A stretch of DNA of 64,000 nucleotides, taken from the IMG/VR virus record IMGVR_UViG_3300033066_000802, positions 64,001-128,000 of that record, one strand, 5' to 3'. Source of the stretch: a virus. Lineage: Duplodnaviria; Caudoviricetes. Position 1 is the first letter of the stretch. Each line of letters starts with the position of its first letter. The notes under the pieces are model-generated. The model had not been told where the DNA came from. It saw nothing but the letters and a program-made list of their open reading frames with translations, and made no database searches. Below are positions 1 to 64,000 of this stretch, one piece after another. Position numbers and translations under genes: made by a program.

Positions 1-380
1 ATAAAGGTTGTATTCGGGTCAATTTTACCCGATAAGTTATATAAGGTACAAAGTGTCGGTTCAAACACATCAGCCGTAGAACCACTGAAGAAACCCCTCG
101 TTTTAGCACTGGCATGTACAACTTGCGGAAATGATGTTATCTGAGTAATTGGTTGCCTAAATGTAGTGCCATTACTCGGTACTGGTGATAATATATCGTG
201 ATTATTATCAACAGGTCTTAATATATTAGTTAATGGGACATTATCAGATGTGTAATCCATCTCACCGTCACCCAAACTGAAAGTTGAAAAGTTCAGTCCA
301 CCTGAACTTAAATTTCTCCTACCAGTATCAGTTAACTTAAGGTTAACCAACGGATTATTCTTTTTTATAATATAACTCAT
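1..380 (-). CDS. Virion structural protein (baseplate/tail-fibre attachment type), runs off the window edge
   Basis: Not in ORF track. ATG at 380, open to position 1: MSYIIKKNNPLVNLKLTDTGRRNLSSGGLNFSTFSLGDGEMDY...; the LTxxGR...FxLGDxExDY N-terminus resembles phage baseplate/collar proteins; TATTTAT motif upstream (393-399). Confidence 0.65.
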   Translation of the reverse strand, partial: MSYIIKKNNPLVNLKLTDTGRRNLSSGGLNFSTFSLGDGEMDYTSDNVPLTNILRPVDNNHDILSPVPSNGTTFRQPITQITSFPQVVHASAKTRGFFSGSTADVFEPTLCTLYNLSGKIDPNTTF

Positions 381-402
381 ATTCTCTTTTTAATAAATAT
401 TC

Positions 403-3400
403 TTATTGTGTATTATTTTCAGCGCTTACGTTAATAACATTTCTAATTTGATACTGATTTGTATTAATACCTGTAGCCCCCTTAACTGAGAAATTAACTA
501 ATCTATTCTGCGTTATGTTAGAAAGAACAACTTTTCTGGTTTCTATCGAACCAACCCTACTAACCGTTGACGTTACAAATGTATTTGATATACCGTTATT
601 TATAGTATCATATAATAATGTTGTATCAAGATATGCTGTATCATATGTCGTATGATTATTTGTTGTATCATATGTATATGTTATGGTTAATGTGGCATTT
701 GGTTGTATACTTAATGTTGTATCAAACACCGAATTACTATTAACCGTCTTATTCCCGTTTAATTCCCCTGTATTGGTTGACCAGTTAACATCAACGGTTG
801 ATGCACCATATTGATTAACAACCAATCTCACATTATATGTACTCGCATTTAATACAGCTGTTTGTGTTGTATTTGCATAATATGCTGGACTAATTAAATC
901 AATTTTCGACATATCTGTGTTGAATAGTATACCAAATATTATCGAAGCACTATGCCCACAAGGATCACTTATATTTAACTTACCTATAAATTCACCCGTT
1001 TTAGGGAATCCTACAAAATCTTTATCGTAGTAATAATCCAATATTATGTTATTACCTGATAACCTATATGCCACAGAACCGTATTGATTTACGTCACCCA
1101 ACGTATCATCTTTAACGTCATAATACTTATCCAAACCACTTTTTAATTTTCCATCGATACTACTATTCACAACACCACCAATCGTTGTACCACTAAAATC
1201 CTTACTGGTAAAACCTGGTTTTAATAATAAATTATTCTTAAAGAAATATAAATCATTTTTTACCTCATCAGTTAAAGCATAATTATCAGACTCATAAACA
1301 GCCACTTTAGTTCTATCCTTTTTAAAATTAAATTTCTCAACCAAACAAAAATCCGATTTAGTCCATCCTGTAGGATTCTGGAATGGTAACAATGTTTGCA
1401 CACTCGCAACATTACTTATATAACCATACAAAACACCACGTGAAACAGCGTATTTATATATTTGATATAACGAATTTTGGTCATATGTTCTCTCAAGTGA
1501 GAAATCTCTCGGACAATTTACATTACCACCGTAGCATAACCATTCAAATATTGGCGAGTAGTTATTATCAAAATGATCTGATAAGAACATACCATAATTA
1601 AAAGTTGTATAAAAATTAACCACAGAATATGATGATGTTGCCATGTATCTATTAATACCGTAATAATATTTATTCGCCACACCACCTGTAGTATACCCCG
1701 TAATTAAATCATTCGTTACACTACCCCAATGTGTAGTTCCAACAGTACCACCATTCATCAAATATTGTTTTGTGCCACCTGTTGGAGAATATACTGGATC
1801 TAAGAACGATAAAACGCGTGGTGTATATGTCCTATAATATCCAAGAACATTTGTCACACCGTCAACAGAATAAGCGTCTATGTATGTTGAAAACGCACTT
1901 GCGGTTGTACCAGAAAAATAAAATGGACTACCTACTGACGCACCAGGTCTAACCAATGTTGTACCAAGTATCTCCCACCCTAATCTCTCACCAACACTGT
2001 TGCTTGGTATTAAGTTAGGTAATCTCACAGCAACATTACTATTCCTAACAATAGATGTATGCGGCGATGATGTATGAATAAAATCAAATATATTAGCTGC
2101 GGTATCTACTGTATCTACTGTTGCCCCATCTACTGTTGCCCCAGTTGATAACCTCGTCCACAAAAGATTTGTTTCTAATGGTGATGAGTTTGTTAACGGA
2201 TCTTTACGATAATGATTAGGTGCTGATGAATATGTTACCCTTAAATTCTTATAAAAATAACTATTATTAGATGAATCTGTACGTAACACAATATCATTTA
2301 ACCCCCAATATCTATTATTTTGAGAACCGATTGTGGTACCAGTAAAATATGGTATTGGTTTATTATATATAAACCTGAACACATCATTTTTATATGTGAT
2401 TAAATCCCCAAAGGATAAATTCAAAGTTGTACCAGTTTCATTATATTTAACAAATGTTTTATTAGTGTATGGGAAAATATTTGTTTGATTTATTTTATAA
2501 TGAAAAATTCTCTCATAACCCCAAGGACTAAAGTTTTTAGGATCATAACGTGTAATTTCCTCAAAACATGAACGAGAACCATTTGGTAAATAAACATCAT
2601 TTATCTGATAAGGTACCTCAGTTGTACCAGAAACTCTATAACAATGCTGTGGTGTTATATCTTCAACACACACATAAACCCTGTCAATATTAACAGTTTG
2701 AATACTATATGAACCATCCGAACCAACAACAACTTTCTTGTAATTACTAATGGTAAATTTAACCATATCATTAATATTATAATTTATAATATTTGGATTG
2801 AAGTATTCAACACTATCCAATATTTGTAAATATAATTCATTAGTATATACCTCATTTTCTAACTCATATGTAACACCACTTATAACTTTCCTTCTATTAC
2901 TGTATATATTTTGAGGTTCAGCAAAATTCAATTTAGTATAATCAAGTATTCCAGAATTATATGCTTGGAATAATTGTGGGTTCATAGTATTACCAGTTGA
3001 AATTATTTGCGCATTCTTTGATGATTTAGAAGCTGCATAATACATTGTATTATTAACAGAAATATTTCTTCTACCAACTCTTTTCCCAATAATAATATTA
3101 TTAGTAACTGACCCACGCTCATAGAATTCAGGTACATTACCAAGATAATATTCACTACCTATAACATTAACAGTAACTGGTTCACCATAAATACCCACAC
3201 CAGGGGTTGTACCATATGGTGGCTTTTTAGTGATAATGTTAAAATCAAATGAAACCTTATCATATTTAATATCTTTATCATATACAGCTCTCTCAGTATC
3301 GGTTAATGTTGGTTCATTTATGAATTTCTTATAATAATCAGCATACAATTTATTGAATATAAGTGCTGGATCTGTTGATTGATTATATGTTAACCTCGAT

Positions 3401-6400
3401 AAATTCGTAAAATAATGTTGTGTTTCTGGTAAATTATTACTTAAGATGTAATTGTCAACTGACACAATAGAGTCATCCACAGATGTACCTATTACAGCAT
3501 CATATTTACCAACTAACGGTGCTATTGATAAACCATATTCTATATCCGTACCATGTTCCACTCTTCTACCTGTATTAAAGAACACTCTAAACCTACCATC
3601 TTCTGTTGGCGCATAAGCATCTCTTTCAGGTTCATTATAAACGTAATCAATAGTTTCATATCTTGATAATGTACAACCATTATCAATTGGTTCTACAACC
3701 AAATATACTTTTTGATTAGCGCTAAATGATGATTCGTATTGGTAATTAAACATACGATCCTCTGGATTATCATTACCTGAGAAAGTAAACTCCTGTTCAT
3801 TAAACACAAACCCAGCTCCGTCAACTAATCTAACTTTAATTGTTTGTGGTGCGGTTAAAGTTGATTCAAAAAATAAAATCATCTCAAACTTCAGATACGA
3901 ATTTGCTTTAACTAAATAATACCCTGGGTTACTCACTTTTAACGCAACACTTGTGGAATCCGCACTAAAATTAGTATTTAATGATTGTATTGATACATAA
4001 TTTGCTTTATTTGGTATCAATTCTAATGTTTCATCTAAAGTCTGTATTAACGCTTCACTATCTTTTGGTACATAAAAAGGACCTACATTAGCTTCATTTA
4101 CAGGGTAAAACCCATCAAAATTAAAGGTGAAGCTATCACTAATATATAAATTATTATTTAATATAGTATCATCAGCAACATATGTTGTTGATGGTGTAGA
4201 TCCAGAAAAAACATATTTTAAATTAAATACCTTACTTAAGTTTATCGAATAAAAATTCTTAGTTGGGTCAAGATTAATTGTTGTTATATATGCTGGGTCA
4301 ACATGCATCAATGGATCTGTCTTAGTTCTACCTGAGTAATTTTCAAACATATCACCTTGTAAATCAGTGCTAATTGTTGCACCTGTTGGTATCGCTGTTG
4401 TACCTGTAACAGTGGCACCAGTAATTAAATATGTTACACTTGGTGTTGATAAAAATTCGACAACATCCCCACTGTAATAAGTGACACCCGTTGTCCATAA
4501 TTTTCTCTTCTTATATGGTACAGCCCACGCACCGTTACTACCAAAGACATAATTATCTGGTTCGGTTGATGATATATTTTTGGAAAAACCGTAATATCTT
4601 GGTTGTCTAATTATTCTGGTTGTACCATCTTCATCAATATATGAAGATATTGTTGGATAAACACTACTTGTCGAAGAATCGAATGTTGATAAATCTATCG
4701 TTCTACCTGAAAAATCATAAAAACACACGTGAGGTGGTGGTGGTGGACAATCAAAACGAATACCCAGATCAATATAAGCAAAACCCATACCAATTGATTT
4801 CATAATATATTCCCTTTCTATATTATTTGGTAATGGGTTATTAACACCATCACAATCAGGGAAGGTAATTGTTTTACTATCAGCATATCTTGGTATGTAT
4901 GTATATAATGCCGTACCACTATATGTTAAATCTATCGCACCCGTTGAAACATGTTCATATATAAAACCAGCATCAACAGGATGCTGCATATATGTGGAAC
5001 CAGAAATAACAATATCTGTAAGCGGTTTAATATCAGCAACAGTACTAAAGAACGTTGGGCTAAAACCAGCTGTTACACCATCTTGCATTGTTGTTAATGC
5101 TGCTACCGTATTTAACCTATATAATTCATTTTCATATATAACAAATACACCAAAACGTCTAAGTTTTGTATGATCTGAATTATTATATAGTAAACTCGTT
5201 GGTTCTGTCGCACCAGTTGGGCTTATTATATTACCACTATACCCAGTTACTGTATAATCGGTGTCTACCACCCAAGTATTTAAGCTATAGTCTTTATAAC
5301 AAAACTCAGCATTTGAATAATGCACACCAAAATACTCATTAATTGTTGGGTCTATACCACTGGCTTTATTACCTGGTTTACCACTGATCTCAAACGTAAT
5401 TGGGTTACCTTGAACAGACTGCTTATTCACACCAACATTTGTTGCACCATTAGTTTGACCCTGGTATGTTGGTTTTTTGGCTGTTGTTTGATATTCCGAA
5501 CCTTCAGTACCTAACCAACTAACATCATTATTTAAACCATGTTTATAAACATATTTATTTTCAAGAAACGAATTATTTTTAATTTTCTTACCAGCGTTTA
5601 TAATAGCAGTTGCTGGTGTAAATTGTTTAATTAACTTAACCCAATATGTATCAAATAAACCTAAAAATTCTAAAGCTTTAGAGTCAGAAACATAATCATT
5701 ACTTAATCTAAGAAAATCATAATATATTTTTGTTAATGTTGGGTATGTAATAATAGTTTTTCTCGACTCCACACCAATGTAATTAGATATAACATCCCTC
5801 ATAAATTGATTAAATGTTATACTATTTGGTTTAATAGTTGTTGTATAATTAGAATCGAGATTTGTATCAATATCAATATTATTAGACGCAAAATATTTAT
5901 AAACCGTATGATCTATAATTTTGTCTGAAGAAATGTAAACCTCAAGATCCTTCGTATTAATAACCAACCTTGAGTCTTTTTCATAATAATACGTTGGGCG
6001 TGAATCGCTACCATTTTCTCTATAATGCGGTTCAGTATCATATACCCAAGATTTCTGATTATCCATAACCCTGTATAAATCAAAACCCCTCACCCCATTG
6101 AAATTCTTAAACGCATCAATGTATCTCTTACCAAAATCATAAGGGCCTATGTTATTATTGTTTTCAGTCAGATAACCACCATTTTCTTGATAAATAACAT
6201 TTGAAGGTATTGTTGGGTATCCTTTTTCATCAAACGGATAAACACCCAATAATGCCACAGGATCTATAACATTAGATGTTTTATATATCTTATTTAACTT
6301 ATCAATTGTATTAATAGGGTTAGAAGCGAGATAAACATATTCGTTTATTTCTATTATATAATCGGGTACACCAACTAATTTTAAAATAAAATCAATTGAT

Positions 6401-7983
6401 TTCCTGGTACCTTTATTCTTAAATAAATAAAATGCATTAATAGCTATTCTTCTCCATAGCTCAATATCGAGTTCAGCTGGTGTAATATTATCACTAACTT
6501 TTACATCTTTAAAATTAAATAATGATTGTATAATAGTTTCCTGATCCTCAATTTCATATGTTTCAAGTCCAAGAGTATGCGCAAAATTCTTAACCAGAAC
6601 ATCAGGTATATTTTCAATTTTATCATATGATAAATTTGTCATATACGATAATCCATCAACATATTTTTTAACCTCATCGAAATATCTGCCGTATAAATCA
6701 AGTATTATACCAGCTTTTTTATCTTCGGTATCAAACTCCTTTAACGAGTCTGTTGTTAAGAACCTACTAATTAAATTAGTTTTATACGAATCATAATCAT
6801 CCGTAATTGTATTTAATTGTGTTAAAAAATTATCAAATGTACTATCAAATAAATTGATGTTCACCTCATCAAGTACTGGGAAGAACAATGCTTGTTTAGT
6901 CATTGTCACATTACCATTATCATCAAATATCGGTGTTACAAATTCAGATTTGTAACCCTTAATTTCTGTATCATAATTTAGTAAAAATTTACTGAGTTCG
7001 CTTAATGAATCATTAAATTCACTATATTTTTCTTTTTTAGGTTTAATATAAAATAATACGTTAGCTTCACCCGCTAAATTCAATTTATCTAAGAATGGTT
7101 TACCAGATGTTGTTATCACCAAACCAGTTGTAACGTCCTGAATAGTTTGCGGTAATGTTACGCTCAGTATAGGATATTCTATACCATTATAATATATTAC
7201 ATAATCAGTATATGTTTTAGCAAAATTCCTTAATGGAGATAATGTTGGGTCATCCTCTAAATTCTCCGCACTACTTGTAAAATTAATATCAAATGGGTTA
7301 AATAAATTTGATATATTAACTTTGAACTTACATTTATCCTCTGGGTAGTTAACTATATTAACTATTGATGGGTTAAGTATTGAAATAGGCGATGCTTTTA
7401 TACCACCTGGGTAACCTTTAGTTATCTCAATAATACAATTCTTCATTCTCTCTTTTAAAGAAGAGAACAAAACATAATTTTCCAACTTAGTTTTATCATA
7501 TAATAACGTAGCTGTTAAACTTTTCTGAACCTTCCCGTTAATATATTCTATAAGTTGAGATGTGTTTAAATTAGCTGAAGTTTGAATTGACTCAGTTGTG
7601 TACCTGGCGGTTGGGTCTGGTTGTGTTATTAATATATTATTGGTATTTTTACCAATAACACTTTTACTTATACTAAAATTACCCAAAGTAAAAAACGGAT
7701 CACCACCCTCTACCTCAGATTTGGCGTTAGCAAATTGTAAACCGACTAATTTATCACCAAATACATCACTACCGAATGCCGCTAATTTACCTTGTTGAAT
7801 ATAATACCTTAAAACCCTCTCATATTCAATATATGTTGCACACGGCACATACTTTGTTGCACCATTAATCACATATGTACGATAACCTGAACAACCAAGC
7901 TCTTTTGATCGAGCAATTGCTTCATTCGCAGTATCAAATAAATCACCCAATATCGGTGTACTACTAAAACTTAAATCAGCCAT
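403..7983 (-). CDS. Giant (2526 aa) baseplate wedge / tail protein (P2 gpI / T4 gp7-like N-terminal region, long beta-rich C-terminal region)
   Basis: Segment IENIPDVLVKNFAHTLG...ELWRRIAINAFYLFKNKGTRKSIDFILKLVG resembles the gpI/gp7 wedge KGT motif; lies downstream of gp25 and gp6/J genes. Confidence 0.7.
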   Translation of the reverse strand: MADLSFSSTPILGDLFDTANEAIARSKELGCSGYRTYVINGATKYVPCATYIEYERVLRYYIQQGKLAAFGSDVFGDKLVGLQFANAKSEVEGGDPFFTLGNFSISKSVIGKNTNNILITQPDPTARYTTESIQTSANLNTSQLIEYINGKVQKSLTATLLYDKTKLENYVLFSSLKERMKNCIIEITKGYPGGIKASPISILNPSIVNIVNYPEDKCKFKVNISNLFNPFDINFTSSAENLEDDPTLSPLRNFAKTYTDYVIYYNGIEYPILSVTLPQTIQDVTTGLVITTSGKPFLDKLNLAGEANVLFYIKPKKEKYSEFNDSLSELSKFLLNYDTEIKGYKSEFVTPIFDDNGNVTMTKQALFFPVLDEVNINLFDSTFDNFLTQLNTITDDYDSYKTNLISRFLTTDSLKEFDTEDKKAGIILDLYGRYFDEVKKYVDGLSYMTNLSYDKIENIPDVLVKNFAHTLGLETYEIEDQETIIQSLFNFKDVKVSDNITPAELDIELWRRIAINAFYLFKNKGTRKSIDFILKLVGVPDYIIEINEYVYLASNPINTIDKLNKIYKTSNVIDPVALLGVYPFDEKGYPTIPSNVIYQENGGYLTENNNNIGPYDFGKRYIDAFKNFNGVRGFDLYRVMDNQKSWVYDTEPHYRENGSDSRPTYYYEKDSRLVINTKDLEVYISSDKIIDHTVYKYFASNNIDIDTNLDSNYTTTIKPNSITFNQFMRDVISNYIGVESRKTIITYPTLTKIYYDFLRLSNDYVSDSKALEFLGLFDTYWVKLIKQFTPATAIINAGKKIKNNSFLENKYVYKHGLNNDVSWLGTEGSEYQTTAKKPTYQGQTNGATNVGVNKQSVQGNPITFEISGKPGNKASGIDPTINEYFGVHYSNAEFCYKDYSLNTWVVDTDYTVTGYSGNIISPTGATEPTSLLYNNSDHTKLRRFGVFVIYENELYRLNTVAALTTMQDGVTAGFSPTFFSTVADIKPLTDIVISGSTYMQHPVDAGFIYEHVSTGAIDLTYSGTALYTYIPRYADSKTITFPDCDGVNNPLPNNIEREYIMKSIGMGFAYIDLGIRFDCPPPPPHVCFYDFSGRTIDLSTFDSSTSSVYPTISSYIDEDGTTRIIRQPRYYGFSKNISSTEPDNYVFGSNGAWAVPYKKRKLWTTGVTYYSGDVVEFLSTPSVTYLITGATVTGTTAIPTGATISTDLQGDMFENYSGRTKTDPLMHVDPAYITTINLDPTKNFYSINLSKVFNLKYVFSGSTPSTTYVADDTILNNNLYISDSFTFNFDGFYPVNEANVGPFYVPKDSEALIQTLDETLELIPNKANYVSIQSLNTNFSADSTSVALKVSNPGYYLVKANSYLKFEMILFFESTLTAPQTIKVRLVDGAGFVFNEQEFTFSGNDNPEDRMFNYQYESSFSANQKVYLVVEPIDNGCTLSRYETIDYVYNEPERDAYAPTEDGRFRVFFNTGRRVEHGTDIEYGLSIAPLVGKYDAVIGTSVDDSIVSVDNYILSNNLPETQHYFTNLSRLTYNQSTDPALIFNKLYADYYKKFINEPTLTDTERAVYDKDIKYDKVSFDFNIITKKPPYGTTPGVGIYGEPVTVNVIGSEYYLGNVPEFYERGSVTNNIIIGKRVGRRNISVNNTMYYAASKSSKNAQIISTGNTMNPQLFQAYNSGILDYTKLNFAEPQNIYSNRRKVISGVTYELENEVYTNELYLQILDSVEYFNPNIINYNINDMVKFTISNYKKVVVGSDGSYSIQTVNIDRVYVCVEDITPQHCYRVSGTTEVPYQINDVYLPNGSRSCFEEITRYDPKNFSPWGYERIFHYKINQTNIFPYTNKTFVKYNETGTTLNLSFGDLITYKNDVFRFIYNKPIPYFTGTTIGSQNNRYWGLNDIVLRTDSSNNSYFYKNLRVTYSSAPNHYRKDPLTNSSPLETNLLWTRLSTGATVDGATVDTVDTAANIFDFIHTSSPHTSIVRNSNVAVRLPNLIPSNSVGERLGWEILGTTLVRPGASVGSPFYFSGTTASAFSTYIDAYSVDGVTNVLGYYRTYTPRVLSFLDPVYSPTGGTKQYLMNGGTVGTTHWGSVTNDLITGYTTGGVANKYYYGINRYMATSSYSVVNFYTTFNYGMFLSDHFDNNYSPIFEWLCYGGNVNCPRDFSLERTYDQNSLYQIYKYAVSRGVLYGYISNVASVQTLLPFQNPTGWTKSDFCLVEKFNFKKDRTKVAVYESDNYALTDEVKNDLYFFKNNLLLKPGFTSKDFSGTTIGGVVNSSIDGKLKSGLDKYYDVKDDTLGDVNQYGSVAYRLSGNNIILDYYYDKDFVGFPKTGEFIGKLNISDPCGHSASIIFGILFNTDMSKIDLISPAYYANTTQTAVLNASTYNVRLVVNQYGASTVDVNWSTNTGELNGNKTVNSNSVFDTTLSIQPNATLTITYTYDTTNNHTTYDTAYLDTTLLYDTINNGISNTFVTSTVSRVGSIETRKVVLSNITQNRLVNFSVKGATGINTNQYQIRNVINVSAENNTQ
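2102..2142. repeat. Short in-frame tandem duplications (9 bp and 15 bp units) encoding GATVD-GATVD-TVD-T
   Basis: gtatctact x2 (2102-2119) and atctactgttgcccc x2 (2113-2142) read directly. Confidence 0.8.
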
Positions 7984-8882
7984 TATTGTACTATATTTGT
8001 AAAGGCTTTAGACGTATCAATATTTGTTCTTTTACGCCTCACCTCATATAATTTATTATTCAAACCATCCCTTATTTCAAATAAATCGTATTGAGCATAA
8101 ATATTATTATTTTCATCATACAAGGTATAGATGCCGTCATCTATAGATTTTATTTGATTACCATATAGCGCTACAGCTAATGATTGCACATCATAATTCA
8201 CCATTTCAACTTCCAAAATCTCTGGTGTGAAATTTGTATTAGTTATAATTACATTCTGATCCTTTCTACCGATAAAAGGTGTTGCTGTTGGTTTAAAACT
8301 TGGTGCTGAATTAGGTGTTACTGTACAAAATAACATATTACCCACGTTATTATAAACATATTTAATACTCTTTTGTGAACTATTAGGCGTGTTAACCTGA
8401 ACAGGTTCAGCAATAAAAGATGATGTAATAATCCTATACAAATTTCTCTGTTTAGTACCATCATTATTTAAATATTCAATACGATAACCATCTAACCCAT
8501 TATTAGTAAACTTACTAATAAATCCAGGTGGTACCGTATCACGATTAAACACCAACCCATAAATGTCTGGGAAAGTAGCCAATTGTGCGCAATCCTCGAT
8601 TTTAACCCTAATTTGCGCTGGTCTAATATAAATAGTATAAAAACCTTTAGCTTTGAATGTTGAAACTGGAAGTGTTAAATTATATAACCCACCCAAAACT
8701 TCAACAGCCGTACCACCCAAATTAGCATTACTCATAACTGGTTTTATAACCTCAGTACCTGCAAATTTCGTAATTACCTGATTTTCGGTAGCATTTCTGG
8801 TTGCCGTATAAATTACGATAACCTCAATATCTATCGGATCAACATCCGCAGGTCTTTTTACACCATATACTCCTATTGACAT
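7983..8882 (-). CDS. Putative virion structural (baseplate) protein
   Basis: 299-aa ORF whose stop overlaps the next start within the baseplate operon; beta-rich; no recognised motif. Confidence 0.55.
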   Translation of the reverse strand: MSIGVYGVKRPADVDPIDIEVIVIYTATRNATENQVITKFAGTEVIKPVMSNANLGGTAVEVLGGLYNLTLPVSTFKAKGFYTIYIRPAQIRVKIEDCAQLATFPDIYGLVFNRDTVPPGFISKFTNNGLDGYRIEYLNNDGTKQRNLYRIITSSFIAEPVQVNTPNSSQKSIKYVYNNVGNMLFCTVTPNSAPSFKPTATPFIGRKDQNVIITNTNFTPEILEVEMVNYDVQSLAVALYGNQIKSIDDGIYTLYDENNNIYAQYDLFEIRDGLNNKLYEVRRKRTNIDTSKAFTNIVQ

Positions 8883-8901
8883 AATTTTAAATTTTAAATT
8901 T

Positions 8902-10059
8902 TTATTGCGTGTTCTTAAAATTAAAGCCTTTGGTATTCATTTTATAATAACCAAGACCAATTTTAACTAATTCATTCAAGGTGCTAACATTTTTTAATCT
9001 TTTTACAGGTTCAAACGCATTATTTACACCCCTATCAATAAATACTTCATTAAGAATTTTAGGTTCCTCAACTAACCCTGGATACAAAATAATATTTGCT
9101 TTGTTAGTTTCCACATCAGATGATCGCCTATACATAAATTTAGTTCTTCCATCAGGAAAATCAATATACTTTATGGGATAATCAGTACCAACATATAACA
9201 CATATTCCTTATAGGTTCCAATATTTAAAATCATTCCGTAAATATCTGTTCCATGAAGTAATATTTTTTTATGTGTTTTATAGGTATCATCAATTTCATG
9301 TTTTATAATATTTTCATATTTTCCAGCACTAATAACACTCTCATTTGCAACAGATGCTGATACAGAACCAAATCTATTTACTGATATTGAAGAACCACCA
9401 GAAATTGACCCCACATTGTTAGGTACAATCAATCTATCAATACTGTTCGCTGAAATGGGCGCATTAGCCATACTACTTCTCTCAACCTGATTTGCTAAAG
9501 TATTGTCATAATTACCTACTTTACTAACCACTTTACTATCAGAATACCCAAAATCAACAAATGAGGTAATTAAATCATTATATTTGCTGGTTGTATAACC
9601 TGTAACATAATAAAATAATTTCGCATCAAAATAATTTTTAATATATTCATATGTATCTTTTGGGGGTATAACCACAATGTTATCAACAATTGAAAGTGCG
9701 TTTACAGGTATTGATTGAATCTCCGTTGATGCTACCGCAGCACCATTGAAGATATTTTTACTATAATTTATAATTCTACGATTAGTAACCGATGGTACCG
9801 ATACCACATTACTTGGTTCTGAAGACACCAATGCTGTTAAATTTGTTGTGGTTGATGCACTTTGAAGTGCGGTTTGGTTAAACCTATTTAAAATCTGCGA
9901 TGATGTTGAACCGATAGCATTATTTAATTGTGTACTTAATAATTTTTCTAACCTATCAATAGCGCCTTGCTTTGCATCAACATACGATCCCGTTATCGAA
10001 ACATTCGATTGTAAATTTACTAAAATACTGTAATCGTTATCGTTTATTAGAATTCGCAT
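8902..10059 (-). CDS. Hypothetical protein, probably structural
   Basis: 385-aa ORF in baseplate operon; S/T/N-rich; C-terminal EPKILNEVFIDRG segment. Confidence 0.5.
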   Translation of the reverse strand: MRILINDNDYSILVNLQSNVSITGSYVDAKQGAIDRLEKLLSTQLNNAIGSTSSQILNRFNQTALQSASTTTNLTALVSSEPSNVVSVPSVTNRRIINYSKNIFNGAAVASTEIQSIPVNALSIVDNIVVIPPKDTYEYIKNYFDAKLFYYVTGYTTSKYNDLITSFVDFGYSDSKVVSKVGNYDNTLANQVERSSMANAPISANSIDRLIVPNNVGSISGGSSISVNRFGSVSASVANESVISAGKYENIIKHEIDDTYKTHKKILLHGTDIYGMILNIGTYKEYVLYVGTDYPIKYIDFPDGRTKFMYRRSSDVETNKANIILYPGLVEEPKILNEVFIDRGVNNAFEPVKRLKNVSTLNELVKIGLGYYKMNTKGFNFKNTQ

Positions 10060-10065
10060 TTATAT

Positions 10066-12483
10066 TTAATTTAATGTATATGTTATTGGTATTGTTATAT
10101 TTTTGACATTTTTATGTTGATCCTCTAACTTAGCTTTTAAATTAGCTTTAATAATCATAGGTTCATGTATATCATAAATAATGTAATTATACATTTCACC
10201 CATTCTCAAAGATAAATTTATATCAACACCCTGACCAGGTGATAATATAGAACTTTTATTAATATTACATGTTGCGGTTAATGCGAGTAGATAATCCCTC
10301 ATATTACCATAATTTTCCTGATATATTGTGTTATTAATATTCTCATTAAATGTCGTTGAATTTGCAAAAACACCAACGAATTTTTTATATTCATCCTGAA
10401 ACCTTAAATGTGCATTCAATTTTTCAGGTCTTGGGTTACGATAGAATTCAACCTCTTTTGAGAGGTATTTAATAATATACTCAGGGTCGGCTAAATTTTT
10501 AGTAATCTGACCCTTTAAATAATTATCAACTTCAGTATTATTATTGTAATATAATACAACCAAAACAGGATCAGAATTTGAGTAAGCTTTTAATACATTA
10601 GCATAATCTTTTTTGGGGTCTATGTTTCTTATATATCGAGAATCTCGTTTCGGGTCACCTGTATTATAAATCCACGAATGACCATACATAACATTTAAAT
10701 CATTCTTTGAAATTATTCTTTCATTTAAATCGTTATGGCGATTATAATCAACGTAATAAAAGTAATTATCTTGTATATAAGACCCAAAATTCTTAGAATC
10801 GGCAATATCAAATCCAGCACCAGCAATATGTTTATCAACTTGGAAATACATACTCGCAACTAAATTATGTGTAACAAAATTAAACATATCTGAATAACCA
10901 CTAAAATTTTCACACAATATAGTTTTCTGTGACCCACCTAACTTATTACTCACATTATATGATGCACCATAAACCAAATTTTTAGGGTCACTGTCATGAA
11001 TACCGCTGGCATATTTATAGTGATCGAGAGCGTTATTATCAACCGAAAAATCAGTAATTGACAATGATTTTATAACAACACTATCATTAATAGAATTGTT
11101 TCTAATATGTATAGTATCTATTAAGCGCTCATGAACATTAGCCGAAATTTCCTGGTTTGCATTATTAATAAATAATGTCTTTTTTGTTGCAGGTAATGTC
11201 TTTTTTATCGAAATCATAGTAGGTGTATAATATTTCGATAATATTAGTTCATTTAGTTGTGTATAATTATTATCTGTTGGGAATGTCCTTAGATATTTCA
11301 CTATCTGATCCTTATCAACGTATTTCTTATCAAGATTATCGATAACGTTTATAGAATTTTTATTTACACTCACATTAAACTTATAGTTAGAATCAACTAT
11401 AATTTCCTCTGATTCAACTAAAGGTATAGGTCTTTTATTTGGTACTATCTTACCAGCCCAGTAATCATCATAATATAACTGATATAAATCAAAATCATAA
11501 CCCTCAATATTATGTACTTTATTTACCACATTATACTCATATATTTTATATGTTTTAGTATTATAATTTAAATTAAATAACAAATACTCATTATTATGAT
11601 CAAAATTTGACGCTGATTGAATACATTTTTTACCGATATTGTTAATTGTTGATGGGATCAGTGGTATTTTAACACCCGATAATCCATCCCAAAAACTATA
11701 CTTTATATATAATTTATTGATGTTGTACTGTTTAAGGAAGTATAACCCAAAACCATCAACACCCTCAGTTAAACTAAATGTTGGTCTTAGTTGTTTAACT
11801 TTATTCGCTGACTTCTCATAATACATATATCTATCATTCACCATGACAGGTATTCCACCCAATCTCTTTTGTGTTGCTGAATTGGGAGAATCATATATCT
11901 CCATTATTAAAAATGAATTATATAAAAATGGTTTATCACTAAATTTTCTCTGCTCATTTTTCCAATTATCAATTTTTTGTGAGAAAGGAAATGTAAAAGT
12001 ATCGTAAAATAAAGGTAACCCAGATCTTAATGGTTGTATTTTATTAAGCTCTGAAACTGGATTAGTTACCGTAAATGGTTTATCCTGTAATAAACGCAAA
12101 CTACTTTTATCTATCTGATATTCATTTTTTTGTAATATATTATTATTACTCTGTTTAAAATCGTACATTGAGATTTCACCTGGTCTACCATTTAAAATAT
12201 GTGTGGCGGTACTCAAATAAGTTTTAAACTCAGGTTCAATGTTATTAATAATATCATTATTAAATTTCATATCCTTAAAGTTAAGGAAATATATAAAATA
12301 ATTAACAGTTTTGGATACTGGTTTAAATTCAAATAATTCCGCATCAAAAATTTTATTAATCGCAACACCACCCGCTTTGGTTAATAAATTTTTATAATAG
12401 AAATCCGTATCTGATGATCTATCTTCACCAAATATATCTAAATTAATATTTAAATCTGTATTCCCTACAACCGTTGTTAACAT
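10066..12483 (-). CDS. Hypothetical protein, probably structural
   Basis: 805-aa ORF overlapping its upstream neighbour by 7 bp; operon context only. Confidence 0.5.
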   Translation of the reverse strand: MLTTVVGNTDLNINLDIFGEDRSSDTDFYYKNLLTKAGGVAINKIFDAELFEFKPVSKTVNYFIYFLNFKDMKFNNDIINNIEPEFKTYLSTATHILNGRPGEISMYDFKQSNNNILQKNEYQIDKSSLRLLQDKPFTVTNPVSELNKIQPLRSGLPLFYDTFTFPFSQKIDNWKNEQRKFSDKPFLYNSFLIMEIYDSPNSATQKRLGGIPVMVNDRYMYYEKSANKVKQLRPTFSLTEGVDGFGLYFLKQYNINKLYIKYSFWDGLSGVKIPLIPSTINNIGKKCIQSASNFDHNNEYLLFNLNYNTKTYKIYEYNVVNKVHNIEGYDFDLYQLYYDDYWAGKIVPNKRPIPLVESEEIIVDSNYKFNVSVNKNSINVIDNLDKKYVDKDQIVKYLRTFPTDNNYTQLNELILSKYYTPTMISIKKTLPATKKTLFINNANQEISANVHERLIDTIHIRNNSINDSVVIKSLSITDFSVDNNALDHYKYASGIHDSDPKNLVYGASYNVSNKLGGSQKTILCENFSGYSDMFNFVTHNLVASMYFQVDKHIAGAGFDIADSKNFGSYIQDNYFYYVDYNRHNDLNERIISKNDLNVMYGHSWIYNTGDPKRDSRYIRNIDPKKDYANVLKAYSNSDPVLVVLYYNNNTEVDNYLKGQITKNLADPEYIIKYLSKEVEFYRNPRPEKLNAHLRFQDEYKKFVGVFANSTTFNENINNTIYQENYGNMRDYLLALTATCNINKSSILSPGQGVDINLSLRMGEMYNYIIYDIHEPMIIKANLKAKLEDQHKNVKNITIPITYTLN

Positions 12484-14234
12484 CTGCTATCTTTGTATTT
12501 TGCGTATAAATTATTATTACCATTATCACCATTTTCATTTGTAGGGTCACCCACAATATCAGTTATAGAATTCAATTCAGTTATAATATTATATAGAATA
12601 CCCTGGTTTAATAAATCAATATTATTAATGTCATTAAAATTCAACTTATATTTTAATGTCCTATTTTTCTCAATATTAACAAAAAAATTAATATTATTAT
12701 AAACATAAAAAGCGTTATTCTGAAATGGGAAATCAACAACATCACCATTTTCATCTGATATACCAACATCAAAAATATCACGCCAAATATATGTTTCCTT
12801 TATCTTACTATAAGTAGCGTAATTTGGCATATCTTTCACATTATTACCATTCTCAATATATGATGATAAATGACGTAGTTTTAATTTAGTAAATGGGTTG
12901 TAATGGAATAAAACATCTTTATGTATAAATCTATGACTAATACCCGCTATCTCAGTTTCACGAAGATTTTCAGTACTATATTCGCATAAAGATATTATAA
13001 ATTTATCACCCAACTTTGGCTTTTTTGTTGTTCCACTATTTGTAGATTGACTAATAACATTGAATCCATCACCATCATTAGTAAATTCAATTAACTTACT
13101 AAAACTATCTTCCACATTAGTAAATGAACCATTAGCTACCGAAGAATTCTTTATAATCGCCAAATAAACCTCATTTATTGGATACCCTAAATGATCTCTT
13201 AAATATGTACCGTCCAGATATTGATTAAAAACAAAATTTTTATTCCGTAAACCATACGGTGTTTGTGAAAAAGCACAATCATCTAATTCATCAAGAACAG
13301 CAATAACTTCACCTTCCTTCACATAGTATTCAAGAATTTCATTTTCAACTATTTTCCTTATATAATATTGCGGGGAAAATACCTTATGGGCACTTGGTCT
13401 TGACTGTACAAGGTTATCAACCTGTACCTTATCAAATGATCCAAAATCCACATTTCTTATACTTACAGGTACCTGCTTTAATGAATCAACTTTCGGCGTG
13501 TTTAAATTTAGACTAAACGATTTTGTTTTAACATATGTTGGTGAGGTCACTTTCGTATTACTAAACCCAGTCCCTTCACTAAGATTAGCTGCCGTATTCA
13601 TCGTTGTATAAACAGTATCACCCCTTACAACATCTGAGTACGAATAATTCTCATTAATTGTTACCATATTACCCCTTACACTGGTTATGGTATATACGCC
13701 ACTTCTTATATATGTATCATTTTCAGTTGCGGAATGTATATAAACTTTATCATTTATTGAAAATGTGTGACCAAGATATAAAATGAAACCCTTTCGATTA
13801 TCGTTTAATGATGGTACTCTTCTCATCGCTGGTAAACCAGAACCAATATTATATGTAATATTATTCTTACCATTATGTAATTCCTTTACACCTTTCTTAT
13901 TATCACGCTTAGTTGTATTTAAAAGAACTACAGACCAATTATTATTATTAAAATCAAGTATTGTACGATCAATATTAATCGGTATTAATTTATTTGTAAT
14001 TAAATTCTTATCATATGCTGAATAATTTATAACTGGCGTTATTTTACCATATATCCTAAAATTATTAGAGCTTTGTTTTTCAACAACAAATTGTTTATCT
14101 TGACTAATATCAAGAAATAAACTACTTTCAGTTTCAACCATAGCTGGTTGTTCTAAAATTATTCTTGTTGATAGATTAACATTAGAATTTGCCGTACTTT
14201 TGTATTCCCCTAATACCTCTGTTAAATTACTCAT
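12477..14234 (-). CDS. Putative baseplate-associated structural protein
   Basis: 585-aa ORF tightly packed in baseplate operon; C-terminal WRDIFDVG...VDFPFQN segment. Confidence 0.5.
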   Translation of the reverse strand: MSNLTEVLGEYKSTANSNVNLSTRIILEQPAMVETESSLFLDISQDKQFVVEKQSSNNFRIYGKITPVINYSAYDKNLITNKLIPINIDRTILDFNNNNWSVVLLNTTKRDNKKGVKELHNGKNNITYNIGSGLPAMRRVPSLNDNRKGFILYLGHTFSINDKVYIHSATENDTYIRSGVYTITSVRGNMVTINENYSYSDVVRGDTVYTTMNTAANLSEGTGFSNTKVTSPTYVKTKSFSLNLNTPKVDSLKQVPVSIRNVDFGSFDKVQVDNLVQSRPSAHKVFSPQYYIRKIVENEILEYYVKEGEVIAVLDELDDCAFSQTPYGLRNKNFVFNQYLDGTYLRDHLGYPINEVYLAIIKNSSVANGSFTNVEDSFSKLIEFTNDGDGFNVISQSTNSGTTKKPKLGDKFIISLCEYSTENLRETEIAGISHRFIHKDVLFHYNPFTKLKLRHLSSYIENGNNVKDMPNYATYSKIKETYIWRDIFDVGISDENGDVVDFPFQNNAFYVYNNINFFVNIEKNRTLKYKLNFNDINNIDLLNQGILYNIITELNSITDIVGDPTNENGDNGNNNLYAKYKDSRC

Positions 14235-14235
14235 C

Positions 14236-16455
14236 TTATTGTTTATATTTATAATAATTTTGGATATCGATTAATGAATTATTAGGTTCGAACCTACCAA
14301 AATAATAAAAATTATCCTTAAACATATTACCTTTATAATGATTCGGACTCCCCACAGGTGTACCAAAATAGTTAGAGTCACCTTTCATAAAAGAACTATA
14401 AACCTTATTAGCTATCAAATCATCTAATTCATCTGTAATATCATACACCGACACATCAATTAAATCCGTTAAGCTACCGTATGTAGTTGAACTCATAAAA
14501 GCACCAAATGTATATTGTGGATCAACTGCTTGTGTGTATGGATTCTGCACACCAAAAGAATTAGCTGTAGAACCTGGAGCATTCTTTAAATCTAAAGCTA
14601 ATGGTGTTAAAGAAACTTGAGCTAAAGCTGTATTGTCGCCGTAATCCCATGTGGTTTTAGTGCCATATACATTTGAGCCATCTGAATTAATATAATCACC
14701 GCCAGCATACAAATCATCAAAAACACTACCAGCATTAATACCATGAACGCCCAAACCAATACCTAATATTTTTTCATATGTTTTAAGTGTGGTTGTATAT
14801 GTTTTTGGTAATGTAATATCTTGTAAAGCGAGTAAATTTATAGGTCCGTATATATCAAAGTCTTTATCATATGTATCATAAACACTATTAGGTTGAAAAG
14901 CTAACCTTGGCATTAAAATTGAACCTATTATGCTAACACTATCAAGGTATTGAACATCTCTATAATCTATAGGATAATTCCAATAAATGTCAGGTGATAC
15001 TTTATTTGGGTTTAGTTGTGGGAACCAAGATATATTACCACTACCACTAAGTACATTAACTTTACTATGTGTATTATATGTTGTTTTTATTGTATAAAAT
15101 TTTCTTTTTTTATTAATTATATCATACTCAAAAACAGAATTACTAATATCTTCCCAACCACCCGTAGCTGGATCACCGAAAGGAGATGCTGGAACCCTAA
15201 AGCCAGGTAAAATATTATTACCATACCACCCCTGTGGGTTTCGTCTATTATACCATATTTCACTACTTTCATAAAATTCAAAAGTATAACAACCTTTCGT
15301 TGGTATACCCATGCTGGTATCAGTTGTTGGTACAAGATCACCAAATTCATTAGTAAAATAATAATCTGAATACATCGGTAATGATAATCTAAAAATACCA
15401 TTATCACTTTCGGTTGAATAGACACCAACCCTTTTTCTACTTTTACCGTCAGTATCTAATTTATAAACCACAATTTTTGGTTGTTGGTATGGGTAAATAT
15501 CACCAGTATTATACCCAACGGAGGCATCCTTAGCTAAAATCTCAGGTTGTTTATTAATCTGATAATCATAATTCCTATTAATTGTAAAACCACCACTTAC
15601 AGAATCCAAATAACCAAAGAATACAGCTGTTGGTGCGTACTTATAATTAATTTTAAAATCACATCTGGTAATACCAACATCACAATTATTGCTGTCACCC
15701 CAAAAAGGCGAAACATTTATATTCTTAACCTGACTAAAGATATTAGGCATTGATGATATATCCAATTTAACTTTAACTTGGAAATCATTATTACCATAAT
15801 ATGTATAATCTGGTATTTTATTAGGGTCGACAGACTCTATCGTACCAGTTAAATTTAAAATAGAATCTAAAGAACTATTTACTGTTGATTGCTGAACCAA
15901 ATCATTCGCTGTTAAATCAAATGACGTTGTATCAAATAAATCAAAATCCATTACAACATCATGCACCCCAAGCGGAACACCAAAAATCATATAATCACCA
16001 GCGTAATTTGTTGTTGTTGTATATTTATAATATTTTTCATATATTTCAACAGTTTGAGGATACTGTGAAAAATCACTCGTGTCGAAAAAATTACCAACAG
16101 CTCTATGGCTTGGGTTATTATTTCTTACTCTGGGTAATAAATTATACCTAACACCATTAGGAAATGTATCTGTAACCGATGTAAATGGATATAATTGCGT
16201 TATTTCTGGTCTATTAAGATCCTCTTCAGTTATCGGTACAAATACCGTAACCTTAGCATTCTCCACACCATACCCACTATTAAGTGCCACTCTACCAACA
16301 ATAACACCAAAATCCGAACACATCCTTCTGTATGCTTCGGAATTAGTTATCTTTAAACTTAAAACATCAAGACTTTCGAACTCTTGATCTAATTTAACCC
16401 TTACAACCTTTTCAGCTGTATCGTTTAAATTTATTGGTACCCTTACATTACTCAT
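14236..16455 (-). CDS. Putative baseplate protein with N-terminal transthyretin/carboxypeptidase-regulatory-like beta-sandwich
   Basis: GVIVGRV...GVENAKVTVF...TTTTNYAGDYMIFGVPLG matches the CarboxypepD_reg-like pattern; immediately downstream of gp6/J. Confidence 0.55.
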   Translation of the reverse strand: MSNVRVPINLNDTAEKVVRVKLDQEFESLDVLSLKITNSEAYRRMCSDFGVIVGRVALNSGYGVENAKVTVFVPITEEDLNRPEITQLYPFTSVTDTFPNGVRYNLLPRVRNNNPSHRAVGNFFDTSDFSQYPQTVEIYEKYYKYTTTTNYAGDYMIFGVPLGVHDVVMDFDLFDTTSFDLTANDLVQQSTVNSSLDSILNLTGTIESVDPNKIPDYTYYGNNDFQVKVKLDISSMPNIFSQVKNINVSPFWGDSNNCDVGITRCDFKINYKYAPTAVFFGYLDSVSGGFTINRNYDYQINKQPEILAKDASVGYNTGDIYPYQQPKIVVYKLDTDGKSRKRVGVYSTESDNGIFRLSLPMYSDYYFTNEFGDLVPTTDTSMGIPTKGCYTFEFYESSEIWYNRRNPQGWYGNNILPGFRVPASPFGDPATGGWEDISNSVFEYDIINKKRKFYTIKTTYNTHSKVNVLSGSGNISWFPQLNPNKVSPDIYWNYPIDYRDVQYLDSVSIIGSILMPRLAFQPNSVYDTYDKDFDIYGPINLLALQDITLPKTYTTTLKTYEKILGIGLGVHGINAGSVFDDLYAGGDYINSDGSNVYGTKTTWDYGDNTALAQVSLTPLALDLKNAPGSTANSFGVQNPYTQAVDPQYTFGAFMSSTTYGSLTDLIDVSVYDITDELDDLIANKVYSSFMKGDSNYFGTPVGSPNHYKGNMFKDNFYYFGRFEPNNSLIDIQNYYKYKQ

Positions 16456-16456
16456 A

Positions 16457-18292
16457 TTATATTAATGTTCTAATTGGTGTTGAAGCGACTGGTATAACCA
16501 CGATGTCAGTATTAGGATTTCTTAATTGTAGAATCTGATTTTCATCACAATTAATTACCCCAGATGATAAATCAATTTCACCCGTAACGGTATCAAACAA
16601 ACTTTGATTTATTGTATTTTGTGAATAACCAACTGAAGTCTTATTAAATACCTTAATATATGTTATATTAAGAACACCCTGGATTGCACTTATTATTTTT
16701 ATTAGATTGAATATGTAATAACTTTGACCCATTTGCCTTTTGGATGCTAAAAATTCGTTAGTAACCGATTGTATAATTTGGGTTATTGTTGATAACTGGC
16801 TATTCTGATCAATTAAAACAGAAATTTCAAACCCAAGATCAATCACTTCCCCTGGCGCTACAACAACATAGTCATTTATCATTCTGTATTCAGAGAGATA
16901 TGTTGCAATATTCTCCATTATTACACTGGTCACCTGACTATCAAAAGCTCCGCTGGCACCCATTGTAATTGGATTTATCTCAATTTTATTCATATTTTGC
17001 CTTACACCAACTCTGGCAGGTGTACCAAATTTACTCGGCATACCTAACAATATCGCCTTATAATCATTCAAGGTTACCGCACGATCCTGAGCGGCAAAGT
17101 TATACGCTATGTAATTCCTTAATTCTTCAATAGATGGGGCTTCACCGCCACCAATTGCTGGTGTAATATTCGTTACTGTTAATGAGCCTTGCACAATAGC
17201 ATTCAATGTTGTGTCAGGTCCGTTTAAAGCTATATTCATATAACCAAACGTATCTATTACGTTTGCACCAATATTTGTTGCCGTACCACCACCAACTCTG
17301 TATTTAATATACATTGTGGTATTCGTCAGCGGAGCTAAACCCAAACTGTTATTGTTTAGAAAACTATTAAGATTTATGCTATTACCAGACAAGAAACTGT
17401 CAAGTATATCGAATGATTGGTTTGTTTTTGAACCAAATGTTAGGGTACAGAAACCAGTTGGTGTAAACTCTCTTACAAATTTAAAATCAGTTTCTAACCA
17501 TTGACCCTTATAATAACCATTTTCATCTGGTGGTACCGCAGTATCATAAACAAATACACTATTCTGAGCTAAAGAATTAACCTCATACCACCTATTGGTT
17601 TGAGAATTAAATTCACTATCAGTTGGGTTTTTCGTATAATTAGTACCATTTTTATAAATCACAGATTCAATAGCCAACACGTTATTTTCTGGTAAAGTAA
17701 TCTTGTAAAAAGGAACTGGGGTAGAATTACCAAAAACTTGTGTATATATCCTGGTAGTACCAGCTGTTACAATACCCGTTTTAGTTATTGTATATGCTGT
17801 TAAAACCCCGTTATTGAATATTGGTGTTTTCGTCCTATCAAGTGACCCAGATGAATTATAATTACTACCAAAATCAACATCATAAAGTAATTCAAAATTT
17901 TGACCATTACCAATAACCTGAGTACCTGCACGTAAGACTGGTAAATATCTCTTATCCTCAGCATCGGCAAATACAGGTATTTGTGCGCTGAATTGACAAA
18001 CCGCTATACTCGCAGATAACGTTGGTAATTTCAAACCATAGGTTTTAGCAATATTGTATAGTGATCTTCTTTCCTGAGCAAAATCTAATACAGTTTCCTG
18101 TAATGATCTATCAATATTAAAATGTAAGTTATCTGCCAAGGCTGCGCCAAGATCCAAAAATACCGACATTATTGATCCATCATTGAAGTTCTGAATAACC
18201 TCAGGATAATACTTATTTATGTAATCTATCTGTTCTTGTCTTAAAGTAGCGAAATCTCTACTTGAGTACGATATTGTATTTGTTGTTGCCAT
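16457..18292 (-). CDS. Baseplate wedge subunit (T4 gp6 / P2 gpJ-like)
   Basis: N-terminal YSSRDF..LR; YRVGGG..TN; GGGEAPSIEELR...AQDRAVTLNDY are baseplate J motifs; adjacent to gp25. Confidence 0.9.
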   Translation of the reverse strand: MATTNTISYSSRDFATLRQEQIDYINKYYPEVIQNFNDGSIMSVFLDLGAALADNLHFNIDRSLQETVLDFAQERRSLYNIAKTYGLKLPTLSASIAVCQFSAQIPVFADAEDKRYLPVLRAGTQVIGNGQNFELLYDVDFGSNYNSSGSLDRTKTPIFNNGVLTAYTITKTGIVTAGTTRIYTQVFGNSTPVPFYKITLPENNVLAIESVIYKNGTNYTKNPTDSEFNSQTNRWYEVNSLAQNSVFVYDTAVPPDENGYYKGQWLETDFKFVREFTPTGFCTLTFGSKTNQSFDILDSFLSGNSINLNSFLNNNSLGLAPLTNTTMYIKYRVGGGTATNIGANVIDTFGYMNIALNGPDTTLNAIVQGSLTVTNITPAIGGGEAPSIEELRNYIAYNFAAQDRAVTLNDYKAILLGMPSKFGTPARVGVRQNMNKIEINPITMGASGAFDSQVTSVIMENIATYLSEYRMINDYVVVAPGEVIDLGFEISVLIDQNSQLSTITQIIQSVTNEFLASKRQMGQSYYIFNLIKIISAIQGVLNITYIKVFNKTSVGYSQNTINQSLFDTVTGEIDLSSGVINCDENQILQLRNPNTDIVVIPVASTPIRTLI

Positions 18293-18296
18293 TATG

Positions 18297-18713
18297 TTAG
18301 AAAGTTAATGTTATATCATCCGATACCTGAAAGGTTCTCGAAGTTATTGTGTAATCTATTTTTACCGTAACCGTATGCTGTTTCTCATAATCATTAACAT
18401 ATTGTAAATTATTCATATATTGTGTTACATTTATATTATTGATTTTTAGGTTTGGTAAATAAGCTTCGCATGAGGTTTTTATCTCATTTTTTATTGCCGT
18501 AATTACTGTATCCGTTAGCGGTTCGAATATATATTGATATAAATTTGTTCCGAAATCAGGTAAAAAATACCTCGATCCTTTCCTCGTTAACAGTAAATGT
18601 ATCAGATTTGACTTAATCTCCTTTTCTGGATATGTGGTCAAATCCAAGAAGTCACCATTGATGGAGTCCTTGAATGGGAAATTTATACCTAATGTTTTTT
18701 GTCTGAAATCCAT
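18297..18713 (-). CDS. Baseplate wedge subunit gp25-like (GPW/gp25)
   Basis: GINFPF...IKSNLIHLLLTRKGSRYFLPDFGTNLYQYIFEP is the gp25 signature. Confidence 0.92.
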   Translation of the reverse strand: MDFRQKTLGINFPFKDSINGDFLDLTTYPEKEIKSNLIHLLLTRKGSRYFLPDFGTNLYQYIFEPLTDTVITAIKNEIKTSCEAYLPNLKINNINVTQYMNNLQYVNDYEKQHTVTVKIDYTITSRTFQVSDDITLTF

Positions 18714-18760
18714 GCCAAATATTTATTATAAATAGTAATCAAAATAAAAATATTGTAAAT

Positions 18761-18790
18761 AAAAAACCACCCAGGATCACTGAGTGGTTC
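18761..18790 (-). terminator. Rho-independent terminator after the nrdJ/HNH unit
   Basis: Minus-strand AACCACUCAG-UGAUC-CUGGGUGGUU stem (one G-U pair) followed by a U tract. Confidence 0.75.
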
Positions 18791-18812
18791 ATATCTTGTT
18801 TATTTTAATAAC

Positions 18813-19388
18813 TTATTTGACTTCACAACCAGCGGCACCGCCACTATGTTCAGTAACTAATTTACACATCTTGATGAAATGTTCCTGTGTGTAAATTCTC
18901 TTCATCATATTAATGTCTTTATGTACCCATTGAACATTACCTTCAATATAACCCTTATCATTATTAATTCTATCTAAAGACATAGTTAAATTATTATGTG
19001 AATTGTCTAATAATAAACCACTTAATAAACATTTTTTATTTTGTTTAATAAATAAATCATTAAGATAAACCATTGTTAAGTCGAACTCAATATTTCTAAA
19101 TTTTGCATCTCTTTTTATTTTACTAAATACTTTACCAGGTAAACTATTGTAACCTCGCCAAGCTGGGTTATTTTCTTTTTTTAATGAATTACCACAAATT
19201 AAACATTTTGTTGATGTCCCTTTAATTAATGAATAACAAGATACTTTACTTATTTTTCCACATGAACATTTACATGTTACTTTAGCCTCTCGTTCAATTA
19301 TAATGTTACCATCAATGATAACATATTCACCATATTTTTGACCAATATTAAATTTATTAACATATTTAGACGTATTTTTATATCCCAT
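18813..19388 (-). CDS. Free-standing HNH (His-Me finger) homing endonuclease ending in a copy of the NrdJ C-terminal peptide
   Basis: CKCSCG and C..CG Zn motifs, ENNPAWRG, SLDRINNDKGYIEGNVQWVHKDINMMK. Start moved from the track's 19442 to ATG 19388 because 19418-19439 is a terminator hairpin and TATTTAT precedes 19388. Confidence 0.8.
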   Translation of the reverse strand: MGYKNTSKYVNKFNIGQKYGEYVIIDGNIIIEREAKVTCKCSCGKISKVSCYSLIKGTSTKCLICGNSLKKENNPAWRGYNSLPGKVFSKIKRDAKFRNIEFDLTMVYLNDLFIKQNKKCLLSGLLLDNSHNNLTMSLDRINNDKGYIEGNVQWVHKDINMMKRIYTQEHFIKMCKLVTEHSGGAAGCEVK

Positions 19389-19413
19389 ACTAATAAATAT
19401 GTTGATATTTACT

Positions 19414-19439
19414 AAAAGTGCTGGTTTAAAAACCAGCAC
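19414..19439 (-). terminator. Terminator directly after the nrdJ stop
   Basis: Perfect inverted repeat gtgctggttt/aaaccagcac (19418-19439), followed by TTTT on the minus strand. Confidence 0.7.
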
Positions 19440-19450
19440 CATTTGTAAAC

Positions 19451-21310
19451 TTACTTTATCTCACATCCACCACTCGAACAAGCTAACTCACCACTCAAAT
19501 CTGTATTATCATCGTGTTCAATTATTTGACTTAAATCAATAGATGTTAAATGCTTTAATAAATTTTCATATTCTTCTTTTGTACAATCAGTAAAGGGAGC
19601 CTGTATATAAGAACCACCGTCATATGGTAATACGGATAAACCATTATAAAACTCTTTATTATTCCACATCCATTCACCAACATTTTCCCAATCACCATCC
19701 TTAATTGATATTGTAGCCGACACATTATGTGTGTTTTCACCCTTTCTATGACCACCTTTAATCCAATCTTTAGATATTTTCTTAACACGCTCCAATAAAT
19801 CGATGGATGACTCAGTTCTGAGTATGGAATTAGTTGGCGCTTTTTGTGGTACGCTGATTACAGCTGTATCATGTGGTCTAAAATATTCATCTTCAATCAA
19901 TTCTGGATGATATATTGATAAATATGTATATATAGCCTCATTTTTACCTACACGAAGTCTACGAACATAATAATCATTAAACCACGCATGGACACCTGAA
20001 GAAGTACCCAAAACTAAAGAACTTGTACCTGATGGTTTAACAGTTGTAGTTCTTGCAGCAACGTTAATACCTATTATACCAGCTACACGCTCATTTTCTT
20101 TTTTGACAATATTAGCCGCTTCCTTCATGTTGTAATTCAACACAACACCAGAACCTATACCTGTCATTCCAACCCCAATTAGAGCCTCCTTTTCGGTTGT
20201 TCTCTTCCATACTTCACGTATGTAGTGGAAGTTGGTATATCCAGCCTGTAAGGTACCTATAAATGCCGCAACCTTAACCCTCTCATTATAATCTTCTTGC
20301 GATTCAATATTTGAAACATTAACCTCACAAAGATTACAAAATTGATACGGTCTTAAAGCAATTTCGCAACATGGGTTTGTACCCCAATCTTTATCATTTG
20401 TAAAATAAATACCTGGTTCACCAGAACCTGAAAGTTCAATTCTCTTCCATAGATCATCAAAGAATTCTTTGGTAATTTTATGCCTCAATAATACAGCTGA
20501 ATTATTCGACCTACCCCTTTGAGGGTTTGTTTCCCACCAGCTACCTGACTTACATGAAATCATTTCATCATCATCAGCCGAAAATAAAGATATTAATGCC
20601 GCTCTACGAATACCACCAGCAAGTACCGCATCAGCTATATAACAAACAATATCGTGAACTTCGATTGTGGATAATTTATCACCATCCTCTTTATTGTTCA
20701 ATATTTTCTGAACATTATGTATACAATCCTTTAATGGTTGAGGGCCTGGAGCTTTACCACCAGATGTTATTAATCTTGCACCTTTAGGTCTGATATCAGA
20801 ATAATCAAAATCAGGTGTAGATGATATTTCGCCAGTATATGACTTAATTAATATTTTAATTGCGTCAGCCCACCCCTCAATTGTGTCAGATATTAAAAAT
20901 CTTCTCTTCCTATCTGGTTTTGGTTTCCTTATTTCAGGTAATTTCTCAACGTGGTGTTTTTGAACAGAATATCCAACGCCCGTACCACCTAATAAGAGGA
21001 ACATAACCTCTGGAAAACATTCAATATGATCAATAGGTAAATAACAACAGTTATATATTCTATTTGGTGATATTTCAATCGGTTTCCCTCCGAATTGAAG
21101 TGACCTCATTGAAGGTAAAACCTTCCTATCATATACATATTGATAATTTTTTATTATTTCTTCCCGTAATTGTGGATATTGCTTGATATGCATATCCATA
21201 TTCCTTGTTACCAAATCATGCCAACTCTCTCGTTTTTCCTTTTCTGGTAAAAATTTAGCGTACTTCATGTACACTGTAATGTCACTTAAAATTTTTTGTG
21301 ATAAATCCAT
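19451..21310 (-). CDS. nrdJ: Class II (adenosylcobalamin-dependent) ribonucleotide reductase, RTPR-type
   Basis: VLPSMRSL, YNCC, GGTGVGYS, SGGKAPGP, GTNPCCEI (thiyl-radical Cys), TTVKPSGT, C-terminal redox pair CSSGGC; no beta subunit gene nearby. Confidence 0.92.
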   Translation of the reverse strand: MDLSQKILSDITVYMKYAKFLPEKEKRESWHDLVTRNMDMHIKQYPQLREEIIKNYQYVYDRKVLPSMRSLQFGGKPIEISPNRIYNCCYLPIDHIECFPEVMFLLLGGTGVGYSVQKHHVEKLPEIRKPKPDRKRRFLISDTIEGWADAIKILIKSYTGEISSTPDFDYSDIRPKGARLITSGGKAPGPQPLKDCIHNVQKILNNKEDGDKLSTIEVHDIVCYIADAVLAGGIRRAALISLFSADDDEMISCKSGSWWETNPQRGRSNNSAVLLRHKITKEFFDDLWKRIELSGSGEPGIYFTNDKDWGTNPCCEIALRPYQFCNLCEVNVSNIESQEDYNERVKVAAFIGTLQAGYTNFHYIREVWKRTTEKEALIGVGMTGIGSGVVLNYNMKEAANIVKKENERVAGIIGINVAARTTTVKPSGTSSLVLGTSSGVHAWFNDYYVRRLRVGKNEAIYTYLSIYHPELIEDEYFRPHDTAVISVPQKAPTNSILRTESSIDLLERVKKISKDWIKGGHRKGENTHNVSATISIKDGDWENVGEWMWNNKEFYNGLSVLPYDGGSYIQAPFTDCTKEEYENLLKHLTSIDLSQIIEHDDNTDLSGELACSSGGCEIK

Positions 21311-21370
21311 AAAATAGTTTCGTTTTAAAGATAAATATACCTAACTTAAACAAGTTTTATATTTATTTTT

Positions 21371-22774
21371 TTATGCTACGTTTGTTCCTTCTCTTTGATT
21401 CCTAATGTCCTTTAATTTTTCAGCCAATAATCGATCTCTATTATTCTTATCCTGTTCCTCAAAACCTTGTATGGATATGATATCCTCAGTATCAATTAAC
21501 ATTTTACCATTATCAAATAAGCAATTTTGGAAAATCATACCGTCATCACCCATACGATTTTTTAATATGGTTATAGTTGCCCTTTTACTCTCTTTTTGTT
21601 CGAGAGTCTTTCCCACACTCACAATAAGGTGTGCTATTTGTGCTTTTTTAAGATTTCCACCCATATTTTCAGTTTTAACAACCTCAACAGCGGTTGATGA
21701 TCTATTACCTTGGGTAGCCACCCATCCAGCAACATTCATATCTGAAATCATAGTTTCGCACTGACGCATGATTTTACCTTCATTTGACCATTCTTCACTA
21801 CCAGAAAATTCTTTTTCAGCTGATAAACAATCAAGATAATCAATAATAACAAGATCAATTTTATCACCTTTTGAGTTAATCCTCTTAATTAAATTTTTAA
21901 TAACATTTACAGTGCAACCATCCGCAGATAATTTCATTATAAATAACTTACCAATACTCTCACTTGATGTTGCTATTTTAACTTTCTTTTTTACTTCATC
22001 TTTCCTTAATGATAATTCATTTAGTGGTATCTCAGTTAGTGAACAATAATGTTTACGTTGTACATCTCTCTTATTATCTTCAAAGAATATTTGTAATACG
22101 TTACGACCAGATTGGTATGCTGTACTTGCAATTTTTGTTAACATTGTTGTTTTACCAACCCCAAGAGGCGCTATTATTAACGCAAGTTCACCCTTAGCTA
22201 ACCCACCATTGGTTATCTTATCAATACCCTTAATACCTGTCGGTATTGGCTCTCTATAATCATCCGATAACGCATCATCAATCTCATATTCAAGATCAAT
22301 TGGTTCATCGATTTGTCTGAAATTCAAAGCCTTTTTTAAGGTTTCCTCAATCATATCAACGTCTTGAAGAATACCCTTATCCAATTTAGTTTTAATTTGA
22401 TTAACAGCTGTTTTTAATGATTGCATTTTACAAAACCTCATCGCAGTTTCCTGTACATTTAGGTTATTGATTTTACATTTTTCGATATTATCGATTGTAT
22501 CCAATAACTGTTGTTTAAATGTTTCAGTACCAGGTGAGGTTATATTCATATTAACCTCAGTCCTTAATGCTGGGAAATTTAATAAGCATTGATGCTGTGT
22601 ATGGTATTCCTTTATTAGGTGTGCTATCTTTGCAAAAGCCTCGTTAGCAAAATATTGTTTATCAATAATATCTATAATTGTCAAACCAAATTTATGATCG
22701 GTAACGATTTCATTAAAAAGTTGTAATTGATAGTCAACCCCTAAATCACTTATTTTCGTTATCTTTTCAATCAT
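21371..22774 (-). CDS. Replicative DNA helicase (DnaB / T4 gp41-like)
   Basis: IPTGIKGID, Walker A APLGVGKT, VIIDYLD, WVATQGNR, KNRMG motifs. Confidence 0.92.
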   Translation of the reverse strand: MIEKITKISDLGVDYQLQLFNEIVTDHKFGLTIIDIIDKQYFANEAFAKIAHLIKEYHTQHQCLLNFPALRTEVNMNITSPGTETFKQQLLDTIDNIEKCKINNLNVQETAMRFCKMQSLKTAVNQIKTKLDKGILQDVDMIEETLKKALNFRQIDEPIDLEYEIDDALSDDYREPIPTGIKGIDKITNGGLAKGELALIIAPLGVGKTTMLTKIASTAYQSGRNVLQIFFEDNKRDVQRKHYCSLTEIPLNELSLRKDEVKKKVKIATSSESIGKLFIMKLSADGCTVNVIKNLIKRINSKGDKIDLVIIDYLDCLSAEKEFSGSEEWSNEGKIMRQCETMISDMNVAGWVATQGNRSSTAVEVVKTENMGGNLKKAQIAHLIVSVGKTLEQKESKRATITILKNRMGDDGMIFQNCLFDNGKMLIDTEDIISIQGFEEQDKNNRDRLLAEKLKDIRNQREGTNVA

Positions 22775-23226
22775 ACTGTTTGGTCTAATCTGTAATTTAA
22801 ATATTCGAAATCAAGCGAATCAGTCTTAGAACATAAGACTTTTTGAGTGCTTGTAATAATTTTGTAAATAAACTCCCTTATATCCACACTATACCTAACG
22901 GATGTTGGGTAAATATTACCAGGGAATTCCCTATGAGCTATTTCACGACCATTCATTTTTATTGTGAACACAAACACATCATTATTGTTATTCTGATCGA
23001 ATGATGGATTATCTTCAAATTTATCGGCATTAGCCGCCATAAAATCAAGAGTCTTATTCTTAAGTGCCTCAGTAATTAAATGTAAATTCTCATCAACAGT
23101 ATATTTGAAATTAATACTGTTAACAGCTTTCGGGTTGAAACCAAAAACATTGAATAATCTCTGAACAATTATATGTTCATTTAATCTTAATGTGAACTCG
23201 AAGTTCTTATCTCTTTTGTCTTCCAT
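22771..23226 (-). CDS. Hypothetical protein in the replication cluster
   Basis: 151-aa ORF with 4-bp ATGA overlap with the helicase gene. Confidence 0.6.
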   Translation of the reverse strand: MEDKRDKNFEFTLRLNEHIIVQRLFNVFGFNPKAVNSINFKYTVDENLHLITEALKNKTLDFMAANADKFEDNPSFDQNNNNDVFVFTIKMNGREIAHREFPGNIYPTSVRYSVDIREFIYKIITSTQKVLCSKTDSLDFEYLNYRLDQTV

Positions 23227-23236
23227 AATATATGTA

Positions 23237-24271
23237 TTATTTTTTAGTTTTAAAATAGTTTTGTTCTTTTTTTATAATAGTAATAAAAGTTGACCAAAAA
23301 ACAAAATATTGATCATCGTAACTTGGTATATAATTTATTAAACTATCTTCTTTGATCATTTTCATAACTTTATCTATACCGCCCCTACCAGTTGGGTCAA
23401 GAGCCTCATTAACCATAAGATTAATAGTTTCCTTTAGGTCGTCTGTTACATTTGGGTTTTCAAGGCTAATTATTTTCTCCATAACAGCAAAATAATCGGT
23501 ACCATATACACCCCACTTTGTCTTACCTTCAAGTATAGTTTCAAGTGCTTTAGTTTTCGGTTTTTCAGCTAATAATTCAGATGCTCTTTGTAAGACCCAA
23601 TTACTATCTTTAACATCATCCCTTAATTCTGGGAATATTTTTAACACCGTTTCCTCACCAATACTTTGTAATCCAGATATATTATCAGCACTATCCCCAG
23701 CAATCATCTTTATTAATCCAACATTACCCCTATGATAATTGAAGAAACTTTTAAAGTTTTTATCCGTAATTATTACCTTCTTATCTAAGAGATATTGTTT
23801 AGTATCCTCACCTATTAACTGTAATAAGTCACGATCTGCGCTGAGTATTATTTTACTCTCATTAGGTGAATTCCTTACATAGTAAGCTATACCATCATCG
23901 GCTTCACAACCTGGTACCTCGACTTGTCGTATATACAATTCTTCCAGATATTGTTTTATTCTCATTCTCTGACGACCCAGATCGTATAGTTCATCTTCTG
24001 TATATTTTCCGTTTCTATTTTTCTTATAATAAGGGTAATAACCCTCACGATATTTCGTAGAATCTTCACCTTCCCAAAACACAACAACTTTAGTTATCCC
24101 GTATTCTGAATAAAAACGTTTTATTGTGTTAATAAAATGGTAAATGGTACCAACCCTACCGTTTTCAGTTTGTGTATTTTTGGTACCATGAAAACCAATT
24201 TTAAGTAGGTTTTCCCCATCTATTAATAAGCTATTGAGCTTAACTATTTTTGCTGGTGGTTTAATTATCAT
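23237..24271 (-). CDS. 5'-3' exonuclease / flap endonuclease (T4 RNase H-like)
   Basis: LLIDGENL, YKKNR, EADDGIA, LSADRDLLQL, GDSADNISGLQSIGEET (H3TH) motifs. Confidence 0.92.
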   Translation of the reverse strand: MIIKPPAKIVKLNSLLIDGENLLKIGFHGTKNTQTENGRVGTIYHFINTIKRFYSEYGITKVVVFWEGEDSTKYREGYYPYYKKNRNGKYTEDELYDLGRQRMRIKQYLEELYIRQVEVPGCEADDGIAYYVRNSPNESKIILSADRDLLQLIGEDTKQYLLDKKVIITDKNFKSFFNYHRGNVGLIKMIAGDSADNISGLQSIGEETVLKIFPELRDDVKDSNWVLQRASELLAEKPKTKALETILEGKTKWGVYGTDYFAVMEKIISLENPNVTDDLKETINLMVNEALDPTGRGGIDKVMKMIKEDSLINYIPSYDDQYFVFWSTFITIIKKEQNYFKTKK

Positions 24272-25409
24272 CGTAATCTATGGCTTCGATAACACCATCA
24301 TTTCCCTGTTCAACAATATCAAGTTCCTCACCATCATCAGTCATTTGCATCCTACCAAGAATATAATCCATATGTTCTTTCTTATATTTTTCGATAGCCT
24401 CATTCCCTTCTTTATTTGCTGAACCACTTCTTCTATCCGTTGGTAAAAAACCGTGTGATGTAATAATTATATTAGAATCCTTATAACCCAACCCATTAAT
24501 GTGGTTTTTATCAACTGTGATTTTAGATCTAACAGCTATATCAATAACTCTACCATTCTTTGAGGCTTGTACCTTTGAGATACCTGATTCAGCTTCATTA
24601 CCAAAACGGAACACTAAAGTTGAGCATTGATAAAAAGCTTCACCGCCTTTAGGTTTAATCTTTGGTTGACCCATAGGGGTAGTTGGTCTTTGAACCCAAG
24701 GTAAATTACACACTACCAATCCAGCCCAATATTTAATTTCATTTCTCCTTGTTTTATTAATTCTCTGGTTAATACCCATGTTAATTTTCTCAGCAAGAAC
24801 ACCAGCTGTATGCTGTTTACCACCCTTACCTTCAAATGTCATCTTACATGGTACGGAACCCACAGAATCCCAGAAGAAACAAATATCTCTTGGTAGCAAG
24901 CCCTTTTCTTGATCGTCCAGTATCTTATTTATGAAGTCTGTTATTTGTTCAACATAATCAAATTTAGCTTCAAACATAAAATCACCATCCCAATTACCAT
25001 CCTCATCTTGCTCACATTCAAAACCCATAAGTTTAGCGTGTTCAAATGACCATTTTTGTTCAGTTACAATGAATATTGGTAATATACCCTTTTTCTGTGC
25101 GTCAACAGCCGCAGCAATAAGTGCGGTTGTCTTACCAGCATTAGAGTGTCCAAGTAACATATTGATGTGACCCATCGCAGGACCTGGTAACCCAGACGCT
25201 TCTAAAAACGCCTCACCACAATCAAGAAATACGTCTTTTTTGAAGTTTACAGGTGTACTGTTTTTTTTCTTATAATCGCTTAAAGAAAATTCCTTTTTCT
25301 TAATACCTTTCTTTTCTACGGTACTTTCATCTGGTTTATTTTCCTCTTCCTTTTTTTTCTTAGAACCCTTTTTATTAAGTTCTTCGTTTTCAGACATGAT
25401 ATTACTCAT
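24261..25409 (-). CDS. uvsX: RecA/UvsX-like recombinase
   Basis: Walker A GHSNAGKT, FFWDSVGS (Walker B), PKGGEA, VDKNHI motifs. Confidence 0.88.
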   Translation of the reverse strand: MSNIMSENEELNKKGSKKKKEEENKPDESTVEKKGIKKKEFSLSDYKKKNSTPVNFKKDVFLDCGEAFLEASGLPGPAMGHINMLLGHSNAGKTTALIAAAVDAQKKGILPIFIVTEQKWSFEHAKLMGFECEQDEDGNWDGDFMFEAKFDYVEQITDFINKILDDQEKGLLPRDICFFWDSVGSVPCKMTFEGKGGKQHTAGVLAEKINMGINQRINKTRRNEIKYWAGLVVCNLPWVQRPTTPMGQPKIKPKGGEAFYQCSTLVFRFGNEAESGISKVQASKNGRVIDIAVRSKITVDKNHINGLGYKDSNIIITSHGFLPTDRRSGSANKEGNEAIEKYKKEHMDYILGRMQMTDDGEELDIVEQGNDGVIEAIDYDDN

Positions 25410-25437
25410 AATAAATATTTTATATTTAAGTTAGTTT

Positions 25438-25463
25438 AAAAAGCCCCCTGGGTAGGGGGCTTT
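25438..25463 (-). terminator. Rho-independent terminator after ssb
   Basis: Perfect 10-bp stem aaagccccct-gggt-agggggcttt with T run on the minus strand. Confidence 0.8.
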
Positions 25464-25478
25464 ATATTATTTTTTTAA

Positions 25479-26399
25479 TTAAAATGGAAGATCATCCATA
25501 TTCATAACTTCAGCCTCTTCGAGATCAGCGTCAGCAACATGTTGTGTTGGAATATCAGATGGTGTTGAGTGTTGAGCAGGTGTACCAGAATTTACACTTT
25601 CATCATCAGATTGATGAACAAACTTCTTAAGTTCTGAACTCCATACAGGAGTACCATTTTCAGCAACAATTCTTAAGTATTCTACGGACTTCTTAGAATA
25701 AACGTCTTTCCAAGTCTTTGGGTCATTTAACCAAGTATCCATTTGTGCTTCATCATTAGATAATGGTGATGGATCTTCAACCTGAATGGAAGCAACTTTT
25801 GTGTATTCTTTATTCTTACCTTTAGACTTATCTTTCACAAGTGAAATAACAATATCCCTACCAGCGATTGGGTTCCATATAGCGCCAGCGCCACGTCCCT
25901 TAGTTTCGAGTCTTTTTATGATTGGTAATAATTTATCCATTATACCAGTTCCGTTTGTAACGTGATTAAACCTCCAGAATTTCACCCCTTCAGCTTCCTT
26001 ACCTCTTTGTACACCTCTTACAATGTAATAATCGCCAGATCTATATTTTTTTGCATTATCCTGGTCAACTTTATCACCATTTCTTAAAATCTGATAAGCA
26101 TCATTAAGTGGTGATTCCTCACCATCCTGTGCTGGATCATATAATTTTACGAAATTTTTACCTACTTTTAAGTTGTGGAACTTCTTAACAATGGCGAACT
26201 TCATAGGGTCTTCCTGACTTGGTAATATACGGAATATTACCTCTCCTTCGTTCACACCGTCAGGTAAATTAAGTGATAAATACTGCGTTAAATCGACAGT
26301 TTTCTTTGGTGTGTAATTTTTACTTTCCTTTGCTTTTGCGTAATCTGTTGAAACGTCTTCTGCGGCTTTGCCCCAATCTAAATTTTTGTAGTCTAACAT
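25479..26399 (-). CDS. Single-stranded DNA-binding protein (T4 gp32-like)
   Basis: FRILP, GVKFWRF, GRDIVI pattern and acidic tail ending DDLPF; next to recA. Confidence 0.85.
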   Translation of the reverse strand: MLDYKNLDWGKAAEDVSTDYAKAKESKNYTPKKTVDLTQYLSLNLPDGVNEGEVIFRILPSQEDPMKFAIVKKFHNLKVGKNFVKLYDPAQDGEESPLNDAYQILRNGDKVDQDNAKKYRSGDYYIVRGVQRGKEAEGVKFWRFNHVTNGTGIMDKLLPIIKRLETKGRGAGAIWNPIAGRDIVISLVKDKSKGKNKEYTKVASIQVEDPSPLSNDEAQMDTWLNDPKTWKDVYSKKSVEYLRIVAENGTPVWSSELKKFVHQSDDESVNSGTPAQHSTPSDIPTQHVADADLEEAEVMNMDDLPF

Positions 26400-26419
26400 A
26401 TTGTTATAATTTTATACTA

Positions 26420-26450
26420 CAATAGTAAACAACAATTACCTTAAAGTCAA
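26420..26450 (-). promoter_or_regulatory. Host-RNAP (early/middle) promoter for the ssb-recA operon
   Basis: TTGACT-N17-TACTATTG; fits both sigma70 -35/-10 and Bacteroidota TTG-N20-TAnnTTTG (1 mismatch); same architecture at 54749. Confidence 0.65.
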
Positions 26451-26470
26451 GTTTTTTAAGAAAAATATTT

Positions 26471-26839
26471 TTAAAACATTGTTTTATTTATAGCATGTCC
26501 GAAAACAATTATACCAGGATTTTTTGTTAAAGTGGAAGCTCCAGCAGCACTTAGATATGTTGAACCTGTTGTTAATAATTTATATGAATTAACTGTTATT
26601 GATTGTATTGGCATTGAAACTATATTACCAGGTGGTATATCAAAAGTTATACCATTTACCGTAATGTTTATTGAATCTTCGCTATTACCCGAACCCATAA
26701 AACTATGTAATACTATAGTATAATTAGGGTTTTGAGTCGAACCACTTGCATGAGTATCAAAAAAACTATTATTTGTATCTGTATCACCATTGGTTAATGT
26801 TTGACCAGCGGTAAGTAATTGCATGAAATTCTCTCTCAT
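26471..26839 (-). CDS. Hypothetical protein, possibly virion beta-strand protein
   Basis: 122-aa T/S/G-rich ORF co-oriented with neighbours. Confidence 0.55.
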   Translation of the reverse strand: MRENFMQLLTAGQTLTNGDTDTNNSFFDTHASGSTQNPNYTIVLHSFMGSGNSEDSINITVNGITFDIPPGNIVSMPIQSITVNSYKLLTTGSTYLSAAGASTLTKNPGIIVFGHAINKTMF

Positions 26840-26845
26840 TATATA

Positions 26846-27649
26846 TTAAAAGTTTATACCTTCTCTTTTATCTTTATCGTCATCAATATTGAAACTTTTT
26901 TTAATTTCATTTGGGTCATAATTCGACATTAGATTATCCATCATTGATAACTTATTAGGTTTCTTTTCCATTGCTGTTTGATTCTTATAACCAACACCTT
27001 CTAAATAATCACTATCAGTTACACTGTAAGGGTATGATTTATCGGCTAAAGCCCTTCTTCTTTCAGCTTCGGTTGGTGGACGCATTAACTCAATTTGTTT
27101 TTCAATTTGACCCATCTGGTTTATAATTGAATCCATTTTCATTAATTTAGTATCAACATCACCCAATCTATCATAAACCATTTGAAGCCTATTTAAAGCC
27201 CTTTCTGTCTGTTTTAATACGTTTTGTGTATCTTGTACCAAAGAAGTTACATCGATCTCCACATCACCACCAGGATTACCACCCATTGCATTAGGATCAC
27301 CTATCTGGTCTACAGGTGCCGCATCAGTACCCATTGCTGGGTCAACTGGAGCAGCCGCTGCATTAGGATCAGCTGGTTGAGCCTGGTCTTGCGCACCAAT
27401 AACTTCACCTGGCTGTGCTGTTGCTATTTGATTAGCAACATCGTCAGTACCACCCATTGCTGGATCTGTTGTTACATCACCTGGTTGATTTTGTGGCGGC
27501 ATACCAGAATCATCAACTGGAGCCTCATCCTCAGCCTCATTATAAAAGCTATAAACCGTTTCATTAATAGTATTATCATTATATGACATAATACTTCTAT
27601 ATCGGTTTATTTCATTCTCCAATAAAGTATTCGACCTTTTATTGCTCAT
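26846..27649 (-). CDS. Acidic, low-complexity, coiled-coil protein; candidate head-internal/scaffold-like
   Basis: N-terminal LLENEINRYRSIMSY, D/P/A-rich linker, heptad region. Confidence 0.55.
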   Translation of the reverse strand: MSNKRSNTLLENEINRYRSIMSYNDNTINETVYSFYNEAEDEAPVDDSGMPPQNQPGDVTTDPAMGGTDDVANQIATAQPGEVIGAQDQAQPADPNAAAAPVDPAMGTDAAPVDQIGDPNAMGGNPGGDVEIDVTSLVQDTQNVLKQTERALNRLQMVYDRLGDVDTKLMKMDSIINQMGQIEKQIELMRPPTEAERRRALADKSYPYSVTDSDYLEGVGYKNQTAMEKKPNKLSMMDNLMSNYDPNEIKKSFNIDDDKDKREGINF

Positions 27650-27690
27650 ATGTTATAAAATTTAAATATATGTTAAACATATATATTTAA

Positions 27691-27897
27691 TTATCTTAAG
27701 TAGTTTCTCGTGCTATTACTTACAGGTAATTCTTCCCTTAAAAGTTCACGACCATCTTCAACCACTAATTTCTTCTCAATCATCGTCTTTTCAATCAAAC
27801 CATCCTTTGTTTTGATGAAACATTTACCAGTGTTTGGGTCACAAACTTCCTGACCTATACCGATAAAGTTATTTAAATTTGCGTTTAAATCGTTCAT
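27691..27897 (-). CDS. Small hypothetical protein
   Basis: 68 aa with CDPNTGKC and EDGRELLRE; preceded by the TATTTAT motif (27915-27921). Confidence 0.6.
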   Translation of the reverse strand: MNDLNANLNNFIGIGQEVCDPNTGKCFIKTKDGLIEKTMIEKKLVVEDGRELLREELPVSNSTRNYLR

Positions 27898-27939
27898 AAT
27901 ATGTATTATTTAATATAAATAGTTTTATTTTTTGTAAAG

Positions 27940-30900
27940 TTAAGCTAAAGTATTCACATAATTCTTAAAAGCTGTAACATCTATAACCTTCCTCCCATTA
28001 ATTAATCTTTTACTATTTTTAGCGATAACCTCATTATTTTCAGCTATCTTGAATGCACTCTTACTATCATTTATCGGTGCTGTCAACGAACCTAAAATAT
28101 AATCATCTGGTTTACCAATTAATACTGGATAAAACACAGCGGAATATATATCATATATGGTTTTTCGTTCATTATTTTTTAAAGTCGATTTCAAATATTT
28201 CTCTACATATTCTAATTGTTTGATTGGTGTCATCTCATATAAATCCTTTGTTGTTGTACCTAATTTTATTGCAGTACTTTCTAAAAACTGTATATAACCT
28301 GTGGCGGTACTTGCTCGATTTGTTGTATATGGTATATCTTTACCACCATCACCATATTGCGCTTTAGACCTAATACCACTTTCTGCATATATAACACGAA
28401 CAAGATCTAATTCATCAACGCCAAGATTAGTAGATATTTGTTTCATTTTATCACCAAAACCAATATTCGTTTCTTTAACAATATTATATCTATCCAAAAC
28501 CCTTTGTTTAATTGGTGTTTTAGTTGTTATTAATTCTGTTGGCGTATAACCACCTAATAAAGACTCATTTGATTGTATATCAATACCATAATCATCTGGA
28601 GTTACGCTGGAATCATTAACATAACCAAAGAAAGATATACCCAAAATTTTGTCAAAACAACCCAAGTATATATTATTAATATTCTTACTATTAACATTCA
28701 ACCCTGGCACAGCAAATGTATTTAAATATTGATACTCTTTAATATTATTATAATTATTAACATTTACGTTGTATATATTATCCTCAGCTTTAGGGTCTGT
28801 TGCTATATATTTCATATATATGATATCATAAGCCCTCCAGAAATTTGAAAAATCACTTGTTTGTGTGTCAGTAAAATTAATTTTTGGTGCCGTATTTGTC
28901 TTTGTATTAAATACACCGTCACCACCTGTATTATATTTACCATTTATATCCGTAATAATTAATTTTTGAGTAACCAACGAAGTTGGTTTTAAAACATTAA
29001 TAACATCATCAATCGATTTCGCCTCTGTTAAAGCTGTTAATGTTTTCCATATTGGTTTTTCTGGGTTAACTGGATATTCATTATATAATTCACTTAAAGA
29101 GTGTTCTTTATTCGTGTCAAAATATAGTTCATTTTCAAATGATAATGAATTAGCTCTCAAATTCAATGCCATATCAACCATATACGTTATAATAATATTT
29201 GGCTTAACAGGTTTATTTCCGTATTCCAAATAAGCGAAGCGCTTTGCACGATTATATAAAACCATTAACACCATTTTATAAATCTCAGTATTAGCTGGAA
29301 AATACTTACTTAAGAATGAATATAGTATTTGATTACCCTGAAATTCACCCATAGTATATGATTTTTGACTCATTTGATAAAATGTACCATAAGGGTTACT
29401 TACAGTGTTTCTTCTATTTTGTTTAATAGTTCCAACAGTATAATCATTATCAGTATCCGATGCCTTGGTTGTTGTTATTTTTGCTATAGTATCAGCTATC
29501 TGCCTAATAATATCAGATTTATTAGTTGTTTTATTAGCTATTGGTTGTCTGGTACCTTTAAATGTGGTTACCATATTATTTGGTGTAACATTATGTTCAA
29601 CATTAGTTATCCAATAACTACCATCAAATAATGGAACATCTTTCAAATAGAAATATGTTAATGGTTGTATCATAGCGTTACCCATTGATTGTACTTGGCA
29701 AGTATATGATCTGGTTTCCATTAATGAATATAAATTACCCGAAGCCACAGTCTGTATACCCTTCGCATCTTTATTAACGAGATTAATAAAAGCATTAATT
29801 GATTCCTCTGTATTAGCGAATTGACTCGTATCCAATTTAACATTACTAAACATGCTTTGATTTTTGTTACCAAAATCCACAACAAATGAAGTTACATTAC
29901 CATTTTTAACATCACTTGGAATTGTGTGTACTTCAGTCAAACCAAAAGGTTGTCTGGTTGTATCAATATCTAACGGGAATGAGTTCATTAAACTAAGATT
30001 TGATGAACCATTCAGCTTTTTTTCAAAAGATGATGTGTGATTTATCCACTGTAAAATAAATGATGGGTTTGAGTCAACTCTTTCAGTATTAGAATGCACA
30101 CCAAATAAATTATCAGCGTATTTATCTATATTATTATTAACGTCAGAAAAAGGTGATAAATAGTCAACATAACTGTTCATCGGATGTAATAAAAAGTCAT
30201 TCTTAGTAGCTATATCACTAAATAAACTATATACCGACTTATTAGTAATTTCACTATTAACAACATTGTTATTATGATTATCAATACTATTAAATTTAAG
30301 TTCCAAACTATCACCTAAACTAAGCACATCAATTAATATATCACCACCGATATCTCTATTACCTCTATCAACAATGTTAACATATTCTATCAAATGTTTA
30401 GGCATTTTACTATCAAAAATACTCGTAACGGAATCACCAACGTTTTGAGGGTCATTTATATCACCATCTTTAAATAAAAAGTTATAAAATAACGACCCAT
30501 TATTGACGTCCAATTCTGAATTAACATTTACATCAATATAATCCTGTGGATATGTATGAATTGTTTTAGGTTGATATGATATATATTTATCATATAAGTT
30601 TTTTATATTATAATATGTTTTACCTTTTAATTCATCAACAGAATCCTTTATATGTAATTTACTTATAAGTGAATTAGGATCTTTAGGATCAAGTTTTGTT
30701 AAACCCTCTAATCTAACTTTTATAGCGTCAAGGTGGTTATTAACACCCATTATATTTTGATCGTAAAAATCCCCAACAAATTTCACTAAATATTCAGATA
30801 TTTGTTTATCCAACTCTTTATTTGATAACACATTAAGATTAAATAAATATTTAATAACAGCACCTAATTGATCGTTGTTTTGTATCTCAAAATCAATAGC

Positions 30901-33588
30901 TTTTACTATTGACTGTAATTCTGTTGGCGCTTTTGATTTGTTATTATTTAACAAATATCTCATTAAATCAGTTATAAGGTTATATAATAATATAACATTA
31001 TTTTCGGTAACTTCAATATTTAAGAAAAAGAATAAATTAACGATCAATCTTGAATATGAATATGTTATATCGGGATCATCTCCATCATAAAAATACTTAA
31101 TAATTAATGGTTTATCAGCATTAACTGATTGTGTTTTATAGGATGATATTAACTTGTCACCGAAAATTAATTTTCGTGTATAATATTTTAAATATTTAGC
31201 CTCAACCAACTTACCTTTAATATCTGGTACAAACATAACATCTGGTCTAAATATGAAATTATCATAATATAATTGTTTGGTATTATCACCAGGAACAGCT
31301 ATTGACCCAACAGTACTATAATTGTTTATTGGTAATTTCTGAGAAGCAAAATCTTTAAATACTTTACCATGTCTATTATATTGCGCTTGAGTTAGAATAG
31401 CATTAATTTTGGCACTAATACCGTATTGATCACAGAAATAATAATTATAACTTGAATAACCGAGTAATAAATACATGGAATCCTCAACCGTTATAGGTGA
31501 ATCAAGAGTTATTGGTGTTATGTCTGGATCACTTATAGTACCAATACCTTTCATTAAGGTTTCAAATGTGTGATTATCATTATGTGTAATACCATAACAT
31601 TGTGCTGAAGTTGCAAATTCCAGAAAAACATTCTCAAATGCGTTAAATTTTTCAATATCAATGATACTATACAAATCATATAACCTTAATCTATTTTGGT
31701 CTTCCCATATTGTTAAATCGGTATAACCAGAACTCTTTCTGTAAGGTTCTGTGAAATAATTATTCTTATCAAAATTTGTTGATAGTGTTGAAATTAAAGA
31801 ATCGTTTGTTTTTTCGTTATGATTATTTTTATTAATATTATCTAATGTTGCAAACTGTAATCCACCATGCGCCGTATCATACCAAAATAACCTTGTAGCA
31901 TTCTCAATAACAGATCTGTTATCAAATGAAAGTTTATACTTATCATCACTATATAAATAAACCCTATCAGTTATATGTGTTGTTAAACCTTCAGGTTTGT
32001 TCAGAATCCCACGAGTATTTGATCTACCTCTAAAATCTATTTCTTTCGGAGTATAATTTAAAGGTAAATATTCGTTAATTTGTTTATTTCTCCTTAACGG
32101 TGTTACACTTGAAGCAAATTCCTTTTTATTAAAAATATTCCTATCCAATAAAACAGAATCTTTCGGTATTATATTGTTTGGGTAAAATACACCCCCAGCT
32201 GATGGGTATAATAACACCATAAATGGATCTTGTGTACTCGAAAATTCACTTTCATTGTGATATTTTTTTTCAATATCCCAGAACTTTAAAATAAATTTAA
32301 TTAAATAATCTATCTCTGACGATTCGGTTATACCATTAAAAAAATTATGATTTAAAACATCTAAAAACAACTTATTCACCTCATCAAATATTACATTAAT
32401 TTGACTCAACACCCCAGCGCCAGGTAAACTCAAAGTACTGATATTCTCAACCCTATTAAAAAAATTAGCAAATACAAGATAGGTAAAATAACTTATCTTA
32501 AATGATTTGGTGTCATTCACCTTAACCTTAGCAGTAAAATTAAATTTACCGTTAAATTTCTGATTAATTGTAGTTATTGTTGTTTTAATACCATTTTCAC
32601 TAAATCTACCATATAGATAACCAGTTTTTAACTTACTATAAGCCAAAAACATATTATATAGATCATTTTCACTAAGACCATCAAAGACATTAGAAGAAAC
32701 GAAATTGTTTATTTCGTCCAAAGTTAATTTAGTAAACCCATACTTATTTTTAAGTATTGTATAATGACCCATGAAGTTAATACCACCACCATATGTCTTA
32801 AATGATTTTACAAATCCGTTTTTAGCACCATATATATGAAAAACCTCAGTTGTGTCATCAATTCTAACTTGATTTTTAACAGCTTGGTTATCCACCATAA
32901 AGTTATGGTAATCATTCATATATTTCGAATAAGTACCGTAACCGAATTTCGGTATAAAATTACCAACATTAACTGAGGACTCCCTATATATCTTATCGGT
33001 AATTATAGGTACCGATTGTAATAATATATTACCAGTTTTAGTACTTTCAGCCCCATATATTGGTGCCAAAGTACCGTTAATTTTTAAATCAAATGATTCA
33101 CTACCATCTAATTCATTAGGATAGTTGTACCAATCACCAATTAATCTGTTGTTTTCTGAATTTTTATGAAAATGATGTAACCCACCCAAATATAAAATAA
33201 GTGAATATGGTAAATCTGATATACCAACACCCGACTTAAATAAAACCGCTAACCTATCCTTATCAATTGTGGAAGTATTAATATCCTTAACATATAGGGA
33301 TGAAAGTAAATAAAACGCCGATTCTTTAAAATTACCAAGATCACCTGTAGTTGTACTATTAATACCAACAGATAAACCCTTAGAAAAATTAATATTATTT
33401 ATCGGGGTTACAATACTCGTTTTTTTAACTTCCGAATTTTTTTCTGGTTTACCATCTTGTTGTATAAACGAATATAATGATTTCTGATATGTATCAAAAG
33501 CCGAATAATCCACTTTATCAAGTGAATTAAATATGTCATTATTTTTCACATATTCATTTAATATGTTACTAAGGTTTTTATCAGCCAT
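27940..33588 (-). CDS. Baseplate hub-like protein (C-terminal part of a gp27/VgrG-type fold) with C-terminal lytic transglycosylase/lysozyme-like domain
   Basis: YTCQVQSMGNAMIQP...GSYWITNVEHNVTPNNMVTTFKG hub-type motif; last ~170 aa VIYAESG...ATGYIQF...QLEYVEKY...YSAVFYP is SLT-like. Confidence 0.7.
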   Translation of the reverse strand: MADKNLSNILNEYVKNNDIFNSLDKVDYSAFDTYQKSLYSFIQQDGKPEKNSEVKKTSIVTPINNINFSKGLSVGINSTTTGDLGNFKESAFYLLSSLYVKDINTSTIDKDRLAVLFKSGVGISDLPYSLILYLGGLHHFHKNSENNRLIGDWYNYPNELDGSESFDLKINGTLAPIYGAESTKTGNILLQSVPIITDKIYRESSVNVGNFIPKFGYGTYSKYMNDYHNFMVDNQAVKNQVRIDDTTEVFHIYGAKNGFVKSFKTYGGGINFMGHYTILKNKYGFTKLTLDEINNFVSSNVFDGLSENDLYNMFLAYSKLKTGYLYGRFSENGIKTTITTINQKFNGKFNFTAKVKVNDTKSFKISYFTYLVFANFFNRVENISTLSLPGAGVLSQINVIFDEVNKLFLDVLNHNFFNGITESSEIDYLIKFILKFWDIEKKYHNESEFSSTQDPFMVLLYPSAGGVFYPNNIIPKDSVLLDRNIFNKKEFASSVTPLRRNKQINEYLPLNYTPKEIDFRGRSNTRGILNKPEGLTTHITDRVYLYSDDKYKLSFDNRSVIENATRLFWYDTAHGGLQFATLDNINKNNHNEKTNDSLISTLSTNFDKNNYFTEPYRKSSGYTDLTIWEDQNRLRLYDLYSIIDIEKFNAFENVFLEFATSAQCYGITHNDNHTFETLMKGIGTISDPDITPITLDSPITVEDSMYLLLGYSSYNYYFCDQYGISAKINAILTQAQYNRHGKVFKDFASQKLPINNYSTVGSIAVPGDNTKQLYYDNFIFRPDVMFVPDIKGKLVEAKYLKYYTRKLIFGDKLISSYKTQSVNADKPLIIKYFYDGDDPDITYSYSRLIVNLFFFLNIEVTENNVILLYNLITDLMRYLLNNNKSKAPTELQSIVKAIDFEIQNNDQLGAVIKYLFNLNVLSNKELDKQISEYLVKFVGDFYDQNIMGVNNHLDAIKVRLEGLTKLDPKDPNSLISKLHIKDSVDELKGKTYYNIKNLYDKYISYQPKTIHTYPQDYIDVNVNSELDVNNGSLFYNFLFKDGDINDPQNVGDSVTSIFDSKMPKHLIEYVNIVDRGNRDIGGDILIDVLSLGDSLELKFNSIDNHNNNVVNSEITNKSVYSLFSDIATKNDFLLHPMNSYVDYLSPFSDVNNNIDKYADNLFGVHSNTERVDSNPSFILQWINHTSSFEKKLNGSSNLSLMNSFPLDIDTTRQPFGLTEVHTIPSDVKNGNVTSFVVDFGNKNQSMFSNVKLDTSQFANTEESINAFINLVNKDAKGIQTVASGNLYSLMETRSYTCQVQSMGNAMIQPLTYFYLKDVPLFDGSYWITNVEHNVTPNNMVTTFKGTRQPIANKTTNKSDIIRQIADTIAKITTTKASDTDNDYTVGTIKQNRRNTVSNPYGTFYQMSQKSYTMGEFQGNQILYSFLSKYFPANTEIYKMVLMVLYNRAKRFAYLEYGNKPVKPNIIITYMVDMALNLRANSLSFENELYFDTNKEHSLSELYNEYPVNPEKPIWKTLTALTEAKSIDDVINVLKPTSLVTQKLIITDINGKYNTGGDGVFNTKTNTAPKINFTDTQTSDFSNFWRAYDIIYMKYIATDPKAEDNIYNVNVNNYNNIKEYQYLNTFAVPGLNVNSKNINNIYLGCFDKILGISFFGYVNDSSVTPDDYGIDIQSNESLLGGYTPTELITTKTPIKQRVLDRYNIVKETNIGFGDKMKQISTNLGVDELDLVRVIYAESGIRSKAQYGDGGKDIPYTTNRASTATGYIQFLESTAIKLGTTTKDLYEMTPIKQLEYVEKYLKSTLKNNERKTIYDIYSAVFYPVLIGKPDDYILGSLTAPINDSKSAFKIAENNEVIAKNSKRLINGRKVIDVTAFKNYVNTLA

Positions 33589-33590
33589 TA

Positions 33591-36212
33591 TTAAAAATTA
33601 TATATATCTTTGTAGTTAAAATTGTTCTGTTCGCTATTAGTTGTACTATTAAATCCTATAAGTTTATTTAATAAATCTGGATCATCAATAGTATATGTAA
33701 GAGTTGGTAATAATCTCTCGTAATTCTTCAGTAATCTATCTACTTTATAATTATTAACATTAAAGTTTTTATTTTGATTACGTATAATTTTATTATTTGC
33801 TGTACCAAAAATATAACCAGATTTATCAATTTCACTATTATTTACATATTTAACAGTATCTAATGCATTAAAATTATTTTGAATATCTGAAGGTACGAAA
33901 TAATTCTTTTGTTTGTCAAATGTTCTTAGGTTAAATATTGGTGATACCGTATTGTCATTATATGTTAACTGTGAATTTTCAGGATTTAATAACCCTAATA
34001 GCTTACTATTTAAAGCATATTTACTAAAGAATTTTTTTCTATTATTTATAGCACCTTTAAGTGCGGTTTCCGTATAATTATTTTGCAATATTACCGCTGA
34101 CTCACCATCAATAACTTTTAATAACCCAGATACATCAACCGTAGTACCATTTTCAATATCTTTTTTAATATCATTATAATGATCAGACAAGGAACCTTTA
34201 ATTAAATTCTTTAATTCGATTGCTGTTTTATATTTTAATTCATCCGTTAATTTTGAAAATATTGTTGTATTAAATATGTCAAATTCAAAATTACCGTTAG
34301 CTTTCATTATTTCATTAAAATCATGACCAGCAAACCATTTGAATATATTTCCAGAATATATGTAATTCAATTGAAATGTTCGTATCATATTACCCATAAA
34401 GTCAAGGTGATCTTGAGTATCTTTATTATAATATTCTATATTATTACCAACATAAAAATTGGTTGATAGCGCCGCTGGAATATCACCATGCTTCGGTTTA
34501 TCTTCAGGTGGCGTTAGTCTTGTTTTTAAATAACTTACAGCATTATAAATCTCATCAACAAACCTAACCTCAGCCCAAGAGTCATTTTGTTTAAAACCAC
34601 CAGGGTATGATTTTTGAAATAGGTTATTATCTGATGTAGTATCTGGTTCTTTGTAAAAGAAGTTCGGGTATGGGGAATATTTCTCAACACCGTTACTTTT
34701 TATGTATTCACCATCCTTACGCTGGTTACTTAATCTATAATTTACATCATTATTTATCTCATATAACGCCTTTTTACCTGAAATATTTAATAATATTAAA
34801 AATGTTTGTATATTATTAAATAATATTCTAAACACATTATACGTGTTAGGTTGAAAACCCAATTTATTACCTAAAATCGTTAATTCCGTATCAACAACAT
34901 TAGCATTTAATTCACTTTTTTCCTTATTAATTTGATCTATCAATTTTTGAAATGTATCAGCAAAACTTTGTATGTTTTTATAAAAAAAATCAATTGTTTT
35001 AGTTGATCCAAGGAAAGATTGAACGTTACTTTTATTAGGTAACACATTTTTTATGTTTGATTGAACTCGTGCATCTGATATACCACTAATCGCCTGGTCA
35101 ATCTCATATAAACTATTATATAGTGTTGTATAATCCTTAGCCCCACTATTACTATTATTCTGTATAATAATATCGTAATTAATATTTAATAATATTTTTG
35201 TGGCATCAAGACTTAATATGGTTTCATTATTTTTTACAACAGAATCATCACTTAATAACGTATCCGCATTTAATTTATTTTTAATTAGGTGTAAATCTAA
35301 TATTGTTGGGTTATCATTTATTATATATTTACTACGTTGTGTTAAATCGGTAAATTTTTTTGTGAAATAATCATTCTGAGCAGCATATAGTTTTTTAAGT
35401 ATTTCCATACCAAGGTATGAACCATCTTTCTTCTGAAACATATATGGTGCTACATAAGCATAAATTAATAAAAAAGAATTATATATTGAGAATGTTCTTG
35501 ACACAAACTCAGCTGATATCTTATAATTACCCGTTTCAGGGTCAAATCGTGTATTCGATTTAAGTAAAATTAATGGATAATCAACTGTCTTACCATAAAA
35601 CCCTTTTAAACTTAAAATGAATGTTGGGTATGGGAAGGTATAAAATAGATTATATGGATTATTGGGGTCGTGACCTCTTTCAAAAAGTGTTTTACCCCTA
35701 ACATCCGTAAATTCAATTTTTATCATTGAATTCATTGATGGGTTCTGAGATATATTAATTGAATCGATACCAAAGGTTTCTGGGTCAACCATAGAATCTC
35801 CGCTATTATAATTTGTTGTACCGTCATCAATAAATTGGAATGATTTAGCTGTAAAATAATCAGTATAATCTGTTGTTAATTTACCTTTATTAGTATTTAC
35901 ACCCTCAACAATTGATTTAATTGGGTTCATCATATTAACCCTAATACCACCAACATTTATAACATTATCGTTTTTATCCGATGAATCCTTAAAAATAGCA
36001 GTTGATGGTTGTTTATAAACCTTAAGATTGGCATACATAACCATATCTTCTTGATTTACATACCTATCAGTAATAATATTCGTGGCGGGATCTCTTACCT
36101 TATTTGGGTTGATGACGATAACACCTTTGTTTCTATCTGAATCACCTAAACTCGTATTTTGAAATTTCGTTACTAATATATTTTCATTTACAGTTGATAA
36201 ATTATTCGCCAT
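33591..36212 (-). CDS. Baseplate hub-like protein (N-terminal part)
   Basis: FGIDSINI...IKIEFTDVRG...PYPTFILSLKGFYG...GNYKISAEF; lies between the LysM gene and the hub/lysozyme gene. Confidence 0.6.
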   Translation of the reverse strand: MANNLSTVNENILVTKFQNTSLGDSDRNKGVIVINPNKVRDPATNIITDRYVNQEDMVMYANLKVYKQPSTAIFKDSSDKNDNVINVGGIRVNMMNPIKSIVEGVNTNKGKLTTDYTDYFTAKSFQFIDDGTTNYNSGDSMVDPETFGIDSINISQNPSMNSMIKIEFTDVRGKTLFERGHDPNNPYNLFYTFPYPTFILSLKGFYGKTVDYPLILLKSNTRFDPETGNYKISAEFVSRTFSIYNSFLLIYAYVAPYMFQKKDGSYLGMEILKKLYAAQNDYFTKKFTDLTQRSKYIINDNPTILDLHLIKNKLNADTLLSDDSVVKNNETILSLDATKILLNINYDIIIQNNSNSGAKDYTTLYNSLYEIDQAISGISDARVQSNIKNVLPNKSNVQSFLGSTKTIDFFYKNIQSFADTFQKLIDQINKEKSELNANVVDTELTILGNKLGFQPNTYNVFRILFNNIQTFLILLNISGKKALYEINNDVNYRLSNQRKDGEYIKSNGVEKYSPYPNFFYKEPDTTSDNNLFQKSYPGGFKQNDSWAEVRFVDEIYNAVSYLKTRLTPPEDKPKHGDIPAALSTNFYVGNNIEYYNKDTQDHLDFMGNMIRTFQLNYIYSGNIFKWFAGHDFNEIMKANGNFEFDIFNTTIFSKLTDELKYKTAIELKNLIKGSLSDHYNDIKKDIENGTTVDVSGLLKVIDGESAVILQNNYTETALKGAINNRKKFFSKYALNSKLLGLLNPENSQLTYNDNTVSPIFNLRTFDKQKNYFVPSDIQNNFNALDTVKYVNNSEIDKSGYIFGTANNKIIRNQNKNFNVNNYKVDRLLKNYERLLPTLTYTIDDPDLLNKLIGFNSTTNSEQNNFNYKDIYNF

Positions 36213-36522
36213 AATAACTTAATATTTTTTTTACCGCCGATTTATAATCAGACATACTTAAATTAAGTGGGAATGGAACCCTCAATGATGCGTTATCTGG
36301 TATATTCCACTCTAAACCACCATATTCAGGATTTGCAGCAAGTATAAGAAACCCAAAATAAGGTGTACCATATTTATCCTGACTTATCTTATCCAACCTT
36401 GACCTATTACGTTTATATACAACAAATTTATCGGTTAATTTCTCAGGTATCTTCACGAAAGGTACCGTAACCGCATTATTGTTTATTGTAAACTGCGCAT
36501 ATCTGTTATAATAATCACTCAT
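36202..36522 (-). CDS. LysM-type baseplate wedge protein (T4 gp53 / P2 gpX-like)
   Basis: RLDKISQDKYGTPYFGFLILAANP...IPDNASLRVP. Confidence 0.85.
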   Translation of the reverse strand: MSDYYNRYAQFTINNNAVTVPFVKIPEKLTDKFVVYKRNRSRLDKISQDKYGTPYFGFLILAANPEYGGLEWNIPDNASLRVPFPLNLSMSDYKSAVKKILSYYGE

Positions 36523-36572
36523 ATATTCAATTTAATATAAATACAACTTAGTGGAAAATAAATACTTTATCA

Positions 36573-39500
36573 TTAATTAACAACCCTATATTTATTATAT
36601 ATTAAAATATTATTATTTGTTTGCTCTATATTTTTAGCAACTCTCATTTTTAATGTGTATTCACTATCACCACCTTTCAATAAGGATGCTGATGATAATT
36701 TAACCGTTCCAGCCACTGGTACATTCTGATTAGCTACTGTGTTAAACGATGTGTTAAGATAATCTGTTAATGGTGAATAAACATTAGTCTTATGTATTTT
36801 AATTAAATCATCGTACAATGTATTAATTTTTGTTACATATTTATTTATTTGTTCAAAAAAGTTAGTTAATGTTGTTTGTATAACTGAAGTTTTTCTACTA
36901 ATTTCCCTACTATTACCAGTTATAGTCTTACTCATCTGATCCATAATAGCTTTAATATGTACATCTTTGTTAGCGTATAATTTTTCAAAAAATTCTAACA
37001 TTACAGCTTCAGATAATGAACTCATAGCAACCTTGGTACCTTTTAACGTATTTAATTTAGCTTGTACACTCGTATCAGGTGATGGTGTTGAGCAATTATA
37101 AGTTGTCCATATATTATCAATAAATTTGTCAGTAAATGAAACACTATAATCCACACCATCCATTAAAAATAATGTGGCATCGCTATAATTTGTATCAGTT
37201 GTTGTACCAGTAACAGTAAAATAATTAAACTCATAAACACCGCTCGAATTTTTAGGGAACATTATTTTATATAATAGTTCTTGTTCATCGCTTGTATATG
37301 TGGATAATTTAGATTTAACTTTTGTCTTAAAATTAAGATCATCCCTTTCTACCCAACTAATAGTATAGTTATCAATATTATCGTTAGCTACCACACCAAG
37401 AGATTTATTTGTAAATTCAAGAAACTCATGTGATACTTTCTCATATACATAAGTCATCTTGTATTTATTTTGCAGTGTACTACCACCTTCCTTATTTGCT
37501 AATGTTGGTATCAATAAATTAAATTGTGTTGTGCCAACAATAGTTGTTGGGTCAAATTCAATAGTTGTTGCAGAACCATGTGATTTTAATTGGAAATTAT
37601 TTACATCACCCGTTAATGTTGTACCATTCAATAAAGATGTATTATTAGGTAAAACACAATAACTATCATTCGTTAAATATGAGGTATTATTCAATATAAC
37701 ACTTGAACCAGCTATATTATTAGTTGATCCCACTTGTCTAAAATAATACGGACTATTACCTAAAGCTAATTTATCATCAAGAGTTCCACCTGTGAAAATG
37801 TCATGTATTACTTTTAATTTTACAATATCATTATAATTTTTGGTATTTGTATCATATATTTTTAAATATGAATCGAATGGATCATAACCAAATAATTTTT
37901 CACTATCAATTGTTAATTTAGTTTCGTTTGGTATTACTGTATATTGTTGGCTTATCCTATCATTATCAACAACACCATCGTAACCCGATAAAGCATACGT
38001 TAATCCCGCTAAATTTGTGTTTAATTCTTTTAAATTATTAACTTGATCATATACCATACTTGTTATGGTTTCAGTATACGATTGTGAACTATAAGTTTTT
38101 AATTGATTTAATAAATAACTCCTTAATATATCCTTCTGAGTTTCATCATATCCACTCATATAAGCATCCAATACTTTAGTATCATTATACCAGAAAACTA
38201 ATAAATCAGAATCAATTTTTTTATTCAAATCATATATGAAATGATTATATAAACCAGTTAAATAACCACCATCAACTGGTTTTTTAGTATATAAACCAGC
38301 AACATCAGAACCAATGAAAACACCATCGGTTAAATAACCAGGATTATATGTCATACCAGTTAACATTGATGTGCTATTTGGCGATACCGAAAATAATGGT
38401 TTTTTATAATATAAACTTTGTGGATACAAATGTAATTGACTACCAACCATAGCTGTATCACCTGGTGCAAATTTTAAACCATTTGTATAGTTTTTGTTTA
38501 CAGCCTTAGCCCTATAATAATCATAGATTCTTGACGTTACAGCATTATCAACACCCAGATTATTCTTAATATTACGCATGAATACCAAATCATCGGTAAT
38601 CGTCAAACCTGTGTAATTAGCACATAACAATGTGTTAAGTAAGAACTTAGGTTTACTTGTGTGTGCTAACGTATCAATATAGTCACTAATATTCTTAAGG
38701 TAACTATCGTAAACCTTAGTAAATAAACCCTTGTAATTTACATCAAATGTTTGTAAATACCCCTTACTTGAATACTCACTAATAAACGCCTCTTGACCGA
38801 AGTTCTTATTATCAATTAATTTCCATGCCTTTGTATCAGTAAGTGATTTACCAGCGACATTTGCTGTTGCATTATTATTAACTTTATCATCATATAATCT
38901 CTGATAGTAATTTATACCATATAAACCAATGATATCACCATCGTATGAATAAGCAAATGGTTGATAAACTGTACCTGAATCATAGAATACACCAAGTTCA
39001 GTAGCTAAACTATAGTTACTATCACCCAGGAACGATTCTGTATACGTTTTAGTTATAACATCACCAACCAAACCAACTGGTTCAGTAGATGTTTTATCAT
39101 TTATCTTATATTCCCTCGCTTTACGAGCTATAGGTATTAAATCTAATGTATCGTTATTAGATGGATCTGGATCACGCTCTTCATTAATTGATTGTCTTTC
39201 AACACCACTCAAATTAGCAGATGTTCTTTCATCGTAAATATCAGCATTAGCGTAATAATTAAAAGATAAAGCATTCTGTAACTCATTTACATGTTTCTTT
39301 AAACCAGAACCACCTAAATATTTAAAACTTATATTAACATTCGCTATCATTGGTTGAACACCTATACCTTCTGGGTTTAAATCATAAAGCATAGGATCAT
39401 AACTTATATTGCAAGAATTTATTATAATTTTTGTATTATAAAAATCACCTATCCTTAACACACATACGGGTGGTTTACCAAACACTGTATTTGTTGCATC

Positions 39501-42500
39501 CGTTTCAGCACCATTAGTAATTGTATCACCTGGTCTTAAACACTGTTGTAAGAACGTTAATCTTGAGTTCAAACCTTCTGGTGTCATAGAGTGGAAAGCT
39601 GGTAAGAAATATTTTAACTTCTCTTTCAATGATTTATGGATGATTGGTGTATTCTCTTCCATGTACTTGAAGTAATCAGCTTCGGTAATTAACCTATTCA
39701 ACAATTTTTGAGCAATTTCTCTCTTTGTTATGTTTTGCTTTTTAGTTGTCTGATCCTCAGATGTAACCAGAGGAATTGACGTATTTGTTTTGGTTTTAGT
39801 TTTATTATCCGTAACAACATTAGTTTCAGATATTACAGTAACCTCAGCTCTTCTCGCATAAGAAGCCTGGATTGATGTAACAGCACATATAACATCCGCT
39901 TCACTATAAACCTGTGTTGCTGGTGCTAAACAACCAATACTATCAGATGTCACACCTGTAATAATACCATCAGTTGTGGCTATTGTTCCAGCCGATATTT
40001 CAGATATTAATTTCTCTTTATTTGCTTGAGTATCTGTGCAATAGAATACTTTATAATCAACAGCTGGTGATACACCTCTTATGATTGTCGTAAATGATAC
40101 ATTATTAACCTTAGAGTGTTTTATACCACCACCGTTACCAATAGCCAACATAGCCTCAGAAGGTGTTACTGTTTTAGTTTTGTTTAACTTAACGGTAATA
40201 CTATCTGGTTTATCACTATTTGACGATGGTCTATACAATGTGATCTTACTACCCGTATTTAACATAGTGTTAATACTCGATTGGTCAACGGTTTGGTTTT
40301 TATCATCAACTAAACCTGTAAATACTTCCGTTAATATCCATTTAGCGACAGATTTATACCTTCTGATAGCAACTTTTTTATTATAATCAGAAACCTGGTC
40401 ATTCAACGAACTTGTGAACGCATCAATATTTATTGTAATATTATTACCATTCTTAGTTTTTAAATCATTTAATGTCGTTGACAGTTCCTTAAAATTCTGA
40501 TATAATTTATAATAATCGGTACTATTAGAGTTATTCGGGCTGAAATATATATCAGATCCATTAACACCAATAACCTTATCATATGTTACATATTGTGCAT
40601 AACTTCTACCTTTTTTAGCCTCAGTTGTTTCATCAGAAGATAACGTACCAAGTGCTAACTTAGAAAATGTATCAAAATAAACAGAACCATATGAACCAAC
40701 GTTTGAATCATCCGACTCAAGCGGTGTGTCGTTCTCGAAGAACAACGCTCTCATGTATGGTGCCGAATTAACATTATTTGTATTGTCATTATTTGGTTTC
40801 ACTGTCGGTTCCTTAGCATCACATTGATCTAATTTATTTTTTATACGATCATTACCCTGATTTGTTTGAATACCCGCAATAACACTCTCAAAATAGGTTA
40901 TATCATCTGTGCTGAATCGAGCCCATATTCTCGCCAACTCATATATGTCAAAATTAACACAACCAGCCCAGAAAGAATTTAAAATTTCATCAACAACACT
41001 ATCTGGCATACCATCCAATTCTTTTTGAACAAGTATGTTTAAGATTGTAGGGTGATCGACAATTATTTTGAATGATAATGAACCTGAACGCTCAGTATTA
41101 TTGTACGTATAGATTGGTTCTGGTCTACCAAGGAATTGGTGTGTTGTCCAGTTTACACTCGTATCGTCAGTAAACTTCAAATCATATGGTGGGAACCACA
41201 TAATTCTACCTTTATTAGGTCCTTTTTCAAATGCTCTTAAACTATCATATTGTTTAGCATCTCTCCACGCCAAATTCTCAAGTGAGAACATGAATTTGGT
41301 TGCGTTACCATCATTAATCGCACCCTGTGGTGTTGACTTAACATTTATACCACTTTGTGGTGTTGACTTAACATTTAAACTACTTGGAAATATATTAAAA
41401 TTAGCATATTTGTCTATTACCGAACCTCTCTCAAGTCTATTTAATTCAGAAAACCTTATTAGGTTAGTAACATTCATGAATGGTCTTGTTTTAGTCCATG
41501 TTCTACAGAACTCAGCCTTATCATTTAATTCGGTTGGGTGTCTTTTACCGTTCCTTAAACCAGGTACAGCATAAACATTCTTTGTTTTGTCAGCATTCAG
41601 AGTTTTAACAACACTTAAGGTACCATTACCTCTTGGGTAAAGAGTATAACCATCATAAAATTTGGTTTTTGTTTGATCTATAACTAAATTTATACCAGTA
41701 TCATCACCAACTTTCTCTAATAAACGTTGAGTTTTAAATAATATTGAACACTCTCTAAATCTATCGATGTAATTATTACTACCAGCAGCATTTAATAAAT
41801 TACCAGCAAAATTTGGATATGATTCATCAAAATTTGGATATGATTCATCAATTTTCGTTAATGTATTAAAATCATCAATCCTACCATCACTATTTAATTT
41901 AACTGTTGCTGGATCATAAAATGTTTCAAGATAACCATCTTTATGCCAAACAAAATCAGTTGATATTGACCCATAACCAGAAACCTCATCATAACCAGGT
42001 TCAATAAAGCCACCAGGTATTTCATCGGTATAATCGGTTTTCATTATATTACCAATTTCTTCAACACCCTTAACCTGATCACCTTCAGAATCTTGTAAAG
42101 CAAAGAAAGGATATTGCTTTGAAGCATCACCAAAATAATATCTTGATTTAGGTCTTTTACCACCAGTTATACCCAAAAAACCAGTTACACCGCCAATAGC
42201 TTGTAACGTTTTATCTATAGCTTGAAATATACCACTTTCATACGTTGGATCGTAACTTGGAGCATATCTATTAAAGTATAAATTTGAAAATAATTGAAAT
42301 TTTTGACCAGCGCCTGTATTATTTAATGTTGTAATATCTCTTGCATTATCAGCGCCCTGCGAAGATTTACCAAGTATATCATCTAATAATCTACCAACCG
42401 CACTTCTATTTGTTGGTGATGTTGGTTGAACTGATGTATTAAAGCAAGATGGTGAATATGGTGATTGATTTTCAAGATTTAAATAATTAAACACATCCGT

Positions 42501-43421
42501 AGTACCTAATAATGTGTTTGTAAAATAAGCCACCCTACCTATAGGGTTATTAGGTACAGTTATATCATAATTTTTAGATATTAAATTATCTTTAGGATTT
42601 TTTAATATATTAATAGCTTGTAATGGGTTACCTAAAGCATCATCCATATTGTTAAATGGCGATTCTTTAGCTAATTCACGTTGAATTCTTGCATCAAAAG
42701 CTGCATTTAATTCCAATGCAGCGATATTCATTAATAAGGTTTCATTTTGTAAAACCTTACCTGAATAATTTATATATGTTAAAGGATCTGTTGCATAGTT
42801 TATACCACTCCTTTTATTAATATTAATATTTAATATATCTGATGGTGAATAATCATTTATAACGTATTGTGAATTTAATGAACCACCTTCGTTAACATAT
42901 GGTAATTCACGCTTTGCAGGATATGAACTACTAACATTATATTTGTCAAGTGATTCAGGTACAAACTTATTTAAAGATGTATTCAATTTAACCGATTTAT
43001 CAGATGTTAAATTAAATTGAGAGGAAACCGATTTTAAAGTAGGTATTGAGTAGTCACTTAATTGTGTTAGTTTACCAATACTATCAGATAATGCAAAATA
43101 TGTGTAACCAAGATTATCTGTATTAGCATCTAACTCAGAAAAATCAGTTAAAGTTAATGGTCTATTTTTAGCCAAAATTTTAGCTCTAAGTTTATTAGCC
43201 TCACTATCTATTGTCCCAGGGTTTTTAACCCTCTGATTACCTATTACAGCATCTTTACCGAGTGCATATTCATATGCTTGTAACATACCTGAACCTTCGG
43301 TATCAAGTAAACCCGCAATAATATCTGGCGGTGTCTTCAAGTTTAACTTTAAAACATCGTCCCTAAATTTTTTAGATAATGATTTTAAACCATTAGCACT
43401 TTCTGGCTTCTGTACATTCAT
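36573..43421 (-). CDS. Giant (2282 aa) tube-initiator/baseplate protein (gp48/gp54-like segments) with internal OmpA-like region
   Basis: WFPPYDLKFTD...FLGRPEPIYTYNNTERSGSLSFKII and GKPPVCVLRIGDFYNTKIII...QPMIANVNISF are tube-initiator-type motifs; located between tape measure and LysM genes. Confidence 0.65.
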   Translation of the reverse strand: MNVQKPESANGLKSLSKKFRDDVLKLNLKTPPDIIAGLLDTEGSGMLQAYEYALGKDAVIGNQRVKNPGTIDSEANKLRAKILAKNRPLTLTDFSELDANTDNLGYTYFALSDSIGKLTQLSDYSIPTLKSVSSQFNLTSDKSVKLNTSLNKFVPESLDKYNVSSSYPAKRELPYVNEGGSLNSQYVINDYSPSDILNININKRSGINYATDPLTYINYSGKVLQNETLLMNIAALELNAAFDARIQRELAKESPFNNMDDALGNPLQAINILKNPKDNLISKNYDITVPNNPIGRVAYFTNTLLGTTDVFNYLNLENQSPYSPSCFNTSVQPTSPTNRSAVGRLLDDILGKSSQGADNARDITTLNNTGAGQKFQLFSNLYFNRYAPSYDPTYESGIFQAIDKTLQAIGGVTGFLGITGGKRPKSRYYFGDASKQYPFFALQDSEGDQVKGVEEIGNIMKTDYTDEIPGGFIEPGYDEVSGYGSISTDFVWHKDGYLETFYDPATVKLNSDGRIDDFNTLTKIDESYPNFDESYPNFAGNLLNAAGSNNYIDRFRECSILFKTQRLLEKVGDDTGINLVIDQTKTKFYDGYTLYPRGNGTLSVVKTLNADKTKNVYAVPGLRNGKRHPTELNDKAEFCRTWTKTRPFMNVTNLIRFSELNRLERGSVIDKYANFNIFPSSLNVKSTPQSGINVKSTPQGAINDGNATKFMFSLENLAWRDAKQYDSLRAFEKGPNKGRIMWFPPYDLKFTDDTSVNWTTHQFLGRPEPIYTYNNTERSGSLSFKIIVDHPTILNILVQKELDGMPDSVVDEILNSFWAGCVNFDIYELARIWARFSTDDITYFESVIAGIQTNQGNDRIKNKLDQCDAKEPTVKPNNDNTNNVNSAPYMRALFFENDTPLESDDSNVGSYGSVYFDTFSKLALGTLSSDETTEAKKGRSYAQYVTYDKVIGVNGSDIYFSPNNSNSTDYYKLYQNFKELSTTLNDLKTKNGNNITINIDAFTSSLNDQVSDYNKKVAIRRYKSVAKWILTEVFTGLVDDKNQTVDQSSINTMLNTGSKITLYRPSSNSDKPDSITVKLNKTKTVTPSEAMLAIGNGGGIKHSKVNNVSFTTIIRGVSPAVDYKVFYCTDTQANKEKLISEISAGTIATTDGIITGVTSDSIGCLAPATQVYSEADVICAVTSIQASYARRAEVTVISETNVVTDNKTKTKTNTSIPLVTSEDQTTKKQNITKREIAQKLLNRLITEADYFKYMEENTPIIHKSLKEKLKYFLPAFHSMTPEGLNSRLTFLQQCLRPGDTITNGAETDATNTVFGKPPVCVLRIGDFYNTKIIINSCNISYDPMLYDLNPEGIGVQPMIANVNISFKYLGGSGLKKHVNELQNALSFNYYANADIYDERTSANLSGVERQSINEERDPDPSNNDTLDLIPIARKAREYKINDKTSTEPVGLVGDVITKTYTESFLGDSNYSLATELGVFYDSGTVYQPFAYSYDGDIIGLYGINYYQRLYDDKVNNNATANVAGKSLTDTKAWKLIDNKNFGQEAFISEYSSKGYLQTFDVNYKGLFTKVYDSYLKNISDYIDTLAHTSKPKFLLNTLLCANYTGLTITDDLVFMRNIKNNLGVDNAVTSRIYDYYRAKAVNKNYTNGLKFAPGDTAMVGSQLHLYPQSLYYKKPLFSVSPNSTSMLTGMTYNPGYLTDGVFIGSDVAGLYTKKPVDGGYLTGLYNHFIYDLNKKIDSDLLVFWYNDTKVLDAYMSGYDETQKDILRSYLLNQLKTYSSQSYTETITSMVYDQVNNLKELNTNLAGLTYALSGYDGVVDNDRISQQYTVIPNETKLTIDSEKLFGYDPFDSYLKIYDTNTKNYNDIVKLKVIHDIFTGGTLDDKLALGNSPYYFRQVGSTNNIAGSSVILNNTSYLTNDSYCVLPNNTSLLNGTTLTGDVNNFQLKSHGSATTIEFDPTTIVGTTQFNLLIPTLANKEGGSTLQNKYKMTYVYEKVSHEFLEFTNKSLGVVANDNIDNYTISWVERDDLNFKTKVKSKLSTYTSDEQELLYKIMFPKNSSGVYEFNYFTVTGTTTDTNYSDATLFLMDGVDYSVSFTDKFIDNIWTTYNCSTPSPDTSVQAKLNTLKGTKVAMSSLSEAVMLEFFEKLYANKDVHIKAIMDQMSKTITGNSREISRKTSVIQTTLTNFFEQINKYVTKINTLYDDLIKIHKTNVYSPLTDYLNTSFNTVANQNVPVAGTVKLSSASLLKGGDSEYTLKMRVAKNIEQTNNNILIYNKYRVVN
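41326..41377. repeat. In-frame 30-bp-period duplication (NVKSTPQ x2)
   Basis: tgtggtgttgacttaacattta at 41326-41347 and 41356-41377. Confidence 0.85.
41807..41848. repeat. Perfect in-frame 21-bp tandem duplication (DESYPNF x2)
   Basis: caaaatttggatatgattcat repeated at 41807 and 41828. Confidence 0.9.
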
Positions 43422-43432
43422 TGTTATATATT

Positions 43433-45856
43433 TTATTTACTTATAGGTGTTACAGGCATTTTGTTATTATTATGTTGTGCTGAACCATGATCTAAACCAT
43501 GTTTTAGACTATCCATATAAGTTGCTAATGTATATCTACCTATTTTTTCCAAATCATTTATTGTTATTTCCTTACCGTCTTCCGATCTTACAGTTATGGT
43601 TCCACTATGTTTCATTTCAGCGGCACCACCAGTGGAATTACCACCACCATTCATTGACGCTTTATCAAATAGTACCCCAATATCACCCTTTCCACCCTTC
43701 AATACCCTACCACTCGGTGTAACCAGAGCATCATTTACTAATTCATGTGTTGCACCGTATTTGGTCTTGAAACCATCTTTAAGTTCCTTAGCTACACTCT
43801 CATCACTCGACAAGAATGATGAGGTATTATTAGCTAAATCATTTAATCTTTTATTAAAACCCTCTTTACCACCACCCATATTAGCTATGTTTTTATTTTC
43901 TAACATAGCCTCTAATTGATTATTCACACCTAAATTCTTAAGTTTATCACCACCTAACCAACCAGGTAATATATCACCGATTGATTGAAACAATTTACCA
44001 AAACCATACTTTAAATACGGACCTATTAACCCCCATAGTTCAGTGGCTAACGTAACAAATCCATTTTTAATTTTATCCCAAAAAGAACCATTACCTTTCA
44101 TAACATCAATTAATTTGGTTATAATACTTGTTGTACCTTTAAAAATATCATCAAGTGTTTTAGCTAAACCACCATTTGGATCAAATAAACCCTTTAATCC
44201 AGGTATAATCAATTTCACCATCGAATCCATAAATTCATCAAGTTGATCCATAAAACCACTACTCTCCAACTGATCAAAAATCTGTGCAAATACCTGTGTA
44301 AAACTATTTGTAAACCTATTGAATAGGTTAGATATTTTATCCATAAAACTCATTCTATCATTAGCTGATTTTTCATCCTTCTTCTTTTGTTCAATTATTT
44401 CCCTGAATTGGTTCGTATCTGTTAAATTCTCAAGTAATGTATCAGCACCCTTCGAATTCTTTATTACATATCCTTTCTGTTTATCATCAAACCTTATTAA
44501 ATTCGATAAAGCCATTTTATCCTGATCACTAAACATTCCACCAACACCCATCTTAGTTAAAGCATTCATCTTATCCGCTAACTTAGCTTGTTCGATTGCA
44601 CCATTTTTCATCTGTTCAAAATCAACACCCAGTCCAGTAGCCGCTTCTTTCAAGATCCTCATTTGTGCTGGTGGTATGTAGAAGATACCATCACTATTTT
44701 TTTGAGCTAAACCTTTCGTTGCATCCATAAGATCCTTCGCAAATTCTTCTGGTGTGTTTTGAGCCTTATACATTAACTCAAAAGCATCACCAAATTTCTC
44801 AGCAAATTGACCACCAAGTACCTGCATTTTAGCCGCAGCTTCAACAGCACCCTCTGGTTCAAAGAATGAATCAGACATTTTTTGTGATATCTGTGTAATA
44901 TCCATTCTCAATTGAGTCGCCTGTGTTGCTAATTTAACCATATTATCCAAACCGCTCTTCATCTGGAAACCAGTTAAACCCACAACCAGCTGTTGATACT
45001 GTGATAGTATTTTACCAACATTTAAACCAAGCTTTGCTCCCAAATCCCTGGCTGTGTTAGTCGATTTTGTAACTTCATCAATACTGATACCCAGATTATC
45101 AAATTCAGCGGCTAATTTAGTGGCACCATCTATACCAAGATTTGTACCCAAACCCAATTTAGTTAAATTTTCAACATCTTCCGAATTAATCAGTCTATTT
45201 TTACCAGTAACCTCAGTAAAACCACCAATCATTTTAACAACATCTTCCATTGAACCACCAAACCTCATAGCGGTATCAGTCATTTCAGTGAAATTGATTA
45301 ATAATTGCTTTGAATCTACTTTTGCTAAACCAATATCAGCAGCTAAACCGCCAACAGCTTTTTGCATAGCCATGTAGTTATTGAATGCCGTTGTAAGGAT
45401 ACCTTTAGCAAAAGAATACATAGAACCCAATACACTATTGATAACACCGAAAGCACCACCAATAATACCTGTAATACCCTCAAGTATCGTTTGCATCCAC
45501 TGTGGTAACATACTTTTAAGTGAATGACCAATATTACCAATACCTGCAATCAATTTACTTGGCATTTTAAGTAATAATTTATCAATACCGTCAGCTATTT
45601 GTCTAACCCCACCACCAATTGTTTTTGGTATGTTGAGCATAACCTTATTAACAATTTTATCAGCATCTCTCGATACCTGTTGTGTTAATGTACCTGTACT
45701 TGAAAAATTAGCCGATGAAAAGTTACCACTTTGCCTATACCTACGTGCATAGTCAGTTGTACTGGAATGCCCACCATATTGACCAATTCTATGAATTTCT
45801 TTCAATTCTTTCAATTGGCGCTCCAATAAATTAGCTATGTCATTTAAATCAGCCAT
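43433..45856 (-). CDS. Tail tape measure protein
   Basis: 807-aa helical A/G/M-rich protein with aromatic periodicity, directly downstream of the chaperone pair and upstream of baseplate genes. Confidence 0.8.
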   Translation of the reverse strand: MADLNDIANLLERQLKELKEIHRIGQYGGHSSTTDYARRYRQSGNFSSANFSSTGTLTQQVSRDADKIVNKVMLNIPKTIGGGVRQIADGIDKLLLKMPSKLIAGIGNIGHSLKSMLPQWMQTILEGITGIIGGAFGVINSVLGSMYSFAKGILTTAFNNYMAMQKAVGGLAADIGLAKVDSKQLLINFTEMTDTAMRFGGSMEDVVKMIGGFTEVTGKNRLINSEDVENLTKLGLGTNLGIDGATKLAAEFDNLGISIDEVTKSTNTARDLGAKLGLNVGKILSQYQQLVVGLTGFQMKSGLDNMVKLATQATQLRMDITQISQKMSDSFFEPEGAVEAAAKMQVLGGQFAEKFGDAFELMYKAQNTPEEFAKDLMDATKGLAQKNSDGIFYIPPAQMRILKEAATGLGVDFEQMKNGAIEQAKLADKMNALTKMGVGGMFSDQDKMALSNLIRFDDKQKGYVIKNSKGADTLLENLTDTNQFREIIEQKKKDEKSANDRMSFMDKISNLFNRFTNSFTQVFAQIFDQLESSGFMDQLDEFMDSMVKLIIPGLKGLFDPNGGLAKTLDDIFKGTTSIITKLIDVMKGNGSFWDKIKNGFVTLATELWGLIGPYLKYGFGKLFQSIGDILPGWLGGDKLKNLGVNNQLEAMLENKNIANMGGGKEGFNKRLNDLANNTSSFLSSDESVAKELKDGFKTKYGATHELVNDALVTPSGRVLKGGKGDIGVLFDKASMNGGGNSTGGAAEMKHSGTITVRSEDGKEITINDLEKIGRYTLATYMDSLKHGLDHGSAQHNNNKMPVTPISK

Positions 45857-45887
45857 TAATCTATGTTTAGTATAAATAGTTTATAAT

Positions 45888-45918
45888 AAAAAAAACCAAT
45901 TATTATTAGTAATTGGTT
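45888..45918 (-). terminator. Terminator after the tail chaperone extension ORF
   Basis: aaccaatta...taattggtt 9-bp stem followed by a long U run on the minus strand. Confidence 0.6.
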
Positions 45919-46168
45919 AGTTAGTATTTCCAGATGCAGCAGCATCGGCTCTCTTTTTTCTTTCCTCAGCTTCGTCCATAAGATGATCCAGCATTATTTT
46001 TCGCTCATATACTGGCATTATCAATAAGTCTGAATATGCGAAACGTCCATGTCTTATCAAGACATACATCTCATATATTAAATCATACTTATATGTCGAA
46101 GTAGGGCCAAAGAAACTTGGTTGTGATGGGAAGTTCACCAAAAAAAAACTCACCAGACGGTGCCTCAA
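45917..46168 (-). CDS. Frameshift extension of the tail assembly chaperone (lambda T / T4-like gp51-type segment)
   Basis: +1 frame relative to 46089..46847, overlapping its end; LIRHGRFAYSDLLIMPVYERKIML resembles the MPxxER motif of chaperone extensions; no ATG start in the overlap. Confidence 0.7.
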   Translation of the reverse strand: MRHRLVSFFLVNFPSQPSFFGPTSTYKYDLIYEMYVLIRHGRFAYSDLLIMPVYERKIMLDHLMDEAEERKKRADAAASGNTN

Positions 46169-46847
46169 TATTGATAGTAGTATCTAAACCAGGCTCATGT
46201 TCGTTGATGTATTTCCTAAGTGAAGATGAGTCATAAGGCGACATATTATTTACAAATTCTATAATTGCCGATTTATCTCTAATACCGTCAATTTCCATTA
46301 TTTGTGATTGTAATCGTTTAGTTAAAACCTCAGATACGGCATTTACCCCTATCTTTTTTCTCTTACTCTCATCATCCTTAACGATTTGATCGTCTTCGGA
46401 AGCGGTAAGATACCTGTATTTCACATTTTTCTTAGCTCTTGGTAACAAGAATTCAATTTCACCGTTTTGGTCTGGTTGAACTGTAATCACTTTAGCTTGG
46501 AATGTACTAATATCAATATCAGCTTCGAATTTCTGCCTTGTTTTAGGGTCTTCTAATTCAACGTTGTATATCTCACCATACCCAGTAGCCCTTAACCAGA
46601 AAAGAATGGCATTCCTGTCGCAAGCAAGCATATCCTTTGGTCTTAGATCCTTATCCATAACCTTCCTATCCAGTAACATCTCCAAAACCTTACCCGATTG
46701 AATCAAATTCGGTGACGTTAATAGGTTTTCATCGGTTGCCGTAAGATACGAAACCTTCACTCTATCTTTCTTATTCTTATAAAATAAGCCACCTGATGGT
46801 AATTCAATTACATCATGTTGTGGTTCAAGCATTTGCATTTCATTCAT
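46089..46847 (-). CDS. Tail assembly chaperone / baseplate hub assembly protein (T4 gp26-like)
   Basis: IELPSGGLFY...LTATDENLL...DRNAILFWLRATGYG...; internally duplicated fold; ends KFLWP; upstream of tape measure. Confidence 0.8.
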   Translation of the reverse strand: MNEMQMLEPQHDVIELPSGGLFYKNKKDRVKVSYLTATDENLLTSPNLIQSGKVLEMLLDRKVMDKDLRPKDMLACDRNAILFWLRATGYGEIYNVELEDPKTRQKFEADIDISTFQAKVITVQPDQNGEIEFLLPRAKKNVKYRYLTASEDDQIVKDDESKRKKIGVNAVSEVLTKRLQSQIMEIDGIRDKSAIIEFVNNMSPYDSSSLRKYINEHEPGLDTTINIEAPSGEFFFGELPITTKFLWPYFDI

Positions 46848-46848
46848 A

Positions 46849-47190
46849 TTATATTGTTTTTGTTATCTTTAATATATAGTCGTTATTTTGGTTTTTCAAC
46901 AAATTTATATTCTTTTCAATAGTACCACATCTTTCTTCAAAAGTCAATACATCATTAATATTTAAATTAAACCATTCACCCATTACTGATTTTGAACTAA
47001 ATTCACGATGTAATGTTTTCTCAATAATTGAAGCGTAATTTGTATTATATGTTTTTAATACAATTAATTGTTCAGAGCTACCTGTTTGGAGGTTTCTAAC
47101 TCTATTATTTAAATTCTTACTTGATGTAATACCAATTTTGTAATAATCAGTATTATTTGCATGTATTAGATAAATGACGTTCTTTCCCAT
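46849..47190 (-). CDS. GIY-YIG-superfamily protein (T5orf172/MUG113-like)
   Basis: IYLI...YKIGIT...RVRNLQTG...IEKTLH...GEWF. Confidence 0.8.
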   Translation of the reverse strand: MGKNVIYLIHANNTDYYKIGITSSKNLNNRVRNLQTGSSEQLIVLKTYNTNYASIIEKTLHREFSSKSVMGEWFNLNINDVLTFEERCGTIEKNINLLKNQNNDYILKITKTI

Positions 47191-47233
47191 GTATTTATTA
47201 ATATAAGAATAAATAAGTCAAAATAAAGTTTAT

Positions 47234-47662
47234 ATGATCAAAACCCCGAAAAAAAAGACAAAACCAAAATCAACCAAATCTACAGGTAAGATTGGTAAAT
47301 TATTTAAAAAGATGAAAGGTACCTCAAATCTTGAATATAATTTTGCAAAATTATTGGATAAATTAAAAATTTCATATATACAACACTATACATTCAAAAA
47401 AAGAGAATTTGATTTCTTATTAGTTGATTATAATGTCCTGGTTGAAACACATGGTTGTTTCTTCCACTGTTGTAAAGAAGATAAGATTGAACCGAAGTAT
47501 CCATTCCAAAGAAATAACATAAAGAATGATACTCATAAGGCTAAATTAGTTAAATTTGATCCAACCTATAAGTTATTAGTTGTCTGGGAACATGAAATGA
47601 AAAATTCAAAACTATTGAAGGAAAGAATAAATTCATTTTTAGATAATTTACTTACCGATTAA
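47234..47662 (+). CDS. Vsr/DUF559-like PD-(D/E)XK endonuclease (possibly head-completion nuclease analogue)
   Basis: SNLEYNF...FDF...VETHGCFFH...DTHK...LLVVWE; basic N-terminus. Confidence 0.75.
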   Translation: MIKTPKKKTKPKSTKSTGKIGKLFKKMKGTSNLEYNFAKLLDKLKISYIQHYTFKKREFDFLLVDYNVLVETHGCFFHCCKEDKIEPKYPFQRNNIKNDTHKAKLVKFDPTYKLLVVWEHEMKNSKLLKERINSFLDNLLTD

Positions 47663-47676
47663 CACTATTTATTAAT

Positions 47677-48195
47677 ATGAATATTGAAACATATTATAAA
47701 TTAATTGGGTTATCTGAAGTATATTCTAAAAATTATTGTGATAATAATTTAGAATTAATAGCTTGTGGTTCTGGTCGTTGTGTTTATACCATAAATAAAG
47801 ATAAAGTAATTAAAATAGCCATTAATAAATTTGGTGTTTTTCAAAATTTTGTCGAGGGTATGATTTACGATAGAAATCGTGAAAGTGAAACATTAAATAG
47901 AGTACATAAATATGACACTGAAAATGGTAATTACATAATAATGGATAAAGCTAATAATATTACAAATAGATTATTTAATGATTTAACTAAAATATCATTC
48001 ACAAATTACAAATATATTTTAAAAGGCAATAAAAAAATTAATAATACCATAATTAACGATCTTGTTAATACAATATATAATGAAGAATTAGATATTAGCG
48101 ATATGACAAAATTAAATTCTTATGGTATAGTTAATGATAAAATCAAAATCATTGATTACGGTTTCACTGAAAAAGCAAAAGAAATATTTAAATAA
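47677..48195 (+). CDS. Minimal protein-kinase-like (ePK/APH fold) protein
   Basis: Gly loop GSGRCVY, VIKIA (catalytic Lys), QNFVE (helix C Glu), DMTKLN (catalytic loop), IIDYG (DFG equivalent). Confidence 0.75.
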   Translation: MNIETYYKLIGLSEVYSKNYCDNNLELIACGSGRCVYTINKDKVIKIAINKFGVFQNFVEGMIYDRNRESETLNRVHKYDTENGNYIIMDKANNITNRLFNDLTKISFTNYKYILKGNKKINNTIINDLVNTIYNEELDISDMTKLNSYGIVNDKIKIIDYGFTEKAKEIFK

Positions 48196-48202
48196 TTATT
48201 AT

Positions 48203-48493
48203 TTATGATGTTTCAAACTCGAATATTAAATCATATTCCGATATTTCATTATTAACTTCATGTGAATATATATTAAAATTTAATATTCCACTATTAATAA
48301 AATCATTTATAGTAAAATTATATGATAATTGTTGTTTAATAGCATTATCTAAACGTTCCTCAACAATATCAATTTCATTATCATCAAAACTTTCATCCAA
48401 AATTTTATTATATTCGTTTCTAAGATTCATTATATCTTGATTGATTTCAATTATCTTTTCTATTTTACCAAGCCTTAATTTCATTTTGTACAT
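48203..48493 (-). CDS. Hypothetical protein
   Basis: 96-aa ORF; TACTTTTG (TAnnTTTG) upstream at 48511-48518. Confidence 0.5.
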   Translation of the reverse strand: MYKMKLRLGKIEKIIEINQDIMNLRNEYNKILDESFDDNEIDIVEERLDNAIKQQLSYNFTINDFINSGILNFNIYSHEVNNEISEYDLIFEFETS

Positions 48494-48530
48494 ATAAATT
48501 TATTTTACAACAAAAGTAATAAAACTTATC

Positions 48531-49421
48531 CTAAATACCTAATTTTTCTTTTAGATCAGATATAACCCATTCAGTATTATTTTTTATATCATTCTCCCAA
48601 TACCTTATTAATTGAATATTATTATCGACACATAGTTTATTTTTAAAATTATCGTTTTTAAGTGTGATTTCTTGAACTTTATATTTCGTATCTTTATATT
48701 TAGTATTTGGATTACAGTGGTAGAAATCCCCATCAACTTCAATTAATATTTTATATTCTAACAGGTAATAATCAAATAATCGTTTTTTAAATTCAAATTG
48801 TGATTCAAATAAAATATTTAAATTATTCAATATATTATCAAAAATTATTTCTAATTTTGATTTTTTTGATGATTGTTTACTTTTTAACCATTTAATTCTT
48901 TTTTCCGATTGTTTATTTCTTTTTTCGATATTTGAAATCCATGAATTAATTTGCCAATCTCTATTTTTTTGTTTTTGTTCGTCAGTTCTTTTAATATTTT
49001 TAGATAATAAACTTTTAGATATATTATTTCCTCTTTCCAAATTACTTCTTGTTTTTTCAGAATAAATTTTAACTCTTTCATCAGTATCTTCAGTAAGTCC
49101 CTTATTCCATATAGCCAATAAACCACTTTGATACATTTCCGTCTGTTTTTGATGCGATTTTTCAAGAGATGTTGGATTGTGACCCCAATTATTTTTTATC
49201 CTGGAAATATGCCCTTGCTTGTATTCTCTATAACCAAGAACATCACCTAAATATTTAGTAGTTTCACCACAACCGCACTTACAAGTTGGTTTATCCGACT
49301 TTAATTTATATTTTAAATAAATTTCCTCAGATGATATCTGGTGTTTACGACTCATATGTTTTCTAAAAGAATTATAATTATTAAATTGTTTTTCACAAAT
49401 ATTACAATAAAAAAGTTCCAT
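48531..49421 (-). CDS. Free-standing Vsr/DUF559-type homing endonuclease with C2H2 finger, CxCGCG and NUMOD-like segments
   Basis: CNICEKQF...HMSRKH; CKCGCG; WNKGLT; SKLE...FDY...IEVDGDFYH...LIRYWE. Confidence 0.85.
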   Translation of the reverse strand: MELFYCNICEKQFNNYNSFRKHMSRKHQISSEEIYLKYKLKSDKPTCKCGCGETTKYLGDVLGYREYKQGHISRIKNNWGHNPTSLEKSHQKQTEMYQSGLLAIWNKGLTEDTDERVKIYSEKTRSNLERGNNISKSLLSKNIKRTDEQKQKNRDWQINSWISNIEKRNKQSEKRIKWLKSKQSSKKSKLEIIFDNILNNLNILFESQFEFKKRLFDYYLLEYKILIEVDGDFYHCNPNTKYKDTKYKVQEITLKNDNFKNKLCVDNNIQLIRYWENDIKNNTEWVISDLKEKLGI

Positions 49422-49516
49422 ACATTTATATTTTATTATAAATATATAGAACTTAATGGTAAAGTCAATGTATGATAAAGGTATTTTAGTATTTCTATAT
49501 TAGAATATAATATTTG

Positions 49517-50005
49517 TCAGTAAACTAATATAGCTCTATCGTAACGGATAGTGATATCAATATCAGCTAAATCACCAACTGAATAATCTAATGTACCAAA
49601 ATCACTTGAAGTTATAAATGAACCTTGAAGTATCCATTTTTCAACAACAACACCTGTTGGGTCTAACATCTCAATCTCAATATCCTTTTTATAACCAGCC
49701 GCATAACCCATTCTACCTGTAACAGACTCAGCACAAAGACGAATCCATTCCATAATAGCTTGTGATGCTGAAGGACCTATTGGATCTCTAAGTTTAAGAG
49801 AAATTGTTTCCCATTTAAACCTACCTGCAACAAAAGTTGAAGTGTTCAAAAATGGTATTTCAACCTCATCTACCGTTACCTTTGGTCTTGCAGCTGTTTG
49901 CACAAACCATTCGTTAATACCTAATGCACTTGGAAACCTAAATATAAACCTATTTTTCTTTTTTGGTTCATATGGTACGGGCATTTTCATCAATAAATTA
50001 GCCAT
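49517..50005 (-). CDS. Tail tube protein (T4 gp19-like)
   Basis: YEPKKKNRF...ARPK...AGRFKWETI...YKKDIEIEMLDPTGVVVEKWILQG...LDYS; downstream of sheath. Confidence 0.93.
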   Translation of the reverse strand: MANLLMKMPVPYEPKKKNRFIFRFPSALGINEWFVQTAARPKVTVDEVEIPFLNTSTFVAGRFKWETISLKLRDPIGPSASQAIMEWIRLCAESVTGRMGYAAGYKKDIEIEMLDPTGVVVEKWILQGSFITSSDFGTLDYSVGDLADIDITIRYDRAILVY

Positions 50006-50109
50006 GTTATATTCTTTAAATTAAATTTTTATTCTTATACAAATAAATAGTTGAAAATCTGAAACATTCAATTAGTTAAAAAAATATGTGTAATTTTTTT
50101 CATTAAAAC

Positions 50110-50140
50110 TTGACTTAATGAATTTGTTTTTATATTTTTG
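50110..50140 (+). promoter_or_regulatory. Bacteroidota-type promoter antisense to the tail operon, firing into the repeat array
   Basis: TTG(50110)-N20-TATTTTTG(50133-50140), matching TAnnTTTG; begins TTGACTT like the other host-type promoters. Confidence 0.55.
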
Positions 50141-50150
50141 TATATATAGT

Positions 50151-50258
50151 ATATAATATTAGGTCCTAAAGTTAATATATTATATATAATATAGGTCCTA
50201 AATAATATATATTATATATAATAAGGTCCTAATAATATATATATTAGGAACCTTATTA
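50151..50258. repeat. AT-rich array: three direct AGGTCCTAA repeats (31-32 bp period) plus one inverted copy
   Basis: AGGTCCTAA at 50161, 50193, 50224; ttaggaacct at 50244-50253; spacers nearly pure (AT)n. Confidence 0.85.
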
Positions 50259-50265
50259 CAATTTT

Positions 50266-53200
50266 TTATATGTTTTCAAACGATACACTTGTCGGTGTAA
50301 TATTGAATTCCAGATCAATAAATTCCAATGCATCAATTGGTTTAAGGTGAATTTTACCTTTCATTGTATTTCTATCAGAATCAGATACTGGATCTAACTT
50401 AATTCTAAAATCACTTAAACCTCTTTCCTTTCTGATATTATCCAATATTGGATTAACTAAAGATAAGAATTGTGACCTTACAGCTGAATCATTAGGATCA
50501 AATAATAATCTATTTGAAACTGATATAATAAGTTTTCTTGCTTGTAATAACAATCTTCTAATATTCAACCTATTAAGCGCACTATCTCTCAATTGTAAGT
50601 TTCTATTACCCCATATTACAGTACCAACATCAGAGAAGGTTGCAATCGGATTAATTCTTGCTGGATATAATAAATCTCTCGATTCCTGATCTAATACAAT
50701 TCTTGTTCTTTTACAGTTAACCAAACCTCTGTTATAACCAGCCGTAGCAAACCAAGGGAATGAAACGTTATCGGTATATGCTAAGTTTCTTACAACTTCA
50801 GCGGTTGGTGGTATCCATAAGTAGGCGTTATTTTCAACATCAGCAATTTGTATCCAAGGGTAGTAAACCGCAGTATAGTTCGAATCCAAATTAAGATTAT
50901 CCATTTGTTCAGATATATCATTTGGAAAATACCAATCATCTGTGTTAGCTGAATTTGTATTGTTATACAAACCTATATCAGGTAATGTTGGTATATAAAT
51001 CGAATCCAATCTTTTTTCTTCAACTATTTCAATTACAGCTTGACATAATTGATTGTTATTAATAACATCAATACCTGGTGTAACTAATATGTTTATATTA
51101 ACTTTTTCAGGATTTTGGAAAGTTTTATAGCCGTATAAGAAAGCGTAATAGTCAGATGAACCAAATGTTTCATCATATTCAGCATTAGCAAATGTAGCAA
51201 AATCACCGTTTACGAAACCTGATTGACCTATTCTATAAAGGTCAGTTGTCGTTCTTGACTCCCTATACATATCCCATGCATCAAAACCACCTGATAATAC
51301 AGCTGTGAACTTTCTTGTTCTGATATCATAATATGGTTCGTCAATATCTGTTGCTAAAACAACAGAATCTGTAAATTGACCAACACCAACTTCGAATAAA
51401 TCAGCATCAGCGTTAACATCCAAGTGGAAACCTTTAGTTTTTTCACCCCATTCATTACCAGTATTATATGTTAAAGTACCTGTAGCATTTACTCTACCTT
51501 GGAACTTAGTTATATCGGTATCAAAACCATAATCAACATCACTGAAACCTAAATATGTTTTTCTTACTTTATCACCAGAGGATACTAAATCAGCACCCAA
51601 TGGATTAGATTGCCATACTTCACCAGGTACAAAATACTTAGTTTTATATGTAATTTCAGGAACACCTAATTCCAAATCAGAATGTGTTTTGAAATTATAA
51701 CCATCAAAACCACATGGTACCGCATCAGATGGTGCATTTTCAGCTATCTCAATTAATATATATGAACTATTTACAGTATATTTATTATCTACAGTACCCA
51801 CCAATCTACCAATAAATCTACTACTTAATTCATTCATTGAACAGTTAGTGTACCTTTCAATAATAACAGGTGTTTTATCCGTATCTTCAAATCTCCTTAC
51901 ATATAAGTCGAATGTCTTTTTAGCTAAATCAACGTTTGCAATTGAAATTTTAATTTCAGTATTAGCGTGATCACCATCAGATATTGATATAACTCTGAAT
52001 AAGTTCTCAGCCACACCACCCCTCAATTCAGAAACAAAGTAAGGTGTTGCTGGTGATTGGAATTGGAATTTAAAATGATCCCATGCTCCAGATTCACCAC
52101 GTGGTATATGTATTAATTCAGGATATAAACCTTTAACATAACCATTTAACCATCCTTTAGCTAAAGCAGAGTTATAAACGTCCTCAACATAAAGATTAGT
52201 TGATTTATCAAAGTTAGTTAAACCTAACACATTTTCAATATAGTTCTTTTTACTCGTATCTAAAGATACGGTATATGTAAATGGTGTTGATGTAATTGTA
52301 GAACCTGTAATTGTGAAATCAGCATATGGGTCACCACCAGTTAAACCTGGAGCTATACCTACAGTTGAACCGCTAACTAAAAATTCTAATTCATCATTAA
52401 CATACAAACCCTTACCTCTTATAGTCGCAACCAATTTATTATGGTATAATGCTACAGGTGAAGCTTCATAATCAACATTATAAAGTATTACCTTACCAGA
52501 TATTGTTGTACCAGTTCCAAGCTCAACTTCATCAGTTGTTAATATGAAAGCTCTTCCGTAATAAGTACCACCTGTATAGGTAAACTCTGTGTTAATATAG
52601 TAATTATCTTGATCTATTGTTGGTAATCCTGATGGATAAACATAAGCATCCCTTGTTAAAGGTGCTGTATTACTATATGTTGATGTATTTTCTGGTGATG
52701 TTGCACCTGATGTAACAAGATCAGTTGTACCTGATGGTATCAAACCCCAATGGAATACATCGTGTTTCCAGAAGTTCTTAGTTGTACCAGTAGCTGTTGT
52801 GTATTTAGTGAAATATGCAGCGTAAGCGTCAGCGAACTTAGTCGTAGCAACGTTTGTTTGTGTTCCAAGCTCTGTTAATAAGTTGGTTGATGTTCCAGAC
52901 ACATAATAAGTTGAGCTATTGGTATTACCAGTAAAGTATACCTCAATAGCTGATGATGTTGTACCTGTTAAAGTATCACGATCAATCGATCCAATTGTTT
53001 TAAGTGCAAAAGCATCACCCTTATCATAACCAGATAAACCAAGAATACGGGTTACGTATAACTGATTTGATTGTGTAAGGTAATTTTTAGCAATATATGA
53101 TAACTCATATTTTACTATTTGTGTATTTCTAAACTTTTCAGGATTAATACCACCAAAAATTGTTGAGAATTGATCATAATTCTTAACAGGAATTGGTTGA

Positions 53201-53325
53201 AACGCAGGACCTTTTACGGTTTCACCCGCTGCACCCAAAGTCGTAACACCCAAAGTTTCGATACTGTATGTTAGATCTTTTTCTGAGGTGTAGACACCTG
53301 GTGACGCATAAACTCTATTAGCCAT
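50266..53325 (-). CDS. Tail sheath protein (T4 gp18-like) with large insertions
   Basis: ASPGVYTSEKD, GETVKGPAF, AVYYPW, PWFATAGYNRG, INPI, IWGNRNL, LNIRRLL, EFIDLEF. Confidence 0.95.
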   Translation of the reverse strand: MANRVYASPGVYTSEKDLTYSIETLGVTTLGAAGETVKGPAFQPIPVKNYDQFSTIFGGINPEKFRNTQIVKYELSYIAKNYLTQSNQLYVTRILGLSGYDKGDAFALKTIGSIDRDTLTGTTSSAIEVYFTGNTNSSTYYVSGTSTNLLTELGTQTNVATTKFADAYAAYFTKYTTATGTTKNFWKHDVFHWGLIPSGTTDLVTSGATSPENTSTYSNTAPLTRDAYVYPSGLPTIDQDNYYINTEFTYTGGTYYGRAFILTTDEVELGTGTTISGKVILYNVDYEASPVALYHNKLVATIRGKGLYVNDELEFLVSGSTVGIAPGLTGGDPYADFTITGSTITSTPFTYTVSLDTSKKNYIENVLGLTNFDKSTNLYVEDVYNSALAKGWLNGYVKGLYPELIHIPRGESGAWDHFKFQFQSPATPYFVSELRGGVAENLFRVISISDGDHANTEIKISIANVDLAKKTFDLYVRRFEDTDKTPVIIERYTNCSMNELSSRFIGRLVGTVDNKYTVNSSYILIEIAENAPSDAVPCGFDGYNFKTHSDLELGVPEITYKTKYFVPGEVWQSNPLGADLVSSGDKVRKTYLGFSDVDYGFDTDITKFQGRVNATGTLTYNTGNEWGEKTKGFHLDVNADADLFEVGVGQFTDSVVLATDIDEPYYDIRTRKFTAVLSGGFDAWDMYRESRTTTDLYRIGQSGFVNGDFATFANAEYDETFGSSDYYAFLYGYKTFQNPEKVNINILVTPGIDVINNNQLCQAVIEIVEEKRLDSIYIPTLPDIGLYNNTNSANTDDWYFPNDISEQMDNLNLDSNYTAVYYPWIQIADVENNAYLWIPPTAEVVRNLAYTDNVSFPWFATAGYNRGLVNCKRTRIVLDQESRDLLYPARINPIATFSDVGTVIWGNRNLQLRDSALNRLNIRRLLLQARKLIISVSNRLLFDPNDSAVRSQFLSLVNPILDNIRKERGLSDFRIKLDPVSDSDRNTMKGKIHLKPIDALEFIDLEFNITPTSVSFENI

Positions 53326-53426
53326 ATTTTGATTTTTTTGTTTTAACTTATTATCTTAAAGATAAATATTAGAAATTTGACCAAAATACTTTACTTTCAT
53401 ATAATAATTTGTACTTTCAGCAAATT

Positions 53427-54194
53427 TTATCCATTTGTAAGGATAATTCGATTTATGGCTGGGACAACTGTAAAGTCATCAGGATCTAAAATAAAACCTT
53501 GTAATATGAAATTATACGTATGAACGTAAAATCTTCTTTGTTGTGAGTCGCTTATTTGGCTTTCATCAGAATCATCTTCCATTAAAATTGGAATATGGTG
53601 ACCATTAACTAATGTATATGCTTGTAAACTTCTAAATTCCTTTATTACTATTTTATTAAATAAATTTAAATCTGTTTGTCTTGTTGTGAATAGACTAACA
53701 TTATAAATAATATCAATAGGTGTTGGCATTGGAATTTTATATAAATCAACACCTTTTCTATTCCCATCCCATGTTGGTACCTCAGAAAAGAAGTAAGATA
53801 GGTTTCCTGGTATGTTGTTTAGTAGATTAACATTTGTACCTGGTCTTGTATTAGGTTGTCTAACAATCGTGAGGAATGGCATCTGGATTGATTTATTTTC
53901 ATCTGTAAATTGCCATGTTTCTGAAAATTCATTCCATTTTTGTAAACTAAGCCAAATATTTGGTAATTTCACATTATCAATTACCGCACTAAGTTTGTCA
54001 TTTACAAATGATTTAAACCCTTTATCCAAATCATAGTGCAATACACCATTCGGTAGATACGTAGATTTATCGATAATTAGATCTTTCATTGCCTCAGCTG
54101 CCGCACTTTTCATATTACCCGATTGAGGGTATTCTGAGTTAGGTGGTAAACCATATGCATTAATATTTTTCTTATATGTTTGTGGTGTAGCCAT
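53427..54194 (-). CDS. Tail terminator / sheath stabiliser (gp15-like)
   Basis: Position between neck gene and sheath; MPFLTIVR...PTPIDIIYNVSL...LQGFI pattern. Confidence 0.65.
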   Translation of the reverse strand: MATPQTYKKNINAYGLPPNSEYPQSGNMKSAAAEAMKDLIIDKSTYLPNGVLHYDLDKGFKSFVNDKLSAVIDNVKLPNIWLSLQKWNEFSETWQFTDENKSIQMPFLTIVRQPNTRPGTNVNLLNNIPGNLSYFFSEVPTWDGNRKGVDLYKIPMPTPIDIIYNVSLFTTRQTDLNLFNKIVIKEFRSLQAYTLVNGHHIPILMEDDSDESQISDSQQRRFYVHTYNFILQGFILDPDDFTVVPAINRIILTNG

Positions 54195-54196
54195 AA

Positions 54197-54718
54197 TTAA
54201 AATCCTTTAAATTGATCACCCTCAACTGTAACACATATTATTTTTTTATAATAAGATTTAAAATTGTTATGTTTTTGTGCCGAGGATGTTATATAATTTG
54301 GGTTTGAAACTGAGAAATATTTAAGTTGTGTTTCAGTTTCAGCATACCCAATAATGTCACCATAATTTATTTCCACACCTTTTTTTTGTAATTCTTTCAA
54401 AAAGACTATAAATTCAAGATTACCAAAATTTTCATATCTTAGTGTACCTTGATTTTTATTATATGTTTCATTTGTTGCTGGGTTAACAGTTAATAAGACA
54501 TTTAATTCTACAGGTGGTAAATAAACAACGTCACTAACCTTGGATTCATTATAAACATCATCATATGTTGTATTTTTACGATCAATCCGATATAAAATAA
54601 CCCTAAAATTAGAATCCTCCTGTATTATATCCTGGGAAATTCCAACATCAAAGTTAAAATCAGCCTCATCATAAAACATTGAAAGTCTGGTATTTGGTAT
54701 TTTATTTTTTCCGTCCAT
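54197..54718 (-). CDS. Neck / head-closure protein (gp14-like)
   Basis: VILYRID...DDVYNES...PPVEL...EINYGDII; position upstream of terminator and sheath. Confidence 0.65.
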   Translation of the reverse strand: MDGKNKIPNTRLSMFYDEADFNFDVGISQDIIQEDSNFRVILYRIDRKNTTYDDVYNESKVSDVVYLPPVELNVLLTVNPATNETYNKNQGTLRYENFGNLEFIVFLKELQKKGVEINYGDIIGYAETETQLKYFSVSNPNYITSSAQKHNNFKSYYKKIICVTVEGDQFKGF

Positions 54719-54748
54719 ATATAATAAATAGTTTGTGTAAGTAATATG

Positions 54749-54779
54749 TTGACTTTATCATTTTTTTTTATTACTATTG
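54749..54779 (+). promoter_or_regulatory. Host-RNAP promoter for the helicase operon
   Basis: TTGACT-N17-TACTATTG, same boxes as the ssb promoter. Confidence 0.65.
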
Positions 54780-54785
54780 TATATT

Positions 54786-55289
54786 ATGGAAGCAGCTCAA
54801 TTTATTGATAGTTTAAGAGAAACAATTGAAATTATGGAACCAATCGAAGGTTTTGACGATTGTATTTCAGAAAAAACCTCTTATAGGTTTGGTGAATATT
54901 GGGTTTTAACATACGATTTTGATAAAATTAGAAAAAAATTAGGAAAGAATTTTACCGAAAACCAAACACTTAATTACATATATAAAAATTTTAATTATAA
55001 AAATAATTGTTTTGTAAAATTCTTTAATAAAATAACACCGAATAAATTATCCAAATTATATGGTAATGATATGTTATATGCTGATGGATTTAAAGATGCT
55101 TTAGTTGGTGTTAGATTTGGTTTTGATGATAATAAAAATATTGCTGTATATGATTACGATTTATGTGTGTCGACTATGATGGAACAGAGTGAAGAAATGG
55201 ACGAAATGGATGCTATTGAATATATGGAGTATAATACAGTAGGTGCTTACGTGGGAGAATATACCCCATGTTTTTTAATGACATTGTAA
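54786..55289 (+). CDS. Phage hypothetical protein with an internally duplicated domain
   Basis: ATG 54786 preferred over the track's TTG at 54777, which lies in the -10/-7 box. Repeats: EGFDDCI...YDFDKI and DGFKDALVG...VYDYDLC...EYMEYNTVGAYVGEYTP. Confidence 0.65.
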   Translation: MEAAQFIDSLRETIEIMEPIEGFDDCISEKTSYRFGEYWVLTYDFDKIRKKLGKNFTENQTLNYIYKNFNYKNNCFVKFFNKITPNKLSKLYGNDMLYADGFKDALVGVRFGFDDNKNIAVYDYDLCVSTMMEQSEEMDEMDAIEYMEYNTVGAYVGEYTPCFLMTL

Positions 55290-58058
55290 ATGGCTAATAA
55301 AATACCAGTTGAAATAAGGGCTAAAGAAATACTATTAAATTATAATGGAACAAACGATTACCTTCTCGAATTAAAGTCGACTTTAATAAACAAAAAGACT
55401 TTACCATTTACTCCAAATCTATGTACCTATATCATTAATAATCACAAAGTTAAGCCAGTAATAATTAATAACAAATTTTTATTACATAAGAGTTTAAGAA
55501 AATATTTACAATTACACTATAAATTACAATTTGAACCAGAATTTATCTACGTCAATAAACTATTGACAAGGAAAAAAGATAATTTACATATTTGGGGATG
55601 TTTTTCAGATGATTGTAAGTATTATTTTTCAATCTTCATTGATAAGAATGCAATGAAGAAGACTAAGAATGTTGAATTACCATCTTTTGATGATTATAAA
55701 AGACCGCCACTACCACACCAATTACCAGCTATAAAAACATTATTAGAAAATGATAAATTTATTCTGGCTGATGATATGGGTTTAGCGAAAACAAGTTCAG
55801 CTATTGTTGCTGCAATTCTTGGAAACTACCAAAGAATTCTTGTTGTATGTCCAGCCACACTTAAACTAAACTGGAAAAAAGAAATATCCATATATGATGA
55901 CCCAAGTAACATATCTGTTATTGAGGGTTCGGATTTTACATTCAAAAAATGGACAATCATAAATTACGATATACTTAAAAACTTCCACTTTTTAAAGGAA
56001 AAGGGTGAGGATGAGGTTAAACCGTCAATAATAGATTTTTATAAATATGACCTTATCATTGCTGATGAGTGTTTTCCATATAAAACTTTAGTGGATACCG
56101 ATAAAGGTAAATTAGAAATTGGTAATATAGTTGAAAACTGTTTAGATGTTAAAATATTATCATATAATTTAAAAAATTCTAAATTAGAATACAAACGAAT
56201 TAATAGATGGATTAAAAAAGAAAGTAACACTATATTAAAAATATCACTTCAAAACGAAAAATTTATAGAGTGTACACCTAATCATAAAATATATGTTAAA
56301 GATAGGGGTTATATTAGAGCAGATAAAATATTAAAAAATGATGAATTATATACATTGCAAAAACCCAGTGACAAAAAATTGTCAATTCTGTGGAAAACAG
56401 ATGATTCTAACAGGGAAACGGAAGAAAAATCGATTCTGCGATACTGTTTGTTCAGCAAAATGGAAAATGAACCAACCAGAGATAAAAAAGAAAATTCACA
56501 ATCCAGAAGTTTACAAAAAAGCAAAAATATCAAATATAGAAAATTACAAGAAAAATCCACAACGTGCAAAAGATTCATCAGATCGTATGAAAAAAAACAA
56601 CCCAATGATGAATATAGAAACGTTGGAGAAAATGAAAAATTCATTGAAAGGGAAAACCTTTTTATCAAGAGGTGGGAACGGAAAAACAACAATACAAGAA
56701 CAAAAAATGAAAAATATTTTGGGTGTTGGCTGGGAACTACATTACGCAATAAAAACATCGATGGTAAAAACAATGTTCAAATCCTTACCGCCAGCATATC
56801 AAGTAGATTTAGGAAACGAAGATTTAAAAATCGCAATAGAGGTGGACGGAAAAACACATCTAACAAAAAAATGGAAATTTCTGGACAAAAGAAAAACGGA
56901 AGTATTAGAAGCGTTAGGGTGGAAAATATTGAGATTTTGGAATCAGGATGTGGACGATCAAATAGAAAATTGTTTGACGAAGATAAACGAGTTTATAACA
57001 TCGAAGTAGCCGATAACCATAATTATTTTGCTGATAATATATTAGTTAGTAATTGTCATTATTTGAAAAACGCTTCAGCTAATCGTACCAAATTATTCAA
57101 CGACTTTGCTTTAAAAATCAATACCAGGTGGCTTTTAACAGGTACACCTATTACAAGTAAACCAATTAATTTATATAATCTTTTATTATTATGTGATTCA
57201 CCTTTGGCTAATAATTGGGTTAGTTATGTTAGAAGGTACTGCGCTGGTAAACAATTCAATAGAAAGGGTACCACCCAAAAATATTGGGTAACTGATGGAG
57301 CAACAAATTTGGAAGAACTAAATGATTATATTAGTGATATATTATTACGTAGGTTAAAAAAAGATTCTGTTGAGTTACCACAAAAAACGGTTAAACCAAT
57401 CTTCTTACCGTTATCCTCATCAAAAAGGTATAATGAATACATGATTGAATACCAGGAATGGTATAATGATATGGTTGAAAATGGTCTTGAGCCAAAACCA
57501 ACGGAACATCTGACCCAACTGATTAAAATCAGACAATTATTATCTGAGGATAAAATGAGTAATACAATTAAGATTGCAGAAGATCTCATTGAAGAAGGTC
57601 ATAAGGTAATCATATTTTCTTGTTTCACCAACACCATACGTGGTATTCATGAGCATTTTGGTAAAGAATCCGTATTGATTGATGGTGCTATAAACTCTAA
57701 AAATAGAGATATTGCTGTGGAAAAGTTCCAGAATGATAAGAAAGTCAAAGTATTTTGTGGTAATCTTATTGCCGCTGGCGCTGGCATTACTTTAACCGAA
57801 GGTACAATTGTAATATTTAATGACCTTGATTGGTTACCAGGAAACCATGCCCAGGCGAGTGATCGAGCCTATAGAATAGGTCAAACAAAAGATGTACATA
57901 TTATATATATGTTGATTGATGACACATTGGATAATATGATGTATACAAGACTTCAAGAGAAAATAAAGGAAATCAATACTGTTATGGGTGATGAACATAC
58001 GGAAGATGTATCACTACTTAATGCTGTGGTTAGTAATTTATTAGTGGAAAGTAAGTAG
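55290..58058 (+). CDS. SNF2-family (SMARCAL1/HARP-like) helicase precursor containing an intein
   Basis: LADDMGLAKT, LVVCPA, IIADE|CH (split by intein), LLTGTP, LRRLK, KVIIFS, GAGITLT, QASDRAYRIGQ. Confidence 0.92.
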   Translation: MANKIPVEIRAKEILLNYNGTNDYLLELKSTLINKKTLPFTPNLCTYIINNHKVKPVIINNKFLLHKSLRKYLQLHYKLQFEPEFIYVNKLLTRKKDNLHIWGCFSDDCKYYFSIFIDKNAMKKTKNVELPSFDDYKRPPLPHQLPAIKTLLENDKFILADDMGLAKTSSAIVAAILGNYQRILVVCPATLKLNWKKEISIYDDPSNISVIEGSDFTFKKWTIINYDILKNFHFLKEKGEDEVKPSIIDFYKYDLIIADECFPYKTLVDTDKGKLEIGNIVENCLDVKILSYNLKNSKLEYKRINRWIKKESNTILKISLQNEKFIECTPNHKIYVKDRGYIRADKILKNDELYTLQKPSDKKLSILWKTDDSNRETEEKSILRYCLFSKMENEPTRDKKENSQSRSLQKSKNIKYRKLQEKSTTCKRFIRSYEKKQPNDEYRNVGENEKFIERENLFIKRWERKNNNTRTKNEKYFGCWLGTTLRNKNIDGKNNVQILTASISSRFRKRRFKNRNRGGRKNTSNKKMEISGQKKNGSIRSVRVENIEILESGCGRSNRKLFDEDKRVYNIEVADNHNYFADNILVSNCHYLKNASANRTKLFNDFALKINTRWLLTGTPITSKPINLYNLLLLCDSPLANNWVSYVRRYCAGKQFNRKGTTQKYWVTDGATNLEELNDYISDILLRRLKKDSVELPQKTVKPIFLPLSSSKRYNEYMIEYQEWYNDMVENGLEPKPTEHLTQLIKIRQLLSEDKMSNTIKIAEDLIEEGHKVIIFSCFTNTIRGIHEHFGKESVLIDGAINSKNRDIAVEKFQNDKKVKVFCGNLIAAGAGITLTEGTIVIFNDLDWLPGNHAQASDRAYRIGQTKDVHIIYMLIDDTLDNMMYTRLQEKIKEINTVMGDEHTEDVSLLNAVVSNLLVESK
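56070..57053 (+). mobile_element. Intein (328 aa) inserted in helicase motif II between DE and CH
   Basis: Block A CFPYKTLV, block B ECTPNHKIY, block F VYNIEVADNHNYF, block G ILVSN followed by +1 Cys; removal restores DECHYLKN. Confidence 0.93.
56338..57009 (+). CDS. Vsr/DUF559-type homing endonuclease nested out of frame (+1) inside the intein
   Basis: 223 aa: CQFCGK...RFCDTVC Zn motif, RMKKNNPM NUMOD-like segment, TIQEQK...YQVDLG...IAIEVDGKTH...DKRK...LGWKILRFWN. Confidence 0.88.
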   Translation: MMNYIHCKNPVTKNCQFCGKQMILTGKRKKNRFCDTVCSAKWKMNQPEIKKKIHNPEVYKKAKISNIENYKKNPQRAKDSSDRMKKNNPMMNIETLEKMKNSLKGKTFLSRGGNGKTTIQEQKMKNILGVGWELHYAIKTSMVKTMFKSLPPAYQVDLGNEDLKIAIEVDGKTHLTKKWKFLDKRKTEVLEALGWKILRFWNQDVDDQIENCLTKINEFITSK

Positions 58059-59138
58059 AACTGATCTAACATCTGGACGCATTGCAGCATCATCACCATC
58101 ATCTGGTGTAACAATTACACTATAGATTTTGTCTTTACCTACAGGTGTTTGCATCATTTCATCATACGTTAATACGGTGTTCAGGTCTAACTTAAATTTT
58201 TCAGCTACCCGTTTCTTTAATGTTGCGAGATCCACAATTTTATTCAGATTTAGATCCGAAAATAACTCTTTTGGTATTACATCAGACGTACTCTGGGTGG
58301 TAAAATCGACTTTATCAGTTTGTTTTTTGTTAGCGCCGTTAGAAAACCTGGCTAATTTAAATTCTGGGTCTGCGGCAACATCGGCAACCTTAGTATACAT
58401 GTAGTCACCAATATTATATCCCTCAGCTGTTAATATACTTATTACATTTTTTGCTATTTGTACATATTTTTTGGTGAAAAAATCACCAGAATCATTCCAT
58501 CTGATGATTACCTTATGTCTAAAACCACTATATGCTTGGTGTTCCCTACATTTAATTCTCAACTCTTTACACATTTGTTCCTGATATTTTTCAGGGAAAT
58601 TAAGTAAGTAGTTTAATCTCCTGGTCATACTATCATATGATCCTGGGTAGTGTATATACTCACCTTTCAAGGCATAACAAAAATTAGCGCAAGCACCCGC
58701 ACCTGGACATGTATTTATATAATAAAATTTCTCCTTATTAAGGTCGTAAGCGATACCTCTAAAAGCTGGGATACCAGTTTTGTAAACAAATTCGTTAGCA
58801 CCACCAGTTTTTAGTATTTTATCGTTTGTATTAACGGTATTTTTAGGCGGTGCTGTGATTCTTTTTATAAATTCTTGAACATCAACAAATTCTTTTTCTT
58901 TAATGAAGAAGGATGATTTTGCATGTATATATGGTTGTGATTTTGGAAATTTATCTCTTTCACCGTAGTTTTTAAAAGCATTTGCTCTGACTGAGTTTAA
59001 ATATTCAACAACGTCTTTAGGGTTTGGACACGTTTTTTGAACATCACTAAAGTCACCTTCCCAATCAATTTCATTTAATTCGGTACCTGAATGTGTCCTA
59101 ATTTTGTTTAATGATTCTATTAACGTGACTTTTTTCAT
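58041..59138 (-). CDS. Gp88-like phage protein (Cys-cluster, radical-SAM-related)
   Basis: TCPGAGACANFCYALKG and IRWNDSGDFF motifs; convergent 18-bp overlap with the helicase gene. Confidence 0.7.
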   Translation of the reverse strand: MKKVTLIESLNKIRTHSGTELNEIDWEGDFSDVQKTCPNPKDVVEYLNSVRANAFKNYGERDKFPKSQPYIHAKSSFFIKEKEFVDVQEFIKRITAPPKNTVNTNDKILKTGGANEFVYKTGIPAFRGIAYDLNKEKFYYINTCPGAGACANFCYALKGEYIHYPGSYDSMTRRLNYLLNFPEKYQEQMCKELRIKCREHQAYSGFRHKVIIRWNDSGDFFTKKYVQIAKNVISILTAEGYNIGDYMYTKVADVAADPEFKLARFSNGANKKQTDKVDFTTQSTSDVIPKELFSDLNLNKIVDLATLKKRVAEKFKLDLNTVLTYDEMMQTPVGKDKIYSVIVTPDDGDDAAMRPDVRSVLLTFH

Positions 59139-59173
59139 ATTTTATTTTTTACTTTTTTCATATTTTATTTTTT
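59128..59173. repeat. Perfect 23-bp tandem duplication covering the start codon of the Gp88-like gene
   Basis: acttttttcatattttatttttt at 59128 and 59151. Confidence 0.9.
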
Positions 59174-59205
59174 ACTTTTGTATACACTGTTCTGCTGTTA
59201 CAAAC

Positions 59206-59221
59206 TATTTATAGATAAATA
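59206..59221. promoter_or_regulatory. Pair of oppositely oriented TATTTAT motifs serving divergent genes
   Basis: tatttat-ag-ataaata between the minus-strand 59138 start and the plus-strand 59230 start. Confidence 0.6.
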
Positions 59222-59229
59222 TTATACAA

Positions 59230-60324
59230 ATGAGAATAAGCCCAGCGGAAAGAGAAAAAATTTACAGACAAGCCAAACATAGATTAGGTGAACCAATTAG
59301 AAAAGTTCAACTTAAAGATGAGGCTTTAGATAGTTTATTGGAAATTGCCACCGAGGACTATGTTGAATATATACAAAATTATTTAATAGAACAACAATGG
59401 CCCTCACTTATAGGTATAAATGTCACAGAAGCTGACTTAACCAGAGCTTTTATTAATAGAAACTACGATTTATTAACACAATACACATATTCATACTCTA
59501 AAATTGTGGGTCTTGGTGCGGGTGAAGGTGGATATGTATTAAAAAAAGATTATATAACATTACTATCTGGTGTTCAAATGTATGAAATACCTGCAAACAG
59601 AGAAATAAACGAGGTTTTGTGGTATAACCCACCAACAATGAGCCAAGCCATGATTGACCCATTCCTGGGTGTGTGGAATAATCAATTTGGTGGTCAATTA
59701 GGTATTGGTCTTGGTAGTAATTACATATTACCCGCATTTGACATACTTATGAGGCAATCAGACATCAATCTTAAAAATAGGATGATGAAGGGTGAGTTAC
59801 TTTATAAAATAACTGGTGCGCCTGGTGGTAAAAAATATTTACATATTTTTAATGTACCTGGCGGTACTTATGATAGAAATACTGCGATTATTCAAACTGG
59901 TAGGGTTTGGTATTGGTATTACGATATTAATGGTAATAGAGAAGATTGTTTAGCTAAAAACAAAGATATTATTAAAACACCTTCCGATGTACCTCTTGAT
60001 GATGTGTCTTTTGAAGATTTAAACGATCCTTCAAAAGTTTGGATTAGACGTTATTTTATAGCGTTGTGTAAAGAAACTTTGGGTAGAATCAGAGGTTATG
60101 CTAACGGTAAGGTACCTATTAGTGAAACAGCCAGTTTGGATCTTGAGTATCAATCGCTTTATACTGAAGGTAAAGATGAAATGATGGTATTAAAACAAGA
60201 ATTATCTGATAGATTAGCTAAATTCCACCCAACCGAAACCTTAAAGAGAATGGCGACTGAAGCTGAAGAGATAAATAAAGCTCTTAAATTCAGACCTATG
60301 CCAAAACCAATTAAAATAATATAA
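59230..60324 (+). CDS. Neck protein / head-tail adaptor (T4 gp13-like)
   Basis: RLGEPIRKVQL...LEIA; WIRRYFIALCKETLGRIRG...L..EGKDE...L. Confidence 0.85.
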   Translation: MRISPAEREKIYRQAKHRLGEPIRKVQLKDEALDSLLEIATEDYVEYIQNYLIEQQWPSLIGINVTEADLTRAFINRNYDLLTQYTYSYSKIVGLGAGEGGYVLKKDYITLLSGVQMYEIPANREINEVLWYNPPTMSQAMIDPFLGVWNNQFGGQLGIGLGSNYILPAFDILMRQSDINLKNRMMKGELLYKITGAPGGKKYLHIFNVPGGTYDRNTAIIQTGRVWYWYYDINGNREDCLAKNKDIIKTPSDVPLDDVSFEDLNDPSKVWIRRYFIALCKETLGRIRGYANGKVPISETASLDLEYQSLYTEGKDEMMVLKQELSDRLAKFHPTETLKRMATEAEEINKALKFRPMPKPIKII

Positions 60325-60326
60325 CT

Positions 60327-61856
60327 ATGTATAACCTATTCTTACACGAATCCGAGTTTGATTTCGTCTTAACTGACGATACCATAATTTATGATCGTAA
60401 TTATAGTGACTACGAAGCTTTTAATATTGATGTAACGGCAAGTTTATCATCAATATCGGGTATTAGCTTGGATGATAGTGTAACACTAAATAATATTATT
60501 TTAACTGGTTATGATAATTTTTTAATACCAGATATTAATATAACTGGTCATACCATAACCAGCGGTAGTACATTTACTTTACATGCCGTTTCTGGTTATA
60601 GTGGAAATATAATATATGATATATTAACAGGTAGCACATTTAATCAGTTAAATGGTGGATTCTATCAAGGGTTCTTTAAATTATATAGTTATCCTGTTGA
60701 ATATTTTAAAGTTAGAGCAACAAAGGGTTGGACTGTAAATATGTTAATAACAAACCCAATGAGTTCAGGTACAACCACTGGGGATACATTAAACACCTTA
60801 CACCCAGAAAATAATGGTTTTATATTCTATCTTGGTACTCGTGCTGAAAATAAATATTATACTGTTACAGGGTCAGCTATCGATAATTTAAGTACAATTC
60901 TTGGGATACCCGAATCGGGTATAACAACCCCAGTATATACTGGGGAAACCATAGGTAGAATTAATGATGATTTATCAAATGGTTTAATTACCCAAGAAAA
61001 TTTATATACTAATGAAGATATTTTTACTCTCAGCGGTACAACATATTCTGGATTTTATAATGTGAAGGATGGTGTTTATTATACTGGTAGAACATATGAC
61101 GGTACAGGTCAGTTAGTTAAAAGTGATCTTAAAAGATATGATGATATTATTAACAATGCTTTTGGTGTCTTCATAACTGAGGATGGTCATATCGGGTACA
61201 AAAATATTTATAAAACAGACAGGTGTGATTCGGGTACAACCGACAACCCAATTCAAGATGCCAGTACTATCACAAATAACAGCTTTATTGATATTACAAC
61301 TGATTGTGATATTAATAAGATTGAAGAAATTAAAACCAAATATTTCACAATCAGAAAAGTTACAACAAAAAATAGTGTTATTAGTATTGATACTGATAGA
61401 CGTTTTTTAAATGTAACGGTTGTATTTAATAGAGATTTTGAATATGGTAATAATTGCTTACTGGAATATGGGAAACATAAAATTGGTAAATTACAAATAT
61501 ATATTAACGGTATTTTGATTTTTAAGGATAATAATTTTACTGAGGTTATACCACATATTTTGGATACTAATTACTTCTACCAAGAGGGTGTACCTTTTAA
61601 TATTTCGTTTGGTGGTGGTAGTCAAGGTTTATTAGATTCTGTTGATGTATTAGATGATTATAATAACCCATATAATCATCCGATTATTGATGAATTTTTT
61701 AGCGGAACCTATATCGGTGGTGTTAGATTAATTAAAATGTATATGACACCATTATATGCAACTGAAATAAAAAAAGAAGTAAATAACATAAAAAACACTT
61801 ACAATCTGTATGTTTTACAGGGTGGAAGACGTGTACTACTAAAAAATCTATACTAA
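60327..61856 (+). CDS. Virion structural protein with LamG/concanavalin-like C-terminal features
   Basis: LNGGFYQGFFKL, GFIFYLGTRAENK, GKLQIYINGIL, ISFGGGSQGL, FSGTYIGGV..IKMY..PL..EI. Confidence 0.6.
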   Translation: MYNLFLHESEFDFVLTDDTIIYDRNYSDYEAFNIDVTASLSSISGISLDDSVTLNNIILTGYDNFLIPDINITGHTITSGSTFTLHAVSGYSGNIIYDILTGSTFNQLNGGFYQGFFKLYSYPVEYFKVRATKGWTVNMLITNPMSSGTTTGDTLNTLHPENNGFIFYLGTRAENKYYTVTGSAIDNLSTILGIPESGITTPVYTGETIGRINDDLSNGLITQENLYTNEDIFTLSGTTYSGFYNVKDGVYYTGRTYDGTGQLVKSDLKRYDDIINNAFGVFITEDGHIGYKNIYKTDRCDSGTTDNPIQDASTITNNSFIDITTDCDINKIEEIKTKYFTIRKVTTKNSVISIDTDRRFLNVTVVFNRDFEYGNNCLLEYGKHKIGKLQIYINGILIFKDNNFTEVIPHILDTNYFYQEGVPFNISFGGGSQGLLDSVDVLDDYNNPYNHPIIDEFFSGTYIGGVRLIKMYMTPLYATEIKKEVNNIKNTYNLYVLQGGRRVLLKNLY

Positions 61857-62258
61857 ATGGTATTCAATATAAGAAAAAATGCGACTTTACCTATATTAAG
61901 GTTGGCGTTATATAACGATGGTAGAGATACCTATAAAAAATTTCAAGAAAATTTACCTAATGCGGCAATTACATTCTCAATGAGGGATGTTAAAACTGGT
62001 GTTTATAAGGTTGCAAATAAACCTGGGGTTCTTTATTTAAAGGATCCTTGCACTACCGATAGCGAACCAGAATATTACATAGGGTATCAATTCACCTCTA
62101 ACGATACTGACACTTGTGGTGTTTTCGAAGGTCAATTCAAATTACAATTAGTTAATATTGACAATACACTTATCGGTGAATTAATAACACCAATACGTGA
62201 AGATTTATTTATACACATCAACGATAGTTTTAACAAATCCCAAACTTATTACGAGTAA
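61857..62258 (+). CDS. BppU-like Ig-fold structural protein
   Basis: FNIRKNATLPIL...ITFSM...YQFTSNDTDTCGVFEGQF pattern. Confidence 0.6.
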   Translation: MVFNIRKNATLPILRLALYNDGRDTYKKFQENLPNAAITFSMRDVKTGVYKVANKPGVLYLKDPCTTDSEPEYYIGYQFTSNDTDTCGVFEGQFKLQLVNIDNTLIGELITPIREDLFIHINDSFNKSQTYYE

Positions 62259-62261
62259 AAT

Positions 62262-62292
62262 TTTGTTTTTAAGGTTTATTTTATTAAATTTG
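62262..62292 (+). promoter_or_regulatory. Bacteroidota primary-sigma promoter upstream of DNA polymerase
   Basis: TTTG(62262)-N19-TAAATTTG(62285-62292), exact -33/-7 consensus. Confidence 0.7.
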
Positions 62293-62309
62293 TTAATTAA
62301 GTTGACCAT

Positions 62310-64000
62310 ATGACAGAATTTAGTGTACCTATTGAAACTATTGAACGATTTTTATCGGGACATGGTGAGGAAAAATATATTGTAAATGTTGAGTATGATA
62401 TGAATACTAATTTAATCTATAAGATTAAAGATGTACCAGGTCAAGGTATAACAATAGAAACCGAACCATTAAAAGCCTTTATGTGGATTAAAAACCTTAA
62501 TGAGGTTAAAAAAATATGTCGTTTTTATGGTAATAATGATCTTTTGATTAAGAAAAAAATGACCGAATATGGTATTGAGATTAAAACATTACGTCATGAT
62601 AATCACCCAAGATTAGTACAGGGTTTTAATTACTTAGTTAAGTGTAACCAAGGTTATAAAAGAATGGTTGCATTCTTTTCCGATGGTGGTATCAATATTT
62701 ATAATAAATACGAAAAAAGAATTAACATCCCGTCATATTTTAATATCTTACCACCAGTTGAACAATACTTTATTGGTACAGGTAATAGATTATACAAAGG
62801 ATTCGAATCTTATGATGAAATTAACAAGTTTATATTTGACTTGGAAACCACAGGATTAGATCCAAATATAAATAAAATATTCCTTATTGGTATTAAAACA
62901 AATAAAGGTTACGAGAAATTGATTGAATGTAATCTTGAAGATGAAGAATCTGAAAGACAAGGTATTATACAATTTTTTGATGAAATTAGTCAAGTTAAAC
63001 CAGCAATCATAGCTGGATACAATAGTGCAAATTTTGACTGGTATTTTATCTTTAAAAGGTGTCAGGTACTTGGTTTAGATATTGAAACTATCGCAAAGAC
63101 GCTTAAACCAGATCAAAAAATATGGGTTCGAGAATCTATGCTTAAACTCGGAAATGAGGTTGAAACATATATCCAAACTAATATGTTCGGATATAGTATT
63201 ATTGATATTAATCACTCAACTCGTAGAGCGCAAGCTATTGATTCGGATATGAAGTATACGAAATTAAAATATGTGTGCAAATATAATGACGTAGCGAAAC
63301 CTAATCGTGTATATATTGATGGTGAGAATATAGGTAAATATTGGGAAAGTAATAATAAATTTTATTTTGATAATAAAAGTGGGTCTTATACTAAGACAAT
63401 GCCACGTATTGAATATATGGATTTTATTACTCGTAAAATCGTGCAAGAAAACCCAGATAAAATATTCGTATTTGGTGATAATGACTTACGTGAAGGGTAT
63501 GGTGGGCAAGCTAAAGAAATGCGTGGTGAAAAAAACACAATTGGTATCGTAACTAAGAAAGAGCCATTTTCAAATGAAGATTCTTATTACACAGATGATG
63601 AATTTGAATTAAATAAAAAGAAAATTAATATTGATATTAAAAATATCATTAATGAAATTAAAAAAGGTAAAACCATCGTATTTCCAACTAACGGAATAGG
63701 TACTGGTTTAGCTAAATTAAAAGAAAAGGCACCAAAAACATATAAATTTCTTCAGGGTTCCATTAACGCATTAAAAATGTACGCTGAAAGTTATATTGAG
63801 TGCAATGGGAAATATATTGTTGAGCGCTATCTTATGGATGACCTTTGGGAAACATTAGAAGTTGATAATATATATAACCAATCTTCATTTATGTTGGCTA
63901 AGTTGATTCCAACAACATATCAACGTGTATCTACAATGGGTACCGCTGGTTTATGGAAAATGTTGATGCTAACCTGGTCATACGAAAATGATCTCGCAAT
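62310..64000 (+). CDS. Family B DNA polymerase, 5' part (N-terminal and 3'-5' exonuclease domains), runs off the window
   Basis: Not in ORF track. Hand translation from ATG 62310 is open to the end: ExoI FDLETTG (62835), ExoII GYNSANFDW (~63015), ExoIII RYLMDD (63825-63842). Confidence 0.9.
   Translation, partial: MTEFSVPIETIERFLSGHGEEKYIVNVEYDMNTNLIYKIKDVPGQGITIETEPLKAFMWIKNLNEVKKICRFYGNNDLLIKKKMTEYGIEIKTLRHDNHPRLVQGFNYLVKCNQGYKRMVAFFSDGGINIYNKYEKRINIPSYFNILPPVEQYFIGTGNRLYKGFESYDEINKFIFDLETTGLDPNINKIFLIGIKTNKGYEKLIECNLEDEESERQGIIQFFDEISQVKPAIIAGYNSANFDWYFIFKRCQVLGLDIETIAKTLKPDQKIWVRESMLKLGNEVETYIQTNMFGYSIIDINHSTRRAQAIDSDMKYTKLKYVCKYNDVAKPNRVYIDGENIGKYWESNNKFYFDNKSGSYTKTMPRIEYMDFITRKIVQENPDKIFVFGDNDLREGYGGQAKEMRGEKNTIGIVTKKEPFSNEDSYYTDDEFELNKKKINIDIKNIINEIKKGKTIVFPTNGIGTGLAKLKEKAPKTYKFLQGSINALKMYAESYIECNGKYIVERYLMDDLWETLEVDNIYNQSSFMLAKLIPTTYQRVSTMGTAGLWKMLMLTWSYENDLA
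63399..63776 (+). other. Macrodomain-like domain (DUF7831/A1S_2505-like) inserted in frame in the polymerase exonuclease domain
   Basis: MPRIEYMDFITRKIVQENPDKIFVFGDNDLREGYGGQAKEMRGEKNTIGIVTKK...TIVFPTNGIGTGLAKLKEKAPKTY. Confidence 0.7.

Follow-up and report, generated by a model that had tools for sequence, protein, structure and literature searches.

The gene for a SNF2-family helicase in an uncultivated, AT-rich phage raises the question of how the same stretch of DNA can encode an intein in one reading frame and a nuclease in another, and of what kind of element the two form together. The gene lies in a window of 64,000 nucleotides (positions 64,001 to 128,000 of the IMG/VR record IMGVR_UViG_3300033066_000802), whose numbering is used throughout (Table 1). 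Our results indicate that the insertion is very probably a composite selfish element, which consists of a contiguous intein and of a gene for a Zn-finger DUF559/Vsr-like homing endonuclease overprinted in the +1 frame of that intein.

Table 1. Organization of the interrupted helicase gene and of its candidate nested gene.
Feature	Position	Strand	Characteristics and evidence
SNF2-family helicase ORF	55290-58058	+	922 aa, stop-free frame (ORF list)
N-extein	55290..56069	+	260 aa; ends ...YDLIIADE, first half of motif II (DExH); ORF list, Pfam SNF2-rel_dom, junction sequences
Contiguous class-1-type intein	56070..57053	+	328 aa; Pfam PF14890, invariant residues in 12 homologues, Foldseek
N-terminal Hint half	56070..56366	+	Intein residues 1-99; folded with confidence, AF2 pLDDT 77-91 per 10-residue block
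Ancestral nuclease start relic	56311..56334	+	ATA (56311-13) where relatives have ATG (GGxT-ATG-TTA...), then in-frame TAA (56332-34); upstream alignment
Candidate homing endonuclease gene	56338..57009	+	223 aa, +1 frame of intein middle; ATGATG start, TAG stop; Pfam DUF559, 235 database homologues, AF2
Helicase-frame "shadow" linker	56367..56894	+	Intein residues 100-275; K/R/N/S/E-rich; pLDDT ~30, no secondary structure (AF2)
C-terminal Hint half	56895..57053	+	Intein residues 276-328; strand VRVENIEILE, blocks F and G; pLDDT 85-88 over residues 281-290 and 311-328
C-extein	57054..58058	+	334 aa plus stop; starts CHYLKN, second half of motif II; Helicase_C

The initial annotation of this locus described a helicase frame that runs unbroken through a 328-aa intein with intact splicing blocks, and this description agrees with the ORF list, the Pfam matches and the invariant residues. 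In the helicase frame, Pfam recognized the SNF2-rel_dom, Helicase_C and Intein_splicing (PF14890) domains, the latter over residues 273-588 (E 1.6e-11, and 5.8e-13 for the intein; 49.4 bits versus a cut-off of 35.8 bits), and the intein is inserted in helicase motif II (DE|CH). Three residues do not vary among 12 homologues: Cys1, at 56070, and T69 and H72 from block B (T69-x-x-H72, within CTPNHK). Cys1 is preceded by DE in nearly all SNF2-type hosts. Block F reads DNHNYF, and at the C-terminus, ...LVSN|C, Asn328 directly precedes the +1 Cys with which the C-extein begins. Ser takes the place of the usual penultimate His in every one of the 12 SNF2-type copies aligned, and the intein from locus L012 ends in HN; a penultimate His is common among inteins and not strictly required. 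The intein model also showed Foldseek matches with a probability of 1.00 to the DnaX, DnaE, DnaB, RecA, NrdJ-1 and gp41-1 inteins, which comprise mini and split inteins. The intact motifs, and the fact that an essential helicase motif is interrupted, suggest that the intein is removed by protein splicing.

Profile searches of both frames likewise supported the proposal that the +1 frame at 56338-57009 encodes a Zn-finger plus Vsr/DUF559 nuclease with its own ATG and TAG: Intein_splicing was found in the helicase frame and DUF559 (PF04480) in the +1 frame (E 2.1e-13; 50.5 bits versus a Pfam gathering cut-off of 20.6 bits). The nuclease stop had been placed within EVA of VYNIEVADN, and the TAG at 57007-57009 indeed spans the V and A codons of the intein sequence ...NIEVADN.... 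The deduced product contains one FCS/MYM-type Zn finger (C15, C18, C34 and C38), a helical region and a DUF559/Vsr-like core with residues E168, D170, H174, D183 and K186, the first four of which are invariant across 51 nuclease sequences in the arrangement E-x-D-G-x-x-H...D. In profile searches, its N-terminal CxxC...CxxxC finger matched Zn fingers of the MYM/FCS/YacG type; there was no Pfam match to a NUMOD domain, and PHROGs assigned the nuclease to no family and yielded little on the genes around it. The AF2 model reached a pLDDT of 92.9, and its best PDB structure match was 3r3p, the I-Bth0305I endonuclease (Foldseek: TMt 0.70, E 2.5e-3); by sequence profile, the match was to 3hrl (E 2.3e-12), with a weak one to 3r3p (E 0.026). 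The nuclease gene extends with its last 115 nt into the C-terminal Hint half, so that both frames encode folded protein there, and nucleotide divergence is lowest in this overlap, over nuclease residues 186-205.

We then evaluated how far chance could account for the two open frames. Over the 430 nt that lead up to the nuclease ORF, the +1 frame has 13 stops; inside the ORF it has none, and the +2 frame shows around 30 stops in the same stretch. In 20,000 trials in which the nuclease protein was held fixed and its synonymous codons were resampled, the mean number of helicase-frame stops was 28.9 using the codon usage of the window, or 12.1 when permuting the gene's own codons; the observed number is 0, and no trial yielded a stop-free helicase frame. 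Twelve other loci gave the same result (0/3,000 stop-free trials each), the helicase frame thus being devoid of stops in 13/13 loci tested where synonymous permutation expects 10-16. This avoidance is apparent in codon choice, because T-ending nuclease codons before AA, AG or GA amount to 0/50 in the window and 0/702 in the relatives, versus 45% and 43.5%, respectively, elsewhere. Over the overlap, substitutions peak at nuclease codon position 3, equivalent to helicase position 1 (30/23/60 for L004 versus L006), indicating that the nuclease is the protein under selection; mean amino acid identity is 0.51 in the nuclease frame versus 0.33 in the helicase frame, and in the pure intein parts the periodicity returns to helicase position 3. 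Both frames are therefore held open by selection, as the initial annotation had argued from the improbability of two stop-free frames, and the frame-specific substitutions and stop counts among homologues that it had envisaged as a check point the same way. Its perception of the central intein as off-frame text also stands, given the low identity and pLDDT values of this region (pLDDT ~30, versus 84-91 at the intein ends): the helicase-frame text over the nuclease is filler, predicted to be disordered, that is not conserved and is kept only stop-free.

Other origins for the double frame were considered. Compensating indels at both ends, produced during sequencing or assembly, could have displaced a conventional in-frame endonuclease domain, and the initial annotation had itself named this as fatal to its reading. 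Contigs from an independent run, belonging to a second study, aligned over 56000-56717 and 56849-57001 with 0 differences and 0 gaps, and had no indels at either junction; the same register occurs in 84 other assemblies, in a census that took the 80 best among at least 336 matches, and an artefact leaves the stop avoidance in the helicase frame unexplained. We thus consider this explanation effectively refuted, its probability being negligible. Programmed ribosomal frameshifts, into the +1 frame near 56338 and back near 57000, would generate a conventional in-frame intein-endonuclease and are physically possible, since the overlap is on the same strand, but they are extremely improbable here. 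They do not need a helicase frame that stays open for 224 codons, which is nonetheless stop-free in every locus tested; additionally, a +1-frame stop lies two codons before the ATG at 56338, and in relatives such as L001 the +1 frame opens just four codons before the nuclease start. An Rfam scan of 55200-58200 found no frameshift-type RNA element, and by E-value it retrieved one chance 16-nt match and no group I or group II intron RNA.

A further alternative accepts the overprinted architecture, and proposes that the nuclease in the window is an inactive, decaying relic, the intein being de facto a long-linker mini-intein that no longer homes. The alignment with 12 relatives lends it some substance: the ancestral ATG is now ATA, with a TAA downstream in the same frame; of the two Zn fingers present in relatives, the first is deleted; and the intein has 328 aa versus 365-419 aa in relatives. 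Decay does occur in the family, as in locus L024, without the endonuclease gene, and in the frameshifted L010 and L020, the only loci with frame breaks, which may be errors. The loss of the ancestral start and of the first finger indicates that the nuclease in the window may be weakened. However, the remaining 223 codons are intact and have acquired a new ATGATG start, every family-invariant nuclease residue is present, the protein is modelled with high confidence, and the existence of database homologues of 216-235 aa suggests that shorter forms may be viable. In all, we judge a complete loss of activity to be unlikely, and favour a composite element that retains its nuclease.

The surroundings of the nuclease start are in line with those of other genes from this phage, only 1/32 of which has a Shine-Dalgarno sequence. 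No canonical Shine-Dalgarno at a proper spacing was found upstream of the nuclease start, and the GGA that relatives have there stops 1 nt short of the ATG. The region from -20 to +20 has a folding energy of 0 kcal/mol, and no stable hairpin was found around the start. Likewise, we found no promoter for the nested gene upstream of its start; in relatives, the T4-late-promoter motif TATAAATA does not occur within the 400 nt that precede the nuclease start, and its only copy in the window is located some 300 nt upstream of this start. Among the public runs listed for the locus, none was from RNA.

In a census of IMG/VR limited to the 80 best among at least 336 matches, in which free-standing relatives (e.g. 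L021 and L075) are consequently under-sampled, the nuclease was nested in the same +1 register in 84/85 relatives, with host ORFs open over at least 400 codons. Within this same set, the loci sharing the register show 32-54% nuclease identity, belong to at least five families of host genes (SNF2 and ResIII helicases, helicase-methylases, clamp loaders and a terminase), and mostly have the nuclease flanked by intein termini at DE|C-type sites, indicating that the architecture is stable and old. Locus L024 contains a 154-aa mini-intein in which the nuclease gene is deleted save for 37 codons that overlap the C-terminal part of the intein, which indicates that the linker is dispensable. We found no split versions of the SNF2 intein among proteins of near length, and the one candidate split form, P0064/L020, was discarded, since it results from one 1-nt change of frame on a contig of 2 kb.

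The closest relatives of the helicase, L014-L017 and around 100 top database hits of ~593 aa, do not contain the intein, their C-exteins being 62-73% identical, while helicases that are merely 27-49% identical carry inteins and nucleases with 47-64% and 45-52% identity, respectively. Judging from these comparisons, the distribution among close extein alleles is sporadic, as for a mobile element. Natural intein-less alleles read DE|AH or DE|SH (GCT/GCA/TCC) at the insertion site, and the empty site in L015/L017-type alleles is ...GCTGATGAA|GCACACTAC.... The intein-less target originally proposed, ...GATGAG|TGTCAT... (DE|CH), is therefore not a natural empty site. No second intein, and no further copy of the nuclease, was found in the 154.6-kb record, and a megablast of the helicase gene versus the GenBank phage collection gave no match.

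We propose that translation of the helicase frame would produce a precursor in which a disordered, hydrophilic linker of 176 residues, with a sequence that would have no role of its own, connects the Hint halves (residues 1-99 and 276-328); the intein would then splice out together with the linker, restoring the helicase. For the nuclease, ribosomes would start internally at ATG 56338 and make a separate protein; the context of this start is A-rich and unstructured and, like that of other genes of the phage, has no Shine-Dalgarno. From its family and distribution, the nuclease would be expected to cut intein-less helicase alleles, with repair then copying in the whole element. Selection on the essential helicase maintains its frame stop-free purely via synonymous codon choice in the nuclease gene, where an NNT codon is never placed before a codon starting with AA, AG or GA.

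It is also conceivable, although we would not yet favour it, that the Zn-finger plus DUF559 family is an ancient lineage of single origin specialised for +1 overprinting in inteins, with a register locked by the shared overlap at the C-terminal strand. Intein and nuclease would then move as one between the Walker-B/motif II "DE" sites of unrelated P-loop NTPases (the helicases, helicase-methylases, clamp loaders and terminase mentioned above), and would be the direct stock of the Vsr-type fractured genes. If so, overprinting would be one of the main, and largely unannotated, modes of endonuclease carriage for inteins of environmental phages, and no mere curiosity.

The locus is a statistically clear-cut instance of overlapping genes under unlike constraints, one frame being selected for its protein and the other only for its lack of stop codons, and suggests how a free-standing homing endonuclease gene can be sheltered by an intein that stays in one piece. 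Since gene callers overlook the composite, which is present in no fewer than five phage NTPase gene families, homing endonucleases are likely under-counted in phage annotations, and the inteins mislabelled as decaying or mini-inteins. That one element exists in contiguous and mini forms, and possibly in a frameshifted one, provides natural material for the model of split-intein origin from Dassa et al. 2009, and long-linker-tolerant inteins and a compact Vsr-type nuclease could be used as tools.

The initial annotation set the arrangement apart from the usual inteins and from fractured genes, but inteins with an endonuclease in another frame or strand were published in 2025-26. Actinobacteriophage inteins contain out-of-frame EndoVII-like, antisense LAGLIDADG or antisense VSR-like endonucleases, and are proposed to have arisen when a free-standing endonuclease gene invaded an intein (Gosselin, Arsenault & Gogarten, bioRxiv 10.1101/2025.01.02.630785). 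They share with the element described here a contiguous open intein, splicing blocks that enclose an intact endonuclease ORF in another frame, an in-frame middle without recognisable structure, and a sporadic distribution. In contrast, our VSR-like/DUF559 gene occupies the +1 frame of the sense strand and overlaps, at its 3' end, with the structured C-terminal part of the intein, and the host is a SNF2 helicase from an AT-rich, uncultivated phage devoid of Shine-Dalgarno sequences. The cyanobacterial dnaX intein is likewise reported to have an out-of-frame homing endonuclease and a sporadic distribution, in another host gene and lineage (bioRxiv 10.64898/2026.09.14.751524). What is new here is the sense-strand +1 Vsr-like endonuclease gene in an intein; with the principle already published, the value of our results resides in breadth and detail rather than in discovery.

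Similarities extend to elements of other kinds. In ShiLan, an out-of-frame HNH insertion in a phage methylase (Arsenault et al. 2025, PMC11855218), the endonuclease gene is also hidden in another frame of the insertion and the host frame stays open, although there are no splicing domains, whereas intact Hint halves flank the nuclease here. I-Bth0305I, an EDxHD homing endonuclease encoded by a group I intron and with N-terminal NUMOD/HTH motifs (Taylor et al. 2011, PMC3239194; PDB 3r3p), shares the Vsr-like core fold, and the conserved acidic and His residues of our nuclease may correspond to its EDxHD set; our nuclease has instead one or more FCS/MYM-type Zn fingers at its N-terminus, no Pfam match to NUMOD, and a sequence closer to DUF559.

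In fractured genes, the halves of a split intein enclose a free-standing endonuclease gene, either Vsr-like or GIY-YIG (Dassa et al. 2009, PMC2677866). Common to these genes and our element are a Vsr-like endonuclease between N- and C-terminal Hint parts, the setting in a phage replication/repair gene, structural matches that include the NrdJ-1 and gp41-1 split inteins (Foldseek), and a nuclease 3' end that overlaps the C-terminal intein part, by 6-69 bp in fractured genes and 115 nt here. Unlike in fractured genes, the helicase frame is continuous, with no stop, restart or split halves, and the same holds for 84/85 relatives in the census of the 80 best among at least 336 matches. The locus had been interpreted as an intermediate between contiguous inteins and fractured genes, but the conservation of the unbroken frame and register across these loci indicates a stable form and not a transient step toward fracture.

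The intein interrupts motif II of the SNF2-family helicase (DE/CH, the slash marking the junction), and re-examination of the sequence found every detail of the locus in the initial annotation to be correct, including the position of the TAG codon that closes the nested nuclease gene. Across the 12 homologues compared, C1, T69, H72, the block F motif DNHN, N328 and the +1 Cys never vary, and the penultimate intein residue is Ser, not His. The +1 frame contains 13 stops in the 430 nt 5' of the nuclease ORF and none within it, while the remaining sense frame has ca. 30 stops across the same stretch. An antisense open frame of 154 codons (56309-56773, minus strand) is a third long frame over the dual-coding stretch; base composition explains it most simply, as a sense strand with few T leaves its complement with few A and, hence, few stops. 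Around its stop codon, the helicase ORF shares 18 nt (58041-58058) with the 3' end of a convergent ORF.

Features of the helicase locus, in window positions unless otherwise indicated
Feature	Position	Strand	Basis
SNF2-family helicase ORF, 922 aa	55290-58058	+	Pfam SNF2-related and Helicase_C domains
Intein_splicing domain	residues 273-588 of the 922-aa ORF	+	Pfam
Intein, 328 aa, first Cys to last Asn	56070-57053	+	splicing residues, junctions
Nested nuclease ORF, 223 codons, +1 frame	56338-57009	+	DUF559 (PF04480), E 2.1e-13
Convergent ORF, 365 aa	58041-59138	-	phrog_1392, function unknown

Compensating indel errors at both ends, which the initial annotation had named as a possible source of the two-frame layout, are contradicted by contigs from the riverine metagenome run of another study: these match the window base for base across 56000-56717 and 56849-57001, free of indels, and cover both frame junctions. 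An Rfam scan of the locus retrieved no intron or frameshift element.

It had also been claimed that both frames stay open beyond chance. Because the dual-coding stretch is strongly T-poor (AT skew of at most 0.47), and fewer stops are thus expected, we evaluated the claim with three null schemes in which the nuclease protein was kept fixed (20,000 trials per scheme). Helicase-frame stops averaged 28.9 (lowest, 15) in synonymous resampling with the window codon usage, 12.1 (lowest, 3) in permutations of the gene's own synonymous codons and 16.0 (lowest, 6) in codon-order shuffling; zero stops, as in the window, appeared in 0/20,000 trials under each scheme, and the claim held. A helicase-frame stop requires a T-ending nuclease codon followed by a codon starting with AA, AG or GA, and avoidance is visible as nuclease codon choice: T-ending codons occupy 0/50 positions before AA, AG or GA and 43/96 in other contexts. 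Likewise, each of 13 related IMG/VR loci has no helicase-frame stop versus 10-16 expected under synonymous permutation (0/3,000 trials each), with pooled T-ending codons at 0/702 before AA, AG or GA versus 627/1,441 elsewhere.

Substitutions among relatives pile up at the third position of nuclease codons, equivalent to the first position of helicase codons (6050/5240/8165 by nuclease codon position over the relatives compared; 30/23/60 between the related loci L004 and L006), and amino acid identity averages 0.51 in the nuclease frame, against 0.33 in the helicase frame. In pure intein segments, the periodicity is back at helicase position 3. Divergence is lowest (0.19/0.09/0.39) in the ca. 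20 codons that the C-terminal part of the nuclease shares with the intein strand VRVENIEILE, as would be expected under double constraint. AlphaFold2 predictions agree with the nuclease frame encoding the selected protein. The nuclease model (pLDDT 92.9) best matches the catalytic domain of the homing endonuclease I-Bth0305I (PDB 3r3p, TMt 0.70), with the DUF559 protein 3hrl next and then Vsr; by sequence profile, 3hrl is nearest (E 2.3e-12) and 3r3p is weak (E 0.026). The nuclease N-terminus carries a CxxC...CxxxC element similar to zinc fingers of the MYM/FCS/YacG type. The intein model matches mini- and split inteins with probability 1.00, and its residues 1-99 and 276-328 are predicted with confidence (pLDDT ~84-91), except for a short low-confidence loop at 293-302; residues 100-275, the linker, have a pLDDT of ~30 and no secondary structure.

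A Shine-Dalgarno-like motif accompanies 1/32 window ORFs of at least 150 aa, and the sequence upstream of these ORFs is rich in A and poor in G and C, which suggests a host, such as Bacteroidota, whose initiation is Shine-Dalgarno-independent. The phage record has 154,611 bp and a CheckV completeness of 52%, from which this may be a jumbo phage. The nuclease start, gataaaatattaaaaaATGATG, is likewise A-rich and G/C-poor and its surroundings are predicted to be unstructured (MFE 0 kcal/mol over 40 nt); neither a promoter nor a hairpin signal was detected. Such an A-rich context, typical of the window's ORFs, and the predicted lack of structure make it plausible that the nested nuclease would be translated by internal, Shine-Dalgarno-independent initiation. 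Relatives have two Zn fingers and an ATG within GGxTATGTT, about ten codons past block B. In the window, this ancestral ATG is replaced by ATA (56311-13), with a TAA downstream at 56332, and a new ATGATG opens an ORF that is ~37 codons shorter and has lost the first finger; its nuclease core is intact, but the copy may be weakened.

A first IMG/VR scan yielded 13 loci whose nucleases are 40-52% identical, all 13 with the nuclease encoded +1 to a long host ORF that stays open and most, by Pfam and tblastn, with the intein at the same DE/C site of the same SNF2 helicase. A profile-based scan retrieved at least 336 relatives, of which we examined the best 80 together with the earlier loci. In this set, which is biased to the best matches (free-standing relatives exist, in L021/L022 and L075), 84 of 85 loci show the same nested register in a host ORF of at least 400 codons, and HMMs of both Hint halves locate intein termini flanking most of them. 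Among the host gene products are a large terminase, clamp-loader AAA+ proteins, helicase-methylase fusions and helicases of the SNF2 and ResIII/DEAD types. The dual coding described in the initial annotation is confirmed, and we infer, in support of its mechanism, that the intein would splice, the +1 ORF would be translated and the nuclease would cleave. The initial annotation saw an intermediate between contiguous inteins and fractured genes; these comparisons indicate a stable and widespread architecture and not a transient step.

Several relatives have an additional intein upstream, of the ordinary kind with a LAGLIDADG domain in frame (PF14528, Hom_end_hint; L001:708-4673, L003:603-4709, L007:161-4189 and L010:603-3587), so that a canonical and an overprinted intein share one gene. 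Other intein-nuclease composites occupy the host junctions DExHx/C (L013, L029, L035, L044 and L050) and DEAH/C or DEAH/S (L041, L046, L047 and L068), 2-3 codons downstream of the DE/C site of the window, which suggests that the insertion site shifted within motif II among related composites.

The helicases nearest to that of the window, L014-L017 (C-extein 47-73% identical) and ~100 top database hits of ~593 aa, lack the intein, and their insertion site reads DE/AH or DE/SH. Helicases that are 27-49% identical have nucleases 45-52% identical and intein N-parts 47-64% identical, with the exception of the differently sited L013 (N-part, 33%). Distant hosts thus contain similar elements and the nearest hosts none, so element and host similarity are decoupled, as would be expected for homing. 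A 154-aa mini-intein of the same family (L024:352-813) has its nuclease gene deleted save for the final 37 codons, which also encode the intein C-terminal strand; therefore, the intein can do without the linker, and the endonuclease gene can be lost. This contig retains ~43 aa of the helicase N-extein, and the host gene itself may be truncated. In L020:204-1921, a 1-nt shift near position 910 breaks the frame, yielding a fusion ORF (P0064; N-extein, N-intein and nuclease core) and a C-intein/C-extein ORF that is called on its own, in a layout like that of fractured genes; in L010:3570-3640, the frame is also broken, by the loss of ~52 nt at the 3' end of the nuclease gene. Each of these breaks lies on one low-coverage metagenome contig and may be real or an error.

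The principle of an out-of-frame endonuclease in an intein is already published. Intein endonucleases in a separate frame or strand include same-strand endonuclease VII-like, antisense LAGLIDADG and antisense VSR-like genes (bioRxiv 10.1101/2025.01.02.630785), and, according to its title, a 2026 preprint concerns a cyanobacterial dnaX intein with an out-of-frame endonuclease (bioRxiv 10.64898/2026.09.14.751524). A non-intein insertion can also hold an out-of-frame HNH gene (Arsenault et al., PMC11855218), and Vsr-like genes sit between split-intein halves, reaching 6-69 bp into the downstream half (Dassa et al. 2009, PMC2677866). In the literature compared, we did not find a sense-strand +1 VSR-like/DUF559 gene within a contiguous intein, nor one register spanning at least five host gene families. 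Whereas the VSR-like gene in bioRxiv 10.1101/2025.01.02.630785 is antisense, the VSR-like/DUF559 gene of the window lies on the sense strand, in the +1 frame.

What the first reader, a model, noticed from the sequence alone, without database searches (positions are those of the whole stretch)
63399..63776. DNA polymerase B carries a macrodomain-like module inside its proofreading domain: candidate built-in eraser or reader of DNA ADP-ribosylation
Seen: between ExoII (GYNSANFD) and ExoIII (YLMDD) lies a ~126-aa block that begins with its own Met (MPRIEY...). It contains FVFGDN-x4-GYGGQA and VFPTNGIGTGLA and lacks intein termini. Known: N-x-Gly-rich loop 1 and P-x-x-G-I-G-x-G-L-A loop 2 resemble the two ADP-ribose diphosphate-binding loops of macrodomains, and this sequence type normally occurs as a stand-alone small phage gene. 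DarT toxins of DarTG defence ADP-ribosylate ssDNA to stall phage replication; macro/NADAR enzymes reverse this, and polymerase mutations can give escape. Inference: the phage captured a whole macro-like gene into its replicase, tethering an ADPr hydrolase or sensor at the fork. I do not know of a described polymerase with this architecture.
Basis: partly seen in the sequence, partly recalled or inferred. Interest (0 to 1): 0.85.

Follow-up and report, generated by a model that had tools for sequence, protein, structure and literature searches.

The report
Macro-like domain inside phage DNA polymerase
A large uncultured phage carries, inside the proofreading part of its DNA polymerase, a complete small domain (Pfam DUF7831) whose predicted shape is closest to the enzymes that strip ADP-ribose from DNA, so the replicase may carry its own tool against a bacterial defence that marks phage DNA; this activity has not been tested.

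Summary
Residues 364-489 of a 1037-aa family-B DNA polymerase (window 63399-63776) are a complete DUF7831 domain (PF25176, E 2.7e-47). It lies between ExoII (D243) and ExoIII (D511). All exonuclease and polymerase motifs are intact.

About 900-aa relatives lack it cleanly, with 38-40 residues in place of about 156. The family is mostly free-standing genes of 120-140 aa.

Elsewhere DUF7831 is fused to NADAR, SLOG, DUF4326 and DUF488 domains, SF1 and SNF2 helicases and an AlkB-like oxygenase. It also sits in giant multi-domain proteins.

Among 81 insert-bearing polymerase clusters, 61 keep every invariant residue. The insert evolves as slowly as the rest of the exonuclease domain. At least six lineages have eroded the glycine loops and one has lost the domain.

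Best reading, at about 0.4: a TARG1/DarG-like ADP-ribose hydrolase or reader fixed to the replicase as counter-defence. No ADP-ribose binding or DarT link was tested. Other first-stage notes of this scan flagged the same architecture in two other genomes.

The parts
62310..64000 (+). Family-B DNA polymerase gene, first 563 codons. The ORF continues beyond the window to 1037 aa (L001:1311-4424).
   Evidence: Pfam DNA_pol_B, DNA_pol_B_exo1 and RNase_H_2 match. Full-length AF2 model pLDDT 89.5, best PDB matches archaeal PolBs 9N/KOD/Tgo at E 4e-30.
62835..62858 (+). ExoI motif FDLETTGL (D177, E179).
   Evidence: D177, E179, T180 and L183 are invariant, and F176 nearly so, in the 66-sequence alignment.
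63015..63038 (+). ExoII motif GYNSANFD (N238, F242, D243).
   Evidence: F242 and D243 are invariant, Y237 and N238 nearly so.
63399..63776 (+). Inserted DUF7831 domain, PolB residues 364-489, with a macro-like predicted fold.
63471..63512 (+). Glycine-rich loop 1, FGDN-x4-G-x-GGQA (insert residues 25-38). It includes the invariant D27 and N28.
   Evidence: Invariant in 80 family members and in 64 intact or half-intact polymerase copies. hhalign places N28 on N23 of PhiKZ AdfM, and GGQA on GAGLA.
63552..63557 (+). T52-K53 at the C-terminal end of strand 3. K53 is the candidate equivalent of the catalytic Lys of DarG (K80) and AdfM (K78).
   Evidence: K53 is invariant in 64 intact or half-intact polymerase copies and conserved in at least 90% of the family. 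It ends strand 47-53 in the model. The equivalence is by eye and by position in the fold; hhalign did not align it so.
63684..63713 (+). Glycine-rich loop 2, P-x-x-G-I-G-T-G-L-A (insert residues 96-105).
   Evidence: G101 and G103 are invariant; P96, G99, T102, L104 and A105 are at least 90% conserved. hhalign places it on the P-x-L-G-C-x-x-G-G-L loop of AdfM/DarG-like macrodomains.
63828..63842 (+). ExoIII motif YLMDD (Y507, D511).
   Evidence: Y507, L508, D510 and D511 are invariant. It aligns with YSMED of Pyrococcus PolB.

Best explanation
An ancestor of this clade of large uncultured phages acquired a complete DUF7831 domain in a surface loop of the 3'-5' exonuclease domain of its replicative family-B polymerase, just before the helix that carries ExoIII.

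The domain is a trimmed macrodomain-like fold: a five-stranded sheet between helices. Two glycine-rich loops and an invariant Asn and Lys lie where the closest structural relatives, TARG1 and DarG, hold ADP-ribose.

The most likely function is to bind ADP-ribose and hydrolyse it from DNA bases next to the replicating polymerase. Such adducts are made on single-stranded DNA by DarT-type defence toxins. The replicase would then clear its own template, or at least recognise the adduct.

Shown here: the identity of the domain, the clean insertion, its conservation, the fold likeness and the domain associations.

Inferred: the ligand, the catalysis, DNA as the substrate, and action in cis.
For: Identity and insertion:
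- PF25176 at E 2.7e-47.
- Relatives of about 900 aa have 38-40 residues where this protein has about 156.
- Linkers are 5 residues or fewer in the full-length model.

Fold:
- The AF2 model has pLDDT 95.8.

Sequence:
- hhalign against 13 phage DarG-like macrodomains, including PhiKZ AdfM, is colinear. It puts N28 on AdfM N23 and both glycine loops on their counterparts.
- AdfM itself matches DarG at E 9e-25 and removes DarT2 ADP-ribose from DNA (PMC13309987).

Associations:
- DUF7831 is fused to NADAR, YAcAr/cpYpsA SLOG, DUF4326, DUF488, Pif1/RecD-like and SNF2 helicases and an AlkB-like oxygenase, and it sits in proteins of 3-6.8 kaa.
- The same phage record encodes a NADAR gene, with a NUDIX gene two genes away.
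- Phage NADAR proteins counter DarTG1 (PMC11825919).
- Polymerase mutations let a phage escape DarTG2 (cited in PMC11825919).

Selection:
- Pairwise identity in the insert is 57.7%, against 59.8% in the flanking exonuclease domain.
- N28, K53, D27, Q37, R42, N46, G101 and G103 are invariant in 64 copies.
Against: - No biochemical evidence exists for any DUF7831 protein; no paper mentions the family.
- No Pfam macro family, PADLOC model or PDB sequence matches it.
- hhalign probability is only 4-6%, and it did not align the TK Lys with the DarG Lys.
- The domain lacks two edge strands of a canonical macrodomain.
- 17 to 20 of 81 insert-bearing polymerases have eroded glycine loops yet keep the domain, so the domain can persist without the presumed activity.
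- Insert-less relatives carry no free DUF7831, Macro or NADAR gene, so the function is not general in this phage group.
- The host is unknown, as is whether it has DarT.
Confidence: 0.4

Rival explanations
1. The domain handles soluble NAD- or ADP-ribose-derived molecules rather than DNA adducts. These could be ADP-ribose 1''-phosphate, cyclic ADP-ribose signals or O-acetyl-ADP-ribose. It would either degrade defence signals or sense NAD depletion and tune replication.
For: - The domain is repeatedly fused to SLOG and DUF4326 domains.
- NUDIX and NADAR genes lie in the same phage record.
Against: - A soluble-ligand enzyme gains nothing obvious from a rigid insertion into a replicase.
- The family is also fused to ssDNA enzymes: Pif1/RecD-like and SNF2 helicases and an AlkB-like oxygenase.
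- The closest structures are TARG1 and DarG, which act on macromolecular adducts.
Confidence: 0.2
2. In the polymerase the domain is mainly structural. It would be a docking surface for another replisome protein, or a stabilising lobe of the exonuclease domain, with the ancestral enzymatic activity incidental.
For: - In at least six separate lineages the glycine-rich loops are eroded, or the whole sequence has diverged beyond Pfam recognition, while a domain-sized block stays in place.
- Short linkers and a high pTM (0.80) suggest that it packs as part of the enzyme.
Against: - 61 of 81 copies keep every residue that is invariant in the free-standing family, including glycines and polar residues with no obvious structural need.
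- P0083 and P0085 lost the domain cleanly, and the large 900-aa clade works without it.
Confidence: 0.15
3. It is a different nucleotide-directed hydrolase on a Rossmann-like scaffold. It could be a LOG/SLOG-type nucleotide N-glycosidase or a phosphoesterase that cleans DNA ends or the dNTP pool.
For: - The P-x-x-G-x-G-T motif recalls the PGGxGTxxE motif of LOG proteins (from my own knowledge).
- Foldseek's weak top hits are PTP/DUSP phosphatases and CbiL.
- One free-standing copy lies between ThyX, a GIY-YIG gene and dCMP deaminase.
- A SLOG protein with DUF4326-fused relatives is an anti-Avs factor (bioRxiv 10.1101/2025.06.06.658234).
Against: - There is no conserved Cys or C-x5-R motif.
Confidence: 0.12
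4. The block is an intein or a remnant of a mobile element with no function in the mature enzyme.
For: It is an in-frame, domain-sized block in a polymerase, a common home for inteins. One relative (P0054) does carry a true intein elsewhere in the protein.
Against: - No intein or homing-endonuclease family matches.
- The junction residues are not intein-like.
- The block is a member of a family of free-standing proteins.
- It is conserved like the host protein.
Confidence: 0.01

Closest known systems
DarG2 macrodomain, human TARG1, and phage AdfM (PhiKZ gp104)
   Different: There is no significant sequence or profile match. The domain has about 120 residues instead of 150-160 and lacks the hairpin strand and the last strand. 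TARG1's Asp125 position reads Ala (by eye, from memory of TARG1). The known proteins are free-standing or antitoxin-fused, never inside a polymerase. Activity was not tested.
NADAR erasers of guanine ADP-ribosylation (DarG1, phage AdfN)
   Same: They have the same presumed role, reversal of DarT modification by a phage enzyme (PMC11825919). NADAR is repeatedly fused to DUF7831, and a NADAR gene lies in this phage record.
   Different: The fold is unrelated, and NADAR proteins act in trans as free proteins.
Uracil/hypoxanthine read-ahead pocket of archaeal family-B polymerases
   Same: This is a family-B polymerase with a built-in detector of a modified template base. The full-length model is closest to these archaeal enzymes (9N, KOD, Tgo; E 4e-30).
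   Different: The archaeal pocket is part of the N-terminal domain. It only binds and stalls, and it recognises deaminated bases. Here a foreign domain sits in the exonuclease domain and is presumed to be catalytic.
Escape from DarTG2 by DNA polymerase mutations (phage SECphi18)
   Same: It shows that the replicase is the point at which DNA ADP-ribosylation acts and at which phages adapt (cited in PMC11825919 and PMC11481870).
   Different: These are point mutations thought to allow read-through, not an added domain.
Accessory hydrolase domains of other polymerases (PHP domains of PolC/PolX, inteins in PolB)
   Same: They are extra domains carried within polymerase polypeptides.
   Different: PHP domains are phosphoesterases of a different fold. 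Inteins splice out. Neither is linked to ADP-ribose.

Membership tests
Pfam DUF7831 (PF25176) | Match to the family profile above its curated cut-off of 27 bits. | tested here: met
   159.9 bits, E 2.7e-47, profile positions 2-116 of 118. All 11 invariant family residues are present.
Family-B DNA polymerase with proofreading | ExoI (DxE), ExoII (Nx2-3FD) and ExoIII (Yx3D) motifs, plus polymerase motifs A (DxxSLYPS), B (KxxxNSxYG-like) and C (DTDG). | tested here: met
   D177/E179, F242/D243, Y507/D511, D593-S596-L597-Y598-P599, K658/N662/G666 and D711-T712-D713-G714 are invariant in 66 sequences. Pfam PF00136 and PF03104 match. The fold matches archaeal PolBs at E 4e-30.
Macrodomain superfamily | Three-layer alpha/beta/alpha macro fold. 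| tested here: met
Macrodomain superfamily | Sequence or profile membership (Pfam Macro, Macro_2 and related models). | tested here: not met
   No macro family matches at E up to 10 for any of 80 members. There are no PDB macrodomain hits with the family profile. hhalign against 13 DarG-like phage macrodomains gives probability 4-6% and pairwise E 0.002-0.01.
Macrodomain superfamily | Two glycine-rich loops after core strands that clasp the diphosphate and distal ribose of ADP-ribose. | tested here: inconclusive
   Invariant glycine-rich loops follow strand 21-28 and strand 92-96 of the model. hhalign places both on the corresponding AdfM loops, but at low confidence. No residue-level structural superposition was available.
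TARG1/DarG class of macrodomains (DNA/protein ADP-ribosyl hydrolases) | Catalytic Lys at the end of a core strand (DarG K80, AdfM K78, TARG1 K84) and an Asn in loop 1 (DarG N22, AdfM N23). | tested here: inconclusive
   N28 aligns with AdfM N23 in all hhalign runs. K53 is invariant and ends strand 47-53, but hhalign aligned a different segment with the DarG TK motif.
TARG1/DarG class of macrodomains | Binding of ADP-ribose and hydrolysis of ADP-ribosyl-thymidine in ssDNA. | not testable with these tools
   This needs biochemistry.
Intein | Nucleophile at the first residue, a C-terminal His-Asn followed by Cys/Ser/Thr, and Hint-domain motifs. | tested here: not met
   The block begins with Met (Lys in 71 of 81 homologues) and ends ...NALK|MY. 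No intein Pfam family matches.

The most novel reading that the evidence does not exclude
DUF7831 is an unrecognised, trimmed branch of the TARG1/DarG macrodomains that removes ADP-ribose from DNA. In this phage clade it has been built rigidly into the replicative polymerase. That would make a replicase that erases a defence-made template lesion as it replicates, a catalytic counterpart of the archaeal uracil read-ahead pocket. The same domain in helicases, AlkB-like proteins, giant multi-domain proteins and giant viruses would then mark a widespread DNA de-ADP-ribosylation toolkit.
Probability: 0.3. Interest if true: 0.85.

Novelty: new variant of a known kind. Interest (0 to 1): 0.68.

Why it matters
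DNA ADP-ribosylation by DarT toxins stops phage replication. The known phage answers are free inhibitors (AdfA, AdfB), free erasers (AdfN of the NADAR family, AdfM of the macrodomain family) and polymerase point mutations.

An eraser or reader built into the polymerase would be a new way to couple lesion reversal to replication. It would give a first function to a family of about 2,800 protein clusters found in phages, giant viruses and some cellular genomes. It would also offer a natural enzyme that copies ADP-ribosylated templates.

The repeated erosion of the putative active site within one polymerase clade gives ready-made natural controls for experiments.

Tried and rejected
- Foldseek of the domain model against PDB gave nothing significant. 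The best hit was E 0.13, and the top hits were PTP/DUSP phosphatases and CbiL at TM 0.3-0.4.
- HMMER with the family profile against PDB sequences gave only a spurious triosephosphate isomerase match at E 0.28.
- No Pfam macro family matched any of the 80 members, and no PADLOC model matched the query itself. Seven PADLOC models matched one or two other members each at marginal E-values, among them one ThsA macro-domain model at E 0.037 in a single member.
- NCBIfam gave only a sub-threshold A1S_2505 hint at E 0.14. The protein-atlas feature search also put the A1S_2505 family nearest, at 0.87, which is a lead only.
- hhalign of the family against PhiKZ AdfM alone gave probability 0.8%. Against 13 phage DarG-like macrodomains it gave 4-6%. 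The alignment is colinear but not significant.
- LOG, DprA and other SLOG structures did not appear among the 50 best rows of either VIA-align list. This is no proof that the folds are unrelated.
- Rosetta-stone test: ten insert-less relatives' records, up to 317 kb with one 100% complete, hold no free DUF7831, Macro or NADAR gene. There is no complementary distribution.
- Neighbourhoods of free-standing copies are heterogeneous: early small genes with Dam, a ThyX/dCMP-deaminase cluster, and sugar-modification genes. They give no consistent clue.
- The anti-Avs ORF83 protein with DUF4326-fused relatives turned out to be a LOG/DprA-like SLOG protein, not DUF7831.
- A scan of prokaryote genomes with the family alignment failed for lack of a conserved stretch. 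Host and habitat therefore remain unknown.
- Intein reading: rejected.

Full report
**What is there.** The window is bases 64001-128000 of a 154.6-kb IMG/VR phage record with about 30% G+C. CheckV estimates the record as 52% complete, so the phage is probably about 300 kb. The ORF starting at window 62310 runs off the window. In the full record it encodes a 1037-aa protein. Pfam finds the family-B polymerase and exonuclease families and, at residues 368-482, DUF7831 (PF25176) with E 1.2e-45. The excised block alone (residues 364-489, window 63399-63776) gives E 2.7e-47 over 115 of 118 profile positions. PHROGs places it in phrog_2072, of unknown function.

ExoI (D177/E179), ExoII (D243), ExoIII (Y507/D511) and polymerase motifs A, B and C are invariant across 66 homologues. 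The enzyme therefore looks fully active. The full-length AlphaFold model (pLDDT 89.5, pTM 0.80) is closest to archaeal family-B polymerases such as 9N, KOD and Tgo (E 4e-30).

**A true, clean insertion.** A search of 5.8 billion proteins found about 80 polymerase clusters at 48-80% identity that carry the same block at the same place. A large set of 900-940-aa relatives lack it. In the alignment these relatives have 38-40 residues where the query has about 156. In the full-length model the domain keeps the secondary structure it has on its own. It is joined by linkers of five residues or fewer. On the N-terminal side a small hairpin at 350-361 leads into strand 366-370. On the C-terminal side the last helix (475-493) runs straight into strand 496-499 and the ExoIII helix. 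The domain is thus a fixed lobe of the exonuclease domain, not a tethered one. No intein family matches, and the junctions are not intein-like.

**The family.** DUF7831 is mostly a free-standing protein of 120-140 aa. A word-indexed search found 172 such proteins. An exhaustive profile search of 1.84 billion representatives found 2,765 clusters. Members occur in Caulobacter, Rhizobium, Sinorhizobium, Ruegeria and Microcystis phages and in giant viruses and crAss-like phages. No paper in the library mentions the family.

**Sequence link to macrodomains.** HMMER-level searches see none. To test it properly I fetched PhiKZ gp104 from its GenBank record. This is AdfM, shown experimentally to remove DarT2-made ADP-ribose from DNA, with active-site N23 and K78 corresponding to DarG N22 and K80 (PMC13309987). 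I confirmed its homology to DarG at E 9e-25. I then collected 12 further phage homologues. hhalign of the DUF7831 alignment against this set gives only 4-6% probability (pairwise E 0.002-0.01). The alignment is nevertheless colinear over the whole domain. FGDN aligns with T-V-N, so N28 falls on AdfM N23. GGQA aligns with GAGLA. P-x-x-GIGTGLA aligns with P-P-L-G-C-x-x-G-G-L.

hhalign did not pair the invariant T52-K53 with the DarG/AdfM P-T-K motif. It aligned the FFTD segment there instead. In the model, however, FFTD is not in a strand, while K53 ends strand 47-53, as the catalytic Lys does in DarG. I regard the Lys equivalence as plausible but unproven.

**Company it keeps.** Elsewhere DUF7831 is fused to the following:
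- NADAR, in both orders, and also within a 3,535-aa protein that carries a cpYpsA SLOG domain as well.
- YAcAr SLOG domains.
- DUF4326 and DUF488-N3a. Iyer, Burroughs and Aravind assign DUF4326 to the rhodanese-phosphatase superfamily and predict that it processes ADP-ribose phosphates. [quoted passage not shown]
- Pif1/RecD-like SF1 helicases and SNF2 helicases.
- An AlkB-like dioxygenase.

The family also sits in many proteins of 3,000-6,800 aa. This places it both in the NAD/ADP-ribose network and next to enzymes that work on single-stranded DNA. The phage itself encodes a NADAR protein (E 7e-51), with a NUDIX gene two genes away. Phage NADAR proteins are proven anti-DarTG1 factors (PMC11825919).

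**Evolution within the polymerase.** I built a tree of 120 polymerases from columns outside the insert. It has 61 copies with both loops intact, 3 with one loop altered, 17 with eroded or unrecognisable motifs, and 39 without the domain.
- The eroded forms fall in at least six separate lineages. Examples of changed motifs are YSDN...GEQS...GTDSS and YDEN...GQQS...PGNGES.
- P0083 and P0085 have lost the domain although they are nested beside intact forms.
- The large insert-less clade is sister to an intact form. With the likely root on that clade the history is one gain, at least one loss, and repeated erosion.
- Among 59 full-length intact copies, the insert is as conserved as the rest: 57.7% mean pairwise identity, against 59.8% for the preceding exonuclease segment and 54% for the N-terminal domain.
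- N28, K53, D27, Q37, R42, N46, G101 and G103 never vary in the 64 intact or half-intact copies.

This is the pattern of a selected but conditionally dispensable activity, as expected of a counter-defence function. Insert-less relatives have no free copy of the domain and no Macro or NADAR gene in records up to 317 kb.

**Interpretation.** The best-supported reading is a TARG1/DarG-like ADP-ribose-binding and probably hydrolysing module fixed to the replicase. I infer that it clears or recognises ADP-ribosylated bases on single-stranded template DNA. My confidence is about 0.8 that the fold is macro-like, about 0.55 that the ligand is an ADP-ribose derivative, and about 0.3-0.4 that the substrate is ADP-ribosyl-DNA acted on in cis.

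The rivals are a role with soluble ADP-ribose derivatives, a chiefly structural role, or another nucleotide hydrolase. Each is weighed in its own section of this report. Nothing here tests binding, catalysis or any effect on DarT. The host and its defences are unknown.

**Novelty.** Free phage macrodomain and NADAR erasers and polymerase escape mutations are known. I found no description of a polymerase with an embedded macro-like domain, nor of any function for DUF7831. First-stage notes of this scan flagged the same architecture in two other genomes. These notes are unchecked and do not count as evidence.

**Surroundings.** Upstream lie genes of unknown or structural type. One has a weak match to a head-tail adaptor family. 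Downstream lie several unknown small genes, a glycosyltransferase, an HD phosphohydrolase and a dUTPase/dCTP-deaminase-like gene.

Noticed in passing
Outside the window: G000:C1:2517-4395 (L003:93-1971, minus strand): A stand-alone NADAR gene (162 aa, Pfam E 7e-51) lies two genes from a NUDIX gene and a YqeY-like gene. This is a small ADP-ribose-processing cluster in the same phage record.
   Followed up: partly
Junction of the insert; the window equivalent is about 63720-63745: Insert-less polymerase relatives read D-L-D-K-K-F-P-D-T-Y at the junction. This resembles the insert's own K-L-K-E-K-A-P-K-T-Y. It may be the remnant of a deletion or a chance likeness in a charged stretch.
   Followed up: no
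Homologues P0036, P0039, P0040, P0044, P0047, P0048, P0050, P0052, P0053, P0064 (insert region): Two sub-clades keep a well-conserved DUF7831 block but have replaced the glycines of both loops, while N28, K53 and the A-P-K-T segment stay. They look like natural 'dead' variants and would serve as controls.
   Followed up: partly
Homologue P0054 (1392 aa): This polymerase carries an intein (PF14528, PF14890) in addition to a degenerate insert at the DUF7831 site.
   Followed up: no
Homologues P0083 and P0085 (alignment A1 columns 1101-1200) and P0082 (columns 160-200): Other lineage-specific insertions occur in the same polymerase family. P0083 and P0085 have a block of about 100 residues rich in Lys and Glu near the C-terminus. 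P0082 has a block in the N-terminal domain.
   Followed up: no
Proteins P0318, P0321, P0363, P0375, P0378, P0401 and others: DUF7831 occurs inside giant proteins of 3,000-6,800 aa. P0318 combines NADAR, DUF7831 and a cpYpsA SLOG domain. These look like the polyvalent conflict proteins of phages and conjugative elements.
   Followed up: partly
L001:7647-10273 (downstream of the polymerase, outside the window): A glycosyltransferase, an HD-type phosphohydrolase and a dUTPase/dCTP-deaminase-like gene follow the polymerase after several unknown small genes. This hints at a nucleotide or DNA-modification module.
   Followed up: no
Window about 52000-56000: GC skew changes sign here, and the cumulative skew reaches its minimum. 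This may mark a switch of coding strand between gene modules.
   Followed up: no
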